Origin: an uncultured Chloroflexia bacterium
GTDB taxonomy: Bacteria; Chloroflexota; Dehalococcoidia; DSTF01; JALHUB01
Assembly: GCA_963703345.1 (NCBI GenBank)
Contig: OY969814.1
Span: 928,001 to 992,000, forward strand
DNA: 64,000 nt
Reading direction: 5' to 3'
Both the position numbers and the translations under genes were made by a program. Positions within the stretch are counted from its first letter, which is position 1. Each line of letters opens with the position of its first letter. A model generated the notes under the pieces. The model searched no databases. It was given only the letters and a program-made list of their open reading frames with translations, and had not been told where the DNA came from. This document shows, one piece after another, positions 1 through 64,000 of the stretch.

Positions 1-2631
1 TCCCGGGTCGGCGACCGGGCGGGCGTTGAACATCGTGTTCGAATCCGCCAGCGCGTGGAAAGCGCAGAGGCCCAGGCCATCCTGCGGCACGCCGACTTCG
101 CGTAGCCCCATCGGGTGGCCTACCTTCTTCATCAGCGCCTCCACCGCGTCGGCTGCCGCCAGCGCCGCCTCGCGCTCCTCCATTCCCCTCGTGTCGACGC
201 CCATGGCCTGCGCGACTTGAGAGAGCTTGTTGGCGGCGTAGTCTACGTTAAAGCGCATCACCTTCGGCAGGACGATGCCGCAGGCCATGCCGTGCGGAAC
301 GTTGTGCAGCGTCCCCACGGTGTGCGCCATCGCGTGCGCCAGGCCGACCTGAGCGATGGTGAACGACCAGCCGGCGACCGTGGCGGCTATCTGCATGTTC
401 AGCCGCGCCTTCTCGTTGCTGCCGTCCTCCGCGACGATCGGCAGGTTCTCGTTGATCAGGCGAATCGCATGCAGGGCCAAGCCGTCGCAAATGGGGTTCG
501 CCATGATGCTCGTCATCGCCTCGACGGCGTGGGTCATCGCGTCCATGGCGCTGCCGACGGTCATGCCCTTGGGCAACGTCATCGTCATGCGCGGATCGAG
601 GATGGCGACGTTCGGGGATATTCGCGGGTCGGCGATGAAGAGCTTGCGGCCGGCCATCTTGTTGGTGATGACGGCGGCGTTCGTCACTTCGCTGCCGGTG
701 CCCGCCGTCGTCGGGACGACGATGTGCGGCGTCTGCGGCTCATCGAGCGTCCACCAGCGGTTGATGTAGTCGTTGGCCTTGCCGCCGTTCTTGAGCGTCA
801 CGCAGACGGCCTTGCCGGCATCGATGACGCTGCCGCCGCCGACGCTGACGATGCAGTCGGCCTGGAGCTGGCGCGCCATCTCCGTCGCGGCGTCAACGCA
901 CTCAAGATCCGGGTCCTGGGGAATGGCGTCGAACATGCCCACGCAAAAATCGGCGAGGCTGTTCTTCACGAGGTCGGCCAGGCCGGCCTGCCGCACGCCC
1001 GGGTCGGTCAGGACAAGGGCGTGGCGGCCGCCGAGGTCAACCGCCATCTTGCCAATCGAAGACAGGGTACCGTGCCCCGCTATCACCGCCGTCGGGCAGT
1101 TGTAGGCGAAGCCTTCGATCTTCTTGTCGTCCCGCATGATTGTGAACGGGAAGTTCGTCTTGGCGTCCGAGTAGTACGGCACGTGGATGCGCTTGACCTG
1201 CGTGTACTCCTCCAGGCCCCACTTGCCCAGCTCGCGGCCGACGCCCGACTGCTTGTAGCCGCCGAACGGAACGTACTCGGCGAACACGTGGTAGTTGTTG
1301 ATCCACATCGTGCCGGTGCGGACGCCACGCGCCACCTTTTCGGCGCGGGCGATGTTGGTGGAGAAGACACCGCCGGCCAGGCCGTAGATGGAGTCGTTGG
1401 CGATGGCGATCGCCTCTTCGTCACCGTCGTACTTGATGACGCAGACGACGGGGCCGAAGATCTCCTCCTGGGCGATGCGCGTCTTATTGTCGACGTTGGC
1501 GAAGATGGTCGGCTGGTAGTAGTAGCCGCCTTCCATTCCCTGCACCTCGGCGCGCTTGCCGCCGGTAACGACCTGTGCGCCCTCTTCCTTGCCCAACTGG
1601 ACGTAGTGCTCGATAGTAGCCAGTTGTTCTTTGCTGACCACCGGGCCCATATGCGACGTCGGATCGAGCTGATAGCCGATGCGCATCTCTTCGGCGCGCT
1701 TCTTCATCCGCTCGACGAACTCGTCGTGGATCTTGGAAGGAACGAGGACGCGGGTGCCGGACTCGCAGATCTGCCCCTGGTGGAGGAACGTGCCGAAGCA
1801 GGCGCCCTCGACGGCGAGTTCCATGTCGGCGTCGTCGAGGATGATGTTGGCGGACTTGCCGCCGAGCTCCAGGGTCACCTTCTTCACCGTGCCGGACGCC
1901 AGTCGCATGATCTCGCGTCCCACCTCGGTGCTGCCGGTGAAGGCGATCTTGTCGACGGCGGGATGCGTGCAGATTGTGTTGCCCAGCGAGCCGCCGGGCC
2001 CGGGAATGACGTTGAACACGCCGTTAGGGATGCCGGCCGCCTTGGCGCACTCCGCGAGAATAAGAGCTGTCAGCGGCGTATTCGAGGCCGGCTTGATGAC
2101 GATGGTGTTGCCCATGAGCAGGGCCGGCACGATCTTCCACATCGCCAGCGCCGTCGGGAAGTTCCAGGGGACGATCCCGACGCAGACGCCGATGGGCTCG
2201 CGGCGCACGAACTCGCGTCCGGGGGAGAAGGCGTTTCCGGAGGCGAAGACCTCCTCTTCCATGGGGAACTTGGTCAGCGCATAGGTGGCCAGGTTGCGGG
2301 TAAGCAGGCTGGCCCACAGGCTGATGACCTTGGCGTAGTTGATGATCTGACCGGCATCCATGCACTCTGCCAGGACCAGGCGTATGCCCTGCTGCGAGAT
2401 CTGGTCAGCGAAGTCCTGGAGCAGCGCCGCGCGCTTAGTCAGCTCCATGCCGCTCCAGTCGCCCTTGTCGAAGGCGCGCTTGGCCGCGGCAATTGCGGCC
2501 TCGGCGTCAGCAGTTCCGGCCTTGGCGACCCTGGCGAAGGGAAGGCCGGTCCCGGGGTCGATGGTCTCGAAAGTCGCGCCGTCCTGGGCGTCGACAAATT
2601 CACCGTCTATGAACAGTTTGTATTCATCCAT
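1..2631 (-). CDS. Fused NAD(P)-dependent aldehyde dehydrogenase + iron-containing alcohol dehydrogenase (3' end runs off the window)
   Basis: Read manually on the minus strand: GAGGAGG RBS, start MDEYKLFIDGEFVDA. ALDH motifs TLELGGKSANII, HQGQICESGTR, EEIFGPV, PFGGYKQSG continue in frame into Fe-ADH motifs GGGSVIDAGK, VPTTAGTGSEVT, DAMTHAVE, HAMAH, VPHG. Absent from the ORF track, consistent with no stop inside the window. Confidence 0.9.
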   Translation of the reverse strand, partial: MDEYKLFIDGEFVDAQDGATFETIDPGTGLPFARVAKAGTADAEAAIAAAKRAFDKGDWSGMELTKRAALLQDFADQISQQGIRLVLAECMDAGQIINYAKVISLWASLLTRNLATYALTKFPMEEEVFASGNAFSPGREFVRREPIGVCVGIVPWNFPTALAMWKIVPALLMGNTIVIKPASNTPLTALILAECAKAAGIPNGVFNVIPGPGGSLGNTICTHPAVDKIAFTGSTEVGREIMRLASGTVKKVTLELGGKSANIILDDADMELAVEGACFGTFLHQGQICESGTRVLVPSKIHDEFVERMKKRAEEMRIGYQLDPTSHMGPVVSKEQLATIEHYVQLGKEEGAQVVTGGKRAEVQGMEGGYYYQPTIFANVDNKTRIAQEEIFGPVVCVIKYDGDEEAIAIANDSIYGLAGGVFSTNIARAEKVARGVRTGTMWINNYHVFAEYVPFGGYKQSGVGRELGKWGLEEYTQVKRIHVPYYSDAKTNFPFTIMRDDKKIEGFAYNCPTAVIAGHGTLSSIGKMAVDLGGRHALVLTDPGVRQAGLADLVKNSLADFCVGMFDAIPQDPDLECVDAATEMARQLQADCIVSVGGGSVIDAGKAVCVTLKNGGKANDYINRWWTLDEPQTPHIVVPTTAGTGSEVTNAAVITNKMAGRKLFIADPRISPNVAILDPRMTMTLPKGMTVGSAMDAMTHAVEAMTSIMANPICDGLALHAIRLINENLPIVAEDGSNEKARLNMQIAATVAGWSFTIAQVGLAHAMAHTVGTLHNVPHGMACGIVLPKVMRFNVDYAANKLSQVAQAMGVDTRGMEEREAALAAADAVEALMKKVGHPMGLREVGVPQDGLGLCAFHALADSNTMFNARPVADPG

Positions 2632-3058
2632 TTGGAATTCCTCCTCTCGCACTCGTTGGTGCGGGGACTCGTCAGACTTGGCCGTCGAAGAGTCTTTGAG
2701 TGTCTACGATTGCATTCCTCCTTAGCATATCTTGCCGCTTCAAGAGGTAATAGCAGCATATCACCGGCCAATGATGTCGGGAAGAGGCGCGGGCGATGCG
2801 AGGGTGGACGTGAGGAGCAAGGACCTTCTTCTAGCGACGTGGTGTCGGGGCCGTTCGGGTTGCCGAACGGCCCCCACGGCGCGCCCGCTCGCACGCAGTG
2901 CCGTCGTCTCGAACCGTCCATGGCCGACCCACGTCGCGCCCCGACGAGCGATCTGCTGGGGCCGGCATTTTGCCCGGAAAAGAAGGCCATCTTGTCACGA
3001 ATTCCGGTTGCCTTTTTCCCGAGCCCTGTGATACAAAGGCTGAGGGGTTAGTGACAGA

Positions 3059-4021
3059 ATGTACAAATTACAGAAAGCCGACCTGAACAACCTAATAGCA
3101 TCACTGGCCGGACAGTACCACGTCCTCGCTCCCGTACGCACGGACGCGGTACGATTCCAGGAGGTCAAAAGCGCCGATGCGATTGACCTCAGCGGCAACA
3201 CCTATCTACCCATCAAGCAGTTCTTCTTTCCCCAGCAGGAGACCCTGTTCGAGTTCGCGGGCGACAAGATAAACGTGCCGCTGCCGGAGTCGGAGAAGCG
3301 AGTCTTCTTCGGCGTCCGGCGCTGCGACCTCAACGGTGTCGCCCACCAGGACCGCGTCTACCTGGAAGAGCCGCAGAACCCGTACTACGCGGCGCGACGC
3401 AAGAATGCCGTCCTCATCGGCCTTCACTGCGCTCAACCCTGCAACCAGTACGCCTTCTGCGGTAGCATGGACCTCAAGGACCACCATGACCTGTGGATGG
3501 CGGACCGCGGCGACCACTTCCTCGTAGAAGCGGGCAGCGAGGAGGGCGAAAACCTGGCCAAGCAGCTCTCGTCCTACCTCAAGCCGACGGACGAAGGCCC
3601 GGCGGAGCGCACGACTCCCGGCACCGACAAGCTCAAGACCACGAAGATAGCCGCCCTCTACGGCAACCCGGAGTGGGAGAGCGGCGTCAAATGGTGCCTG
3701 AGCTGCGCCGCCTGCACCACCACCTGCCCGACCTGCTACTGCCACGAGATCGCCGACACCGTCGAGTCCTCCGATACGTCGAAGGGGCAACGGGTCCGCA
3801 ACTGGTCGAGCTGCCAGCTCAAGGAGTTCAGCCGCGTCGCCGGCGATCTCTTCTTCCGCGACGCGCGCAGCGAGCGCTTCCGCTTCCGCATCTACCACCA
3901 GATCGAGTACTACCGCGAACGCTACGGCGTGACGATGTGCGTCGGCTGCGGGCGTTGCATCTCCAACTGCCCCACGCGAATCGACTGGGTAAGCATCGTG
4001 AACCGGATGGTGGCGCAATGA
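3059..4021 (+). CDS. hydB: Group 3b (sulfhydrogenase-type) hydrogenase beta subunit, AsrA-like 4Fe-4S protein
   Basis: CLSCAACTTTCPTCYC and CVGCGRCISNCP motifs, GVRRCD; first gene of the beta-gamma-delta-alpha order. Confidence 0.88.
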   Translation: MYKLQKADLNNLIASLAGQYHVLAPVRTDAVRFQEVKSADAIDLSGNTYLPIKQFFFPQQETLFEFAGDKINVPLPESEKRVFFGVRRCDLNGVAHQDRVYLEEPQNPYYAARRKNAVLIGLHCAQPCNQYAFCGSMDLKDHHDLWMADRGDHFLVEAGSEEGENLAKQLSSYLKPTDEGPAERTTPGTDKLKTTKIAALYGNPEWESGVKWCLSCAACTTTCPTCYCHEIADTVESSDTSKGQRVRNWSSCQLKEFSRVAGDLFFRDARSERFRFRIYHQIEYYRERYGVTMCVGCGRCISNCPTRIDWVSIVNRMVAQ

Positions 4022-4818
4022 CAAACACAAACGTTTACCTACCGCAGCCCGTAAAGGTGCTGGAGAACCTGCGTGAGACCAAAGAGAATTTCCGCCTTAT
4101 CCTGGACATACCCTTCGAGAACGACCCCGGCCAGTTCGTCCAGATTTCGCGGCTGGGCATTGGCGAAGCGCCAATCTCCATCGCCTCCTGGCATCGGGAC
4201 TACCTGATGCTCCACATCCGCGAGGTAGGCACCGTCACCCGCGCCCTCGGGCGCTGCGAGCCCGGCGACACGGTCTTCATCCGCGGCCCCTACGGCAAGG
4301 GCTACCCGATGAAAGAGGCGGAGGGCCTCAACATGGTAATCGTGGCCGGCGGCTGCGGCGTCGCCTCCGTGAAGGGTGTCTTCGACTACGTCGAGAAGAA
4401 CCGCGAGAAGTACAACGAGGTCTACGCCTACGTCGGCTACCGCAACTCGAAGGAGGTCATCTTTGAGGACTTCGTCGAGCAATGGAAGAAGGACATGCGC
4501 GTCCTCGTGTCGCTGGACACGCTGAGCGAGGGGACCTGCTTCGACGCCAGCGAGAGCTTCGTCAGCGACCTCGTGAAGGCGACGAACCTGCCGGCAGGCG
4601 ATACGGTCGCCATGCTCTGCGGCCCGCCGATCATGATGAAGCTCTCCGGCCAGGCGCTGCTGGACAAGGGCCTACGCGAAGACCACGTCTACGTGTCCGA
4701 AGAGCGGCTCATGTACTGCGCTACCGGCACCTGCTGTCACTGCATGATCGGCTCCACATTCACCTGCAAAGACGGACCGGTGTTCCGTTGGGACCAACTG
4801 AAGGAGCACACGCCGTGA
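4018..4818 (+). CDS. hydG: Group 3b hydrogenase gamma subunit, FAD/NAD(P)-binding, 2Fe-2S
   Basis: PGQFVQ, GEAPISIAS, RGPYGKGY, AGGCG, CGPPIMM, MYCATGTCCHC...CKDGPVF; ATG overlaps the upstream TGA. Confidence 0.88.
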   Translation: MTNTNVYLPQPVKVLENLRETKENFRLILDIPFENDPGQFVQISRLGIGEAPISIASWHRDYLMLHIREVGTVTRALGRCEPGDTVFIRGPYGKGYPMKEAEGLNMVIVAGGCGVASVKGVFDYVEKNREKYNEVYAYVGYRNSKEVIFEDFVEQWKKDMRVLVSLDTLSEGTCFDASESFVSDLVKATNLPAGDTVAMLCGPPIMMKLSGQALLDKGLREDHVYVSEERLMYCATGTCCHCMIGSTFTCKDGPVFRWDQLKEHTP

Positions 4819-5576
4819 GTGAGAAACTGAAAGTCGGAGTCCTGGACATTACCGGTTGCAACGGTTGCGTGCTCTCCGTTGCTTTCAACGAGGACGAAGT
4901 GCTCGACATCTTCGACCTGGTCGACGTGCTCGAATACCGCTTCGTCTCCGACCCGGCGGAAGAGAAGCCGGAGTTGGACATCGTTCTCCTGGAGGGCATG
5001 GTCGCCTCGGCGCGCGACCTTGAGTTTCTGAAAGACATCCGCGCCCGCACGAAGATCCTCGTTGCCCTCGGCACTTGCGCTCACACCGGCTGTATTCCCG
5101 CCTACAAGAAGTGGGCGCCGAAAGAGAACCTCGCCCGCCTGCAGTTCCCGAAGACCGACGACATCGCCGACGTCGAAGTGACGGCGCAGGACGAGCACGT
5201 CAAGGTCGACGCCGTTATCCCCGGCTGCCCGCCGAACCGACGCGAAGTGCTTGAAGTCATCAAGAACCTCGTCATCGGCAAGGGCTACCGGCCCTACACC
5301 CTGCCCGTCTGCGTCGAATGCCGGCGCAACAACAATCAGTGCCTACTTGAGTCCAACAAGCCTTGCCTCGGCTCGATTACGACCGGCGGCTGCTTTGCCA
5401 TCTGCGTCAACGCCGGCCTCGAGTGCTGGGGTTGCCGTGGCCAGACGGCCGACGCCAACCTCGACGCCTTCATGAAAATGCTCGAGGGCAAGGGCTTTAG
5501 CCGCGACTTTATCCTGGAACGAATGCGCACTTTCGTCGGCCGTAAGATTCCTGCGCTAGAAGCAACAGCGGGGTAA
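4815..5576 (+). CDS. hydD: Group 3b hydrogenase small (delta) subunit
   Basis: GTG overlaps the upstream stop; TGCNGC, LEG, ALGTCAHTG, IPGCPP, VCVEC...CL...CLG...C...C...CWGCRG. Confidence 0.88.
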   Translation: MSEKLKVGVLDITGCNGCVLSVAFNEDEVLDIFDLVDVLEYRFVSDPAEEKPELDIVLLEGMVASARDLEFLKDIRARTKILVALGTCAHTGCIPAYKKWAPKENLARLQFPKTDDIADVEVTAQDEHVKVDAVIPGCPPNRREVLEVIKNLVIGKGYRPYTLPVCVECRRNNNQCLLESNKPCLGSITTGGCFAICVNAGLECWGCRGQTADANLDAFMKMLEGKGFSRDFILERMRTFVGRKIPALEATAG

Positions 5577-5581
5577 GCCTG

Positions 5582-6859
5582 ATGACGACTACGAACCTGA
5601 CACTGGACGAAATCACCAAGATCGAAGGGCATGCCGTCCTCGAGCTGAAGATCACGGACGGCAAGATCGAGGACTGCCACCTGAGGGACGTCGAGGGCAG
5701 CCGCTACTTCGAGGGGCTGCTCGTCGGCCGCCGCTACGACGAGGCGTACTGGATCTCCAGCCGCATATGAGGCATCTGTAGCTGCGGCCACGTTGTGGCT
5801 GCCGTAACCGCAATGGAGAGCGCGCTGGGCATCGAGCCCAGCCAACAGACGCACGACCTGCGCGTCCTTCTGACGATGGGCGAGCGCATTCGTAGCCATG
5901 CTGCCCACCTCTACTTCCTCGCCCTGCCGGACTACCTGGGCGCGCCCAACGCCGTCGCCATCGCGGCGGACAAGCCGGATGCGGTGAAAATGGCCGTCGC
6001 CCTTATGAAGGCCGGCAATGACATGGTGAGGGTAATCGGCGGACGCGACATGCACCCCGAGTCGGCGACAGTCGGCGGCTGGTTGCACTTCCCGTCGCAG
6101 GAACAGGTTGACGGCCTGCGGGCGCGGCTGGAAGAGCTCCGACCCGGCGCCGTCGCCACCGCTCAGCTATTCAACAGCCTGCCGTACCCGGACTTCCACC
6201 ACGGCGCCGAGCACTTCTCGCTGCACAACGACAAGGAGTACGTCTCCCTGCGGGGCACGATCAAGAGCGCGAATCACGAGTTCGAGCGCCGCGACTACCT
6301 GAAGTTCGTGCAGGAGTACCACGAGCCGGACATGACCGCCAACTTCGTGGTCCGCGAAGGCCACGCGTACATGGTCGGCGCGCTTCCGCGCATCAACAAT
6401 AACTTCGACCAGCTTTCGCCGGAAGCCAAGCAACTGGCGAAGGCCGGAAAGCTGATGGACAATCTGGACAACCCGTACTACAACAACGTCGCCCAGGCCG
6501 TGGAGCTCGTCGCCGCTGTGGACCAGGCGATCGAGATGCTGGGTAGGGTCAAGCCGCGCCCCGAGCCGCTGATGGAGATCAAACCGCACGCCTGCCGGGG
6601 CGTTGGGACCGTCGAGGTGCCGCGCGGCACGCTCTGGCACGAATACGAGCTGGACGATACCGGCCACGTGAAGCACGCCAACATCATCACGCCGACGGCC
6701 CAGAACCTGCGCAGCATCGAAGACGACATCCGCCAGTTCCTGCCGGCGATAGTGCACCTGTCGCGCGGGCAAATGGCGGACGCGCTGGAGAAGCTCATTC
6801 GCTCCTATGACCCCTGCCTCTCCTGCGCCGCTCACTTCCTGCGCATCGAAGACATCTAG
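5582..6859 (+). CDS. hydA: Group 3b [NiFe] hydrogenase large (alpha) subunit with in-frame UGA at codon 63 (probable selenocysteine)
   Basis: ORFs 5582..5770 and 5795..6859 share a frame. KIEGH, RYFEGLL, SSRI-TGA-GICSCGH (L1), EVPRGTLWH, IITPTAQN, RSYDPCLSCAAH followed by a cleavable tail (L2). Confidence 0.9.
5784..5802 (+). promoter_or_regulatory. Putative bacterial SECIS hairpin of hydA
   Basis: GCGGCCAC-GTT-GTGGCTGC forms an 8-bp stem (one G-U); loop G lies 22 nt after the TGA at 5768-5770. Confidence 0.7.
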
Positions 6860-6940
6860 AGCGTCCCAACGACATCCCCAGGCCCGTCTCGGCTTCCGCC
6901 AGGCGGGCCTTTCCTTTCCCGTCGCGTATGATTGACAGCG

Positions 6941-7569
6941 ATGCCGGAAGAGAAGCGCCTGTCCGCTATCATCCTCGTCGGCGGCCTCAGCCGGCGCCTG
7001 GGAGGAAACAAGGCGTCGGAGGTCGTCGGCGGGCGATCTCTCCTGCAGCACGTCGTTGACGCCGTGTCGCCGCTTGCGGGCGAGATCGTCGTCGTCGGCG
7101 CGCGCGGCGGTCCGTTTCCCGAAGTGGAGTCGGTCTTGCCGGTTCGCAGGGTCGAAGACGTGCGCGAACGAGCGGGCGCGCTCGGCGGGCTGTACACCGG
7201 CCTGCTTGCCGCCGAACACAGCGAAGCCGCCGCCCTCGCTGCGACATGCCTCTGCTCTCTCTGCCGCTCTTGCGCCACCTTCGCGGCCTGCTGACCGACG
7301 AGTGGGACGTGGTGATGCCGCTTTGGCACGGTCGCGAGGAGCCGCTGCACTCCTTCTACCGACGCACCTGCGTCCCGGCTATCGAGCGACTGCTCGACCG
7401 CGGCGGCCGGCGCTTCGTCGATTTCCTGCCAGAGGTGCGCGTGCGCTACGTTTCCGAGGAAGAAGTAAAGCGATTCGATCCGGAAGGGCGGAGCTTCTGG
7501 AACGTCAACAACGAAGACGACCTGCGGCGGCTGCGCCCCCTTCTGGAGAGCAAGAGCCGAGGCGGCTAG
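6941..7569 (+). pseudogene. mobA: Molybdenum cofactor guanylyltransferase MobA, frameshifted (1-nt loss near 7238-7240; pseudogene or sequence error)
   Basis: IILVGGLSRRLGGNKA and GALGGLYTGL in one frame; CDMPLL, EEPLHSFY, FWNVNNEDD in the next. One added base restores LACDMP. Confidence 0.8.
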
Positions 7570-7976
7570 TCTGGCGTCGCCCCGTTGCGCCGCGAGTGCA
7601 TTCTGTCCGGCAGGCCCGTTAGCAACCGCAACAACTGCTCTCGCACGACATCGACGCCGACGCCCATGGGCAGCGCGATAACCGGCACGCTGACGCCGTA
7701 GAGCTTCTGGACGACCTTCAGGAAGACGGCGGGGTCGAGATCGTGCGCGGTGACGCGCGGCGGCGGCAGAAAGCGCTCCGGCTCCGTGATCAGGGTCACT
7801 TCGCCCACGCCTTCCGCCACATCCATCACGTACAGATCTTCCTCCAGATACTCAATCATCTCCTCCGGTGAAGAGCTCGTGATGAACGTGACCCCCGGGA
7901 CCTCGAGCGAAAGGCCCAGCTCCACCGCCACCGAGTCTTCGGGAATAGCGCGGTTGCCGAAACAGAGAACAATCAT
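7566..7976 (-). CDS. Hydrogenase maturation endopeptidase-like protein (HycI/HyaD family)
   Basis: VLCFGNRAIPEDSVA, VMDVA and TAHDL match the GNxxxxDD / vDA / sH pattern; adjacent to a large subunit with a C-terminal extension. Confidence 0.7.
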   Translation of the reverse strand: MIVLCFGNRAIPEDSVAVELGLSLEVPGVTFITSSSPEEMIEYLEEDLYVMDVAEGVGEVTLITEPERFLPPPRVTAHDLDPAVFLKVVQKLYGVSVPVIALPMGVGVDVVREQLLRLLTGLPDRMHSRRNGATPD

Positions 7977-8157
7977 CCCAATCCCATCATAGGGCCTGCG
8001 GCTCTGCCTGAGAAGTCGAATGCTTGCTGTTCGCACATTTTGCTCTAGAAAGGGGGTGCAGCTACGCTCTATTCCTAGTACCATACCCGCATTGGAATTC
8101 GCACTACTGACGTCCGCGCTCGCTGACCGCCGTGGGCGACGTTCAGGAGGCATCGCT

Positions 8158-8616
8158 ATGAGGCACGAAACGAACGCAAAACAGGATGAAATTATCATGT
8201 CAGACGGCCGGCTCGTATATGCTGTGTCGGCGATTATGCGAAAAGCCTCCGACAGGGCACTGGCGCCCTGGGGTGTCAGTATATCCCAGGCGCCGGTCCT
8301 CGTCGTTCTCCGTGAGGCCGGCTATCCCCTGACGGTAAGTGAAATGGCCCGGCACCTCTATCTGGAGACCCCCAGCATCACGACGATGGTCGACCGGCTG
8401 GCAGAGCGCGGTTTCGTGGAGCGACTAAAGGACCGCGAGGATCGGCGCAAGACGCTTGTGCAACTCACCAAATCGGGAAAGAAGTTGGTGGACAGCATCC
8501 GTGAACCGGGAGAGCAGTTGCAGGAAGAGATGTTCGCCGTGCTGGGTCGCAAAGAGCGGGAGACGCTTCGGGTCATCCTGCAGAAGCTCCGCGACGGCAA
8601 CGCGAGCCGCATCTAG
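8158..8616 (+). CDS. MarR-family transcriptional regulator
   Basis: AGGAGG RBS; ITTMVDRLAERGFVERLKDREDRRKTLVQLTKSG wHTH. Confidence 0.9.
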   Translation: MRHETNAKQDEIIMSDGRLVYAVSAIMRKASDRALAPWGVSISQAPVLVVLREAGYPLTVSEMARHLYLETPSITTMVDRLAERGFVERLKDREDRRKTLVQLTKSGKKLVDSIREPGEQLQEEMFAVLGRKERETLRVILQKLRDGNASRI

Positions 8617-8654
8617 AGCCAAATAATTCTTTTTGATCCTCCCCTCGCCGCCTC

Positions 8655-8682
8655 TTGACAAAACCGTTATTATAGGTAAAAT
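8655..8682 (+). promoter_or_regulatory. Sigma70-like promoter for the vWA gene
   Basis: TTGACA-N16-TAAAAT in an AT-rich intergenic stretch. Confidence 0.5.
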
Positions 8683-8799
8683 GCGATTACAGATCATATT
8701 GTTCTCCCCGCCGCGTCCTTGTCCTCCAGACGAGTGTCGTCTGGGCTAGCTTCGTCGTAACTCCCTGCTGTTGCGGCGCGGATAAAGGGGGCTGTAGCC

Positions 8800-10347
8800 A
8801 TGAGACGGATCTTCGCTATCCTGGCCATACTTGCGGCGCTCGGTTGTCTCGTGTTTCTTGCGACCAGACAGGGAGGAGGCGACAGCTCCGTCCGCGCCGT
8901 CGGCGCCGCCACGACGCTGGATCCGCCCGCGACGTGCATGGTCCCGGCTGATCTGGACGTGGTCATCGTCATCGACCGGACGGGCAGCATGATCACTAAC
9001 ACCAGCGGCATCCCGGCCGAGACCCGCCTGTACTGGGCGAAACTCGCCGCCCTGAGGCTTGTCAACGGCATGGCGGGCGGCGAGACGGAACCCAGCTTGA
9101 GCCCCCACCACGTCGAAGTCATAACGTTCGACGGGGGGCCGACTGCCGATCTTGTCATTGGCTTCAGCGGTGACGCGGTCGCCCTTCGCGCCGCCATCAA
9201 CGGCATCAGCAACCCTTCGGAGCAAACCGACACCTACATCGCTCCCGCCCTCACGAGGGCGACGACCGACCTGAACGCGCACGTCCATGGCGGCCCTAAC
9301 GGCTCCTACAAGGCCGTCGTCCTCCTCTCAGACGGCAGAAACTACGCCGACGGCGATCCCACTACCGGCACTACCTGCGGCCCAACTCATCAACGACGAT
9401 TGGACACGGAGAACGCCATCCCGGGCCTTGACGCCGCCGCCGACACCGTCTACACGATCGGCATCGGCAGCCCGACATGCGGCGCCTATCACCTGCCCTG
9501 CGACCCTATGTCGTGCGACCCGAATGAGCTTGACACCTCCCTTCTCACGGACATCGCCAAAGGCCCGCCCGGCGACTCGACGATCGCGCAGGACGCCTAC
9601 ACGCTGCCGGACATCTACGGCGAGATTTCGCAGGAAATGGTGAACATCTGCGTCAACTTCACCGGCCACAAGTACGACGACCTGGCCTGCGATGGCACCG
9701 CCGGCAGCAATCCTCCTCTCGGGGGGGTCAATATGGTGCTCTTGCAGGGAGGCAGCATCGTTGGCCAAAAGACGACCGACCAGGGCGGCGCCTACATCTT
9801 CGTCGATGAGGCGCCTGGAACCTACACAATTTGCGAAGACCTGTCCTCGGACCGTGTAGAGACCGTACCCCTGTCGGGAAGCGGCACAGTCTCGCAGCCG
9901 CCCTACGGCGTCTGCTACGAGCGCACTCTATTGACAGCCGGCGGGATCGAGTCCGGGCTGGACTTCTACAACTGTGTTCCACCCACTCCGACTCCGACTC
10001 CGACGCCGACATCCACGTTCACGCCGACGCCCACGTCTACTTTCACGTCAACGCCCACAGCGACATCCACATCCACGCCCACGCGGACGCCAACGCAAAC
10101 GTCCACGGCCACCCGCACGCCCACCTCGACCTGGACAAGCACGCCGACGTCTACGCCAACAATATCCCACCAGGGGGTCGGCGGAATAGTCAGGCTGCCA
10201 CCTGCCGCCATCGCTGCTGAATCCGCCTCCGACCCGCAGCCTTCCGCGCGTCTCGCCTCCGTCTGGATGGCAGTCGTCGGCGCCACGGCCGGCATTGTGG
10301 CAATTTGCTTTGTAGGCTGGCATACTAGAAGGCGTCGGTTGCCATAG
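8800..10347 (+). CDS. Secreted vWA-domain surface protein with SdrD-B-like domain, Thr/Pro linker and C-terminal membrane anchor
   Basis: Signal peptide; MIDAS DRTGS...T...LSDG; GHKYDD...LGGVNMVL...[10 protein letters not shown]; TPT repeats; VGG motif + TM + RRRR. Confidence 0.8.
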
Positions 10348-10365
10348 CCTAGGAAAGGCGTTCCA

Positions 10366-11244
10366 GTGGGACGCAAGAAGACAAAGAAACGCCATCGAAT
10401 AGCGGAAGGGCCTCGTCCCGGTAGGGGCGGGGCCCGCCGTTCCAGGCTTTATCTGGCAACTGCCGTCGTTGTCGTCGTGGCAGCTGCTTTCGCCTCGATT
10501 GCTGGGTTCTTCGCCGTCCGCGGGCAGGGAGGGGAGCAAGCATCGCACCGGGCGGCTATCGTCGACCAGCTAAGCGTCAGAATCCCCAATCCTTCCTTCG
10601 TTGAGACCGCAACCACGACGCTCGAGCAGGCAGGGTACGCCGTCGATTATTACGACGCCGACAAAGTGACAGTGGACTTCTTCCGCGATCTGCCCACCCA
10701 CGGATATGACCTTATCATCCTCCGTGCCCACTCCGCGATTCCCAGGAAGGACCTGGGCCTTCCCGTGGACGTCTCTCAGACCGTGCTCGACAGGGTGATG
10801 GCGAAGATCGGCGACGACGTCCTCCTCTTCACCTCCCAGCCTTACGACAGCTCGGCCTACGTCGATGACCAGAAGTCCATGAGGTTGTTCCCCGTCGTCT
10901 ACGCCGGCGACACTGCAGACAATGCTTACTTCGCCGTCTCGTCCTTCTTCGTCGAGTCGAGCATGCGCGGGCGGTTCAACGGCACGACAATCATCCTGAT
11001 GGGTTGCAGTAGCCTCGCGTCCGACAAGACCGCCGCCGCCCTGGTCGATAAAGGCGCAAAGGGCGTCACCGGCTGGACCGACATGGTAACGCCTGAACAT
11101 ACGGACAAGGCAACCGCCCAGTTGCTCCGTCACCTGTTGGAGGACAAGCTGCCGTTGTCGAAGGCAGTAGACATAACAATGTCCGACGTGGGCCAGGATC
11201 CGACTTATGGGTCCAGCATGCGCGCCTACCCGCCGGCCGGATAG
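10366..11244 (+). CDS. Membrane-anchored hypothetical protein, possible caspase/CHAT-like fold
   Basis: Basic N-terminus, one TM helix, LIILRAHS and IILMGCSS motifs. Confidence 0.6.
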
Positions 11245-11472
11245 TCACCCCTTTCGAATCCGGACCGGTCCTCCCGCCTTCCTGGCCGAAAGACGGTTTG
11301 ACCGGAAAAGGCAGGATTCTTATGTCCAGAAACTATTGCGCATGGTGCTTCCGCCGAGTATTATCGATGGAAAGGCTGGGCCTTGGTGGTCCTCTGGGGG
11401 GAGTGAGGCTCCCCAAGCAAGTCCTGATAATCGCACCCCGCCCGTTCTCACGACTTTATAGGAGGCGTTAGT

Positions 11473-12837
11473 ATGAGACGTTGGCTTCGTGCACCCCTTA
11501 TTCTCTTCGGGTTTGCCCTCGCGATGACGTTGGCTGTTCTCGTCGTTGGCAGCCACGGTTCCCCGACCTATGCCCACATCGTCGACTTGGACGGGACCCC
11601 CCCCATCGACGCGGGCGACGTTCACATGGAAATCGACATGGACATCTCGGACGGCAACCCCTGCAACCCGGTCGATACGGTGGCCTACCACAAGGCTGGT
11701 GACACCTATGTCGTCGCTATCTGTCTGACCAGCGCCGGCACTGCGGTGGGCGGCGCCAACGGACCGCCGGCCGCCTTCGACTTCCAGGTGATGTACGACA
11801 GAAGTCTGGACCAGTGCGTTCCGGGAGCCGTGGATGCCAATCTCGACGGCAACCCGGACGCCAACACCGGTACGACGTCATTCACGACGCCCAACCTGGG
11901 CGATCCCGCCAGGTGGGACTGCACTGCCTCCGGCAACGCGTATCCGACCTGTGACTATGACCCCAGCAACCCGACTCAAGGCACGGCCTATCTCGGCTGC
12001 TTCTTGGGGAGCGGCACCGCGACCCTGCCCGCCGGCGACACAGTCTCAGCGCCCCTCGCCGAAATCACGTTCACAGCCCTGGCAGATGGCACTGATTCCT
12101 TGACCTTCGCTGAAGCCACCGAGGCGGACAAGGGCACGAACCAGAACATAAGCTGCCCGCCCAACGGAGCTGAGTTGAACCGGTGCTTCGACGGGACCAG
12201 CATCATCGAAGAGCCCACGAGTACGCCGACGAACACGCCGACGAATACGCCCACAAACACGCCGACTAACATGCCGACTAACACGCCGACGAACACGCCG
12301 ACGAACACGCCGATGAACGCAGCGACGAATACGCCGACAAACACGCCGACGAATACGCCGACAAACACGCCGACAAATACGCCGACGAGGACGCCGACGA
12401 ACACGCCGACGAATACGCCGACGAATACGCCGACGAGGACGCCGACGAACACGCCGACGAACACGCCGACGGCCACAAACACGACGCCGCCGATATTCAC
12501 AAACACACCCACGCCGACGGCCACAAACACGACGCCGCCGATAGCCACAAACACGCCAACGTCGACGGCCACAAACACACCCACGTCGTCCCCAACGACA
12601 ACCCGAACACCCACGTCCACTGCGACGTCCGCCGCGGGCCCGACAGCGACTTCGACGCCTACGCCGGCGGGAACGGCCCGGGCTACGCCCTTCGACAGGG
12701 TCATCGCGAACATCGAACAGCTGGTCGACCGCTTCTGCGACGATGGCCACAACCGGGGATTCCAATGCAGAAGCTTGGAGTCCGTCCTTGGGCTGCTGGA
12801 AAGGCTGCGCGACAACTGGCTGTCGCGCAAGGGCTAG
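11473..12837 (+). CDS. Secreted cohesin-like domain protein with PTNT repeats
   Basis: AGGAGG RBS, signal peptide, [10 protein letters not shown]...LAEITFTA...DSLTF cohesin-like pattern, long Thr/Pro/Asn linker. Confidence 0.7.
12214..12480 (+). repeat. 12-bp coding tandem repeat (ACGCCGACGAAC-type, encodes TPTN)
   Basis: About 20 degenerate copies visible directly. Confidence 0.9.
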
Positions 12838-12941
12838 GGACTGATCGAGTAGCCCGACAGGCAAAAGCCTCGAATTGAGAGTGACGCCCGCAACCGCGGG
12901 CGTCACTTCTTATTCATGCGGTGGCTGGCTGGGGAAGGAGT

Positions 12942-14465
12942 TCAGACTGGAGGAGCGGACGCCGGAAGCGTCATCCGAAACGTTATCGTGCTATCCGTTA
13001 GTTGCGCTTCGAGCTTGCCGCCGTGCAGCTCCACCAGGTCGCGGGCAATGGGCAGGCCGAGGCCGCTTCCCGCCGAGGGTCCGGTCCGGGCGCGGTCGCG
13101 ACGGTAAAAACGCTCGAACAGTCGCGGCAGCTCCTCCGCTTCGACGTCCGTCACCGCATTCGCCACCTCAACGCATACTTGCTGTTCCCCGTCGTTGAAG
13201 GCGCGAACCCGGACTTCGCCGCCCGCGGGCGTGAACTTGCGAGAGTTGTCCAGAAGGTTCTCCAGCGCCCGTTCCAGCTTAGCCCGGTCGACGTATGCGC
13301 GAACGCCGGATGGGACGTCGCAGGTGATGGCGACGCTTCGCTCCGCGGCTGCAGGCGTCGTCCGCTCAACCGCCTTCGCCGCAAGCGCCGACAGGTCAAC
13401 GTCCTCCCGCTGCACAAGCGCCTGCCCCGCCTCGATTTCCGACAGGAACAGCAGGTCGTTGAGGCGTTCCGACAGCTTCGTGACCTCATCGTAGATCACG
13501 TCGCCGGCGTGCTTCGATTCCTCTTCGCCCGTGATGACGCCGCCTCGAAGCGCCTGCGCGAATCCCAGTATCGACGTCAGCGGCGTCCGCATGTCATGCG
13601 ACACGTTGGCCAGCAGGGCGCGCATCTGGACCTGAGTCTCCCCCACGCTCCTCGCCATGGACGAGAACGCGCGCGACAACTGCCCGACTTCGTCGCCGCG
13701 GTCCGCCGGCACGTCGATGTCGAATGCGCCCTGCGCCATCTGGTCGGCGGCCACGGTAAGCTTGCTCAGAGGACGGGTGATGTTCCGACTGATCACTATC
13801 GCCGAGGCGATGGCTACGGGAAGAGCGATTACGGCCGCCAGGGCCAGCCACGGCAAGAGGTGCAGCCAGGCACGGGCGAAGGTATCGTCCGGGATGACGA
13901 TTGCCAGGCGGTAGGGCGCAACCTCCGTCCCGCTAACTGAAGGATCTGCGACCGCGGAGTTGCCCGGCGGCGGAATTGTGATCCGCTGCCCTCGGCTCGT
14001 CAACGGGGGAGAGACCGCCGCCAGGATCACGCTGCCCCCGGTTCCCCCTTCGAGCTGCCAGGTACGATAGTAATCGTGGCGAGCCGGCGGCGAGACACCG
14101 TCAGCCGGCGGCGAGCTCTCCTGAACCTGCAGTTGCGCGCCCGACAGTCCTCCGTCCGTGTCCTCGACGACGACGCCGGAGTAATCGAACAACAAGATCC
14201 GCTCATTGTAGTTGGCCGCCGCGGTGCGAGTGTACTGCTGAAGTTGAGAAAGCGAAGCGCCGTCCAGCAGGAGCTGCAGGAATTCGCCGTGGATCACCGG
14301 CGCGGTCGCTTCGGTATGGTCCAGCTCCCGCTGCTTCTCCTGGCCGTGCGTCAGGGCAACGAAAATGCCGCTGGCCAGCACGAGTGAGCCTATCACGAGC
14401 AGAATGCTGGCGGTCACCAGCTTGCCGCGCAAAGTGCGGGGGTTGAAGGCGGAGAGCGGCGCCAT
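12942..14465 (-). CDS. HAMP-domain sensor histidine kinase
   Basis: Two TM helices, HAMP, SHDMRTPLT H-box, NLLDN, GSGLGL. Confidence 0.93.
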   Translation of the reverse strand: MAPLSAFNPRTLRGKLVTASILLVIGSLVLASGIFVALTHGQEKQRELDHTEATAPVIHGEFLQLLLDGASLSQLQQYTRTAAANYNERILLFDYSGVVVEDTDGGLSGAQLQVQESSPPADGVSPPARHDYYRTWQLEGGTGGSVILAAVSPPLTSRGQRITIPPPGNSAVADPSVSGTEVAPYRLAIVIPDDTFARAWLHLLPWLALAAVIALPVAIASAIVISRNITRPLSKLTVAADQMAQGAFDIDVPADRGDEVGQLSRAFSSMARSVGETQVQMRALLANVSHDMRTPLTSILGFAQALRGGVITGEEESKHAGDVIYDEVTKLSERLNDLLFLSEIEAGQALVQREDVDLSALAAKAVERTTPAAAERSVAITCDVPSGVRAYVDRAKLERALENLLDNSRKFTPAGGEVRVRAFNDGEQQVCVEVANAVTDVEAEELPRLFERFYRRDRARTGPSAGSGLGLPIARDLVELHGGKLEAQLTDSTITFRMTLPASAPPV

Positions 14466-14466
14466 G

Positions 14467-15141
14467 CTAGTTCTCCGGCACGAGCCGATAGCCCGTGCCC
14501 CAGGCCGTCTCTATGTGTACGCCGCGGTGGGCCAGCTTCTCGCGCAGCCGCGCCACGTGCACGTCCACGGTCCTGTGGCCGTAAAACGAGGTCCCCCATG
14601 CAAGGTCGAGCAGGCGATCCCTGTCGAGCACGACGTTGGGGAAGTGAGCGAACGCGAGCAGCAAGTCGAACTCCCGCGGAGTGAGCGGCACGACCGTCCC
14701 GCCCACGCGCGCCTCGCGGCAGTCGATGTCCATCGAAAGCGGCCCGACCTGCACCCGCTCTATCCGGGCAGTCGCGCCGGAGTTGGCCCGCCGGAGCACC
14801 GCCGCCACGCGCGCGACGAGTTCATCCGGATTGAACGGCTTCGTGACGTAGTCGTCCGCGCCCAGACGAAGCCCGGCAATCCTGTCTATGTCCGAAGCCC
14901 GCGCCGTCAAGAGCAAGATGGGCATCTGGCCGCGCAGCTTCCGACAGATCTGCAGCCCGTCCGGTCCCGGCATCATGATGTCGAGGACGATCAGCGCCGG
15001 CAGCGACTCTCGCGCCTTGCGCAGCGTCTCCTCGCCGTCACAGGCGGTCTCGACGCGATAGCCCGCGCGCCGCAGGTACAGCGACACGAGCTCCACCGTG
15101 TGCGCGTCATCGTCTGCTACCAGGATCGGCTTTTCGTCCAT
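14467..15141 (-). CDS. OmpR-family response regulator
   Basis: ILVADDD, LDIMMPG, GADDYVTKPF, RTVDVHVARLREKL, WGTGY. Confidence 0.93.
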   Translation of the reverse strand: MDEKPILVADDDAHTVELVSLYLRRAGYRVETACDGEETLRKARESLPALIVLDIMMPGPDGLQICRKLRGQMPILLLTARASDIDRIAGLRLGADDYVTKPFNPDELVARVAAVLRRANSGATARIERVQVGPLSMDIDCREARVGGTVVPLTPREFDLLLAFAHFPNVVLDRDRLLDLAWGTSFYGHRTVDVHVARLREKLAHRGVHIETAWGTGYRLVPEN

Positions 15142-15193
15142 ATCCTCATCGCACCTTATTCCATTTTGCAGCGCTGGCGATTCTACCAGCAAC

Positions 15194-15820
15194 TCAAGGC
15201 GTTGCCGGAGGGGTCCCTTGCGCCTCCGGCGTCCCTCCGGCGCCGGGCGGTCGCCCGAACCCTCCGAACCCATTCCCGTCGATCATGTTATCGATGCGGC
15301 TCGACAGGTTCTGCATCTCCGTATTCGCCTGGTCCTGGGTCATTTGCTCGTTCGCCACCGCCTGGTCCGCGCTCGCCTGGATCTGCTGCGTCAGGAACGC
15401 CTTCAGGTCGTCGCGCGACTTTCCGTGCGCCTGGGCGACCGTCGCCATCGTTGCGCCCTCGGCCGAAAGCTCGGATTGGAGCTGGTCCTGGGAGATGCCG
15501 AGGAAGCCGGCTAAGGATGAGTTGAGATTTCCGAGGAACATACCGCCCCCACGGGCGCCAGGCGTGCCGAATGCGCCCGGCGTTCCGAACGGAAGCGGTG
15601 TGCCTAACGCGCGCGCCGTCTCGAAAGCGCCCGGCGTGCCGTTGCCGCGAGAGCGCGGCGTCCCCTGACCGGCGACGCCGGAGGGCAGCGGCTTTGCGGT
15701 TGGTGTCGCGCTCGCCGCGTTCGACCCTCCGCCGCAGGCCGTCGACACCGCGGCGACTCCGGCGACCAGCGCAAGAAGCGCCGCCGCGATAAGTCCCGAT
15801 TGGATGCGTCCCCTGTTCAC
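15194..15820 (-). CDS. Putative lipoprotein (Gly/Pro-rich, helical LAxFLGIS..L..EL domain)
   Basis: Lipobox-like STAC-GGG, GGAGGT RBS, co-oriented with the exporter and two-component genes. Confidence 0.65.
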   Translation of the reverse strand: MNRGRIQSGLIAAALLALVAGVAAVSTACGGGSNAASATPTAKPLPSGVAGQGTPRSRGNGTPGAFETARALGTPLPFGTPGAFGTPGARGGGMFLGNLNSSLAGFLGISQDQLQSELSAEGATMATVAQAHGKSRDDLKAFLTQQIQASADQAVANEQMTQDQANTEMQNLSSRIDNMIDGNGFGGFGRPPGAGGTPEAQGTPPATP

Positions 15821-15844
15821 CCTCGCTACCTCCCTTTCTTGCTG

Positions 15845-17137
15845 TTACTCGCTGCGTAGCGCCTCTATCGGGTCAAGGCGAGAAGCGCGGAACGCCGGGT
15901 AGATGCCGAAGAACAGGCCGATGGCGGCCGAGACCGTGAAGGCGACGACGATGCTAAACGGCGTCACCAGCGTCGTGACCGAAGAGCTCGTTCCGAACGA
16001 GGCGCCGTTGGCGAGCCTCGCCGCCAGCACTCCGACGATCACTCCAATAGCGCCGCCGACCAGCGTGACCAGCAGCGCCTCGATGATGAACTGGATGAGA
16101 ATGTCCTGTCGCTTGGCGCCGACCGCCTTGCGGATGCCGATCTCCCGCGTCCGCTCCGTCACTGACACGAGCATGATGTTCATCGTGCCGATGCCGCCGA
16201 CGATCAGCGAGATGCCGGCGATGGCGCCCAGCAGGATGGTTAGCGTGCGGCTGACGCTCCTGGCTGCCGACGTCAGGTCGCTCTGCGTTTGCGCCACGAA
16301 GTCCTCGGTCTGGTGGCGGTCCAGCATGACCTGCGTGATGGCGGTCTTGGTCTGGTCAACCTTGTCGCTGGAGGTGACCTTGACGACGATCTCCTGGATG
16401 TTCGATTGGCCGGTCGGGCTGCGGCCGAAGGGCACCCTCTGCTGGAACGTCGTGAGCGGCACGATTATCGTCGTGTCGTCGGTGCCGGTGCCGGCCGCCC
16501 CGCGCGGTTCCATGACGCCTTCGACGGTAAGGTTCAGAGAGAACGGACCAAAGCTGAGGCGCACGTCCTGGCCGATGGCGTTCGCCGGCGTGTCGAAGAG
16601 GGCTTGCGCCACCTGCGCGCCCAGCACTACGTTCGTCGCCTTGGTCGTCATGTCCTCGTCGGTGATGAAGCTGCCCGTCGCAACCTTGTAGCTGCGGACG
16701 GACTGGAAATCGGGCTGGGTCGCGGTCATCGCCGTCGCCGTCGTCGAGCGCCCGTTGCCTGTGAGCTGTGTGCTGAGGCTCAGGCTGTACTGGGCGACTA
16801 CTGCGCTGACGTATGGCAGTTGCGGGTTGTTCTTCAGGGCGGCGGCGTCGTCAGTCGTCAGAGAAAAGGGGTTGAACGATCTGGTGTTTCTGCTACTGCT
16901 GCTGCTGCTGCTACCGCTGCTGCTGGTGCTCTGGCTCTGCTGCGACTGAATGAAGATGAGGTTGCTGCCGAGGCCGCTGACCTCCTTCGTTACGCCCTGC
17001 TTCGCGCCCTGGCCCGCCGCCATGAGGGCGATGACCGCGCCCACACCGATAACAATTCCGAGCATCGTAAGAATGGTCCGCAGCTTGTTGGTGGTTAGCG
17101 CCATCACCGCTGCCTGGATCATGCTGAAGACGATCAT
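15845..17137 (-). CDS. MacB/FtsX-like ABC transporter permease
   Basis: LRTILTMLGIVIGV, GGIGTMNIMLVSVTERTREIGIRKAVGA, PIEALRSE. Confidence 0.93.
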   Translation of the reverse strand: MIVFSMIQAAVMALTTNKLRTILTMLGIVIGVGAVIALMAAGQGAKQGVTKEVSGLGSNLIFIQSQQSQSTSSSGSSSSSSSRNTRSFNPFSLTTDDAAALKNNPQLPYVSAVVAQYSLSLSTQLTGNGRSTTATAMTATQPDFQSVRSYKVATGSFITDEDMTTKATNVVLGAQVAQALFDTPANAIGQDVRLSFGPFSLNLTVEGVMEPRGAAGTGTDDTTIIVPLTTFQQRVPFGRSPTGQSNIQEIVVKVTSSDKVDQTKTAITQVMLDRHQTEDFVAQTQSDLTSAARSVSRTLTILLGAIAGISLIVGGIGTMNIMLVSVTERTREIGIRKAVGAKRQDILIQFIIEALLVTLVGGAIGVIVGVLAARLANGASFGTSSSVTTLVTPFSIVVAFTVSAAIGLFFGIYPAFRASRLDPIEALRSE

Positions 17138-17883
17138 GCCTTCGCCTCCTCTCGCGCCGTGGAGGGGGCCGACTCTCCGAACTTGGGGGCAACGTGCTCT
17201 GGAATAATCTCCCGCGTCGGCCCGTCGAATACGATGCGCCCGTCGAGCATCTGGATAACGCGGTGCGCGTAAGCCGCGACCTCCAGCTCGTGCGTCACCA
17301 GCGCAATCGTCATGCCGCGCTGGCTGTTGAGGCGCACGAACATCTCCATCAGGTCGACCGTCGTCTTCGAATCGAGGGCCCCCGTGGGCTCGTCCGCCAG
17401 GATCAGCGCCGGATTCGTCACCAGTGCCCGCGCGATGGCAACGCGCTGCTGCTCGCCGCCGGAGAGCTGCGTCGGCCGGTGGTGCGCCCGATGGCGCAAT
17501 CCCACTTCCGACAGCGCCCGCAGCGCCATCTGCTTTCGATGGTTGGAGCCGCGGTAGATAAGAGGCAACTCCACCTGGGCGGCTGCCGGCCAGCGCGACA
17601 GCAGGTTGAACGACTGGAAGACGAAGCCGATGCGACGGTTGCGTATCATCGCGAGTTGAGCGTCTGTCATCCGGTGCACGTCATGGCCCTCGAATCGGTA
17701 CGTTCCGCGGGTCGGCCGATCCAGGCAGCCGAGGATGTGCATCAGTGTCGACTTGCCGGAGCCGGATGCCCCGACGATCGCCAGGAATTCGCCGCGCTGT
17801 ATCTCCAGGTCGATGCCGCGCAGGGCGGGGACCGGCACGTCACCGGCGCGATAGATCTTGTAGATCCCGTGAAGCTGGATCAT
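17134..17883 (-). CDS. ABC transporter ATP-binding protein (LolD/MacB-type)
   Basis: GASGSGKST, LSGGEQQR, LADEPTGALD, VTH. Confidence 0.95.
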   Translation of the reverse strand: MIQLHGIYKIYRAGDVPVPALRGIDLEIQRGEFLAIVGASGSGKSTLMHILGCLDRPTRGTYRFEGHDVHRMTDAQLAMIRNRRIGFVFQSFNLLSRWPAAAQVELPLIYRGSNHRKQMALRALSEVGLRHRAHHRPTQLSGGEQQRVAIARALVTNPALILADEPTGALDSKTTVDLMEMFVRLNSQRGMTIALVTHELEVAAYAHRVIQMLDGRIVFDGPTREIIPEHVAPKFGESAPSTAREEAKA

Positions 17884-17885
17884 CT

Positions 17886-19901
17886 TCAGTCGCCTCCGCG
17901 ACCCGCGCCGCCGGCTCCGGGGATAACGCCTCCACCTCCACCAAAGAACGCCCCCCCGCTCCCGGTTCGAGAAGGCGTGGCCTGGCTCGACGCCGTCGTC
18001 GACGTTGTCGTCGCGCCCGGGATGATTATCGTCTGTCCTTCTTCTAGGCCAGCCGTTATCTCGGTGTTCGTGCCGTTCGTGAGGCCGGTCTCTACCGTCT
18101 GACGGCCCGTGGAACCGTCGTCGTTCTGGACGTTGACGACCTCATTCCGGCCGTCGCGCTGGATTGCCGCGCTGGGCACCATGAGCACGTTCTGCGCCTG
18201 GTCGACGATGATTGTGACCGAGGCGTTCATGCCCGGCACCGGCTGCGGGCTGGCGGTCGCCTGGGCGCCCGGGGTAGCCTGTGCCTGGGGCTGCGACCCG
18301 GGTGTGGACGAAGCGGTCGGGCCCCCGGACTGCCCGTTCGCTGTCGCCCTGGCGCTCTGGCCGCTGACGATGTGCGCCTTCGCCTGGTAGGTCACTACGC
18401 CCTGCGTCGTCGTCGCGTTCGTGCCTACGGAGTCGATGACGATGGGGAAGATCGTTCCCGTGATGGCATCGAATGTGGCGGTGCCACTCTGGCCAACCTT
18501 GACGTTGGGCAGATCCGACTCGCCGACGCTCACGTTCAGTACGAGAGCGTTCGGTGTGTTAAGGACGATCGCCGAGGTCGAACTGCTGGATGCGCTGGAC
18601 GTTCCCCCCGATCCTACCGTATCCCCCACATTGATGTTCAGGGCGGCGACGGTCCCGTCGAACGGCGCGACGATCTGCGCGTTTTGCAGGTTCTTCTCCG
18701 CTTCGTTGACGCCGATCCGGGCCAGCGTGACCTGGTCGTTCTGCGACGCAATGTCCTCCGGCGTGGAGCCCTGGTACGTGGTGTCACGCTTCGACTGGGC
18801 CGCGGTCAGCGCGCTGTTGGCCGAGTCAACGGCTTGCTGCGCCTGGTTCACGTCGTCAGCCGCGGGATTGGTGAGCGCCGCCAGCTTGCTATTTGCCGTC
18901 TGGAGCCCGAGTTGCGCCGACTGGACGCTGGCATCCGCTACAGACACGTCGTTGCTGTCGGGGCCGCTGCCAAGCTTGTCGAGATTGTCTCTGGCGGTCT
19001 GAAGAGTGTTGCTGGACGTCACGTAAGCCGAATTCGCCGTCAGAATAGCGGACGCAGCAGATGGCGTGCATCCCGCCGGCGTCTCGGTAGGGGAACCCGA
19101 AGACGGACCGCTTGCAACGATGTCGTTCAGGTCGTTCCGCTCCGACGAGGAAATTGGCACCGAGTTTGCCGAGGGGAAGATGTCTGGACAGGCCGTCTCC
19201 GCTCCCTCCAGCTTGGCTTCGGCCGAAGACAGGTCGTTCTTCGCGTTGTCGACTGCTTTCTGGGCGGCGCTCTTGCTGTCGCTCCAGTTCGTGTCGAGCG
19301 CCGATCGGGCCTGCTGCGCCTTCGTCAACTGCGACTGAGCCGAGAGCACCGCCTGTTGCGCTGCGCTCACGGCGTCGCTGGTCGGATTGTACAGGTCTTG
19401 CAGAGCGGTGTTGGCCTTGTCCAGGTTCGATTGCGCCTGGATGACCGCTTGGTCGGCGGAAGCGAGTTCATCGGCGGTGCTGCCCTGGAGCATCGTGTTC
19501 AGCTTCGTCTGAGCCTCGTTCAGGCTCACCTGCGCCCGCGTGACGGCGTCCTTGAGCGTCTGCGAGTCCATCTGCGCCACCACGTCGCCTTGCTTGACCG
19601 CCTGGCCGACTTTGACGTTCACGGCGGTGACGAGCCCCGACTGGCCGAAGGAAAGGTTGGCGGTCGACTGCGAAGCTGCCGTCGCGCTGGTGCTTATCGT
19701 CTTCGTGATCGTGCCGCGCGTCACCTTGGCCGTCTGCGTCTGCGCCGCCGTCGACCCGCCGTCGCGCAGCATGGTCGCCCACAGCGTCGCAACGACGGCG
19801 ATGACCAGCGCTGCGGCCACCGCGAGCAGTATGAGTCGCCTGCGCCAGCGATGGCCGCCTTCGTCGAGGAAGTCGTCATAGTCTTCAGTTGCGTTCGTCA
19901 T
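17886..19901 (-). CDS. MacA/HlyD-like periplasmic adaptor with extended coiled coil
   Basis: N-terminal TM, VKVGQAVKQGD, long Ala/Gln coiled coil, IVAPFDG, PGMNASV, TEITAGLEEG. Confidence 0.88.
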   Translation of the reverse strand: MTNATEDYDDFLDEGGHRWRRRLILLAVAAALVIAVVATLWATMLRDGGSTAAQTQTAKVTRGTITKTISTSATAASQSTANLSFGQSGLVTAVNVKVGQAVKQGDVVAQMDSQTLKDAVTRAQVSLNEAQTKLNTMLQGSTADELASADQAVIQAQSNLDKANTALQDLYNPTSDAVSAAQQAVLSAQSQLTKAQQARSALDTNWSDSKSAAQKAVDNAKNDLSSAEAKLEGAETACPDIFPSANSVPISSSERNDLNDIVASGPSSGSPTETPAGCTPSAASAILTANSAYVTSSNTLQTARDNLDKLGSGPDSNDVSVADASVQSAQLGLQTANSKLAALTNPAADDVNQAQQAVDSANSALTAAQSKRDTTYQGSTPEDIASQNDQVTLARIGVNEAEKNLQNAQIVAPFDGTVAALNINVGDTVGSGGTSSASSSSTSAIVLNTPNALVLNVSVGESDLPNVKVGQSGTATFDAITGTIFPIVIDSVGTNATTTQGVVTYQAKAHIVSGQSARATANGQSGGPTASSTPGSQPQAQATPGAQATASPQPVPGMNASVTIIVDQAQNVLMVPSAAIQRDGRNEVVNVQNDDGSTGRQTVETGLTNGTNTEITAGLEEGQTIIIPGATTTSTTASSQATPSRTGSGGAFFGGGGGVIPGAGGAGRGGD

Positions 19902-20014
19902 CGTTGAATCCTCCTTGCGTGCGGGCCCCTCCGCCCGCTGCTAACGCTGAGGCCTGCCATCTAAGAGAAGGTTAGCGCCGAGTCGGATGCGAAGGTGTTG
20001 CCAAAATGTAACAA

Positions 20015-22093
20015 TTAGCCGGCGGGAGCTAGCTGACGAAGCGCGTCCCCTTTGCCAGCGCAATCGTAGAGGACGCCCTGGTAACCGGAAGGCGCGTTGC
20101 TGACCGCCGTGCAGACGTCCTGGACCGCGGCCACAACCGCGTTAGGTCCCGTCGTTGCTCCAAAGAATCCGTTGGGGAGCGCACCTGCCCCGCCGTTTGC
20201 GGACCGTCCGTCGCGCTGGTTGGGAGGCGCTGCGCCAAACGACCGGCCGGCAAACTCGCCGGAGCCGCTGGTCAGCACGTAGCGAACCGCGTCGGAGCGC
20301 ACCAGGTCAGAGAAGCTGGCGATGGAGATCGCGTTGTCCGTCCCCATGAACCCGCCCATCGCCATCACGGACACGTTGTACTGGGCAATGAGGCGCGACG
20401 CGTTCTGCGAGCTCGTTACCGCCAGTTGCCAGGTCGCCGAGGGGTCGCGATGCGCCTGCAGCCATGCCGCAAGCTGAGCCGCGCCGCTGTCGAATGCCTG
20501 CGAACCGAAGGTGCCGCCGGACGCCCCTTGCTGCGGTCCCGCCTGCGGCAACGTTGTGTTGAGGGATGGGTTCACTGCCGCGCTCACCGACCAGGCCGCC
20601 GGCAGGAGCAGGAGCCCGACCAGGCTCAGGGCCATGCCCGCAACGACGGGAAGTCGACGGAACGCGAGGACGGCGACGACCGCCACTCCGGCAAGCGCGG
20701 TGACGACGGTCAGAGGCCGGACCCAGCCGTAGAAGTCCGGCGTGCGTCCTTCGATGTGTAGCTGCGTCCAGAGCGTCAGGGCAACCAGGCCGATCGCAAT
20801 TAGCAGCCAGCGTCGATCGCGGCGGACGGCTCTTGCCGTCGCGACGGCGCCCACGCCGACTGCTGCTGCAACGCCGGGCGCCAGCGCGGAAGTGTAGTAG
20901 CTGTGGTAGGTCCCCTGCGCATAGGAGAAGACGCCTCCATACAGGAGGACCCAGCCCAGGAACAACGCCGCGAAGGCGCGTCGGACGGGATCGCGACGCC
21001 AGTGCCAGAACGCGACCAGCCCGCCGCCGAGCGCGAACGGCAGCAGCCAGCCGATCTGGCCGCCGTTCGCAGTGTCGAACATTCTCAGCGAGCTGGGAAT
21101 GCCGCCGATGATCCCGCCGGCGCCGCGGAAAGCGCCGAACGCGCCGCCGTTTCCATTACGCGACGGCTGATTCGTCGGCATTTGTGGCTGCCTGCCGGCG
21201 TTGAACACTGGCCCGGCTCGTCCTCCTCCTCCCTGGTTCGCGCCATCGACCCGCCCGAAACCGTTGTAGCCCAGGGCAAGGTCCAGCACGGTATTGTTGG
21301 TGCTGCCGCCGATGTACGGCCGCTGCGACGCCGGCCAGGCATCGACTACAACCATCCAGGAAGCAGAGACGACCAGCGTTACAGCTCCTAGTACCGCCAG
21401 TTGACCCCCCAGCCGTCGAATCGATGTGCGGGAGACGGCCGAAACGCCCACGACGAGGGCCAGCGGGAGCGCCGGTCCCGGAATCCAGCCGTCGAGCATC
21501 TTGATGTTGAAGGCGACACCGGCGAGAAAGCCGGCGAGCGCCGTCCAGGCCCACCAGCGCCGGCTCTCCAGCGATCGCAGCGTCGCGCCCGCCGCGCCGA
21601 TCAGGGCGAGCATGAGGAACGGCTCGGGAAGGTTCAGCCGGTTGACAGCGACCGATATCGGCGTCAGCGCCAGGACCAGGCCGGCTATCGTCGCTGCCAT
21701 CAGGCCGAAGTAGCGGCGCACGATCAGCCATAGCAGCCCCACGCTCGCGATGCCGGCCACGGCGCTGGGAAGAAGGATTGACCAGCTCGAATAGCCGAAG
21801 ACGCGGGCGGAAAGAGCTCCTACCCACAGGAACACGGGCGGCTTGTCGACCGTGATGAACCCGCCCGGATCGTACGAGGCGAAGAAGAAGTTGCGCCAGC
21901 TTTGCGTCATGCTGCGAACGGCGGCGGCGTAGAAAGTGTTGCCGTAGCCGTTGTCGGTCAGATTCCAGACGTAGAGGACCGTAGCCAGGGCGAGAACGCT
22001 GGCCAGCGCCCCCACGTCGAGCGATATCGCCGGAATCCAGGCGGCTTTCTCGACGGCCCGTTTGCGTTCGTATGGTTCGTCTATCGCGGACAT
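20015..22093 (-). CDS. Glycosyltransferase family 39 (YkcB/ArnT-like)
   Basis: NTFYAAAVRSM, ITVDKPP, RPYIGGSTNN, multiple TMs; start approximate. Confidence 0.85.
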   Translation of the reverse strand: MSAIDEPYERKRAVEKAAWIPAISLDVGALASVLALATVLYVWNLTDNGYGNTFYAAAVRSMTQSWRNFFFASYDPGGFITVDKPPVFLWVGALSARVFGYSSWSILLPSAVAGIASVGLLWLIVRRYFGLMAATIAGLVLALTPISVAVNRLNLPEPFLMLALIGAAGATLRSLESRRWWAWTALAGFLAGVAFNIKMLDGWIPGPALPLALVVGVSAVSRTSIRRLGGQLAVLGAVTLVVSASWMVVVDAWPASQRPYIGGSTNNTVLDLALGYNGFGRVDGANQGGGGRAGPVFNAGRQPQMPTNQPSRNGNGGAFGAFRGAGGIIGGIPSSLRMFDTANGGQIGWLLPFALGGGLVAFWHWRRDPVRRAFAALFLGWVLLYGGVFSYAQGTYHSYYTSALAPGVAAAVGVGAVATARAVRRDRRWLLIAIGLVALTLWTQLHIEGRTPDFYGWVRPLTVVTALAGVAVVAVLAFRRLPVVAGMALSLVGLLLLPAAWSVSAAVNPSLNTTLPQAGPQQGASGGTFGSQAFDSGAAQLAAWLQAHRDPSATWQLAVTSSQNASRLIAQYNVSVMAMGGFMGTDNAISIASFSDLVRSDAVRYVLTSGSGEFAGRSFGAAPPNQRDGRSANGGAGALPNGFFGATTGPNAVVAAVQDVCTAVSNAPSGYQGVLYDCAGKGDALRQLAPAG

Positions 22094-22276
22094 AGCTCGA
22101 ATCTCCGCTCGTCGTGTCCCTGCCGGGTTCGATCTCATTATCGCGGGCGACTCTCAGCCAATGTGTTGCGAGATTGTAACGATACGCCGAGTCCGCTGCG
22201 CCTAACATGACTGAGGGTGTATTATCTGCCGGAGGCGGCGCCTCAGACTCGTATCGCCATCGAGGAGGAAATCGCA

Positions 22277-23752
22277 TTGCGGATAAAGACCGGACTAGTC
22301 GTCCCGATTCTCGCGCTTCTTGCCCTCTTCCTTCCCGGCTGCATGTGGGGCGTCGTCCGCGACGCCGGTACTGGTGTCGGCATCGAGGGCGCGACGGTAT
22401 CGTACACCGATTCGCAAGGCAACACGGGCTCGACGACGAGCACGACCTTCGGCCTCTACCTCCTCAACGCTTCGACGGGCTTCCCGGTAATCGGGTCGTC
22501 GCAGTTCGACGTCAGCGCTCCCGGTTACTCGACGCTCACAACTACCCGATCCGTCCTCTACGACGACAACCCCAACGCCACGCTGGCCGACCTGTCGAGC
22601 TTCTGGGAAGTGCAGTCCTTCGATCTCAATGTGGGAAACGGGGCGGGAATCATCAATAGTCTCGCCAGCGGCCTTCATTTCCCGGTCGGCGCCGTATATG
22701 ACAGCCATGGCAACCTCTACTTCAGCGAACGCGACACTTGCAGCGTGCGCAGGATAGGCGCCAGCAGCGGCAGGATCACGACCGTCGCCGGCGACGGGAC
22801 CTGCGGCTTCTCCGGCGACGGCGGTCCCGCGACTGACGCCGAACTGGCCGACCCCAGCGGCCTCGCCATCGCGCCCAACGGCGATATCGCCATCGCCGAC
22901 ACCACCAACTGCCGTGTGCGTCGGGTCAACATGGCCACGGGCACTATTAGCACGGTCGCCGGCAACGGTACCTGCGGCTTCAGCGGCGACGGCGGCGACG
23001 TCACGCTCGCCCAGATCGCGCTTTCCGCTGCCGCCGTTCCCAGCTTGTTCGTCTGGTCGGACGTCGCCTTCGATTCCGGCGGCAACCTTTACATCGCCGA
23101 TATCTTCAACTGCCGCATCCGCGAAGTTGCGGGCGGCACGATCTCGACGATCGCCGGCTCGGGTGCCACGGGTTTCACTTGCGGCGCCTTCTCCGGCGAC
23201 GGCGGCCCGGCCACCAGCGCCCGCCTCGACCAGCCAAGCGGCGTCGCCGTCAACGCCGACGGCGACGTGTTCATCGGCGAGCTGGGCGGCTGCCGGGTGC
23301 GCAAGGTCTTGCATAATCGCGCCCACATGATTCAGACGATTGCCGGCGGCGCCATTTGCGCGTCGTCGGGTGACGGCGGTCCTGCAGCGGATGCCGGCCT
23401 CGCCAACGTCCGCGGCCTTGCCCTCGACGCTGCGGACAACGTCTACATCTCCCAATTCCGCTTCAACACCAGCGACCCAACGCAAATGCTCGACTGCGAA
23501 GTGCGCAAGATCGACGAGAATGACGGAAAAATCAGGCGTGTCGCGGGCAACGGCGCCTGCGGCGCCAGCGGCGATGGCGGCGCGGCGATAACGGCGCAGA
23601 TCAACGTGCCGGGCGACGTCGCGCTGGCCTGCAACGGCGACGTCGCCTTCACCGACGCGCTGGATGGCCGCGTCCGCGTGGTGAAGGACGTCAACGACGG
23701 TGGCCCGGCGCCTGACGCCGACGGCAACGGCACCGGCGACATCTGCGAATAG
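22277..23752 (+). CDS. Secreted NHL-repeat (teneurin-like) beta-propeller lipoprotein
   Basis: GAGGAGG RBS + TTG; LPGC lipobox; repeated GFSGDGGPAT..L..P.G and GNLYIAD; C-terminal DADGNGTGDIC. Confidence 0.85.
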   Translation: MRIKTGLVVPILALLALFLPGCMWGVVRDAGTGVGIEGATVSYTDSQGNTGSTTSTTFGLYLLNASTGFPVIGSSQFDVSAPGYSTLTTTRSVLYDDNPNATLADLSSFWEVQSFDLNVGNGAGIINSLASGLHFPVGAVYDSHGNLYFSERDTCSVRRIGASSGRITTVAGDGTCGFSGDGGPATDAELADPSGLAIAPNGDIAIADTTNCRVRRVNMATGTISTVAGNGTCGFSGDGGDVTLAQIALSAAAVPSLFVWSDVAFDSGGNLYIADIFNCRIREVAGGTISTIAGSGATGFTCGAFSGDGGPATSARLDQPSGVAVNADGDVFIGELGGCRVRKVLHNRAHMIQTIAGGAICASSGDGGPAADAGLANVRGLALDAADNVYISQFRFNTSDPTQMLDCEVRKIDENDGKIRRVAGNGACGASGDGGAAITAQINVPGDVALACNGDVAFTDALDGRVRVVKDVNDGGPAPDADGNGTGDICE

Positions 23753-23919
23753 GCTTTCCTTGTCCTGTCCCCCGACCCCTTTGCCTCCTTCGGGCTTCGA
23801 TGCTAAGATGAGCGCACGTCAGAGCGATTCGAGGACAAGCGTTGCCTCTATTGACTGCCTCCGACGACATGACAAACGTCGCTCTAACCCCGCAACGGAT
23901 AGGGAAGGGGGTGAAGCCA

Positions 23920-24024
23920 ATGACCTCATTGCGCGGCTTCACCTGAGTCTGCCCGGACGTGGCACAGGTTCTGCGCCCGTCATCGCTCACGCCGCACCCT
24001 GTCCGTAGGCCTCACTCCCGCTAA
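23920..24024 (+). CDS. Putative Sec-containing leader peptide MTSLRGFT-U-VCPDVAQVLRPSSLTPHPVRRPHSR (34 aa)
   Basis: Strong SD AAGGGGGTGA, ATG 23920, in-frame TGA 23944-23946, SECIS-like hairpin, TAA 24022-24024. Confidence 0.6.
23956..23981 (+). promoter_or_regulatory. Putative bacterial SECIS hairpin of the leader ORF
   Basis: GACG(T)GGC-A-CAG-GTT-CTG-C-GCC-CGTC: bulged U, one A.C mismatch, GUU loop at +22..+24 after TGA, the same geometry as in hydA. Confidence 0.65.
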
Positions 24025-24170
24025 CCTCCCGCTTCCCAGGGTCGGTCGAGCCACTTAGCGAGACAGCCTGCTCTCACTGGGTTGAGCGCTGCTGTCCAGC
24101 GCGGCACTGTCACGCTCCGGCAAGAACGCCATCCATCCGCTTCCAGCATTCGCTATTAAGGAGGATTATC

Positions 24171-25445
24171 GTGGTCGATTATCGAGAAATGTGGTCGGGT
24201 CTCGGCCTTAACCTGCAAAGGCACGATGAGCTGCTCGCCGGCCTCTCGGCCATGTACGGCGAGATGTTCCTCAGTCAGCGCGCGCGTCCCAAGGCCATGG
24301 ACTACTTCGACTTCGTCGTCAGTGAGATACACGGCCTGAGAGTGAAAGAGCTGGTGGACTATCGCGCGGCCGGCGGCAAGGTCGTCGGGCTCTACTGCGT
24401 GTTCGTCCCGGAGGATGTTGTGCTGGCCGCGAGCGCCGTGCCCATCGGCCTGTGCGCGGGTGCCCAATTCGCCGTCCCCGACGCGGAGGAAGTCCTGCCC
24501 CGCAACAGTTGCCCGCTCGTCAAGTCGTCCTTCGGCTTCAAAGTGAACCGGACCTGCCCTTACATCCAGGCCAGCGACTTCGTCGTCGGGGAGACGACCT
24601 GCGACGGCAAGAAGAAGATGTATGAGTTGCTTTCCGAGCTGCATCCCATGCACGTCATGGAGGTGCCGCAGAAGAAGACGGCGTTCGGCCGCGCGCTCTT
24701 CCTCGATGAGCTGAAGGCGTTCGTGCTTCGGCTGGAGGAAGAGACGGGCCGAAAGATCACCGCCGAGGGACTCGCGAAGGCTACGAGTGTCACCGAGGGC
24801 AAACGCCGCGCCCTGAAGCGCCTACAGGCCGTCCGAAAGGCCCGCCCGGCACCCATCAGCGGCCTCGACGCCCTGCTTATCACCCAGATCGCTTTCTACG
24901 ATGACAATGTTCGCTTCACCGAGAAGGTCAACGTCCTCTGCGACGAGCTGGAGGCCCGCGTCGCTGCGGGAGAGGGCGTGGCGCCGGCGAACGCGCCGCG
25001 CATCCTCGCGAGCGGCAGCCCGATGGCCGTGCCCAACTGGAAGCTCCACCACATCCTGGAGCAGAGCGGCGCCGTCGTCGTCGGCGAGGAGTCATGCACC
25101 GGAACGCGCTACTTCGATCGCCTGACGCCTTCCCACGACGGCACGCTCGACGGTCAGCTTGCGGCCATCGCGGACCGACAGCTCGACGTCCACTGCGCCT
25201 GCTTCACGCCCAACAGCGAGCGGCTGGATGACATCGTCAACCTGGCGCGCGGGTGGTCGGCCGACAGCGTGGTGCACTACGCGCTCCAGTTCTGCCACAC
25301 CTTCGCCAACGAAGCGGTGAAGGTGGAGCGGCGACTGGCGTCGGAAGGAATCCCGCTCCTGCGCATCGAGACCGACTACAGCGACGAGGATATCGGCCCG
25401 CTTCAGACGCGGGTGGACGCGTTCCTGGAGATGATCCGGAGGTGA
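24171..25445 (+). CDS. Double-cubane [8Fe-9S] cluster anaerobic reductase DCCP (2-hydroxyacyl-CoA dehydratase family)
   Basis: N-terminus YREMWSGLGLNLQRHDELL, MDYFDFVVSEIHGLRV, YCVFVPE, GLCAG, RNSCPLVKS, GETTCDGKKK, EESCTG, CACFTPN, FCH, IETDYS. Confidence 0.88.
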   Translation: MVDYREMWSGLGLNLQRHDELLAGLSAMYGEMFLSQRARPKAMDYFDFVVSEIHGLRVKELVDYRAAGGKVVGLYCVFVPEDVVLAASAVPIGLCAGAQFAVPDAEEVLPRNSCPLVKSSFGFKVNRTCPYIQASDFVVGETTCDGKKKMYELLSELHPMHVMEVPQKKTAFGRALFLDELKAFVLRLEEETGRKITAEGLAKATSVTEGKRRALKRLQAVRKARPAPISGLDALLITQIAFYDDNVRFTEKVNVLCDELEARVAAGEGVAPANAPRILASGSPMAVPNWKLHHILEQSGAVVVGEESCTGTRYFDRLTPSHDGTLDGQLAAIADRQLDVHCACFTPNSERLDDIVNLARGWSADSVVHYALQFCHTFANEAVKVERRLASEGIPLLRIETDYSDEDIGPLQTRVDAFLEMIRR

Positions 25446-26203
25446 CTTACGCAGGGCTGGACATCGGGTCGCGCACGATCGTCCTGACCGAGCTGACGGG
25501 CGGATCGGTACGCTCGCGCATCATCGACACGGGTCCCGACCCGTTGGAGCGCTGTCGCCGCCTGCTGGACGGCGCGAGCTATCGTCGCCTTGTCGCCACC
25601 GGCTACGGGCGTCATCTCGCAAAAGGGGTCCTCGCCGATTCCGCTGTCTCTGAGATCACCGCTTATGCCGTCGGCGCGCGTCACCTGTACGCCGACTGCC
25701 ATGCGGTGGTCGACGTCGGCGGCCAGGACTGCAAGGTCGCGCTCATGGCGAGCGACGGGACGGTGCAGAAATTCGAGATGAACGACCGCTGCGCCGCCGG
25801 CACGGGCCGCTTCCTTGAGGTGATGGCGCGGGCGCTGGACGTGGACATCGCTTCCCTCGGCGGGCTGGCGCTCGGAGCCACGACGAAGGTTGCGATAAGC
25901 AGCCTCTGCACCGTCTTCGCCGAGTCGGAAGTCGTCTCCCTCATCGCCCGTGGCGAGGACAGCGCCGCGATTGCCCTCGGGCTGCACGAGTCTATCGCCC
26001 AACGAATCGGCGGCATGTGCCGAAGGGTTGGGATAAGGGACCGAGTCATTTTCGCCGGCGGGGGCGCGCTGAACGTGTGCCTGCGGGAGCTGCTGGGACG
26101 CAGGCTCGGCGTCGAGCTGACCGTGCCGGACGAGCCGCAGGCGGTCGGAGCGCTGGGGGCGGCCCTAATCGCTAAGGCGCAGGACGGCCGGGAAGGCGGC
26201 TGA
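25442..26203 (+). CDS. ATP-dependent activator/reductase (DCCP-R, HgdC-type ASKHA ATPase)
   Basis: GLDIGS, ATGYGR, DVGGQDCK, MNDRCAAGTGRFLE, CTVFAESEV; GTG overlaps the DCCP stop. Confidence 0.92.
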   Translation: MTYAGLDIGSRTIVLTELTGGSVRSRIIDTGPDPLERCRRLLDGASYRRLVATGYGRHLAKGVLADSAVSEITAYAVGARHLYADCHAVVDVGGQDCKVALMASDGTVQKFEMNDRCAAGTGRFLEVMARALDVDIASLGGLALGATTKVAISSLCTVFAESEVVSLIARGEDSAAIALGLHESIAQRIGGMCRRVGIRDRVIFAGGGALNVCLRELLGRRLGVELTVPDEPQAVGALGAALIAKAQDGREGG

Positions 26204-26205
26204 AC

Positions 26206-26487
26206 TCAGGACCGGGCGACACCGGCCTCGGAGAGCAGGACTCGCGCCTTGTCCGTGAGCTGCCAGATGGTCGGGCCGGACGCTTCGTCGCAGGCTGGTG
26301 TGCGCATCGAGCAGCGGGCGCAGACGCTCGACGCCGCGCGGGAGGCGCAGCTCAGGTAGCCCTCGCTGCCGAGTCGCGCCAGCAGGTCGCCGACCAGCGG
26401 CGACGGGACGTTCAGTTCGCGTGCCAGCGTCTCGCTGGACCACGTCCGGTCGCCGTCGGCAAGGAGCGCGAGCAATCGCTTGAGCAT
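26206..26487 (-). CDS. feoC: FeoC-like winged-helix protein
   Basis: Follows feoB; HTH plus C...CxxC...C cluster motif. Confidence 0.7.
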   Translation of the reverse strand: MLKRLLALLADGDRTWSSETLARELNVPSPLVGDLLARLGSEGYLSCASRAASSVCARCSMRTPACDEASGPTIWQLTDKARVLLSEAGVARS

Positions 26488-26489
26488 CG

Positions 26490-28493
26490 TCAGACTCCCA
26501 GGCCGAAAAGGCGCGCCGTCTGGTAGATCGCTATCGCGACGCCGAACGACACGACGAGCATGTAGCCCACCGCGAAGCCCGTCCAACGCCAGCTTCGCGT
26601 CTCACGGTAGAGCGTCACGGTGGACGCGGCGCAAGGGATGAACAGCATCTGCAGGGCGATGAAGGCCAGCGCCGCGGCCGGCGTCATGATGCCGGTCAGC
26701 GAAGTGCGCAGCGCGGAGTCGCCGTTGGCGCCGAGGAGGACGCCGAAGGTGGCGATGGTCTGCTCCTTGGCGACGAAGCTGGTGAGCAGGGCGACCATCG
26801 CCCGCCAGTCCAGCCCCATCATGCCGCCGATCGGCGCCAACCCCCGCCCGATGTGGCCGAGGAAGCTCGCCTCGATGCCGCTGCCGGGGAAGGTGGCAAG
26901 CGCCCACACGACCAGCGACACGGCGAGGATGACGGTGCCGGTCAGCGTAACGAAATGGCGCAGCCGCGTCAGCGTCGTCAGTAGGACGGAGCGCAAGTCG
27001 GGGACGTGATAGCGTGGCAGCTCCATGACGAACGACGACTCGCGTCCTCGAAACAGGAGCCGGCTTATGAGCAGCGCGACAACAGCGAGCACCGCGAGAT
27101 TGACCATCACCATGCCCCAGGCGACGAACGCCGCCGCGCTGCCGAAGAAGGCCGCGGTGAACAGAGCGATCACAACCATGCGCGCCGAGCAGGGCACCAG
27201 CGGCGCGACGAGGATCGTCGTCAGGCGGGCGCTCGGCGATTCGACGATGCGACTGCCGGTGATGGCCGGCACGTTGCATCCCCAGCCCACGAACAGTGGC
27301 AGGAATGACTTGCCGCGCAGGCCGATGAGGTTCATGAACCGGTCCATGACGAACGCGGCCCGCGCCATGTAGCCGACGTCCTCCAGAATGGTCAAGGCGA
27401 AGAAGAGGAGCGCCAGGATAGGAAGAAAGGTGAGCACGGTGCCCACACCGCCGATGACGCCGTCGCTAAGAAGGCTCACGCTCCAGTGCGGCCAGCCAGC
27501 AAGGAGGCTTTGCACTCTCGTTGCGCTCCCGCCCACCAGTTTGTCGTCCAGGAAGCGCTGCATCGGCACTGCGACGCTGAACATCAGCCAGTAGACGCCG
27601 AAGACCACGCCGACGAACGCCAGCACACCGCCGAGCGGATGCATCAGCAGGTGGTCGGCGCGCTTTGCCCAGGACGGCTCGCCCTTCTCGCGGCGCACGG
27701 CCTGATGGTAGACGGCGGCGGCCCAATCATAGCGGGCGCCGGCAATCTCTATCGCCGCGCCGTCGCGATGCCGGAGCACGTCTTCTATACGAAGCCGGAC
27801 GTCGGCCGAGGTCTCGGCTTTGACCGCCTCCGCCAGCGCGCGGTCGCCTTCGAGGAGCTTGACGAGCAACCAGTCGCGCGGATAGGGCAGGCTGAGAGCA
27901 GCGGGAAGGGTCTGGTCGAGGGCGTCGAGAAGGCCTTCCGTGTCGGGCTCCAGCGGCGGGTGAGCGACGGCTGGCGACGCTCCCGCTTCCGCAACGCGCT
28001 CGACGGCTTCGATAAGTTCCGAGATGCCCTTCCCCTGCCTGGCGACCAGCGGGACAACCGGCACAGCCAGCACCGACTCCAGCCGCTCGACGTCGACGCT
28101 GAGGCCGGCCGCCTGCGCGACGTCCATCATATTCAGGGCGATGACGGTGGGAAGGCCCAGCTCCAGGAGCTCGCGGACAAGGTAGAGGTTGCGCTCCAGG
28201 CTCGCAGCGTCAACAACGGCAACCACGACGTCGGGTCTCTCCATCGCCAGGAAATCGCGCGCGGTCTTCTCTTCGACCGAGTTGGCGGACAGGCTGTAGC
28301 TGCCCGGCAGGTCGATGAGCGAAAAGACGGTTCCATTGCGCCGGTGGACGCCGGTCTTTTTCTCTACCGTCTTCCCCGGCCAGTTCCCCGTGTGCTGTCT
28401 GAGGCCTGTCAGGGCGTTGAAGACCGTGCTCTTGCCGGTGTTGGGCGCGCCAGCAAGCGCCACGGTCAGCGTAGAGACCGGCCTGGCGATCAT
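26490..28493 (-). CDS. feoB: Ferrous iron transporter FeoB
   Basis: GAPNTGKST, GNWPGKTVE, DLPGSYSL, NMMD, LEDVGYMARAAF, GCNVPA, PCSAR. Confidence 0.96.
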   Translation of the reverse strand: MIARPVSTLTVALAGAPNTGKSTVFNALTGLRQHTGNWPGKTVEKKTGVHRRNGTVFSLIDLPGSYSLSANSVEEKTARDFLAMERPDVVVAVVDAASLERNLYLVRELLELGLPTVIALNMMDVAQAAGLSVDVERLESVLAVPVVPLVARQGKGISELIEAVERVAEAGASPAVAHPPLEPDTEGLLDALDQTLPAALSLPYPRDWLLVKLLEGDRALAEAVKAETSADVRLRIEDVLRHRDGAAIEIAGARYDWAAAVYHQAVRREKGEPSWAKRADHLLMHPLGGVLAFVGVVFGVYWLMFSVAVPMQRFLDDKLVGGSATRVQSLLAGWPHWSVSLLSDGVIGGVGTVLTFLPILALLFFALTILEDVGYMARAAFVMDRFMNLIGLRGKSFLPLFVGWGCNVPAITGSRIVESPSARLTTILVAPLVPCSARMVVIALFTAAFFGSAAAFVAWGMVMVNLAVLAVVALLISRLLFRGRESSFVMELPRYHVPDLRSVLLTTLTRLRHFVTLTGTVILAVSLVVWALATFPGSGIEASFLGHIGRGLAPIGGMMGLDWRAMVALLTSFVAKEQTIATFGVLLGANGDSALRTSLTGIMTPAAALAFIALQMLFIPCAASTVTLYRETRSWRWTGFAVGYMLVVSFGVAIAIYQTARLFGLGV

Positions 28494-28744
28494 GTTCCCG
28501 ATTCCGATGCCGCTACTGTCAGCCGCATCGATTCGGCGCGACCAAGCGCCAGGCGCACGCCCCGGATCACAACGACCACGGGGCCGCGGCCGGCGTTCCG
28601 TTCCATCTCGATCCTGGTGCCCGGGATGCAGCCGAGCGCCAGACAACGCGCCGTGAACGTCCTTCCGCCCGAAAGACCGACGATCGTCCCCGTTTCGCCC
28701 GGCTTCAGCGATCCCACCGGCATTACGGTTTCAGCCGCTTTCAC
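28490..28744 (-). CDS. feoA: FeoA
   Basis: LKPGETGTI...RCLALGCIPGTRI...GPVVV...LALGR. Confidence 0.85.
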   Translation of the reverse strand: MKAAETVMPVGSLKPGETGTIVGLSGGRTFTARCLALGCIPGTRIEMERNAGRGPVVVVIRGVRLALGRAESMRLTVAASESGT

Positions 28745-29427
28745 TGTGTTGCTCCCAGGTTGGCCGTCGCGTCCGGCAGGCGTTCCACCATAACGCTTCC
28801 TGCCAGGTCGCTGGCCACTTCTTTCAGCTTGCCGTCGACGCGCACCCACACGGAGCCGTCCTCGGCGCTTACGCCTTCGACTTCGACGATGCGGTCGGGC
28901 CGCACGTCCAGGCGGGCGAGGCGTCGCAGGAACTCCGGCGTCTCGTCGTAGATGCGTACGATGCGCGCCGTCCCCGCCGGCTCGAAGCGGCTGAGCGGTA
29001 GGATCTGCGTCGAACTAACATCGTGCTTGCGGCCGGGTATCGCGTGGCCATGCGGGCAGGACGCCAGGTCGCCCAGGAAGTCGACGAGACGTTCCTCAAG
29101 CGCCGGTGACGTGGCGTGCTCCAGCCGGCCCGCTTCGTCGTGAACTTCATCCCAGGAAAAGCCGAGGAAGCGGACGAGGAAGCTCTCCCACAGGCGATGC
29201 CGCCGGATGAGCGAGTTGGCGAGCCGCTGCCCTTCGGGCGTGAGCCGGACCGGACGGCGCGGCACGTGCTCGATCAGTCCTCTGGCGGAGAGCCGTTGCA
29301 GCATCTGCGTTATCGACGGCATGGAGAGGCCAAGCCGCGCCGCCAGGTAGGAGGTGGTGACCTCATCGCCGTGCTCGGCGGCCAGGCCGATTATCTTGAG
29401 GTATTCCTCTGGTCGTTCTTCAATCAT
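28741..29427 (-). CDS. DtxR/IdeR/MntR metal-dependent repressor with FeoA-like domain
   Basis: EEYLK, RRHRLWESFL, HDEAGRLEH, CPHGHAIP. Confidence 0.93.
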   Translation of the reverse strand: MIEERPEEYLKIIGLAAEHGDEVTTSYLAARLGLSMPSITQMLQRLSARGLIEHVPRRPVRLTPEGQRLANSLIRRHRLWESFLVRFLGFSWDEVHDEAGRLEHATSPALEERLVDFLGDLASCPHGHAIPGRKHDVSSTQILPLSRFEPAGTARIVRIYDETPEFLRRLARLDVRPDRIVEVEGVSAEDGSVWVRVDGKLKEVASDLAGSVMVERLPDATANLGATQ

Positions 29428-29438
29428 TGCCGTCTCAT

Positions 29439-29458
29439 CAATTAGGACATCCTAATTG
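29439..29458. promoter_or_regulatory. DtxR-family operator 1
   Basis: Perfect 9-2-9 palindrome CAATTAGGA-CA-TCCTAATTG overlapping a minus-strand TTGACT-N18-GACAAT promoter. Confidence 0.8.
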
Positions 29459-29516
29459 TCGCCCGAAACGCTCGAATAAGTCAAGCGACGCGTTGGAGTG
29501 GGAAGACGGGCGATAG

Positions 29517-29530
29517 TTAGGCCATCCTAA
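29517..29530. promoter_or_regulatory. DtxR-family operator 2
   Basis: TTAGG-CCAT-CCTAA, same core as operator 1. Confidence 0.7.
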
Positions 29531-29613
29531 TAGAATAGTCGGCAGGAGTTGCGGGAAGTAAAGGGTTCGGTGCGGCGAGATGAAGATCGCGGCGCCGGTT
29601 CGCGACGAGCGGC

Positions 29614-30312
29614 CTATTCGGTGACCAGGCGGTAGCCGACGCCCGGCTCCGTCAGAAGATGCCGCGGCTTCTGCGGGTCGGCCTCGATCTTGCGCCGCAG
29701 CCTGGCGACGTAGACGTGGAGGTAGTGCGCCTCCGACCCGTATTCCGGCCCCCATACCGCCTGGAGGAGCATCCGGTCTGTCAGCACCCTGTCCGGCTGA
29801 GCGGCTAGCGCCTTCAGGAGGTCGTATTCCGTCGGCGTCAGGTGGACCTCCTCGCCGGCGACGCTGACCCGACGGCGCGCTACATCGATCTCCAGATCGC
29901 CGCTTCGGAACTGCGGTTCGGCGCCGGAAGAAGGGCGAGCGGCGTGTCGCAGCGCCACCCTCACCCGCGCCAGCAGCTCTTCGACGCCGAACGGCTTCGT
30001 CAGGTAATCGTCGGCCCCGAGGTCCAGCGCCGACACCTTGTCGCGCTCCGCTCCGCGCACGGAGAGCACGACGATCGGCGTGCCGGCCCGCGCTCTGACC
30101 TCTCGGATGACCTCCGTTCCGTCGATGTCCGGCAAGCCGAGATCGAGGAGGATCAGGTCCGGCGGCCGCAGCACGTAGCTGTCGATGGCGTCGCCGCCGG
30201 TCTCCGCCGTCTCCACGTCGAAGCCGTGGCGGCTGAGGTTGGTCTTGAGCGCCCGCAAGATTCCCGGGTCGTCCTCGACGACGAGGATTCGCGCGCCCCT
30301 TCCCTGTGTCAT
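29614..30312 (-). CDS. kdpE: Response regulator KdpE
   Basis: ILVVEDD, LDLGLPDIDG, HYLHVYVARLRRKIE, TEPGVGY. Confidence 0.92.
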   Translation of the reverse strand: MTQGRGARILVVEDDPGILRALKTNLSRHGFDVETAETGGDAIDSYVLRPPDLILLDLGLPDIDGTEVIREVRARAGTPIVVLSVRGAERDKVSALDLGADDYLTKPFGVEELLARVRVALRHAARPSSGAEPQFRSGDLEIDVARRRVSVAGEEVHLTPTEYDLLKALAAQPDRVLTDRMLLQAVWGPEYGSEAHYLHVYVARLRRKIEADPQKPRHLLTEPGVGYRLVTE

Positions 30313-31892
30313 TCGCGGCTCTCCCTGGGCGCGGCGTCCAGCGGCAGCGTAAAGGCGAAGCGCGCGCCGCCCCCGTTGACGTTCTCCGCCCAGATGCGGC
30401 CGCCGTTGGCTTCCACCAGCCCCTTCGCGACGGCCAGGCCCAGGCCCATGCCCTTCGAGCGCGAGTCCCGCCGGTGCGCCCTGAAGAACGGATCGAAGAT
30501 GCGCTGAAGCTCCGCCGGCGGGACCCCGGGCCCCTTGTCGACGACCTCCACCTGTACTTCGCCGCCGATCCGCCGCGCCGAGACGCGGATCTCGGTCTCT
30601 GCCGGCGTGTGCTTGGCGGCGTTTTCGATGAGGTTGAACAGGACGTCGGCGATCTGCAGGTAGTCGACTGGCACCGGCGGCATGTCCTCTGGAACGATCG
30701 TCGCGATAGGATGCCCGGCGGTGAGTGGTCGCAGCCGGCCCAGCACGTCCTCGATTAGCGCGCCGATGTCGTGCCACTCCTTGTCGGGGCGGAGCGCGCC
30801 CGCTTCGATCCGCGACAGGTCGAGCAGGTTCGTGACCAGCCGGTTGAGGTAGCCCGCGTCCTCCTCGATGGCGTGCGCGAACTGGCGCCGCTCTTCCACC
30901 GTCCAGGCCACGTCCTCCTGCAAGAGGCTACCTGCCGAGGCTAGGATCGAGGCCAGCGGCGTCTTGAGGTCATGCGAAACGGCGTTCAGGAGCGCCGTCT
31001 TGAGCTCGTCGGTGCGCTGAAGGACCTCCGCTTCCGTCGCGACCTCTCGCAGCCGTGACCGCTCGACGGCGAGGCCTAGCTGGTTCGTCACGGCGAGCAG
31101 CAGGCGGTCGTCGGCGCTGCTCAGAGGATCGGCATCCGGCTCACTGACCAGGGTGAGATTGCCAACCTGACGCTCCTGCAACTGAATCGGCACTCTCTTC
31201 AGCCGGTCCTGCAGTGCGGACGACACGAACAGTCGCGGCGGCACCACCCGAACCCATCTTCCGCGCGGCGTCGTTCGTCCTTCCGCGACGCCCTGACTGA
31301 GAATGTGCGCGGGCGACGCCGCAGAGGAGTCCGCAATCCGCAGCGCCTCCGCTTCGCCGGCCTCCGCGCGTAGCGTCAACGGCGCCTGCGGGCCAAAGTC
31401 GACGACGACGGCCGCGACGCCGAGCTCCTCGCGCAGCCGCCCGGCAACCGAAATGAGCGCCTCGCGGATGTCGGGCGTCTGCATAAGGCGCACAACGTCG
31501 TAGAGGACCACCGCCTCCCTTCGCCGGCGCTCCGCCTCGCGCGCTCTTCGGCGCAGGGCCGCCGCCAGCTCGCCGGTAATGACGCCGGTCACCAGCAGCA
31601 CGCCCAGCGCCACCCACTCCTCGGCGTTCGACACGGTCAGCCGGTGGGTCGGAGCGATGAAAAAGTAGTCGAAGGCGAGAAAGGATGCGACGGACGCGAA
31701 TATGGCCGGCAAGCTGCCGAAGGCGATCGCCGTCAATAGCACCGCGAGCAGGTAGAGCATCGAGATGTTGCCGACGCTGGCTGCCTGCCTGACGAGCGCG
31801 ATGACGCTCGTCACGAGCGCTGTTAGGAGCAGCGCGACGGCATAGCCCACCCAGGCCCGTCGCGTGAGATAGTAGGACAGCCGCGCAGCCAT
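30309..31892 (-). CDS. kdpD: KdpD C-terminal part (DUF4118 TM + GAF + histidine kinase)
   Basis: FDYFFIAP TM domain, SHDLKTPL, NLLDLSRIE, GLGLAV. Confidence 0.88.
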   Translation of the reverse strand: MAARLSYYLTRRAWVGYAVALLLTALVTSVIALVRQAASVGNISMLYLLAVLLTAIAFGSLPAIFASVASFLAFDYFFIAPTHRLTVSNAEEWVALGVLLVTGVITGELAAALRRRAREAERRRREAVVLYDVVRLMQTPDIREALISVAGRLREELGVAAVVVDFGPQAPLTLRAEAGEAEALRIADSSAASPAHILSQGVAEGRTTPRGRWVRVVPPRLFVSSALQDRLKRVPIQLQERQVGNLTLVSEPDADPLSSADDRLLLAVTNQLGLAVERSRLREVATEAEVLQRTDELKTALLNAVSHDLKTPLASILASAGSLLQEDVAWTVEERRQFAHAIEEDAGYLNRLVTNLLDLSRIEAGALRPDKEWHDIGALIEDVLGRLRPLTAGHPIATIVPEDMPPVPVDYLQIADVLFNLIENAAKHTPAETEIRVSARRIGGEVQVEVVDKGPGVPPAELQRIFDPFFRAHRRDSRSKGMGLGLAVAKGLVEANGGRIWAENVNGGGARFAFTLPLDAAPRESRE

Positions 31893-31971
31893 GGCGATCT
31901 ACAGTATATTCCTGGCGTTTTTCCTGAGGAAATCGCCGAGAAGGAGAACGCTACCGAGGCGTCATTCGAAG

Positions 31972-33096
31972 CTACTCGGGGCCGGTGTCCGCGACGACGA
32001 CGATATCGATGTCCTTCGTCTCGCGCATCAGCCGCGTCACCAGCGAGCCGCGGACAATCTCCTCCCAGCGGCTGGGCGCCGACTGACCCATCACAACCAT
32101 CGTTGTCTTGTTGGCGTTGACGTACTTGATGATCTGCTCGCCGACGGAGTCACCCTCGAGCTCCTCGACCTGCCCCCCGAGACTACGGGCGAGCGCGAAG
32201 ATATCGCGCAGCAGCGCCTCCTGCTTCGCGTTCGGCGCGCGTTCGGAGCTTCGCACGTAGAGGCAGATGAGCTCGCCTTCCATTCGCCGTGCCAGCCGGT
32301 AGCCGCGCCGGACGAGCTTGAACGAGACCTCCCGCGGTGATACGCACACGACGACGCGGTCGCGGACGGCCTTCACCGGTCCTGCGCCCGCCGGCGTTGG
32401 GACTAGCGCCTGGAGCTGCTGGTCGACGTCCATCGTCGTCTGGCGAAGGGCCAGCTCCCGCAGCGCGACTATGTTCCCCTTCTTGAAGAAGTTCCCGAGC
32501 GCCTGCGGAATGCTCTGCCCCTGGTAGATGTCGCCGCGCTTCAGGCGGTTTATCACCGCGTCGGGAGTGAGGTCGACCAGCTCGATCTCGTCCGCCGAAT
32601 CGACTACCCAGTCGGGCACGGTCTCGCGCACTCTTACGCCGGTTATGTCATGGACGGCGTCGTTCAGGCTCTCCAGGTGCTGGACGTTGACGGTGGTGAT
32701 GATGTTGATGCCCGCGTCGCGCAGCTCTTCGATGCTCTGCCAGCGCTTCTCGTGAGCGGCGCCGGGGACGTTTGTGTGCGCGAGCTCGTCGATGAGGACC
32801 CACTGCGGCCGGCGCTTCAGGACGGCGTCTGTGTCCAACTCGTAGAACGTGCGGCCGCGATACTGGATCGGTTTGAGCGGGATCTGCCCCAGCCCCTCGA
32901 GTAGCTCCGCCGTCGCTGGCCGCCCGTGGGGCTCGATGAGCCCGACGACCACGTCCTCGCCGCGGGAGACGCGACGGTGCGCCTCGGCAAGCATCCGGTA
33001 CGTTTTCCCGACGCCCGGCACCGCTCCGAGAAAGACCTTCAGCTTGCCGCGCCCCGCGCGCTTCGTCTCGGCGGTTCTCTCCTGCTCGTCGGTCAT
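31972..33096 (-). CDS. kdpD: KdpD N-terminal sensor domain + Usp domain (split KdpD)
   Basis: GKLKVFLGAVPGVGKTY, DELAHTN, NVQHLESLND, LRELALR, Usp domain. Confidence 0.9.
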   Translation of the reverse strand: MTDEQERTAETKRAGRGKLKVFLGAVPGVGKTYRMLAEAHRRVSRGEDVVVGLIEPHGRPATAELLEGLGQIPLKPIQYRGRTFYELDTDAVLKRRPQWVLIDELAHTNVPGAAHEKRWQSIEELRDAGINIITTVNVQHLESLNDAVHDITGVRVRETVPDWVVDSADEIELVDLTPDAVINRLKRGDIYQGQSIPQALGNFFKKGNIVALRELALRQTTMDVDQQLQALVPTPAGAGPVKAVRDRVVVCVSPREVSFKLVRRGYRLARRMEGELICLYVRSSERAPNAKQEALLRDIFALARSLGGQVEELEGDSVGEQIIKYVNANKTTMVVMGQSAPSRWEEIVRGSLVTRLMRETKDIDIVVVADTGPE

Positions 33097-33680
33097 TGGG
33101 AACGGGCGCTGTCTGCCCTGTCCAGCGCCAGGTTCAACTCCAGCACATTGACGCGCTTCTCGCCCAGGAAGCCGAGATCGCGCCCCGCCGTGTTCTCTCG
33201 CACCAGCCGCATGACCTCATCTCTGTTCATATTGCGCGCCGCCGCTACCCGCGACGCCTGCGCCTCCGCGTTCGCTGGCGAGATGTCCGGATCGAGGCCG
33301 CTGGCGGAGGCAGTGACCATGTCGACCGGTATCTTGCCCATCTGAAGCCCCGGGTCCTCCGCCAGGACGTTCGCCACGTCGGCGCGAATCCGCTCGATCA
33401 GCGTAACATTTGTCGGGCCGAGGTTCGAGGCCCCGGACGACAGCGGGTCATAGCCATCGCCGGCCGCCGAGGGACGCGGATGGAAGTACTGCGGGCCGGA
33501 GAACTGCTGGCCGATGTACTTTGAGCCGACGACCTCCCCATCCTGGTTGACAAGGCTACCGTTCGCCTTGTCGTGAAAGGCAATCTGCGCCAGGCCCGTC
33601 ATCGCCAGCGGGTAAAGGATCCCCATGATCACCAGCGTGATGATTGCTAATTTGACCGCGATGAGCGTGCTTCTCCACAT
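33093..33680 (-). CDS. kdpC: K+-transporting ATPase subunit C
   Basis: YFHPRPSA, SGASNLGP, VTASASGLDPDIS, VNVLELNLALD. Confidence 0.96.
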   Translation of the reverse strand: MWRSTLIAVKLAIITLVIMGILYPLAMTGLAQIAFHDKANGSLVNQDGEVVGSKYIGQQFSGPQYFHPRPSAAGDGYDPLSSGASNLGPTNVTLIERIRADVANVLAEDPGLQMGKIPVDMVTASASGLDPDISPANAEAQASRVAAARNMNRDEVMRLVRENTAGRDLGFLGEKRVNVLELNLALDRADSARSQ

Positions 33681-33690
33681 AGTTCTCGTC

Positions 33691-35790
33691 CTAGTTCATC
33701 ACGTGCAGCGCCACGAGAATAAGGTCGATTGCCTTGATGCCCAGGAATGGGATAACCAGCCCGCCGAAACCGTATACGAACAGGTTGCGTTGCAGGACGG
33801 CCGCCGCTCCCAACGGTCGGTACCTGACGCCCCGAAGCGCCAGCGGGATGAGCGCGACGATGATCGCGGCGTTGAAGACGACCGCCGAAAGGATGGCGCT
33901 GTGCGGCGAATGCAGGTGCATGATGTTCAGGTGTCGCAGCTCCGGATAAGTTCCGAGGAAGAGGGCGGGAATGACGGCAAAGTACTTCGACACGTCGTTG
34001 GCGATGCTGAAGGTGGTCAGGGCGCCGCGCGTCATCAGCAGTTGCTTGCCGATCTCGACGATCTCGATGAGCTTGGTGGGATTGGAGTCGAGGTCGACCA
34101 TGTTGCCGGCCTCTTTGGCGGCGATCGTTCCCGTGTTCATCGCCACGCCGACGTCGGCCTGGGCCAGCGCCGGCGCGTCGTTCGTGCCGTCGCCGGTCAT
34201 GGCGACCAGCTTCCCCTGGCCCTGCTCATTCCGGATCAGCTCCATCTTCTTTTCCGGAGTGGCCTGCGCCAGGTAGTCGTCAACGCCTGCTTCTTTCGCG
34301 ATGGCGGCGGCGGTGAGCGGGTTGTCGCCGGTGATCATCACCGTGCGGATGCCCATCCTCCGCAGTTGCTCGAAGCGGTCCCTGATGCCGCCCTTGACGA
34401 TGTCCTTCAGGTGGATCACGCCGATGATGTCTCTGTCGCGGGCCACGACCAGCGGTGTGCCCCCTGAGCGGGCCACGTTGCCGGCGATGAGGCTCAGGGT
34501 CGTTGGAATGATGCCACCCTGTCCCCGGCTCCATTCCTCGACGGCGTCGACCGCGCCCTTGCGAATCTGCTGCCCGTTCCAGTCGATGCCGCTCATTCGC
34601 GTCTGCGCGGAGAAGGGCACGAACGAGGCCTCCGACTCACTGATATGCCTGTCGCGGAATCCGAACTGCTTCGCCAGCACGACGATAGAGCGGCCCTCGG
34701 GCGTCTCATCGCTTAGCGATGCAAGCTGCGCCGCGTCGGCGACGTCCGCCTCGCTGTAGTCGCCGACTGGTATGAAGTCCGCCGCTTGCCGGTTGCCGAA
34801 GGTGATCGTTCCGGTCTTGTCGAGCAGCAGCGTGTTCACGTCACCCGCCGCCTCGACGGCGCGCCCCGACATAGCGAGCACGTTGTGCTGGACAAGCCGG
34901 TCCATCCCGGCTATGCCGATTGCCGAGAGAAGGCCGCCGATAGTCGTCGGCATCAGGCAGACGAGCAGCGCGATCAACACGGTGACCGACACGCCGGCGC
35001 CGGAGTAGATGGCGTAGGCTTGAAGCGTCAGCACCACCAGGACGAAGAGGAACGTGAGCCCCGCAAGGAGGATGTTGAGCGCAATCTCGTTCGGCGTTTT
35101 TTGCCGCGATGCGCCCTCCACGAGCGCGATCATGTGGTCCAGGAACGTCTGCCCCGGCTCCGACGAGATGCAGACCTTTATCTCGTCTGAGAGCACCCGC
35201 GTGCCGCCCGTCACAGCGCTGCGGTCGCCGCCGCTCTCGCGGATCACTGGCGCCGATTCGCCGGTAATGGCTGACTCATCGACGGAGGCGATACCCTCGA
35301 TCACCTCGCCGTCGCTGGGGATCATCTCGCCGGCGCAGACTTCGACGATGTCGCCCTTGCGCAGTTGGCTCGCCGGTACGACCTCCACCTTCCCGTCGAC
35401 CAGGCGGTTTGCCATCGTCTCCGTCTTCATCTTGCGCAGCGCGGCGGCCTGCGCCTTGCCGCGGCCCTCAGCGACCGCCTCCGCGAAGTTGGCGAAAAGC
35501 ACCGTCAGCCAGAGAAAGAAAGCTATCGCGCCGATGAAGCCGATGTCCGGCCCGCCTCGCACCAACGCCCGAATGAAATAGAACGTGGAAATGACGCTGC
35601 CGACCTCGGTCACGAACATGACCGGATTGTGCGCCATTGAGCGCGGGTGCAGCTTGCGGAACGCCTGCACCGCGCCCTCGCCGACGAGGGAAGAGAGCGG
35701 CACGGTCTGGCGCCGTCGCCGCTTCGACTCGCCGGCGTCCGGAGCGGGCGGCTCCGCGACACTGGTGCCCGGTTGCTCTGGATCTGCCAT
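33691..35790 (-). CDS. kdpB: K+-transporting ATPase subunit B
   Basis: [24 protein letters not shown]. Confidence 0.97.
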
Positions 35791-35800
35791 CATCTCTCCG

Positions 35801-37528
35801 TCAGAAGAGCGTCCCCGCCTGCATCAGATAGTGCTCCACAATCGGTCCCAGCGCGTACACCGGGAAGAACGTCAGCGCGCTGACGATGACGACCGCCGCC
35901 GCCATCAGGCCGATGAAAAGGCCGCCTGTCGTCGGGAAGGTGCCCGCCGACTCCGGTACCGGCGTCTTCTTCACCATCGTGCCGCCCACGGCAATCATCG
36001 GGACGAGCCATACGAAGCGGCCGATAAGCATCGCCAGTCCGAGCATGACGTTGTAGAAGACGCTTCCGGCGTTCAGACCGGCGAAGGCGCTGCCGTTGTT
36101 ACCGGTGGCTGACGTCGCCGCGTAAAGGACTTCCGAGAGGCCGTGCGGGCCGGCGTTCAGGATCCCCGAGACGCCGGGCCCCGCCGTCGCGGCGAGCGCG
36201 CTAAAGCCGAGGATGCTCGTCTCGTGAATGAGGATTGCGATCATTATCAGCTTCATCTCGGTCGATTCGATTTTCTTCCCCAGGTACTCCGGCGTACGGC
36301 CCACCATGAGTCCGGCGATGAACACGGCCAGCATCGCGAAGATGAGCATGAACATGATCCCCGTGCCGACGCCGCCGAAGATGTTCTCGCCGATGGCGAT
36401 GTTCAGCATCGCCGTCCCGCCGGCGAGCGGCGTCATACTGTCCATGGACGCGTTCACGGCGCCGTCGGAGGTGTCGGTGGTCGCGTTCGCGAACAGCGTG
36501 GAGCCGTAGGTGCCAAAGCGGACCTCCTTGCCCTCCATGCTGCCGCCCGCCTGGCCGGACGTCGCGGCCTGGGTCACGCCGGCGTTGGCGATGTTCGGGT
36601 TACCGACCTGGTCGCTCCAGGTCATTATGGTGAGCGAGAGGGCGAAGATTAGCGCCATCGCCGCGAAGAGCGCCCAACCCTGGCGCTGGTTGCCGGCATA
36701 GCGCCCGAAGGTGTAGGTGAGCGCCGCCGGAATCGAAAGGAAGACCACCACTTCGACGAAGTTGGTCAGCGGCGTCGGATTCTCGAATGGATGCGCTGAG
36801 TTGGCGTTGAAGAAGCCGCCGCCGTTCGTGCCGAGCAGCTTGACCGCCTCCTGCGACGCGACGGGGCCACGCGCTATCGTCTGCTTCACGCCCTCCAGCG
36901 TGTTGGCGACGGCCGGCCCGCCCAGAGTCTGGACCATCCCCGACGCCATGAAGAATATGCCGATGACGATCGCTCCGGGCAGGAGCACCCACAGGCAGGA
37001 ACGCGTCAGGTCGACCCAGAAGTTGCCGACGTTCTCGCCCGAGTGACGCGTCAGGCCGCGGATAAGCGCCATAGCCACGGCGATCCCCGTCCCCGCCGAC
37101 ACGAAGTTCTGCCAGGTGAACGCCGTCATCTGCGAGAAGTAGCTTGCGGCCGCCTCCGGCACGTACGACTGCCAGTTGGTGTTGGTGACAAAGCTCACTG
37201 CCGTGTTGAAGGCGAGATCGGAGCGCATGCCCGGCGCGTCAAGAGGGTTCCAGGGGTGGAAGTGCTGCAGGCGCAGGATCAGGTAGACGATGACGATGCC
37301 ACAGAAGTTGAACAGCAGCATGTCGATCGTGTAGCGCGTCCAGCGACATTCGTGTCGAGGGTTGACGCCGATGACCGTGTAGATGCGGTTCTCGACGGGT
37401 CGAAGAACGGGATCGAGGGGGGTCCATTCTCCGGAGAAGACGCGCGCCATGTACGCGCCCAGGGGACGGGTCAGCGCGGCAACGACGGCAAAGAAAACGA
37501 GGAACTGCAGGATTCCAAATGCGGACAC
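35801..37528 (-). CDS. kdpA: K+-transporting ATPase subunit A
   Basis: [43 protein letters not shown]. Confidence 0.97.
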
Positions 37529-37617
37529 TACAGCTTCTCAGGTCTCATAAGCGCATACAGCAGGTAGATCAGGACGAGGAAGGCAATGATCCCTACGATG
37601 AGGTACTCGAAATTCAT
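37528..37617 (-). CDS. kdpF: KdpF (MNFEYLIVGIIAFLVLIYLLYALMRPEKL)
   Basis: 29-aa hydrophobic peptide ending YLLYALMRPEK; stop overlaps the kdpA GTG. Confidence 0.9.
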   Translation of the reverse strand: MNFEYLIVGIIAFLVLIYLLYALMRPEKL

Positions 37618-37637
37618 CGCATCGCCCCCCGCGTGCT

Positions 37638-37721
37638 TTAGATGCGGTCAATCGCGAATACTAACACAACCGCGACCGCCATGAACGCTCCGGCGGTCAT
37701 AATCAAAATTATATCAGCCAT
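37638..37721 (-). CDS. Small hydrophobic peptide upstream of kdpF (MADIILIMTAGAFMAVAVVLVFAIDRI)
   Basis: AAGGAG RBS, 27-aa single TM. Confidence 0.65.
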   Translation of the reverse strand: MADIILIMTAGAFMAVAVVLVFAIDRI

Positions 37722-38016
37722 CGCACTGCTCCTTCGTCCAATCCGGTTGAATTGCCTCGTTCCTCTTGACGCGCAGGACGATCGCCGTCCCGCTGGTCCT
37801 TGTCTCCACGTCCAGGCAATATTCCTCCGTCAGCCGCCTCGCCATCGCGACCGCGAAGCGCGCGCCCTCGGCGTCGTCAACGCCGTGCGAAATCGTCACG
37901 CTTTCAATGACCGACGGATGCGTTGCGAGAAGCGCCTGGCAGGCTGCCCAAACGAGCGAGCGCAGCGTTTGTTGAGCCGTTTGCGCTGTTGCTATCCTGT
38001 CGCTGGTCATCGTCAC
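37714..38016 (-). CDS. Hypothetical protein at head of kdp operon
   Basis: GGAGGT RBS before GTG; overlaps the next small ORF. Confidence 0.5.
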   Translation of the reverse strand: MTMTSDRIATAQTAQQTLRSLVWAACQALLATHPSVIESVTISHGVDDAEGARFAVAMARRLTEEYCLDVETRTSGTAIVLRVKRNEAIQPDWTKEQCDG

Positions 38017-38352
38017 ACCACCTCCAGCGTGATTCTGGCATGCGAAAGGTCAACGCCGCCTAAACAAAGGTCGCGCTGCGCTCAAAATCGACTCAATATG
38101 GAGGGCTGTGATCGGGCGGCACGACCGGCTGGCCGCGTAGTCTGGCTGCCGCCTGTGCTTGACCCGCCAGCGGCCATTACGTAAAGTGGAGTCACTCCAA
38201 GGATAGGACGATCAGGAAACCGTTTCTTGTGTTGACGCGCGCCTAAGGTAAGAGCAGGGCTCGTCGAACGGAGCGTCATCTTGCGAGCAGGCCGATTCTC
38301 GACGAAGGGAAGTAGCTCAGGCCAGACAGCCAACGCAAGACTATGCTCGCTG

Positions 38353-39054
38353 ATGAGTATAATCATCGCGATTGCGGTGGTCGCCATTGGCTGCGGTTCA
38401 TCGTCGAATGGCGCGCCCGCGACTCAAGCCCCTGTGACGACGGCGCCGACTGCCCCGGTAACTCCTAAGCCCGTCACGATCGCCGTCGGCGACAACCCCT
38501 CCAGGGGACCGGTTGACGCGAAGGTCACAATCGTCGAGTTCGCAGACTTCCAAGGTCCACATTGTGCGGGCTTCGCTTTGCAGACCCTGCCGCAGATACT
38601 GGCGAATTACGGTGACAAAGTCCGGTTCGTATTCCTGAACGATATTCTGGGGGGCAGCACATATTCCGAAAAGGCCGCGGAAGCCGGCGAATGCGCCAAG
38701 GCACAAGGGGCTTTCTGGCAATACCACGACTTGCTGTTCCAAAACCAGCAGACGCTTACTGGACTGACTACACCCGGTCCGACACCGGGAATCAGCAACG
38801 TGGTCGACAGCTTGAAGGGCTACGCGGGCCAGCTAGGTCTGGACACTGCCAAGTTCAACGAATGCGTTGACTCAGGACAGATGGCAGCCGCCTTGCTGGC
38901 GGATAGGCAGCTCGCAGACAAGGCCGTCCAAGATGCGGGCTTGAACTCGTTTCCGCTGCCGTCCTTCTTCATAAACGGCAACTACCTCAGCGGAGCCAAG
39001 CCGTATGACGTCTTCAGGCAACTGATTGACTCGGCCTTGGCGGCAGCTCAGTAG
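38353..39054 (+). CDS. DsbA/thioredoxin-fold (BdbD-like) lipoprotein with GxxC instead of CxxC
   Basis: AKVTIVEFADFQGPHC, AAEAGECA, FWQYHDLLF, PSFFING; start approximate. Confidence 0.8.
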   Translation: MSIIIAIAVVAIGCGSSSNGAPATQAPVTTAPTAPVTPKPVTIAVGDNPSRGPVDAKVTIVEFADFQGPHCAGFALQTLPQILANYGDKVRFVFLNDILGGSTYSEKAAEAGECAKAQGAFWQYHDLLFQNQQTLTGLTTPGPTPGISNVVDSLKGYAGQLGLDTAKFNECVDSGQMAAALLADRQLADKAVQDAGLNSFPLPSFFINGNYLSGAKPYDVFRQLIDSALAAAQ

Positions 39055-39169
39055 CGGCGTCCCTCTGACTGGGGCGACCAGGGCTCTCTCCAACTTCCTG
39101 TCATGCCCCGATTGCTGCGAGCGGTGCGCTGGATGTTGCGACGGTCGTCTTCGTCGCTGCCGCTACGCG

Positions 39170-39964
39170 ATGTGCCCGATCCACGCCCGCTGGACTCGTC
39201 AACTTTCGCCTGCGAAAACGTTCGCGCTGCTTGGCGCGACGATCGCTTGCGGGGCTGGCCTGTTCGTCGTGCGGGAACGGCGGCGCCCAGCCAGTCCGCA
39301 GCAAATACTCACATTCGAATTCCAGCAGCAGGGTTACGTGTTGATTTCTTATGGAGATCGAAGTGAATTGGTTTCGCCGGCGTTCGTGTCGGGAGGCACG
39401 ACTTCTGTGGCCATCTCAGACTTCGCTGATGACAGCGTATGTTGGGTTGAGGATCCGAGTCATGAAACCTGGCGCCTGGACCTAGAGTCAGGGGGGATGC
39501 TTGACAGTGCCGCTGATCTACCCGGGGCAGCAGACGTCTCATCTCTATGTGGTCAAGGCACTGCCGCACCGCGTGTGAGCACACCTCCTCCAGAACCGCC
39601 GGTCTCGAATTTGCTTTCACTTCCATTTGATCGCTGCAAAGACGCTTCCTGGCTCATGGCGCCTTGGATAGAGGGACCCGAGGGATATGAAACCCTGGAT
39701 TGCAAACAGGTATCGATCGGCCTTGCCCGAGCCACCCTCTGGCTGTTTCGGCTCAACGGGCGCCTCGGAGTGGCCCTGATCGCTTTCGTTAGAGCTGCGT
39801 GGCTCACGGACGCCACCGGTTCCGCCGCCGGTTTTGACGGACTGTCTGGAGACTTCGCCTGCTGGCATGACTCCAGCGGCCGGGTCTTCGGCATCGACAT
39901 AATAGACGGCGCGCTCGAGGAGAGTCCTTCTGAATGCTCCGCTTTATCGGTCCCGCAGCCGTGA
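39170..39964 (+). CDS. Hypothetical membrane-anchored protein
   Basis: Long ORF with an N-terminal hydrophobic stretch; start uncertain. Confidence 0.4.
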   Translation: MCPIHARWTRQLSPAKTFALLGATIACGAGLFVVRERRRPASPQQILTFEFQQQGYVLISYGDRSELVSPAFVSGGTTSVAISDFADDSVCWVEDPSHETWRLDLESGGMLDSAADLPGAADVSSLCGQGTAAPRVSTPPPEPPVSNLLSLPFDRCKDASWLMAPWIEGPEGYETLDCKQVSIGLARATLWLFRLNGRLGVALIAFVRAAWLTDATGSAAGFDGLSGDFACWHDSSGRVFGIDIIDGALEESPSECSALSVPQP

Positions 39965-40099
39965 CTCGTGTCGTCGGAATCTCGTCGTAAGAGAAGCGCA
40001 AGGGAAGCGTATGCTTCCTGTCATGCAGCCTCTTCCTCTGAGCGATATAATCCTTTCGAAAGTTCGATTCCTCACGGAGACGGTGAAGGGAGGACGGCG

Positions 40100-42001
40100 A
40101 TGAGAGTCCCGCTGGCGTTCGCCTCACGCTGGCAGCGAGATGGTCTCCGGCTGCTCCCTCTGTCGGTGCTGGCGCTGATATCGCTCGCGCTGACGAGTTG
40201 CGGTGGCGGCCAGGGGACCACCCGCGCCTCGGGCCAGCCGACGGCTTCGGTCTCGTCGAATCTCGGCAAAGTGGCCTACGAACTCGACGGCTCGATCTAC
40301 GTGAAGTCGCTCCCCGACGATGAGGCGACTCGCATTACTGAGGGAACCGCGCCTCATTGGTCTCCGTCCGGCGAATGGCTGCTGTTCTCGCGCGATGGAG
40401 ACTCCTGGGTCGTGCGCGCCGATGGCTCGGACGAGGGGCTCCTTTCCGGGAACGAAGCCGTATGGTCACCGACAGAGGACCGCGTCGCTGAATACCAGGG
40501 GCCTATCGGCCGGAACCCCTCGACCTCACTCCTCGTCGAGTCGGCTGACGGGTCGATCAGACAGGAAGCGTGGCTCCTCGCGACGCCCTCGTCCGGCCCG
40601 ATATGGAGCCCGGACGGGAAGCGTCTCGCCTACAGCCAGGAGGGCGCCGTGCCTTGCAGCATGGCCCCCAACGGCGGAAACGGCAATCCTGTGCGACGGT
40701 CCAGCCTTTGTGTTGTGAACGCAGACAATACGCAGATGCCGCGGATATGGCCGATCGACCTCTACGACAGCACGACCGACGCCTCGCTTGTCGCCGGTTG
40801 GACCGCCGACGGCAGGTACGTCCTCTTCTGGGACGACATCCAGTTCTCGGCGTCGCTCATGGCCGATGGCACAACGCTGGAAGCAATCTCCGCCGGGGGT
40901 GGCGAACCGCGCTCGCTCTATCGGGGCCTGACGCGGCCGGGCATGGTGTCGCCGGCGGCGAGCGGCGCGATACTGGCGGTCGTGGAGGGCGGGGGGCGCG
41001 AGACCTGGACGGAGAAGCGCATCGCCCTGGTCAACGTCGACAGCGGCTCCGTGACCGAGCTTACTTCCACGGACATGGCGTCGCTGGAGCCGAGCTGGTC
41101 GCCGGACGGCCGGAGTATCGCCTTCGTTTCGCAGCCGGACAACAGGGAGGGGCTGGCGTCCGGTAAGATTCCCGAGCTTTCGCGGGACAGGCGGATATGG
41201 GTGATGAACAGCGGCGGCACTGCGCAGCGCCCGCTTACCGGCAACCCCGCCTATCGCGACGAGCGGCCGCTATGGTCGGCGGACGGCGCGCAGATACTGT
41301 TCGCGCGACTGGATGAAGACATGCGCGCGTCGCTGTGGCTCATGCCGTCGGACGGCGGCGAGCCGCGACAGATCGTCGATGCGTTTGGGCCCACGGCTGA
41401 CCTGGACTACTACGGCGCAATCGACTGGGGCAGCCTGTTCGACTGGTGGCGGCCGCCGACATCGGAGCAGGCGACGCCCGATCAGACTACGGATGTGACC
41501 GAGGTGCCAACCAGCGCTTCTCTCCGTCGCACCGGAATCGAAGGCGTGGATGCGGTGGTCGATGCCGTCCTTTCCGGCGATCCCGAAGCCCTTCGCTCTT
41601 TCGTCAGGTTCACTTCCATCGCCTGCACGACCAACCCCTTAGGGCTTGGCGGGCCGCCACTCTGCAGGCCGGGCGAGGCCGACGGTACGCTCGTTGATAC
41701 CTTTCCCATCGGTACCGTTGAAGGCTATTATCTGCCCGCGGACGAGATCGACGACTTCTTGCGTTCCCTCACCAGCTACGAGATTTCGCTTTATGCCGTG
41801 TATCTCGCGCCAGCGGACTCGTGGCTGCCGGGTGACTACGTGGCCCTGTGCTCAAGAGATATCCGGGGGACGGGTGTGATCGGTGAAGAACTGCTGATCA
41901 GCGATGGGCGGTTGGTCGGCGCAAAAGCTATTTACCAGGTGCCGCCGGAGCAGGTCGCGCAATACGAGCGCTTCGGCAAGGTGATACTCCCGCCGCCGTG
42001 A
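40100..42001 (+). CDS. TolB-like (PD40-repeat) lipoprotein
   Basis: GGAGG RBS, LTSC lipobox, repeated WSPDGxxIAF motifs. Confidence 0.85.
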   Translation: MRVPLAFASRWQRDGLRLLPLSVLALISLALTSCGGGQGTTRASGQPTASVSSNLGKVAYELDGSIYVKSLPDDEATRITEGTAPHWSPSGEWLLFSRDGDSWVVRADGSDEGLLSGNEAVWSPTEDRVAEYQGPIGRNPSTSLLVESADGSIRQEAWLLATPSSGPIWSPDGKRLAYSQEGAVPCSMAPNGGNGNPVRRSSLCVVNADNTQMPRIWPIDLYDSTTDASLVAGWTADGRYVLFWDDIQFSASLMADGTTLEAISAGGGEPRSLYRGLTRPGMVSPAASGAILAVVEGGGRETWTEKRIALVNVDSGSVTELTSTDMASLEPSWSPDGRSIAFVSQPDNREGLASGKIPELSRDRRIWVMNSGGTAQRPLTGNPAYRDERPLWSADGAQILFARLDEDMRASLWLMPSDGGEPRQIVDAFGPTADLDYYGAIDWGSLFDWWRPPTSEQATPDQTTDVTEVPTSASLRRTGIEGVDAVVDAVLSGDPEALRSFVRFTSIACTTNPLGLGGPPLCRPGEADGTLVDTFPIGTVEGYYLPADEIDDFLRSLTSYEISLYAVYLAPADSWLPGDYVALCSRDIRGTGVIGEELLISDGRLVGAKAIYQVPPEQVAQYERFGKVILPPP

Positions 42002-42137
42002 GACTGGCGGCAGTCACGGGAGGTGCATGATGCGTCCCATAGCTCTCATCTTCGCGGTTGTCATGCAACCGGAGCGAGAGGGAATCGTCGTCGCCGTCTG
42101 CGGATCCGACGGCCAGTCCGGCTCCTTTGCTGTGCTC

Positions 42138-45100
42138 CTACCGCACCTGCACGCGATCGGGCGCAGTCAAGTTTAAGCTGTCGGACGAGCGCATCGACTG
42201 GATGATCGCCGGTTCCGCTGTATAGTCGCCTTTGCCGACGACGCGCGCGTAGTACACGATCGGCGTTTGCGGCGACGATTTCCAGACACAGAAGTTCACT
42301 CGCTGCCCGTCGACCTGGTAGGCGCCGGCGAACCCACCCCAGGCCGCGTAACGCGTAATTGGCTTCAGCCCGGAAGGCAGTAGGTCCGACACCTGATAGC
42401 AGCCGTCCAGTGCCTGCGCGCTCAGGCTCCAGTCGATGACAACCCGCACCAGGCTGTCGTCGTGGTAGACGTTCCCGGGCTCCACCGATAGCTCGAAACG
42501 CCGACTAACGGAGATGTCGCTATCGACCTGCACGGCATCGGGCTGGAAGGTCGCCAGGTAGAACGAGGCGATACCGACTTCGCCCTGGAGCGGCTCCGGG
42601 CGAAGGTCGCGGAGTTGCTCAGGCGTCAGGCTCATGCTCAGAGAGGCGCCGCGTTCCAGGCTGTCCTCGTGACGCTTGCCGTCGAGCCAGTACGCGAAGC
42701 GGACGGGCTGGCCGGAAAGACGCGGAAGCGCGTTTTCCAGATAGCTGACCTGCTCAAGCTCAACGAGGATATCCTTCGTGTAGTTGCTTCGAGTGTAGTC
42801 GAAGAGCCGCGACGCGCTGTCGTCGCCGAGGCCGCCGCCGAGAATGGCCGCCAGCGAGGTCGCTTCGAGAATGTCGTCCTGATCGGTCCCGACGCGAAGA
42901 CGCAGATAGGGGAGCTTCCGCTCGCCGAAGTCCGCGAGCAGCCCGCGGTAGATGCGGCGCGCTCCGTCCTCGTCGCCGGCAGCCAGCGACGCCAGGCCGA
43001 GATAGAGGCGCTCTCGCCAGGTGAGATCGGGCTGCGCGGCCAGGGCGCCGAGTTCCGGTAGCACCGGCTCGCCGAGCGCGGCCAGGCCGTAGAGCGCGAT
43101 AATCGTCCTCTCGCGCGACTCGTTCTTGTCGTCCACAACGCTGGTGAAATAGGAGACCAGCGAGTTGCGAGCAAAGCTGTCCGGCGCCAGCGCGGCCAGG
43201 CGGGCGCTCAACGTCAGGTCCGCGTCGGCGTAGGGAAAGAGGGCGATTCCGCCCTTCGGCGTCTGGTAGGAAGCCGTGTCGAAGACTGCGGGAGCGGCCT
43301 GGTCCTCGCCAAAGTATTGCTTCAACAGGTCCTGGCTGAGGTTGCGCGCCAGCATCTGGTCCACGCGGTCGCCGTAAGTCCAGCTCAACTGGAGGAGCAG
43401 CGGATAGTAGCGGCCGCGGTTGTTATCGGTGAAGACGACGTTCGTCCGGCCGTCGGCGCTGCCGGCGATGGCAAGATCGGGCGTCAGCTCGTAGAACTGC
43501 GACTCGGCGCGCAGCAGCCGCGATTGGACGACGCGGAACTTGCGCGTCAGGCTGTCGGAAAGATCGCCGGCGGTCACCTTAACCGTCAGCTCGTGCTCGC
43601 CTTCGACCAAGTCGGGCAACGCCACGTCAACCGGCTGGAAAGCGGGCCCACTCGCCTGGATCGGCTCATCGATGCCAAGGGACGGGCAGGTCACCTCGAA
43701 CGAGACGTCGGTCCCCTCCGACAGGCCTTCTCCGAAAGCGCGCAGCCGGATCTGCGGCTTGTCGCTGGTCAGATACTCGTCGTTCATCGACAGGTCGACG
43801 AAGAAGGGCAAGCCGACGGGCAAGAGACTGGTCGTACCCCCAGCCTTCAGATCGCTCGTCACCCCCTGCGCGATGACGCGCCAGGAGGTGAGGTTGTCCG
43901 GTAGCTTGAAAGAGACGCTCGCCTGCCCTTGATCGTCCGTCATCACTGTCTTGAAGAGGGCAACGTCCTCGAAATCGCTGCGCGGCGAGCCGCCGCCGCC
44001 CTTCCCACCACCCGAAATCCCGCCCGGGTACTGGTGCGACGCGTAGCTAACGATGAGACCATGACCAACGGCAGAATAGAGGTCGGCGAGGATGTCGCGC
44101 TTGTTGGCCGACTCATAGGGCGGCAGGATCCGAAAGATCGCTTCGTCCACGGCGCTCAGGTTGACCTCAGCGCGCGCAGGCTGGCCATCGCTGTCGTGCA
44201 CCGAGACGTTGAGCGTGGCTTCGTCGCCGGGCTGGTAGCGCTCCTGAGCCGGCGTGACTTCTACCTGAAGTCGCTTCGACGCCGTGTTCGCTCTTAGATT
44301 GCATCCGTAGTCCACGGACTCGTACGTCTCGCCTGTGAACCAGACGCCGAAGACCGTAACGTTGGGCACGTAGCGATCGGGGAACGCGAAGGTCAGCTCG
44401 GAGCTCTCCTGCACCTCGTAGTCGCGGATACCGTTCTGAGCCTGCAGGTAGAGATAGCGGTTGGCGCCGCCGCTTGGCGCGGCTTCCGCACCGTGCTTCA
44501 TGACCATGTCAACCTGCTGTCCGATGTCGAAGCCGGCCTGGCCGGAGTACGGGAAGTAGTCCTCGGGGCAAGAGTCACCGCCGACGGTGACGAGGCGAGG
44601 ACGCGCGTTCGCCTGAGCATAGATCGTGCCAATGTCGGTATTGACCCACACGTCAACTTCAGCCGTGCGGCCCTGGTCGTCTTCCGAAGTCAGGACGAGA
44701 CGGTATCTCTTGGAAGGATCAGCGGGAAAACGGTAAGAAAAGGCGCCGCTGGCGAGAGTTGTGACGGTGGACTGCCCGAGGGATACCTCGTTGACATCGT
44801 ACTGGTAGAGAGGGACGACCATCTTCTCTATGAAGTCGTACGTCTCGCCGGTTTTTACTGCGGTGTAGAATTCGTCAAACACCTCGATGTTGACGCTGCG
44901 CCCCGGCGCCGGCGGCCCCAGATTGGCGTTTCGGTAGTCATAGATCGGCCGGTCCAGGTCCAGGTGGTCGAGGTCGACATTCCTGACGACGCCGCTGACC
45001 ACGGCTGCGCCATCTCCGTTGCTCGTCTTCGGCTCGATTGTCAGCGCTGAGCGGAAGACCTCCACCCAGGCGCTGCCGGTTATCTCTCCCTCCTCCGCTG

Positions 45101-47234
45101 CCTTCGGCCGCACGTTGAGCGTCTGCTGTCCCTGAATGTCCATTGGGGCGAACGCAGGGAGGGCGACGATTGCATGACCGCGGTCGTCGGTCTTTGTCTC
45201 GCCGCTAATGTTTGAGTTTCCGCCGTCTGAGGTGTAGGCGAGTTCGGCGTTGGGTACGGGGCTGCCGTCGAAGAAGGCGACGTCGATGTTGAAGTCGACC
45301 CGATCCCCGGCGAAAACCGCCTTTTTCGAGGGCGTGACATCGATCTTGTAGGCGGGCTTGGTGTAGTTGCGGATTTCGAAGTATTGTGTCGTGATCACCT
45401 TGTCGCCGACCTTCAGATTGAGCTGATAGTAGCCGGGCGCCGCGTCGGCGAAGGCGAGATCGCCCGTGAAGCCGCCCATGTCGTCCCTGGTCACGTCGGC
45501 GCTCGCCAGCGGGACGCTGCGATCGTTGAAGCCGTAGTAATCGCTGTAGTCGCCTCTGCCGCCGCTAAGCTCCACGGTTGCCTGCTGCCCGCCTGTCCCT
45601 CCGCCTTCGCGGCTCTTCAGTACTCCCCAGAAGTGGATCGTGTCCGACGGCTGGTACAGGGGTCGGTCCATGGAGAGGTAGTTCCAGTAGAGGTCGTTCT
45701 CCGAAGTGTAAGGGTAGAAGTAGAAGCTGCCGGACCGGCCGGGGTCGGCGGTCTCGCCCAGCGGCACGAGCATCTGGCGACCCAGGGTGTCGGTCACGAG
45801 GAGGTCCTGGCTGGCTCGAACGCCCCCCTCCCCGTACCAGCCGGCCTCGTTTTCGATAAGCGAGGCGGGCGTGTCGAAGAACGCGACACCCTTGTCATCC
45901 GTGGTAGCCAGGGGCGTGCCGTCGACCAGCGCGACTTTCGCTCCGGCGATCGGCCCGTGGGCGGCGACGTCGTTTACCCACACGAGCGTCGTCTTCCCGC
46001 TGACGGTAGCGTGCACGGCGACGTCTGTTACCTGAAGCCACCCCTGGAACCTGCCCTCTTCGCCGTTCGCCTCCACGAGGTAGAATCCGGGCGAAAGGGG
46101 CACCGGCACGCGGACGAAGAAATCGCCGCCGTAGGCGGAGAGGGTTTCGGGCTGGGCATCGAACGTGAGCGCCGTAGACAAACCGGCTGTGTCGGCAAGA
46201 TAGGCGGGTTTCGCGTGGTAGGCCCAGGCCGGGATCTTCTCGTACTCCGCCAGCGCCGCGGCGAAGGCGTCCAGGCCCGGGTACTGATAGACGGTGAACG
46301 ACATCCTGGGCGGGTTGGACGTCGAGGAGCCGTAGTACGACGGCGCCAGTTCCAGGGCGGGTGCGCCCGACGAAGAGGATTCCGTGGTCCGGGACTTGAA
46401 AACCAGGCCCGCCATGCCCGGGGTTTGGCCCGTGCGTCCGGTCTCTCCCGTCTCGAATTGGAAGGAGAAGTCATCATTCATGGTCAGAGCCGAATTGGCG
46501 ATGCCGAGCCCTTTGCGCACGGTCACGGTGTAGAGCGTGTCCGCCTGCAGGCTTTCCGGAACGAAGATCACGACCCGCTTGTGCACCTCAACTCTGCCGG
46601 CAGTCGGCGGAGTTATCTCAAGGAACGGCGTAACGTCGTTCACGCCGTCGTAGGTGAACGTGAGCTCGATGCCCGTGTTCAGCGGCACATCGGTCGCCGA
46701 CTGGGCGGGAAGCGTCTGGACGATGCGGAGGGGCGTCTTCGTCTGGAAGGCCCATGAGCGACTCATCGAGCCCTGGCCGGCCTGCGGCAACGTGAGCTTG
46801 AAATGGTAGAGCGTCTCCTCCTTCAAAGGCTGCTGGGGAACGAGGTGGAACTCGCGGTCGCCGCTCTTCTTGACGTCGAACGTCACCGGTGGCTCTACGG
46901 TCATGCCCTGCCGCAGCGCCGACTCATCGACATCGATGGACGCCTTGAGCACGAAATCGCTATTAATGGCCACGCCGGAGGCATCGCTGGCAGAGGCGGT
47001 CAGGGAGACAGGCATTTCGGCCGACGGTGTAGCGATGAATTTCGTCCACTCCGATTCCGGTGTCTCCGTCGCCGAAGGCCAGGCAGCGGCCTCCTGGTGC
47101 TGACCCCCCGGTCGCAGGCCGCACACGAGAAGGAGCGCGACGAGCGGGACTAGGAGGCAGAGCAGCGCGCCGAGAGCAAGGGTACGCCTTCGGAACGAGA
47201 GAGCATGGCGGTTTAGGTGGAGACGTCTTGTCAT
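42138..47234 (-). CDS. Bacterial alpha-2-macroglobulin-like protein with Big_5 Ig domains
   Basis: DRPLYQPSDTIHF, YTKPAY, LSAVDEAIF, FKLPDNLTSWR, DLLPSGL; AGGAGG RBS. Confidence 0.88.
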   Translation of the reverse strand: MTRRLHLNRHALSFRRRTLALGALLCLLVPLVALLLVCGLRPGGQHQEAAAWPSATETPESEWTKFIATPSAEMPVSLTASASDASGVAINSDFVLKASIDVDESALRQGMTVEPPVTFDVKKSGDREFHLVPQQPLKEETLYHFKLTLPQAGQGSMSRSWAFQTKTPLRIVQTLPAQSATDVPLNTGIELTFTYDGVNDVTPFLEITPPTAGRVEVHKRVVIFVPESLQADTLYTVTVRKGLGIANSALTMNDDFSFQFETGETGRTGQTPGMAGLVFKSRTTESSSSGAPALELAPSYYGSSTSNPPRMSFTVYQYPGLDAFAAALAEYEKIPAWAYHAKPAYLADTAGLSTALTFDAQPETLSAYGGDFFVRVPVPLSPGFYLVEANGEEGRFQGWLQVTDVAVHATVSGKTTLVWVNDVAAHGPIAGAKVALVDGTPLATTDDKGVAFFDTPASLIENEAGWYGEGGVRASQDLLVTDTLGRQMLVPLGETADPGRSGSFYFYPYTSENDLYWNYLSMDRPLYQPSDTIHFWGVLKSREGGGTGGQQATVELSGGRGDYSDYYGFNDRSVPLASADVTRDDMGGFTGDLAFADAAPGYYQLNLKVGDKVITTQYFEIRNYTKPAYKIDVTPSKKAVFAGDRVDFNIDVAFFDGSPVPNAELAYTSDGGNSNISGETKTDDRGHAIVALPAFAPMDIQGQQTLNVRPKAAEEGEITGSAWVEVFRSALTIEPKTSNGDGAAVVSGVVRNVDLDHLDLDRPIYDYRNANLGPPAPGRSVNIEVFDEFYTAVKTGETYDFIEKMVVPLYQYDVNEVSLGQSTVTTLASGAFSYRFPADPSKRYRLVLTSEDDQGRTAEVDVWVNTDIGTIYAQANARPRLVTVGGDSCPEDYFPYSGQAGFDIGQQVDMVMKHGAEAAPSGGANRYLYLQAQNGIRDYEVQESSELTFAFPDRYVPNVTVFGVWFTGETYESVDYGCNLRANTASKRLQVEVTPAQERYQPGDEATLNVSVHDSDGQPARAEVNLSAVDEAIFRILPPYESANKRDILADLYSAVGHGLIVSYASHQYPGGISGGGKGGGGSPRSDFEDVALFKTVMTDDQGQASVSFKLPDNLTSWRVIAQGVTSDLKAGGTTSLLPVGLPFFVDLSMNDEYLTSDKPQIRLRAFGEGLSEGTDVSFEVTCPSLGIDEPIQASGPAFQPVDVALPDLVEGEHELTVKVTAGDLSDSLTRKFRVVQSRLLRAESQFYELTPDLAIAGSADGRTNVVFTDNNRGRYYPLLLQLSWTYGDRVDQMLARNLSQDLLKQYFGEDQAAPAVFDTASYQTPKGGIALFPYADADLTLSARLAALAPDSFARNSLVSYFTSVVDDKNESRERTIIALYGLAALGEPVLPELGALAAQPDLTWRERLYLGLASLAAGDEDGARRIYRGLLADFGERKLPYLRLRVGTDQDDILEATSLAAILGGGLGDDSASRLFDYTRSNYTKDILVELEQVSYLENALPRLSGQPVRFAYWLDGKRHEDSLERGASLSMSLTPEQLRDLRPEPLQGEVGIASFYLATFQPDAVQVDSDISVSRRFELSVEPGNVYHDDSLVRVVIDWSLSAQALDGCYQVSDLLPSGLKPITRYAAWGGFAGAYQVDGQRVNFCVWKSSPQTPIVYYARVVGKGDYTAEPAIIQSMRSSDSLNLTAPDRVQVR

Positions 47235-47329
47235 TGCCGGTCCTCCTGCTTGGTCTCTTGACGCCATCATTCTGGCAGGAGTCAAGCGTCGTTGCTTGAC
47301 GGCTGGCAAACGATTTGCTTGCGCTTTCC

Positions 47330-48121
47330 TTACGCTGTCTCTCGGACAGCCTGTCGAGCCCCCTCCCGAAGATTCGCCAGCGTCTGCTCCAAGAGCGCGG
47401 TAATCGTGGCATAGTCGTTCGTGGCCGGAACACGGATTGGACTGCCTATCCTGACCGTCACGGGGCCGGACTTCGGCCGGCTCGCGCCCTTGGGCAGGAC
47501 GTCGTGGAGACCATCGAGCCAGATAGGAACGACGGGGAGGCGCAGTTCCGACGCCAGCAGGCCGATTCCCGCCCGGAACGGCTGAAGATTGTCACGGCTG
47601 TCCGTCGTGCTGTTGTTGCCGAGCTGGCCGTACTGGTTCTGGCCCCAGCACCAGACGCCGCCGTCCTTCAGCGCGCAGGTGTGCCCGCTGCCCGCGCTGA
47701 TCGCGCTGACGCCGCCCTGAAGCCCCAAGACCGGCACCGGCACTGCCGACTCCCTTGGGGCAAAGCGGTCGTACGTGCTGCTGTTGCCGAGTTCGCCGAA
47801 CCCGTTGGAGCCCCAGCACCAGGCGCCGCCGTCCTTCATTGCGCAGGTGTGGAGCCCGCCGACGCTGATCGCGCTGACGCCGCTCTCAAGGCCCGGCACC
47901 GGCACGAGGCTGGACACTTGCACAGGCTCCTTGGGCCCGCCGCCGCCGCCGCTGCCCCAGCACCAGACGCCGCCGTCTTTCAGCGCGCAGGTGCGGTTGA
48001 GGCCCGCGCTGATCGCATTCGCCCCGGCGGGGCCGGCCTGGGCGCGTGGCCGTCTGAGCCCCAGGAACGGCGAGACTGCGACCATCGCCACCAGACCGAT
48101 GAGGAAGACAAATCGCTTCAT
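47330..48121 (-). pseudogene. Chimera: truncated RCC1-repeat protein joined to the C-terminal half of a PlsC-type acyltransferase
   Basis: Three AISAGxxHTCA.KDGGxWCWG repeats, then an abrupt switch to [12 protein letters not shown]...PVVPIWLDG...LPKG near 47595. Confidence 0.6.
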
Positions 48122-48283
48122 GTCTTGGACTCCTTGCCGCGCGCCAGCAACTACGGTGGGGAGTATGACTGCTGAGCCCTGCCCTGTCGGGCTAAGTTGA
48201 CCTGCCCCCATGAACGCTACCACAGTCTATGTTAGTCCGACCATGGCCCGCAGGCGTAGTGAAGTGGAGCCTGATGGTGTGGG

Positions 48284-48464
48284 TGTGGGGTGCCAAAACT
48301 CCATCCGTATCTGGGAGAGCGGCGAGTGGCAAACCGGGACCGCCGAAGCCGGCAGAGGAGCACAAACCCTCTGCCTGGAAAGCAGACGGTCAACGTGTTA
48401 GCAGCGCGAAAGGGTCGGACGTTCTCGCGGGCCTTCCTCCATGTATGGGTCTTGGGGCCCCACA
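48284..48464. mobile_element. Short element bounded by imperfect TGTGGGG...CCCCACA inverted repeats (MITE or IS-end remnant)
   Basis: TGTGGGGTGCCAAAACTCCAT versus the reverse complement of the right end, TGTGGGGCCCCAAGACCCAT. Confidence 0.5.
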
Positions 48465-48773
48465 GCCCATCAGTGAATCCGTAATGAGCGTGCCTCTTCG
48501 ACGTTCTCAATTCTGACGCAGCATTTGTGAGAGCAGTACCTGAATACTAGTCGGCGAGCACCCTCCGCCCGTCCCTTGGCGCTGAAGCGGCGGGAACAAC
48601 TTTTGTTGGGGCCGAGGGGCCGGAAAAGGGGAGGCGGGGCCCTGCACCGCGTCTCTTGGCCCCTTGTTGAAACAAGAACCGGTGTGGCGAGACAAAACTC
48701 CATCCGCGCCTACAGAAGGAGGCGGGTGACTTCTTGCCACCCCGCAGGCTAAGGGAGTGCTCCCCAGCGGAGA

Positions 48774-48989
48774 TCAGTCCACCCGGCGGACGTGGATGGC
48801 CCGGCTCCGCTGCGGCTGCCGGGGGTCCGGCTCCGTTTCGAACTCCACCTGCTGGCCCTCGTTCAGTTCATCGAAAGTCGGATTCTCCACCGAACTGCTG
48901 TGGAAAAAGACTTCCTCCGCCGCACCGTCCGGCTGAATGAAGCCAAACCCACGATCGCGGACCAATCGCTTGATAGTGCCTACTGCCAT
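48774..48989 (-). CDS. Cold-shock domain protein
   Basis: GTIK...RGFGFI...VFFHSS...LNEGQQVEF; AAGGAGGT RBS. Confidence 0.93.
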   Translation of the reverse strand: MAVGTIKRLVRDRGFGFIQPDGAAEEVFFHSSSVENPTFDELNEGQQVEFETEPDPRQPQRSRAIHVRRVD

Positions 48990-49087
48990 ATGGACCTCCT
49001 TAACGGGCCTGCCGGATTGTCTCAGGAAAGGAACACACGCGGGACACGCTTTCCCCGTCTAGATGGGACGGCGACCATTGCCCAGCT

Positions 49088-49969
49088 TCACGCGTTCCCA
49101 GCAAGATCCCTGAAGCGCCGGATGGCGTCGATGTGATCCTGCGGCGTCGCCAGCCGCGCCCCCATGGTATCGAAAGAAATGTGCGTCGCTCCTAGCTCGT
49201 TCCATCCCTCGAGCATCGATCCCCGCTGGTCTTCATCAGTGCCAGCTAGCCTGCTCCGGCCCTCAATGCCGAAGTCTGCCGGGTTGCGGCCGGCGTTTCG
49301 AAGGTAGCCCCGTAGCCTCTCGATAGTCGCGGCGCCATCGGGGCCCGGCGGGAATTGAGGGAACCAGCCATCGGCGATGCGCGCAGCGCGCTTGATGGCC
49401 GGCTCCGCCATCGCACCCATCCAGATCGGGATTGGACGTTGAACCGGCAACGGGTTGATCCCCGCGCTGTGTACCGTATGGTGCACACCGTCAAAATCAA
49501 CGAGTTCCTTTGTCCAGAACTGCCGCAACAGCGCCACTTGCTCCTCGCATCGCCGACCCCGATTGTGGAAGTCCTCTCCCAGCGCCTCAAACTCCACGGG
49601 GTTCCAGCCGATGCCCACCCCGAGACGCAGCCGTCCCCTGGTCAGCACATCCACCTCCGCCGCCTGCTTCGCCACTAATGCAGTCTGACGCTGCGGCAGC
49701 ACGAGGATTCCCGTCACCAGTTCCAAGTTCGTGGTGAGGCCCGCCAGAAACCCAAACAAGACGAACGGCTCGTGAAAAGGGAGCTTGTGAGTGTAAGGTG
49801 GGCGCAGGCCGAGGCTTTCGACTCGTTCGCGAGAAGCCCCGAGCACGTGCTCATATACCAGCAGGTGGTCATAGCCGAGCTGCTCTACAGCCTGCGCGTA
49901 GTCTCTTATCGCCACTGGGTCGTTGCCGATCTCGACTTGCGGAAAGATGACGCCCAGTTTCACACTCAT
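49088..49969 (-). CDS. LLM-class F420-dependent oxidoreductase
   Basis: GVIFPQ, YEHVLG, FHEPFVLFGFLA, LPQRQTALVAKQAAEVD, GIGWN. Confidence 0.9.
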   Translation of the reverse strand: MSVKLGVIFPQVEIGNDPVAIRDYAQAVEQLGYDHLLVYEHVLGASRERVESLGLRPPYTHKLPFHEPFVLFGFLAGLTTNLELVTGILVLPQRQTALVAKQAAEVDVLTRGRLRLGVGIGWNPVEFEALGEDFHNRGRRCEEQVALLRQFWTKELVDFDGVHHTVHSAGINPLPVQRPIPIWMGAMAEPAIKRAARIADGWFPQFPPGPDGAATIERLRGYLRNAGRNPADFGIEGRSRLAGTDEDQRGSMLEGWNELGATHISFDTMGARLATPQDHIDAIRRFRDLAGNA

Positions 49970-50310
49970 ACCTCTCAATTCCGGTTCGGAGCCGACTTCA
50001 AGGCAGAATCGATGTTACCACCCGCCAGGGATAACCGCACATCATGAGGTCATAGTGATGGCAGGACACGATCTTGAATACGCGGTAGCCGTCGCAGGGG
50101 TTACCCCCCTTGCGGTTCGCGCAGACCCACCGACAATCGCTATAGAGGGAGTCGCAGGTGCCGGGCTTGGCACACCTGCGCGACAACCTGGACCAAGTAA
50201 GCTATAGTCTTCGGGTAAGTAGTAACCCCTGTCTTCGATCTGCAACGCATCCCCAATCTTGTCTTGCACTCGGCGACGAGGAATAGTGGACCCCTAGAGG
50301 AGGTCGTCGA

Positions 50311-50625
50311 GTGTCTTATACAGACAAATCCCTAACTTGCGTCGATTGTGGCGCCCAGTTCACGTTCACAGCGGAAGACCAGCAGTACCATGCCAGCCGC
50401 GGCTTCACCAACGAGCCCAAGCGTTGCTCGTCCTATCAAGCCGCCCGGAAATCGGAGCGGGGCGACAGCCGCGGAGGCTACAGCTTGGCTCCCCGCCGGA
50501 TGTACTCTGCAGTCTGCGCTCAGTGCGGCAAGAACGCTAAGGTTCCATTCGAACCGCGGGGTGACCGGCCCGTCTACTGTAGCGATTGCTTCTCCCAGCG
50601 CTCACCGGTTCGCAGCTGCTACTGA
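50311..50625 (+). CDS. Zinc-ribbon / CxxC-x17-CxxC protein
   Basis: DKSLTCVDCG...EPKRC, then CAQCG...VPFEPRGDRPVYCSDC; the second N-terminal CxxC is degenerate (CSSY). Confidence 0.85.
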   Translation: MSYTDKSLTCVDCGAQFTFTAEDQQYHASRGFTNEPKRCSSYQAARKSERGDSRGGYSLAPRRMYSAVCAQCGKNAKVPFEPRGDRPVYCSDCFSQRSPVRSCY

Positions 50626-50957
50626 GCCAGTCTGCTTGGCCTGCCCGTTGATAGCCTGTGGGATCTCGCGAATCAGGAAGCTTCCGCCGCCATCTTCAAG
50701 GAGATCTTGCCTCGCGACCCCAAAGAGAGTCAGACGGACATCTACGTAGATGACAGGACCTTCGAATTCCTCCTCTCCCACGCATGGCGTCATACAGTCA
50801 ACGCATTCAAAACCCTCGCGGGCCAAAACAATCCGGTTTTCAGTTGATAACTTCCGCTTTTTCGCTCAGGGGTGCTGATTCTGTTGCACAGCGCTCAGGC
50901 TCAGATGCCTATCACGCAGAGGGTCAACGGTGATATCGGCGGTTCGAATGGGACTTC

Positions 50958-51043
50958 TGTGGGGGCCCTGTTGCCCTAGGGCTGGCCCCGACAACTCAGG
51001 GTGTCAACCCTCCAGATACGGATGGAGCTCTGGCCACCCCACA
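50958..51043. mobile_element. Second short TGTGGGG...CCCCACA-bounded element, inverted relative to 48284
   Basis: 51012-51043 is the reverse complement of 48284-48314 with 2 mismatches and 1 gap. Confidence 0.5.
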
Positions 51044-51164
51044 GCTGCGCCAGGTCGAAGGCGGAGCGATGGAGGGCGGCGTGGGCGTGCTGGACCCGGC
51101 GCTACGTCGGGCCGTCGGGTTGGGGGACCGATAGAGAGAAAATCGCCGAGGCCACGACTCTGGC

Positions 51165-51461
51165 TCACCGTGTCCGACGGCTGCCCCTGGGCACGTAGTC
51201 GAAGAAGCGTTCTGTGGTGCCCCCCGAGGTCCAGGCTGCCCGCAGGCGGGTGCGCCGCTCCACCCTGCGCAGGGCAGAAAGCAGCATCCGGTTGACGTCC
51301 CTGGCGCTGTCGCCCGCCACGGTTCCTTCGACGTGCCAGCCATCCTCGGTCGCGGTCACGGTGCCGTCGACGAGCTCCTCGAGCACCGGCCGCACGCCTG
51401 TGGGGTTGTCGCTGCTGACGTCGGCGACCAGCCGGAAACAGCGCGCCTCGCCCACTGGCAC
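51165..51461 (-). CDS. Hypothetical protein
   Basis: GGAGG RBS, protein-like composition (ARDVNRMLLSALRRVERRTRLRAAWT...FFDYVP). Confidence 0.6.
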   Translation of the reverse strand: MPVGEARCFRLVADVSSDNPTGVRPVLEELVDGTVTATEDGWHVEGTVAGDSARDVNRMLLSALRRVERRTRLRAAWTSGGTTERFFDYVPRGSRRTR

Positions 51462-51655
51462 ATCCTCCGTTCGGCAATGATCAACAAGGTGTCGCGGCGC
51501 ATGGCGCTCACTCCTGCGCCCCGCGCTGCTGGAAGTGGTTCGGCCCAGTCATCTTAGATGCGCTGCGTCGCTCGAGCAACTGGCTGGCAACGTTGGCGAG
51601 AGGGTCCCAGGCGGACAAGCAGAACATGTCTCTAAAGGGCGGCAACCGCCCTTCG

Positions 51656-51802
51656 CTATTTGATCTTGCGAATGATGCGGCTGGTTTGCTTGTAGAGTTG
51701 CCGGCGGATCAGGTGGGCACCGATGCGCCGCGGGCGCCCTGAGGCGATGATGCTGGCCGTGGTGAGCAGGCTGGCGAGGGCGAAGAGGCCTCTAGTTCTC
51801 AT
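51656..51802 (-). CDS. Small basic hypothetical protein (48 aa, MRTRGLFALASLLTTASIIASGRPRRIG...IIRKIK)
   Basis: GGAGGT RBS; followed by an AAGGGCGG-CAA-CCGCCCTT hairpin. Confidence 0.55.
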   Translation of the reverse strand: MRTRGLFALASLLTTASIIASGRPRRIGAHLIRRQLYKQTSRIIRKIK

Positions 51803-52131
51803 GACGCAACCTCCAGTCGTTTACCGGGTTCACCACGCGCTGCCGCAGTCGGCAAACGCGACCAAGCGACATGTCCACAGTTGACACAGCAGAGCCTGCC
51901 ATCGCGCTCCCAGACGTCGGGCACCATGAAGCCCGCGCAACGGGGACAACGCGGCGCGGCAGGCGTTATCATGCGCCGATTGTAGGGACATCCTCCGGGC
52001 GCGTCAATCGCGCTAATGGCCGCCGCGTCGGGTCGGCCGAGACTGCTGCTGCTGAGGGTTCATCCAGGGAAGAGTGAAGCGATGTGCTCCTGAAGCGAGA
52101 ATGGGGAAGCACGCCGAACGGGTGCGAGTTA

Positions 52132-52218
52132 GCAGAGCGGCCCGTAGCGGCCCAGATTGGCCGAGAGCGCCTCTAGATGCCTCTAGAAAAAGTCATAAAA
52201 CGAATGGTGTGGTACCCC
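52132..52218. repeat. Direct repeat of 58173-58249, including the tRNA-Arg 3' end (att-like)
   Basis: GCAGAGCGGCCC...AGATTGGCCGAGAGCGCCTCTAGA...TAAAACGAATGGTGTGGTACCCC present in both copies. Confidence 0.85.
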
Positions 52219-52305
52219 ACACCCCGCCCAGACTTGTTGACAAGCTTCGTCGCCCGCTAGGCGGTTACGGCCATCTGGCCGCCGCTTGAGAACGACACAC
52301 GCGCA

Positions 52306-53634
52306 TCAGAACCCGCAGTCAGAGATGCGCGCGCCCGCAGCCTTCGCTCCGCGGACATCGTAGGCTGTGAACCGCCCCTTCGGGTCGCGGAACAAGACGC
52401 TTGCCTTTCCCTGGCTGACCAGCTCGTTCAGCCGCACGTCCTCGTTCTGGTAGAACTTCCACTTGTACTCCGTCTCAAAGAACACCACGTCGATGTTCTT
52501 GGCGCCCAGGAAGCAGGAGTACTGCTGCGGCGTGTTCCACCAGCGGCGGTACTGGCTCTGGTCGAAGAACTCCTGTCCCAAGACAGCGCCCTGCCTGATC
52601 AGTTGATAGGCGCCGTCTTCGCGGTCGTTTGGCTCCAGGACGCGGTAGGTCAGAGAGCGGTCGAACTGCGGCGACGCGATGAACTCGCCGTAGAACGGCG
52701 CGCTGTCGTGGTTCAGGCCGTAGGTATTGACGTCTCGATGCAGAACGCGGATGCCCAAGACGGCCGCCAGCGTCAGGAACGCGGGCACGAACAGCGGACG
52801 CAGGATTGGGGCGAGCGGCGCCACCACAAGCGGCAACAGGAGGGCCGCGCCGCGGAACCGAGCCATGTACTTCAACGTGCCGACGATGTACGAGACCTTA
52901 GTCGTGGCGACAGCGGGAGTGGTGCGAGTGTACAGAGCGTAGGGAAGGACGATCAGCGCCGCCACGGCCACGGCGGTTCCGAGGGGAACGATGTCGCGGG
53001 GCCGGCGAATGACGGCATAGAGGGAGTACCCGGCAACGCCGGCCGCGCCGGCAAAGGGGTGCGTCGTGACGGCGAGGATGGCCCATATCGCCGCCGCCGG
53101 CCACAGGCGCTTGTCTATCGCCTCGACGCAGAGGAAGAAGAAGGCGCACGCCCAGATGAAGGCGAACTGAAAGGAGAAGAGCCCCTCGATGAGGAACGTA
53201 TTGACGTAGATCAGCGCCAGCAGGCGCGGGTCGCGGAGAACCGGCCGGGCCCGCGTCGCCGCATAGCCGTAGAAGACGAAACCGAGCACCATCGCCACCG
53301 TGACGGCGCGGTCGCCGAACAAGGCATAGGGGATCGCGGTCACGGTGTACGGGACGACGGCATAGGGATAGGTCAGGGCACGCCCCGACTCCAAGTTCTG
53401 GATGTGGAGGGGCAGGCGCGCGTGATGAAATATCTGGTCGGAGATGTACCAGACGTGCGAGTAGTGGTGGGCCGAGTCAGAGCCGAGAAACACGGTCTTC
53501 GTGAGGAACACCGCGCAGAGCAACGCGACGCCCAGCAGCGTGCCAAAGGCGAGCGTTCGCTGGAGCGACAGATGCCAGCGCAGGCCCGCTCGATTCGATG
53601 CGAAGGCCCGGAAAAGAGCTACTTGCTCGAACAT
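52306..53634 (-). CDS. Multi-pass membrane protein, GT-C-like
   Basis: TM helices, GSDSAHHYSH loop, C-terminal soluble domain. Confidence 0.6.
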   Translation of the reverse strand: MFEQVALFRAFASNRAGLRWHLSLQRTLAFGTLLGVALLCAVFLTKTVFLGSDSAHHYSHVWYISDQIFHHARLPLHIQNLESGRALTYPYAVVPYTVTAIPYALFGDRAVTVAMVLGFVFYGYAATRARPVLRDPRLLALIYVNTFLIEGLFSFQFAFIWACAFFFLCVEAIDKRLWPAAAIWAILAVTTHPFAGAAGVAGYSLYAVIRRPRDIVPLGTAVAVAALIVLPYALYTRTTPAVATTKVSYIVGTLKYMARFRGAALLLPLVVAPLAPILRPLFVPAFLTLAAVLGIRVLHRDVNTYGLNHDSAPFYGEFIASPQFDRSLTYRVLEPNDREDGAYQLIRQGAVLGQEFFDQSQYRRWWNTPQQYSCFLGAKNIDVVFFETEYKWKFYQNEDVRLNELVSQGKASVLFRDPKGRFTAYDVRGAKAAGARISDCGF

Positions 53635-53655
53635 TCGCCTGTCACCCGCCCCACT

Positions 53656-55203
53656 CTACGGCTGCGCGAGATTGACCAGCGTAAGGTTACCGGAGAGATC
53701 CGAGAGACGCCAGATGCTCCAGTCATTCTGCTGATGGATGAGGTTGTACCGCTCGTCAAGGAACGATCGCAGCTCATCGAATGGCGCGAAGGCGTTCTCC
53801 GATACCACCACATACACGGGCGGATTCGCCTCTACGTCGTGCATGATACGTGCCTTTGCCCCCGGCAAGACTTCGCTGAGGAACGAGGTGAAGTAGGGCG
53901 TTGGGTTCGTATAGTTGCCCTCCACGTAGAGCCAGGGAATGTCTCCCCATACATAGACGGCATCTCCTGCATTGTCTTCTTTGATGTAACCGACGATGTC
54001 GTCAACAGCCTGGACAGTGCCATTGAATTGGTATCTGTATGCGTCGCTGCTCAGGGAGCCCCGTTCGTATGAGACGAAGGTCTTGTAGTACTGCACGGGA
54101 TGTTGCTGCATCCCCTCCTCGAAGGTGACCGAAAAACGACTGACGATCACCGCGCCGATTACTAACGCCGCGGCGCCTTTCGCAACAGGGGTCATGAGGA
54201 GCGCACGGCTGGGCCTCTCGAGGCCCGCCATAGTCAGGGCGGCCGCGGGCGCCGCCTGTTGCAGATAATGCGGAAACGAGTAGGGACTTGATGTGGCGCC
54301 GGCAAACGCGAAGCACAGCCACAGCGCCGGGAACTCCTGCAGGGGGACGTGCTCGCCGGCAAGGCGCCGCTTCACCAGCGACATCGCGAGGAAGAGCGCT
54401 GGCAGATAGCCGGCCGCTTTCAGAAGATGACTCTCGCTTGGCGCCTGCCGGGAGTACGGCCCCAGCGAGCCCACAACCGCGTAGAGGTATTGGGAGAAGG
54501 CATGCTCATGGACGAAGAGGGCCATGAAGGCTGCCTGTGGCAGAGCGAAGCCGATGCCCATCGCCACGAGCGGGGCGACGGCTCTACGGCCGGTGAGGAA
54601 TGCCATCAGCACCAGCGCCGCACCGTCGAAGATGGCGACCTGCTTGTAGTTGACCGCCACCCCGATTAGCAGGCCGGCAACTGCGTATCCAATGGCGCGC
54701 CTTCCCCCCTCGTACCTCTCGGCGAGCAGGAACGCAAGCACCGCCAGCGATATCGGGAGGATCATGAAGGTCTCGGTCAGCGCCAGGTTGCCCTCGATAA
54801 CTGGGGTGCATATGAGCAGTGCAAAGATGACGCCCCCGAGCACTGACCGCGTTGTTCCGAAGAGCATCCGTCCAGCTGTCATCAGCGCGAAGAGCGTCGC
54901 AAGCGCCGCGACCGATGCCACGAGGTGCAGCGCGAAGACGCCTGAGCCGAATGCGCCCTGCACCAATGCATAGGAGAAGAAGATAAGAGGCGGTTTGTTG
55001 TCCCACGCTTGGGAGTAGAGAACCTCCCCATGGCGGATACTCTGCCCGATGGCGGCAAAAACGCCTTCGTCTCCGTACCAACGCGGCTCAAAGAGCGATG
55101 GGTATCGCAGTGCCGCCGCCAGGATCAGCGGGACTATCGACAGCAATAGCCAACGCCAATCGAAGTGGGGCCGGTCAACGCTTGCAGTGTTGGCCTTCGA
55201 CAC
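53656..55203 (-). CDS. Glycosyltransferase family 39 / PMT-ArnT-like
   Basis: WYGDEGVF, WDNKPP, many TMs. Confidence 0.8.
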   Translation of the reverse strand: MSKANTASVDRPHFDWRWLLLSIVPLILAAALRYPSLFEPRWYGDEGVFAAIGQSIRHGEVLYSQAWDNKPPLIFFSYALVQGAFGSGVFALHLVASVAALATLFALMTAGRMLFGTTRSVLGGVIFALLICTPVIEGNLALTETFMILPISLAVLAFLLAERYEGGRRAIGYAVAGLLIGVAVNYKQVAIFDGAALVLMAFLTGRRAVAPLVAMGIGFALPQAAFMALFVHEHAFSQYLYAVVGSLGPYSRQAPSESHLLKAAGYLPALFLAMSLVKRRLAGEHVPLQEFPALWLCFAFAGATSSPYSFPHYLQQAAPAAALTMAGLERPSRALLMTPVAKGAAALVIGAVIVSRFSVTFEEGMQQHPVQYYKTFVSYERGSLSSDAYRYQFNGTVQAVDDIVGYIKEDNAGDAVYVWGDIPWLYVEGNYTNPTPYFTSFLSEVLPGAKARIMHDVEANPPVYVVVSENAFAPFDELRSFLDERYNLIHQQNDWSIWRLSDLSGNLTLVNLAQP

Positions 55204-55427
55204 TAGGCAGCCTCCTCCATCATCTCCGAGGGGTGCTCCTTGATCTCCTCGACGCCCGGGGCGCCCCTTTGGCCCGTTGACGTCCCAGTCACGATCATGC
55301 TCGATGCTGCCGTGAGACGGATCAAAAGCCGGCCTAGCCTGCTCCCGAAAACGAGCCCACCCTCTATGTTACTCGTATAGGTAGTACCTGGTACGACAGA
55401 CCCACTGGCCATAATCAACTCAATCAT

Positions 55428-56481
55428 TCATTTGACATACAGCAAAGCGGCGACCCCTACCACATAGAGGGGGATTTCAAGTATTGAGTCTAACCCAAGT
55501 CTAAAGTAGCAGCGTTTCAATCGTGCGAGAAAACTGATGGCATACACCGTCATCATCCCAATCCCCAAAGAAACAAACAAGATGTCTTGACTTCCTGCAT
55601 AGGAAAGAACTGGCTTCTTGGCAATCAAATCAGCCATAAGAAATATCACCATCATGAAAGCATTACCGCCCAAGATATCACTGATTGCGAGGTGATTATC
55701 ACCAATGAATATTGATTCAAGCCCCGTGCTAATTTCGGGGAGAGTAGTTACCAGGGCAAGAACAGTGGCGGCAAAAATACCGCTGTTAATTCCAAGTCTT
55801 GCAGCAGCATCACTGCCCGTTTCCTCTAGCAGAACGCCAGCGACAAGAGTTGCCGCTGCTGCAACAAGAAAGACGGAAGCCACATAGAGAGCTGATTTGT
55901 TGGCATAAAGCGGATGGTTTTCCACCTTTCGTCTCTCTTTGTGCCTTCGTCCTCGTGAGGTGTCCTCCGCCACGACATTAAGCCGGGGATTCTCTCTTGC
56001 CTTATCAATTAAGAATAAGCCTACCAGCCAGGCTACCACTATTGCGATCGAGGCAGGGTTCAGAGAAAAGACGGCTTTTGACGCTGGGATGAAGATTCCG
56101 ATTAGCGCAAGAGCGGTAATGACGACAGCGAAGAATGTTTCGATGGACAGAATTGCTGAACCAGCCAAATATGAAAGTGGCCTTTTGCTCCCTACAGCCA
56201 AGTCAAAAAGCACAATAACCAGAGTTTTGAATTGAGATGCCGCCGATTAAGTTCCCGATTATTACCGGAATATGTCCCTGAGCTGCCGCAGACGCAACAA
56301 CTGCCATCTCGGGAAGGCTGCCGGAGATGCCTAAAAGTATAAGCCTACCCATCGCATCGCCGATTTTAAAGCGCGTGTCCAAAGTGTCGGTTGTCTTGGC
56401 TAGGTTTATGCCGGCGTACCAAGTGACCGCAGCGGAAATAAGAAAAACTATAATCACAAGGGGAAAAGATAGACCGTCCAT
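55428..56481 (-). pseudogene. Na+/Ca2+ exchanger (CaCA) family protein, frameshifted (extra base in the T4 run at 56225-56228)
   Basis: SGSLPEM / IGNLIGG alpha-1 and TTLPEI / ISDILGGN alpha-2 repeats lie in different frames; visibly AT-richer than the flanks. Confidence 0.8.
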
Positions 56482-56823
56482 TGGCCTGCCCTCCCGAAAA
56501 AGAGTCCGGGCCCAATGCTACTCTTCAGCGAGAGAATGGAGAATACTGGACCGCGGAAAGGGGGCATCTCGATTGGGCAGACGGCTAGCTGCTAGACCAG
56601 AACGGGGACGCGCAAAACTGTCCACGTGGGAACGCCTACTAACGCCTACAACGACGCTGCTCACAAGCACGCGGTCACCGGCGCCGGAGACGGTGCTGCC
56701 GTGGGCAGGAAGGATGACTCTGCCACACCAGATGCTACCTGTACGACCACCGTCGAGTCCGGGGTGGCCTGGCCCCAAGAACGAGTCCACCCTCTTCAAG
56801 CATGGCGAACGGAGGCGAACGCA

Positions 56824-58089
56824 ATGCTACCGAGAGACGTAGGGCGCTACTTGGAGAGATGGGGTTATCATCCCATCGAGCGCGAGGACTTCGGCGGCAA
56901 CTTCCTTTCTGTAAGGATCGCCCAAGTCGAGGAGCAGGGGCAGCATCAGCCTGGATGCGCTTTCGTCAGCCTTTGCGCTGTGCCACGCGGTTCTTCAACC
57001 GAGAGAGTCGAAGACTTGCCGACCCTCGCGGACTGGCTCGAGCCGAATGCGCGCCAATATGAACCGCCTGGGATCTTTCTTCCATTTCGAAACGAAAAGC
57101 GGTTTACTTCGCAGGGCATACTGCTTTGGGAGGAGGGCTACCGCTCTCAAGTTGCCCCAAGGAAATGGGCGTCCTATCTCCTGGTTGCGCGCGATGGGTA
57201 TGTGGAATACGGCCGACAGGGAGGCGCACCTCTGAATGGTCGAACCTACCACTTTTATGTGCCAATCGTTGCCTGGATTCAGCGGTTTGCTGCGTTCATT
57301 GCAGAGCTACGGTCGAAGATGGAACAGAAACCCGACTATTGGATGGTTCTGAATCTGACCGATTCAGAAGATGCATGCCTGTGCACGCTAGGGGATGGCT
57401 GGAGAGAGCCATGGGACAGACTCGATGCATCTTGGCCACCCCGGTGTTTGGAGTCTCGAATTCAGATATCTCGAACATTGGAAGGCAGCGAAGAGCCGTT
57501 GAACATCACTAGGTGGTTCGCTGAGAGGATAGCGAATGCACTGGGGAATATCGATTCCTTCGCGGCTGCTCTTCCGAGCTTGGTCTCTACGATCTTCGAG
57601 GTGGCGCAAGGCAGTTGGCGCGTAACTGCGAAGGAACGTTCTGTGGAGATCACCAGGGGCGACGGCGAAGCTGGTCACATTTCCCTTGAGGTGTTTGATG
57701 ACGGTCGGCTTAGTTGCTTCCTTGAATTACGACAAACAACTCGAAATGACCTCGCCAGTATTCTCATGATTGATGCTGATCGAGTGGAGTCCGACATAGC
57801 CAAGGTCTTGGAAGCCTTTTCAAGGATACTCGACAATTTAGACTCTCGCAGATCCGTGACTGGAGTCTACCTGCAAGGTTCCTTGAGGGGTGTCCAAGGG
57901 AAGGCTTTTGGCGTGCTGCCGAGGGAACCCTTGACGAGTATGACTATCCCTTCACACGGCTTGGCGGACCCTCTCCCCTTCCCCACGGTGCCAATGGCGG
58001 TCAACGTGCAGGACTTACGGCGGGCAAGGCCCCTAGCTCACACCCTTCGTGCCACCCTCGGACGCATATTTGGTGCGGCCCTCAACTAG
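56824..58089 (+). CDS. Hypothetical protein in tRNA-Arg island
   Basis: Long ORF with atypical codon usage; GGAGG upstream of ATG 56824. Confidence 0.55.
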   Translation: MLPRDVGRYLERWGYHPIEREDFGGNFLSVRIAQVEEQGQHQPGCAFVSLCAVPRGSSTERVEDLPTLADWLEPNARQYEPPGIFLPFRNEKRFTSQGILLWEEGYRSQVAPRKWASYLLVARDGYVEYGRQGGAPLNGRTYHFYVPIVAWIQRFAAFIAELRSKMEQKPDYWMVLNLTDSEDACLCTLGDGWREPWDRLDASWPPRCLESRIQISRTLEGSEEPLNITRWFAERIANALGNIDSFAAALPSLVSTIFEVAQGSWRVTAKERSVEITRGDGEAGHISLEVFDDGRLSCFLELRQTTRNDLASILMIDADRVESDIAKVLEAFSRILDNLDSRRSVTGVYLQGSLRGVQGKAFGVLPREPLTSMTIPSHGLADPLPFPTVPMAVNVQDLRRARPLAHTLRATLGRIFGAALN

Positions 58090-58240
58090 AAGTTGAGCCC
58101 TCTGGGCCAAGAAAGTGGAGAACAGAATCACTTGCGCCAGAAAGAGGCACCACTCGGTATCTGTTCGAACATGCAGAGCGGCCCACAGCGGACGAGATTG
58201 GCCGAGAGCGCCTCTAGAAAGAGTTATAAAACGAATGGTG

Positions 58241-58316
58241 TGGTACCCCCGGCAGGACTCGAACCTGCGACACGCGGTTTAGGAAACCGCTGCTCTTTCC
58301 TCTGAGCTACGGGGGC
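58241..58316 (-). tRNA. tRNA-Arg(CCT)
   Basis: Cloverleaf GCCCCCG...GCGGT-TTCCTAA-ACCGC...GCAGG-TTCGAGT-CCTGC...ACCA. Confidence 0.96.
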
Positions 58317-58442
58317 ACCGGAAGCACGAATCTGGCGTCGCTTCGATTCGTCGTGATGAATAATACCGCACTGGGCATCCGGCCGACCAGATCGAGAGAG
58401 AGCAAGCGTCAACCGCATGACGCCATCACCGGCCCCGCTCGC

Positions 58443-59114
58443 TCACTTTGGCAGCAAGAACGCCGCGACGGCCACGAAATGGCAGCCGCTCCCCGCCAGC
58501 GTTAGCGAGTGGAACACCTCGTGGTAACCGAAAACCCTCGGCCACGGGTTGGGCCGCTTAGCCGCGTAGGCCAGCGCGCCGACGCTATAGGCCACCCCGC
58601 CCGCAAAGAGCAGCGTCAGCGGCGCGGGGTCCAGCCGCTGCAGTATTTGCGACACCGCGACCAGCGCAACCCAGCCGCTTGCCAGGTACAAGGGCACCGC
58701 CAGCCATCGCGGCGAGTCCAGCCAGATCAGCCTCGTCAGCGCTCCCAGCGCCGCAATCGTGACCGACAGCGACAGCAGGATCGTGCCCCAGGCGCCGGTC
58801 AGCGCCAGCAGGCAAAACGGCGTGTACGTCCCCGCGATAAGAAAGAAGATCATCGCATGGTCCAGCCGTCGCACGATGTTCAGACCGCGACTGCCCCAGC
58901 GGATGCGATGATATGCAGCGCTGACGCCGTAGACCACGATCAGACTGGTGCCGAACACGGACGCTCCGACGTAGCCTCTCGCGGTGTGCGCCAGGAGCAG
59001 CATGACGCCAGCGCCGACGACGGCAGCAACGAACGCGCCCAGGTGGAGAACGCCCCGCAGCAGCGGACGCTCCGGCGACATTGCCGCGGAATTGGCTGCG
59101 CTGTCGAGCGCCAT
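58443..59114 (-). CDS. Hemolysin III / PAQR-family membrane protein
   Basis: RPLLRGVLH, SAAYH, RRLDHAMIF..IAGTYTP, FGYHEVFH. Confidence 0.93.
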   Translation of the reverse strand: MALDSAANSAAMSPERPLLRGVLHLGAFVAAVVGAGVMLLLAHTARGYVGASVFGTSLIVVYGVSAAYHRIRWGSRGLNIVRRLDHAMIFFLIAGTYTPFCLLALTGAWGTILLSLSVTIAALGALTRLIWLDSPRWLAVPLYLASGWVALVAVSQILQRLDPAPLTLLFAGGVAYSVGALAYAAKRPNPWPRVFGYHEVFHSLTLAGSGCHFVAVAAFLLPK

Positions 59115-59119
59115 CTCCC

Positions 59120-59545
59120 CTACGGCGCCAGGTCGCCGACGTAAAATGGGGTCAACTGCGCATACGCCCGCGAGGAATGGTTGCCGCCGATCCCGCCCTT
59201 CGTCTGAAAGGCGCTCGTCGCTTCCTTGCCGCAGTAAGGAGTGACTATCCCGGAACCGCCGGGGTGGGAGCGAAGGTGCGCGGTGATGTCGTACACTTTT
59301 TTCTCTACTATGATCCAGCAGTCATTCCTCGAGTTATGCTTCGCGACCTCGGACGCCGGGATGGCGGCGCTTGTGGCGTTCTGTCCCGGCTGCGACGTCG
59401 CGGCCGCCACAGGTGTGCGCGCTGCCGGGAGCGATCCGCCCGATCCGCTTCCGTTGTTGAACACCAGGCCCGCCGCCAGAATATAGACGACCAGCGCGCC
59501 GAACACCGTCAGCGCTACTGCCACGAGCCTCTTCGGGCCGGTCAC
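59120..59545 (-). CDS. Membrane-anchored cytochrome b5-like heme-binding protein
   Basis: EVAKHN..DCWII...VYDIT...HPGG...CGKEAT..F...HS. Confidence 0.9.
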   Translation of the reverse strand: MTGPKRLVAVALTVFGALVVYILAAGLVFNNGSGSGGSLPAARTPVAAATSQPGQNATSAAIPASEVAKHNSRNDCWIIVEKKVYDITAHLRSHPGGSGIVTPYCGKEATSAFQTKGGIGGNHSSRAYAQLTPFYVGDLAP

Positions 59546-59577
59546 CTGCCGCCTCCCAGTCCGAAACGTCGTTTCAT

Positions 59578-60881
59578 TCAGCGAAGCCGAAACTCATCGG
59601 AGTGTATCCGATGGTACCTGACCCTCATCCTCGTAAGCTGGTCCGTCAACCCTTTCATCATAGCCGGTGGTCCGCAGAGGAAGATATCCTTGTCAGCCAG
59701 GCGGCCGCTCAGCTCCGACACCGCTCTGGCACTGAGAAAACCCTGCGTATCGGCAAAATACGGTATGACGCGCAGGTGGTTCAAGCGCTCGGAGAGCGCC
59801 AGAAGCTCATCAAGAAAGACCGCCTCGTCCTCGCTGTTTGCCGAGTAGTAGAGATCGACGCTGTAGTCCGAACCCTCGAGCGACCCGGCCATGCTCAGGA
59901 AAGGCGTGATGCCGATGCCGCCGGCAATCCAGATCTGCTTATTGTTCGGGTAGTTGTGATGCGAGAACTTTCCGAAGGGCCCTTCAATCCTCGCGATGGC
60001 GCCGTGCGTCAGAGCCGGCAAGCGCGAGGTGTAATCGCCCAGCGCCTTCACGACGATTCGCAGTCGGCCGTCTCCAGGCGCCGAGCTGACAGAGAAGGGA
60101 TGCGCCTCTGTGCTTATGCCCGTCTGAAAGAACTGGACGAAGATGAACTGACCGGGAGAGTACCGCATCGCGCGACCCCGCGGCGCCATCTCGATGGCGA
60201 CCACGCGGTCATTGAGCGGCTTCACCGACTCCACGCGGTACTCGAACCGCGGGACGAGCAACCAGCCGAGCACGGTACGATAGAAGTAGACGGCGACGGC
60301 GATCGCCGCGAGCCCCAACACGTACAGCCGCAACGTCGTGTCGCGCGAGATATCGCTTTGAATGAAGGTGGCATGCCCCGCCGCGAACAAGAATGCGACG
60401 CCCATCAGCTTGTGGGAGAGCTCCCAGGAATGGTATGGAAGCGTCACAAAGAAGGTCAACACCACGAGCGACAGCAGCGCGACGAGCGCCAGTATCCCCA
60501 CGTTTATCGCCCAGTTGCTGGAGGGCAAGAGCAGCAGCGCCGCGCTCCGGAAGAGGTCGGCAGGAGTCTTGCCGCCAGGAGCAACGGATGAAACAGGATC
60601 AGCGTGAAGGCGACCGACCCCAGAACGTGATGGGATGCGTACACCCGATTCATGCCGCCGAAGTAGTTCTCGAAGAGCGTCAGTCGCGCGCTCAGGATCA
60701 CCGTCAGGGCGAACATCGCCATGCCGACCAGGCCGGCCATCTGCCCGAGGCTCAGAAGGGTGAGCGTATTGTTCGAGAACCGGATGCTCACCGGCGATGC
60801 GCTGAACCAGAAGACAAGCGGCAGGAGAGAGAGAACGATGACCGGGAACCAACCAACGTTGTCCCTGATTCTTATGGCCAT
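59578..60881 (-). pseudogene. Ferric-reductase-like TM + FAD/NAD-binding oxidoreductase, frameshifted near 60553
   Basis: N-terminal TM part with HH..G...H in one frame; W..SHK, H, PGQF, HPFSVSS, EGPFG, AGGIGITPF, CGP in another. Confidence 0.8.
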
Positions 60882-60914
60882 GCGTCTGCTGCTTATGACG
60901 GATGTGAAGGTTGT

Positions 60915-60990
60915 TGGTGGAGATAGGGGGACTCGAACCCCCAACCTCGGCGATGCGAACGCCGCGCTCTCCCTGTTGAGCTATATCCCC
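60915..60990 (-). tRNA. tRNA-Ala(CGC)
   Basis: GGGGATA...CGGCG-TTCGCAT-CGCCG...GGGGG-TTCGAGT-CCCCC-TATCTCC-ACCA, with a G3-U70 pair. Confidence 0.96.
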
Positions 60991-61057
60991 ACTTCATTCG
61001 CGGCAAGTCAATCTTAGGCTGGCGCCGGAGAAGCTGTCAAGGAATGCGAACTGGATC

Positions 61058-61588
61058 CTACGCGGGGAACATGCCCTCCATCAGCGACACGACCATCCTT
61101 CCGCCGGCCACGTCCACCTCCAGGATCACGTCGTCGATGGCCGGCACCAGGATCCGGCCGCGCGGGCCCTGCACCACGTACACGTCGTTGCTGCCGGTCG
61201 GGAACAGCTCCGTCACCTTGCCCAGGTGCTCGCCGTCCTGCTCGTACACCTCCAGCCCGACGATCTGGTACGCGTAGTACTCGCCTTCCGGCAGCGGCCC
61301 CAGCTCCTCCTCCGGCAGCGAAACGACCCGACCGCACAGCCCCTCCACCCCTTCCCGGGACGCGACACCGGTGAACTTCAGCAAGAGGAGGCCCCTCTGT
61401 CGCCGGACCGACTCCACCTCGTAGGAGACGCCTTCGATCCAGAGCGACTTGCCGGCGGCGAAGTGCTCCAGCCGCGCCGTCAGCGGTTCGACCTTCATCT
61501 CGCCGTGCAGAGCGTGAGGCGCCACCACGCGTCCGATGGCCACGTGTCCCGGCGCTGGTTCAGGTGAGGGGGCGTCTTCGGTTGGCAT
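61058..61588 (-). CDS. rimM: 16S rRNA processing protein RimM
   Basis: IGRVVAPHALHGEMKV, EGEYY..QIVG, TGSNDVYVV; ffh-rpsP-KH-rimM synteny. Confidence 0.94.
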   Translation of the reverse strand: MPTEDAPSPEPAPGHVAIGRVVAPHALHGEMKVEPLTARLEHFAAGKSLWIEGVSYEVESVRRQRGLLLLKFTGVASREGVEGLCGRVVSLPEEELGPLPEGEYYAYQIVGLEVYEQDGEHLGKVTELFPTGSNDVYVVQGPRGRILVPAIDDVILEVDVAGGRMVVSLMEGMFPA

Positions 61589-61607
61589 GGCGAGGCCTTG
61601 GTCCGGA

Positions 61608-61841
61608 CTACTCGCCGATCTCGAGGATGGCCCGGCGCACGCCCCGACGCGCCGCCGCGACCTTCAGGAGCGCGCGGATGGAATTCGCGATGCGCCCTTG
61701 TTTGCCGATAACTTTGCCCATGTCGGGCTCCGCGACCTCGAGGAAGTAGACGAGCGTGTCGCCTTCCTCCTCCTCTCGGACGCGCACTTCGTCGGGGTTG
61801 TCTACAATCGCCTTCGCGATGTACTCGATGAGCTCTTTCAT
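61608..61841 (-). CDS. khpA: KH-domain RNA-binding protein
   Basis: MKELIEYIAKAIVDNPDEV, DMGKVIGKQGR. Confidence 0.93.
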   Translation of the reverse strand: MKELIEYIAKAIVDNPDEVRVREEEEGDTLVYFLEVAEPDMGKVIGKQGRIANSIRALLKVAAARRGVRRAILEIGE

Positions 61842-61853
61842 GTCGGAGCCGGT

Positions 61854-62129
61854 CTACTCAGGCTCGGCTGGGCTCTCGGCGCTCTTCTTGGGGAGCAGTC
61901 CCTGCCTGGCGAGCAGCTTGGCGACAGTCTCCGACGGCTGGGCGCCCTGGTCGAGCCACTTCCTTGCCCTCTCTTCGTCAATCTTTACCGTCGCCGGGTC
62001 CGTCAGCGGGTCGTAGAGGCCCAGCGTTTCGATGAAGGCGCCGTCACGCGGCGCGCGCGAGTCAGCGACAACCACGCGGTACGCTGGCCGCTTCTTCTTC
62101 CCGACTCGCCGCAGTCGAATTCGCAGCAA
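61854..62129 (-). CDS. rpsP: 30S ribosomal protein S16
   Basis: [37 protein letters not shown]. Confidence 0.98.
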
Positions 62130-62174
62130 TTAGTCACCTCCAAGTGATGTACCGACCAGCGAATGATAGCAGAG

Positions 62175-63497
62175 TTAGCGGAGCCGGCCAAGAGTCCGCG
62201 GTCCGCGGCCCGACGCCAGCGCCTCCATGAGCTTCTTCGCCTCGCGCCACTGCTTCAGCAATTGGTTGATGTCTTGCGGCGTCGTACCGCTCCCCCGCGC
62301 GATGCGCCGTCGCCGGCTGCCGTCGATCAGGTCCGGCCGGCGCCGCTCCGCCGGCGTCATGGAATAGACGATCGCTTCCATCTTCTTCCAGACGCTGTCG
62401 TCTATCTGCGCTCCCTGGAGCTGCTTCTTCATGCCGCCGAGGCCGGGAATCATGCCGATGATGTCCGTAAGCGAGCCCATCTTCTTCACCTGCTGTATCT
62501 GCGACATGAAGTCGTTCAAGTCCATCGTCCCGGCGCGCATTCGCCTTTCCAGCGACTTCGCTTGCTCGCGGTCGACCGTCTCCTGCGCTTTCTCGATGAG
62601 GCTGAGCATGTCGCCCATGCCCAGAATGCGCGAAGCGAAACGGTCAGGGTGGAACGCCTCAAGCGCGTCCACCTTCTCGCCTGTGCCGATGAACTTGATT
62701 GGCAGTCCGGTCACGGCGCGAATGGACAGGGCCGCGCCGCCGCGGGCATCGCCGTCCATTTTCGTGATAATGAAGCCGTTCACGTCCAGCGTCTGGTGGA
62801 ACTCCAGCGCCACGTTCACAGCCTCCTGGCCGGTCATGGCATCGACGACTAGGAGCACTTCGTTGGGCGCGAAAGAATCGTGCAGCTCCTTCGCCTCGGG
62901 CAGCATCTCCGAGGCGACCTGCATGTAACCTGGCGTGTCGACGATGAGCACGTTGGCGGCGAGTCGCTGCGCCTCCTCGCGGGCGCCCTTTGCAACGCTC
63001 TTCGATTCGCTGTCGCCGGCAAACACGGGGACGTTGAGCTGCCTGCCGAGCGCCTGGAGCTGCTCGCCGGCGGCCACGCGGTGTGGGTCGGCGGCCACGA
63101 GAAGCGGGCGGGAGCCCCCCTTGCGCAGGTGAAGGGCCAGCTTGGCTGCCGTCGTCGTCTTGCCGGCGCCCTTGAGGCCGAAGAGCATGACGACCGTCGG
63201 CCCCGGACTGGCGAACCGTATGGAGGCGTGCGTCTCGCCCAGGATGTGGACGAGCTGCCGCTGGACGATGGCGATCACCTGCTGCGGGCCCGAAAGGCTG
63301 CCGATAATCTCTGCGCCGACAGCTTGCTCGCGGACGCCGCTTATGAACTCGCGCACAACCTTGAAGTTGACATCCGCTTCGAGCAGCGCGATGCGAACTT
63401 CCCGCAACGCCTCATCGAGGTCTTTTTCGGAGACGACGCCGCGGCTGCTTAGGCGGCGAAAGACGTTCTGGAGCTTGTCGGAAAGGAGCTCAAGCAT
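62175..63497 (-). CDS. ffh: Signal recognition particle protein Ffh
   Basis: ALLEADV, GAGKTTT, DAMTGQ, TKMDGDARGG, RILGMGD, SRRRRIARGSG. Confidence 0.97.
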   Translation of the reverse strand: MLELLSDKLQNVFRRLSSRGVVSEKDLDEALREVRIALLEADVNFKVVREFISGVREQAVGAEIIGSLSGPQQVIAIVQRQLVHILGETHASIRFASPGPTVVMLFGLKGAGKTTTAAKLALHLRKGGSRPLLVAADPHRVAAGEQLQALGRQLNVPVFAGDSESKSVAKGAREEAQRLAANVLIVDTPGYMQVASEMLPEAKELHDSFAPNEVLLVVDAMTGQEAVNVALEFHQTLDVNGFIITKMDGDARGGAALSIRAVTGLPIKFIGTGEKVDALEAFHPDRFASRILGMGDMLSLIEKAQETVDREQAKSLERRMRAGTMDLNDFMSQIQQVKKMGSLTDIIGMIPGLGGMKKQLQGAQIDDSVWKKMEAIVYSMTPAERRRPDLIDGSRRRRIARGSGTTPQDINQLLKQWREAKKLMEALASGRGPRTLGRLR

Positions 63498-63738
63498 GGG
63501 GGGCCTCAGATTCATTCTAGGGTCGGGCAAGGAGGCCGTCAAGTTGATTTGCGACCTTGATTTCCCCTTCGCGCGCAAAGGTGCTATTCTTTGATATCCG
63601 GGCCAGGGAAGCCCCCTTGTCTCAGCCGGTCGGGCGCGTGGAGCAATGCTCGTGAGAGACTTGCTCCGTCCTTTTCGAGGGTGCATGAAAGTCATCCAAC
63701 GGGATGGTCGAACGGATGAACAAGCCGGGTCGTATGGG

Positions 63739-64000
63739 TTGAGCAAGATCCGACGGATTTTTCGCAGCCCCTGGCTGGCGCGGATTCGCTGGCCGGCAAC
63801 GCTGGCATTGGCCGCGGCCGGCATCGTGCTCGCGATTCAAGGGCAGAAGCTGTTCCTGGCGCATCCGCCGCAGCAAGACAACGCGATAAATCACTTCGTG
63901 ATAGGGGCGGCGCTGTTCGCCCTCGCTTTCGCCTGGCACCGTGGCACAAGTGCGGAAACGGATCGCGCGCCGCGGCTTCGCATCGACCGCCGGCTCGCCT
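63739..64000 (+). CDS. Partial membrane protein (runs off window)
   Basis: Open frame LSKIRRIF...ATLALAAAGIVLAIQG...FVIGAALFALAFAW; start uncertain. Confidence 0.45.
   Translation, partial: MSKIRRIFRSPWLARIRWPATLALAAAGIVLAIQGQKLFLAHPPQQDNAINHFVIGAALFALAFAWHRGTSAETDRAPRLRIDRRLA

Follow-up and report, generated by a model that had tools for sequence, protein, structure and literature searches.

A short open reading frame with an in-frame UGA codon and a SECIS-type hairpin precedes the operon for a double-cubane cluster protein (DCCP) and its activase in the window, a stretch of 64,000 nt from an uncultured Chloroflexia bacterium (contig OY969814.1, positions 928,001 to 992,000; coordinates below are those of the window). 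The element is real and conserved, and it is probably a case of leader-peptide control with a recoded stop codon as the sensor. Comparative evidence from sequences supports well the reading of a selenocysteine (Sec) codon leader whose read-through would report selenium supply and control DCCP, and we assign a probability of roughly 0.7 to a read-through selenium sensor that induces the operon on shortage. The leader is likely translated and likely senses selenium, because passage of a ribosome over the UGA would require charged Sec-tRNA brought by SelB. Its output and polarity at this locus are inferred.

The leader ORF and the genes behind it

The first-pass annotation had described a mini-ORF composed of SD, ATG, UGA, and TAA upstream of DCCP, and all of its parts were located in the sequence (Table 1): an SD-like AAGGGGGTGA at 23905-23914, ATG at 23920, a TGA as codon 9 in the context T-U-V-C, and TAA at 24022-24024. 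The product would comprise 34 aa if the UGA is read. The SD columns are invariant or nearly so across 16 aligned leaders. The candidate promoter matches the consensus in 8 of 12 positions, which is below the scan threshold, and comparable boxes occur at the equivalent position in the two other loci from the same genus (L007 and L008; the window's locus is L040). A promoter and terminator scan of the window yielded no promoter at threshold and no terminator on the + strand. No match was obtained for the window's leader peptide in Pfam or for the peptides of five leaders in NCBIfam, and Rfam covariance models run against 23600-24400 gave one chance match (E 0.81) and no known family.

Table 1. 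Features of the leader and operon in the window.
Feature	Position	Strand	Basis or remark
Possible sigma-70-type promoter (-35 box, 17 nt, TG-extended -10 box); weak	23781..23809	+	By eye
Segment 1: leader SD (23905-23914) and the 10 nt before it	23895..23914	+	Pairing with 23997-24006 possible
Predicted hairpin burying leader SD and AUG, paired with codons 6-8, in ribosome-free RNA	23909..23943	+	Folding
Leader ORF	23920..24024	+	8 codons, UGA, 25 codons, TAA
In-frame UGA, candidate Sec codon	23944..23946	+	Alignment of 16 leaders and frame-blind test
SECIS-type hairpin, GUU loop at 23968-23970	23956..23981	+	Folding, covariation, hydA-like loop and spacing
Segment 2, pairs with segment 1 or segment 3 (predicted)	23985..24001	+	Folding
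C-rich, G-poor stretch with the leader stop; possible Rho loading site	24002..24036	+	Base counts, inference
Segment 3, identical in three genomes of the genus	24037..24051	+	Closes the 2:3 helix
SD and gene for DCCP, start GTG 24171	24158..25445	+	NF040772
ATP-dependent activase (DCCP-R type), overlaps the DCCP stop	25442..26203	+	TIGR00241

The protein encoded at 24171-25445 is assigned to DCCP by NF040772 (473.7 bits, cut-off 350) and aligns over its full length with PDB 7yyl/6eno (E 1e-147), with seven cysteines (C76, 95, 114, 144, 309, 342, and 375) placed on those of the solved protein; the published DCCP cysteine spacing pattern has no literal match in it. The activase scores 210 bits against TIGR00241 (cut-off 125) and is followed by a convergent feoB cluster; a start at 25253 was rejected in favour of GTG 25442. 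A link between DCCP and selenium is already published and is not new here: 955 of 970 strong NF040772 matches fall in SelD-containing assemblies according to Haft and Gwadz (bioRxiv 10.1101/2022.07.06.499078), who also mention, as a formal possibility, a cofactor that contains selenium, and the tie from co-occurrence is found in PMC5322559 as well. The physiological substrate of DCCP is given as unknown in PMC7317905.

The genome of the window (G000) contains selA, selB, selD with an in-frame TGA of its own, and tRNA-Sec, that is, the Sec machinery on which the first-pass idea depended, and it also encodes rho. At the same time, UGA is a frequent ordinary stop there (314 of 746 long frames), and a loose hairpin filter was passed by 9 of 73 sites with SD, ATG, and a short frame ending in TGA. 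A loose motif scan of the genome returned hundreds of chance matches with selD as the only useful one, and a composition-based listing of selenoproteins was either too strict (3 matches) or too noisy (184). Taken from one genome alone, the motif is not beyond chance, and it is the conservation in relatives that marks the leader as real. Neither the leader detector nor the covariance model described below found a second leader in G000, and yedE was not found in this genome.

A SECIS-type hairpin resembling that of selD

The hairpin noticed at first sight behind the UGA, with a bulged U and a GUU loop at +22 to +24, was recovered by folding, together with one A-C mismatch. Cut exactly, it reaches -12.4 kcal/mol with a z-score of -2.5 against shuffles, but the 52-nt stretch starting at the UGA does not stand out from its shuffles (z 0.19). 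The consensus for bacterial SECIS elements calls for an apical loop of 3-9 nt on an upper stem of 4-16 bp (PMC13188914, section 5), for G in loop position 1 or 2, a distance of 16-37 nt from the UGA, a minimum free energy of -7.5 kcal/mol or lower, and selA, selB, selD, and selC in the genome (PMC13188914). The window hairpin has a loop of 3 nt, 10 pairs, one bulge, and one mismatch, and its loop stands 21 nt after the UGA, which together with its energy places it within all computable bounds. The claimed equality with hydA, a selenoprotein gene of the same genome, also proved correct, as the hydA UGA (5768-5770) is likewise followed by a GUU loop at +22.

Compared with SECIS elements in selenoprotein genes, the G-first triloop, the stem, the spacing, and the energy are the same, whereas the hairpin here serves a non-conserved 5' leader peptide and not an enzyme. 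Loop and spacing equal those of hydA, but the stem sequence lies near that of selD: five leaders share 17-20 of 27 nt with the selD hairpin, compared with 11 of 27 for hydA. Two leaders in relatives (L009 and L010) have exactly the +34 spacing of selD, and L009 is identical to selD at 34 of 54 nt counted from the UGA. This suggests that the window-type hairpin derives from a captured selD 5' end or converged on a preference of SelB.

Conservation and distribution in relatives

Conservation of the arrangement SD-ATG-UGA-hairpin in Chloroflexota had been named in the first-pass annotation as a check of its idea, and the arrangement is kept upstream of DCCP in 18 of the 25 DCCP-positive genomes among the relatives searched in class and phylum. 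These 18 represent 10 genera, although seven of them belong to one genus and three to another. The common form is an SD, a start, 4-10 codons, UGA, and a G-triloop hairpin. All 18 have selA over the cut-off; the seven DCCP genomes without leader comprise five with selA and two drafts without a selA match. In two leaderless relatives a LysR_Se-like gene stands divergent from DCCP, over the cut-off in one (L022) and just under it in the other (L041).

The UGA is invariant in 16 of 16 aligned leaders, which had been chosen by their UGA. A test blind to both frame and stop type, run after removal of one further duplicate, gave 24 matches, all with TGA and none with TAA or TAG, and 22 of them were in frame with an upstream start. 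The hairpin is supported by covariation: 95.5% of alignment cells are paired, compared with 30-63% in slid controls, and compensatory changes occur in four of seven stem pairs. Threonine precedes the UGA in 29 of 33 leaders, encoded by all four of its codons and often as Arg-Arg-Thr, and such conservation through synonymous codons points to selection on translation. A tandem UGA-x-UGA occurs in four leaders, and the Cys codon of the window aligns with the second UGA.

Across 106 DCCP loci, 80 of them from other phyla, the detector found a hairpin after 31 of 68 upstream sense mini-ORFs ending in TGA (28 loci, some with two starts), after 2 of 19 ending in TAA, and after none of 18 ending in TAG; for TGA in three other regions of the same loci the counts were 5/39, 2/29, and 2/28. 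The detector had been designed on DCCP leaders, and this comparison is therefore partly circular; non-DCCP paralogues, two duplicates (L006, L039), and a locus with no upstream DNA (L043) were left out of the run. Ten of the 80 named DCCP loci passed, seven looking like leaders and three (L048, L110, L114) like chance. Applied unchanged to 30 loci (from 35 matches) of yedE, a putative selenium transporter, the detector was positive in 10, and the loop always stood at +21 or +22; among the TGA sites it matched 15 of 26 in the upstream sense region versus 0 of 20 in three control regions. Likewise, a covariance model built from the 16 DCCP leaders found leaders outside its training set (E 1e-4 to 1e-2), two of them directly before yedE (L142, L149). 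One further leader (L081) stands before two Cys-type MvhD-like genes. A scan of 60 of the 101 ORFs neighbouring DCCP placed selD directly before DCCP in two cases.

RNA switching and possible outputs

The proposed mechanism begins with little Sec-tRNA: a ribosome would wait or terminate at the UGA and occupy segment 1, segment 2 would pair with segment 3, and the operon would be on. With plentiful Sec-tRNA, the ribosome would continue through segment 2 and the operon would be off. In relatives, read-through would either release an intrinsic terminator or carry ribosomes in a different frame over the start of the next gene. The peptide after the UGA is probably irrelevant, while Thr or Arg-Arg-Thr before it may tune pausing or release.

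The hairpin predicted over the leader start in ribosome-free RNA has an energy of -15.6 kcal/mol and, when cut exactly, a z-score of -3.8; it is also predicted in L007 and L008. A duplex between the start region and segment 2 is stronger than in shuffled sequences (p<0.05) for 15 of 16 leaders, with two registers in use. The sole leader in which it is not significant is that of the window (p 0.114), where the SD is buried by the hairpin over the leader start. RNAalifold on the nine window-type leaders recovered the SECIS-type hairpin and an SD:anti-SD pairing, whereas the AUG helix did not appear. When a ribosome is placed at the UGA in the model, the 2:3 helix (-18.8 to -20.6 kcal/mol), which encloses the C-rich stretch with the leader stop, forms at 0.68-0.92 in three members of the genus. 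In the free RNA of the window, pairing 1:2 is predicted to replace 2:3; this switch is weaker in L007 and L008, where the model forms the 2:3 helix even in ribosome-free RNA. The first-pass annotation had noted neither these alternative pairings, nor the leaders before yedE, nor the resemblance to the selD hairpin.

The output seems to differ among loci. No trp-type intrinsic terminator with a U-tract was found before DCCP on the + strand of the window. The first two 30-nt bins past the hairpin have C/G counts of 14/6 and 17/4, and the likeliest output at this locus is that opening of the 2:3 helix lets Rho terminate transcription in the C-rich stretch, with about an even chance of being the right one. 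An ermC-type release of the DCCP start was not found in the window's genus, where its opening energy is nearly constant between the states compared (7.9-10.1 kcal/mol in L040, 12.0-12.5 in L007, and 4.3-4.4 in L008).

Among the relatives, 11 have a U-tract terminator before DCCP. When the transcript was cut after the left arm of the terminator with a ribosome at the UGA, at least 0.45 of the arm paired with segment 2 in seven of the 11; only four of the 11 duplexes were stronger than their shuffles (p<0.05). At equilibrium with the whole terminator, two of 11 leaders (L030, L044) switch, and the wrong hairpin was picked in two others (L032, L037). In 8 of 10 yedE leaders the read-through frame crosses the SD and start of yedE in +1, and the spacers of these leaders have four lengths whose differences are all multiples of 3. 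The same +1 overlap with the next SD and start is seen in L027 and in the DCCP leader L038. Both designs, terminator and out-of-frame overlap, predict that the genes are off with selenium and on without it. Being on at low selenium fits the induction of yedE in Methanococcus maripaludis, where its mRNA rises by 5.3 log2 on selenium starvation (PMC11097638).

Alternative explanations

In one alternative, a SelB-GTP-Sec-tRNA complex bound to the hairpin would act as an operator without read-through, blocking or refolding the mRNA, and the mini-ORF would only clear the RNA or position the hairpin. A SECIS-like element before E. coli selAB offers a precedent (bioRxiv 10.64898/2026.03.03.709296), and eight yedE leaders have about 21-33 nt between the end of the hairpin and the SD, but in the window the hairpin ends 176 nt before the DCCP SD. 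Moreover, such an operator needs neither an in-frame UGA at SECIS distance nor a strong SD nor Thr kept through synonymous codons, and we regard it as unlikely.

Equally unlikely is the same sensor working with the opposite sign at this locus, in which read-through would open segment 2 or an anti-SD so that DCCP is on at plentiful selenium, as a protein that needs or detoxifies selenium. In one fold of the window the DCCP SD is paired with a CCUCC located directly behind the leader stop; no such pairing is predicted for L007 or L008. The formal possibility of a selenium-containing cofactor would suit the opposite sign, and in the model of L009 the DCCP start is eased after read-through, from 6.7 to 3.9 kcal/mol, which hints at that polarity. 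However, the terminator and overlap architectures of the relatives point to off at high selenium, and the Cys-type genes behind the L081 leader speak against the reversed sign as well.

The first-pass annotation had itself offered a further possibility, a small selenoprotein partnering DCCP through its U-x-C motif, and the comparison with relatives did not support it. Within the genus, T-U-V-C-P-D-V-A-Q-V-L-R-P-S-S is indeed identical, but the DNA identity covers third positions too, as a constraint on the RNA would give. The Cys is confined to this genus, the residue frame over the hairpin shifts among relatives, the part after the UGA ranges from about 20 to more than 80 codons or runs into the next gene, and neither Pfam nor NCBIfam has a matching family. 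A functional selenoprotein is very unlikely, since neither the Cys nor the residue frame after the UGA is kept.

That the leader is a functionless, decayed selD 5' end is just as improbable: the selD-like hairpins, the +34 spacings, and the two cases of selD directly before DCCP would suit it, yet 10 genera retain the covariation, the fixed UGA, the in-frame indels, and the long-range pairings, an intact selD lies at another place in G000, and the yedE-type and other leaders have unrelated stems. This leader subfamily may have its origin in selD without being a dead remnant of it.

Biological meaning

For the read-through sensor, the induction on shortage, combined with the co-occurrence of DCCP and SelD, turns into a directional prediction, namely that selenium shortage induces DCCP and that a selenium compound is what DCCP acts on. 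Its role would accordingly lie in acquiring selenium, for instance through reduction of a compound of low availability to supply SelD, which is the weakest step of the proposal. In its widest form, the SD-AUG-UGA-SECIS leader would be a general selenium sensor of anaerobic bacteria, with terminators, overlapping frames, or Rho as outputs, a regulon of yedE, yedF, DCCP-activase, and Cys-type back-up subunits, DCCP, an ATP-driven reductase, as a starvation-induced selenium scavenger, and one subfamily descending from a captured selD 5' end; for this entire picture we see the chances as evenly balanced.

Selenium sensing in prokaryotes is largely open, and a Sec-codon leader would offer a direct mechanism for it. 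Such leaders are missed by annotation because the UGA is read as a stop. They would provide a sequence tag for mapping selenium-starvation regulons and could be turned into a genetically encoded reporter of selenium. The literature covered contained no account of a Sec-codon leader; outside of it lay most subscription journals and bioRxiv supplements; the portion of Haft and Gwadz consulted (bioRxiv 10.1101/2022.07.06.499078) mentions neither a leader nor regulation, and a different control of selB is proposed in PMC8124441.

Comparison with known systems

In relation to the DCCP/DCCP-R system of Carboxydothermus hydrogenoformans (PDB 6eno, 7yyl; NF040772), no difference was found in the protein and the activase is likewise adjacent; what is new is the leader. 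With the transcription factors LysR_Se and HrsM the proposed sensor would share the control of selenium genes by selenium; these differ in being DNA-bound proteins with an unknown effector, whereas the leader would be an RNA read by the ribosome (PMC5322559, PMC11097638). PMC11097638 describes the signal of the archaeal HrsM as unknown. The 5' UTR element of E. coli selAB has in common with the proposed working of the leader the combination of SelB-GTP-Sec-tRNA and a leader hairpin as well as repression with Sec-tRNA, but its hairpin lies 3 nt from the SD and the portion of the report consulted describes no leader ORF (bioRxiv 10.64898/2026.03.03.709296). Here, on the contrary, an SD-AUG-UGA frame precedes the hairpin, and the DCCP SD is too distant for the adjacency seen in E. 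coli.

A further parallel is with the attenuators of amino-acid operons. In those of the trpL, hisL, and pheL type, a leader peptide read by the ribosome selects between alternative helices. The short ORF, the presumed sensing codon that is sometimes in tandem, and the predicted induction on shortage are the same in the Sec-codon leader, as are the alternative 1:2, 2:3, and terminator helices predicted in relatives. The differences are that the window locus has no intrinsic terminator, that one sensor appears to be coupled to several outputs (terminator, out-of-frame overlap, and perhaps Rho), and that the sensing codon would be a recoded stop in need of SECIS and SelB, which would make termination the default.

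Possible origin and copies of the leader

The hairpin sequence of the window-type leader recurs at selD 5' ends, both in the genome holding the window (G000; L004) and at other loci (L159, L145 and L146), and in relatives the SD is common to the two as well. The selD 5' end is a possible origin of this leader subfamily. Additional copies were found in two genomes. In G007, a second, near-identical leader lies at a contig end, downstream of the NHL-repeat gene that also precedes the window's leader, and may represent a duplication or a mixed assembly. In G172, the second copy comprises only the hairpin and segment 2, the stretch following it; it is degraded, lacks SD and start, and has an unrelated gene downstream. 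At two loci (L144 and L150), the leader is followed by an apparent broken start of yedE, the putative selenium transporter gene, with an intact yedE starting ~340 nt further on in L150.

Leader arrangements and neighbours of DCCP

In a Thermodesulfobacteriota locus (L081), two tandem MvhD/VhuD-like genes without UGA, possibly selenium-free back-up subunits, lie between leader and DCCP. L038 carries two tandem leaders separated by a U-tract terminator upstream of DCCP, and yedE downstream of it. A separate leader type with GTG start, 12 codons, K/R-S-UGA and the loop at +24 is found in Desulfobacterota-related genomes, two of which (L057 and L060) have genes for a membrane protein and a rhodanese upstream of DCCP.

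Leaderless DCCP genes at two loci lie divergent from a selenium-associated LysR gene (NF040786; above cut-off in L022, slightly below in L041), which may serve as an alternative regulator. Immediately upstream of DCCP in L028 is a tRNA called as Cys(GCA), of tRNA-Sec-like length, which resembles the selC* tRNA-Cys type. In the window, the ~90 nt from the possible promoter to the leader SD are partly conserved within the genus. A gene group convergent with the DCCP operon encodes a DtxR/MntR-like regulator, FeoB and a small Cys-rich HTH protein; it was not conserved as DCCP neighbour among the relatives inspected.

Positions of features in the window, G000 and related loci
Feature	Source	Position	Strand
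selD 5' end	G000:C1	~800050-800130	-
Second leader	L156 (G007)	2560-2688	
Degraded copy	L157 (G172)	~1705-1790	
Leader with MvhD/VhuD-like pair	L081	2570-3913	
Tandem leaders	L038	914-1360	
GTG-start leader	L057	2303	
GTG-start leader	L060	1774	
GTG-start leader	L059	3647	
LysR gene	L022	143-1057	-
LysR gene	L041	253-1131	-
93-nt tRNA	L028	3033-3125	-
Promoter-SD interval	window	23810-23900	
DtxR/MntR-like, feoB, HTH	window	26206-29427	-
CxxU gene	G000:C1	1597550	-
Thioredoxin-like protein	window	38281-39054	+
hydA	window	5582-6859	+
hydA in-frame TGA	window	5768-5770	

Other selenoprotein-like genes

A small G000 gene with a CxxU motif (~80 aa when the UGA is read through) likely encodes a SelW/Rdx-type selenoprotein. 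The thioredoxin-like protein in the window matches the Rcas_1661 (seleno)lipoprotein family below cut-off. HydA is a sulfhydrogenase-like [NiFe]-hydrogenase large subunit. In known NiFeSe enzymes Sec resides in the C-terminal motif, whereas the window hydrogenase has its UGA at the first Cys position of the N-terminal CxxC and has Cys in the C-terminal motif.
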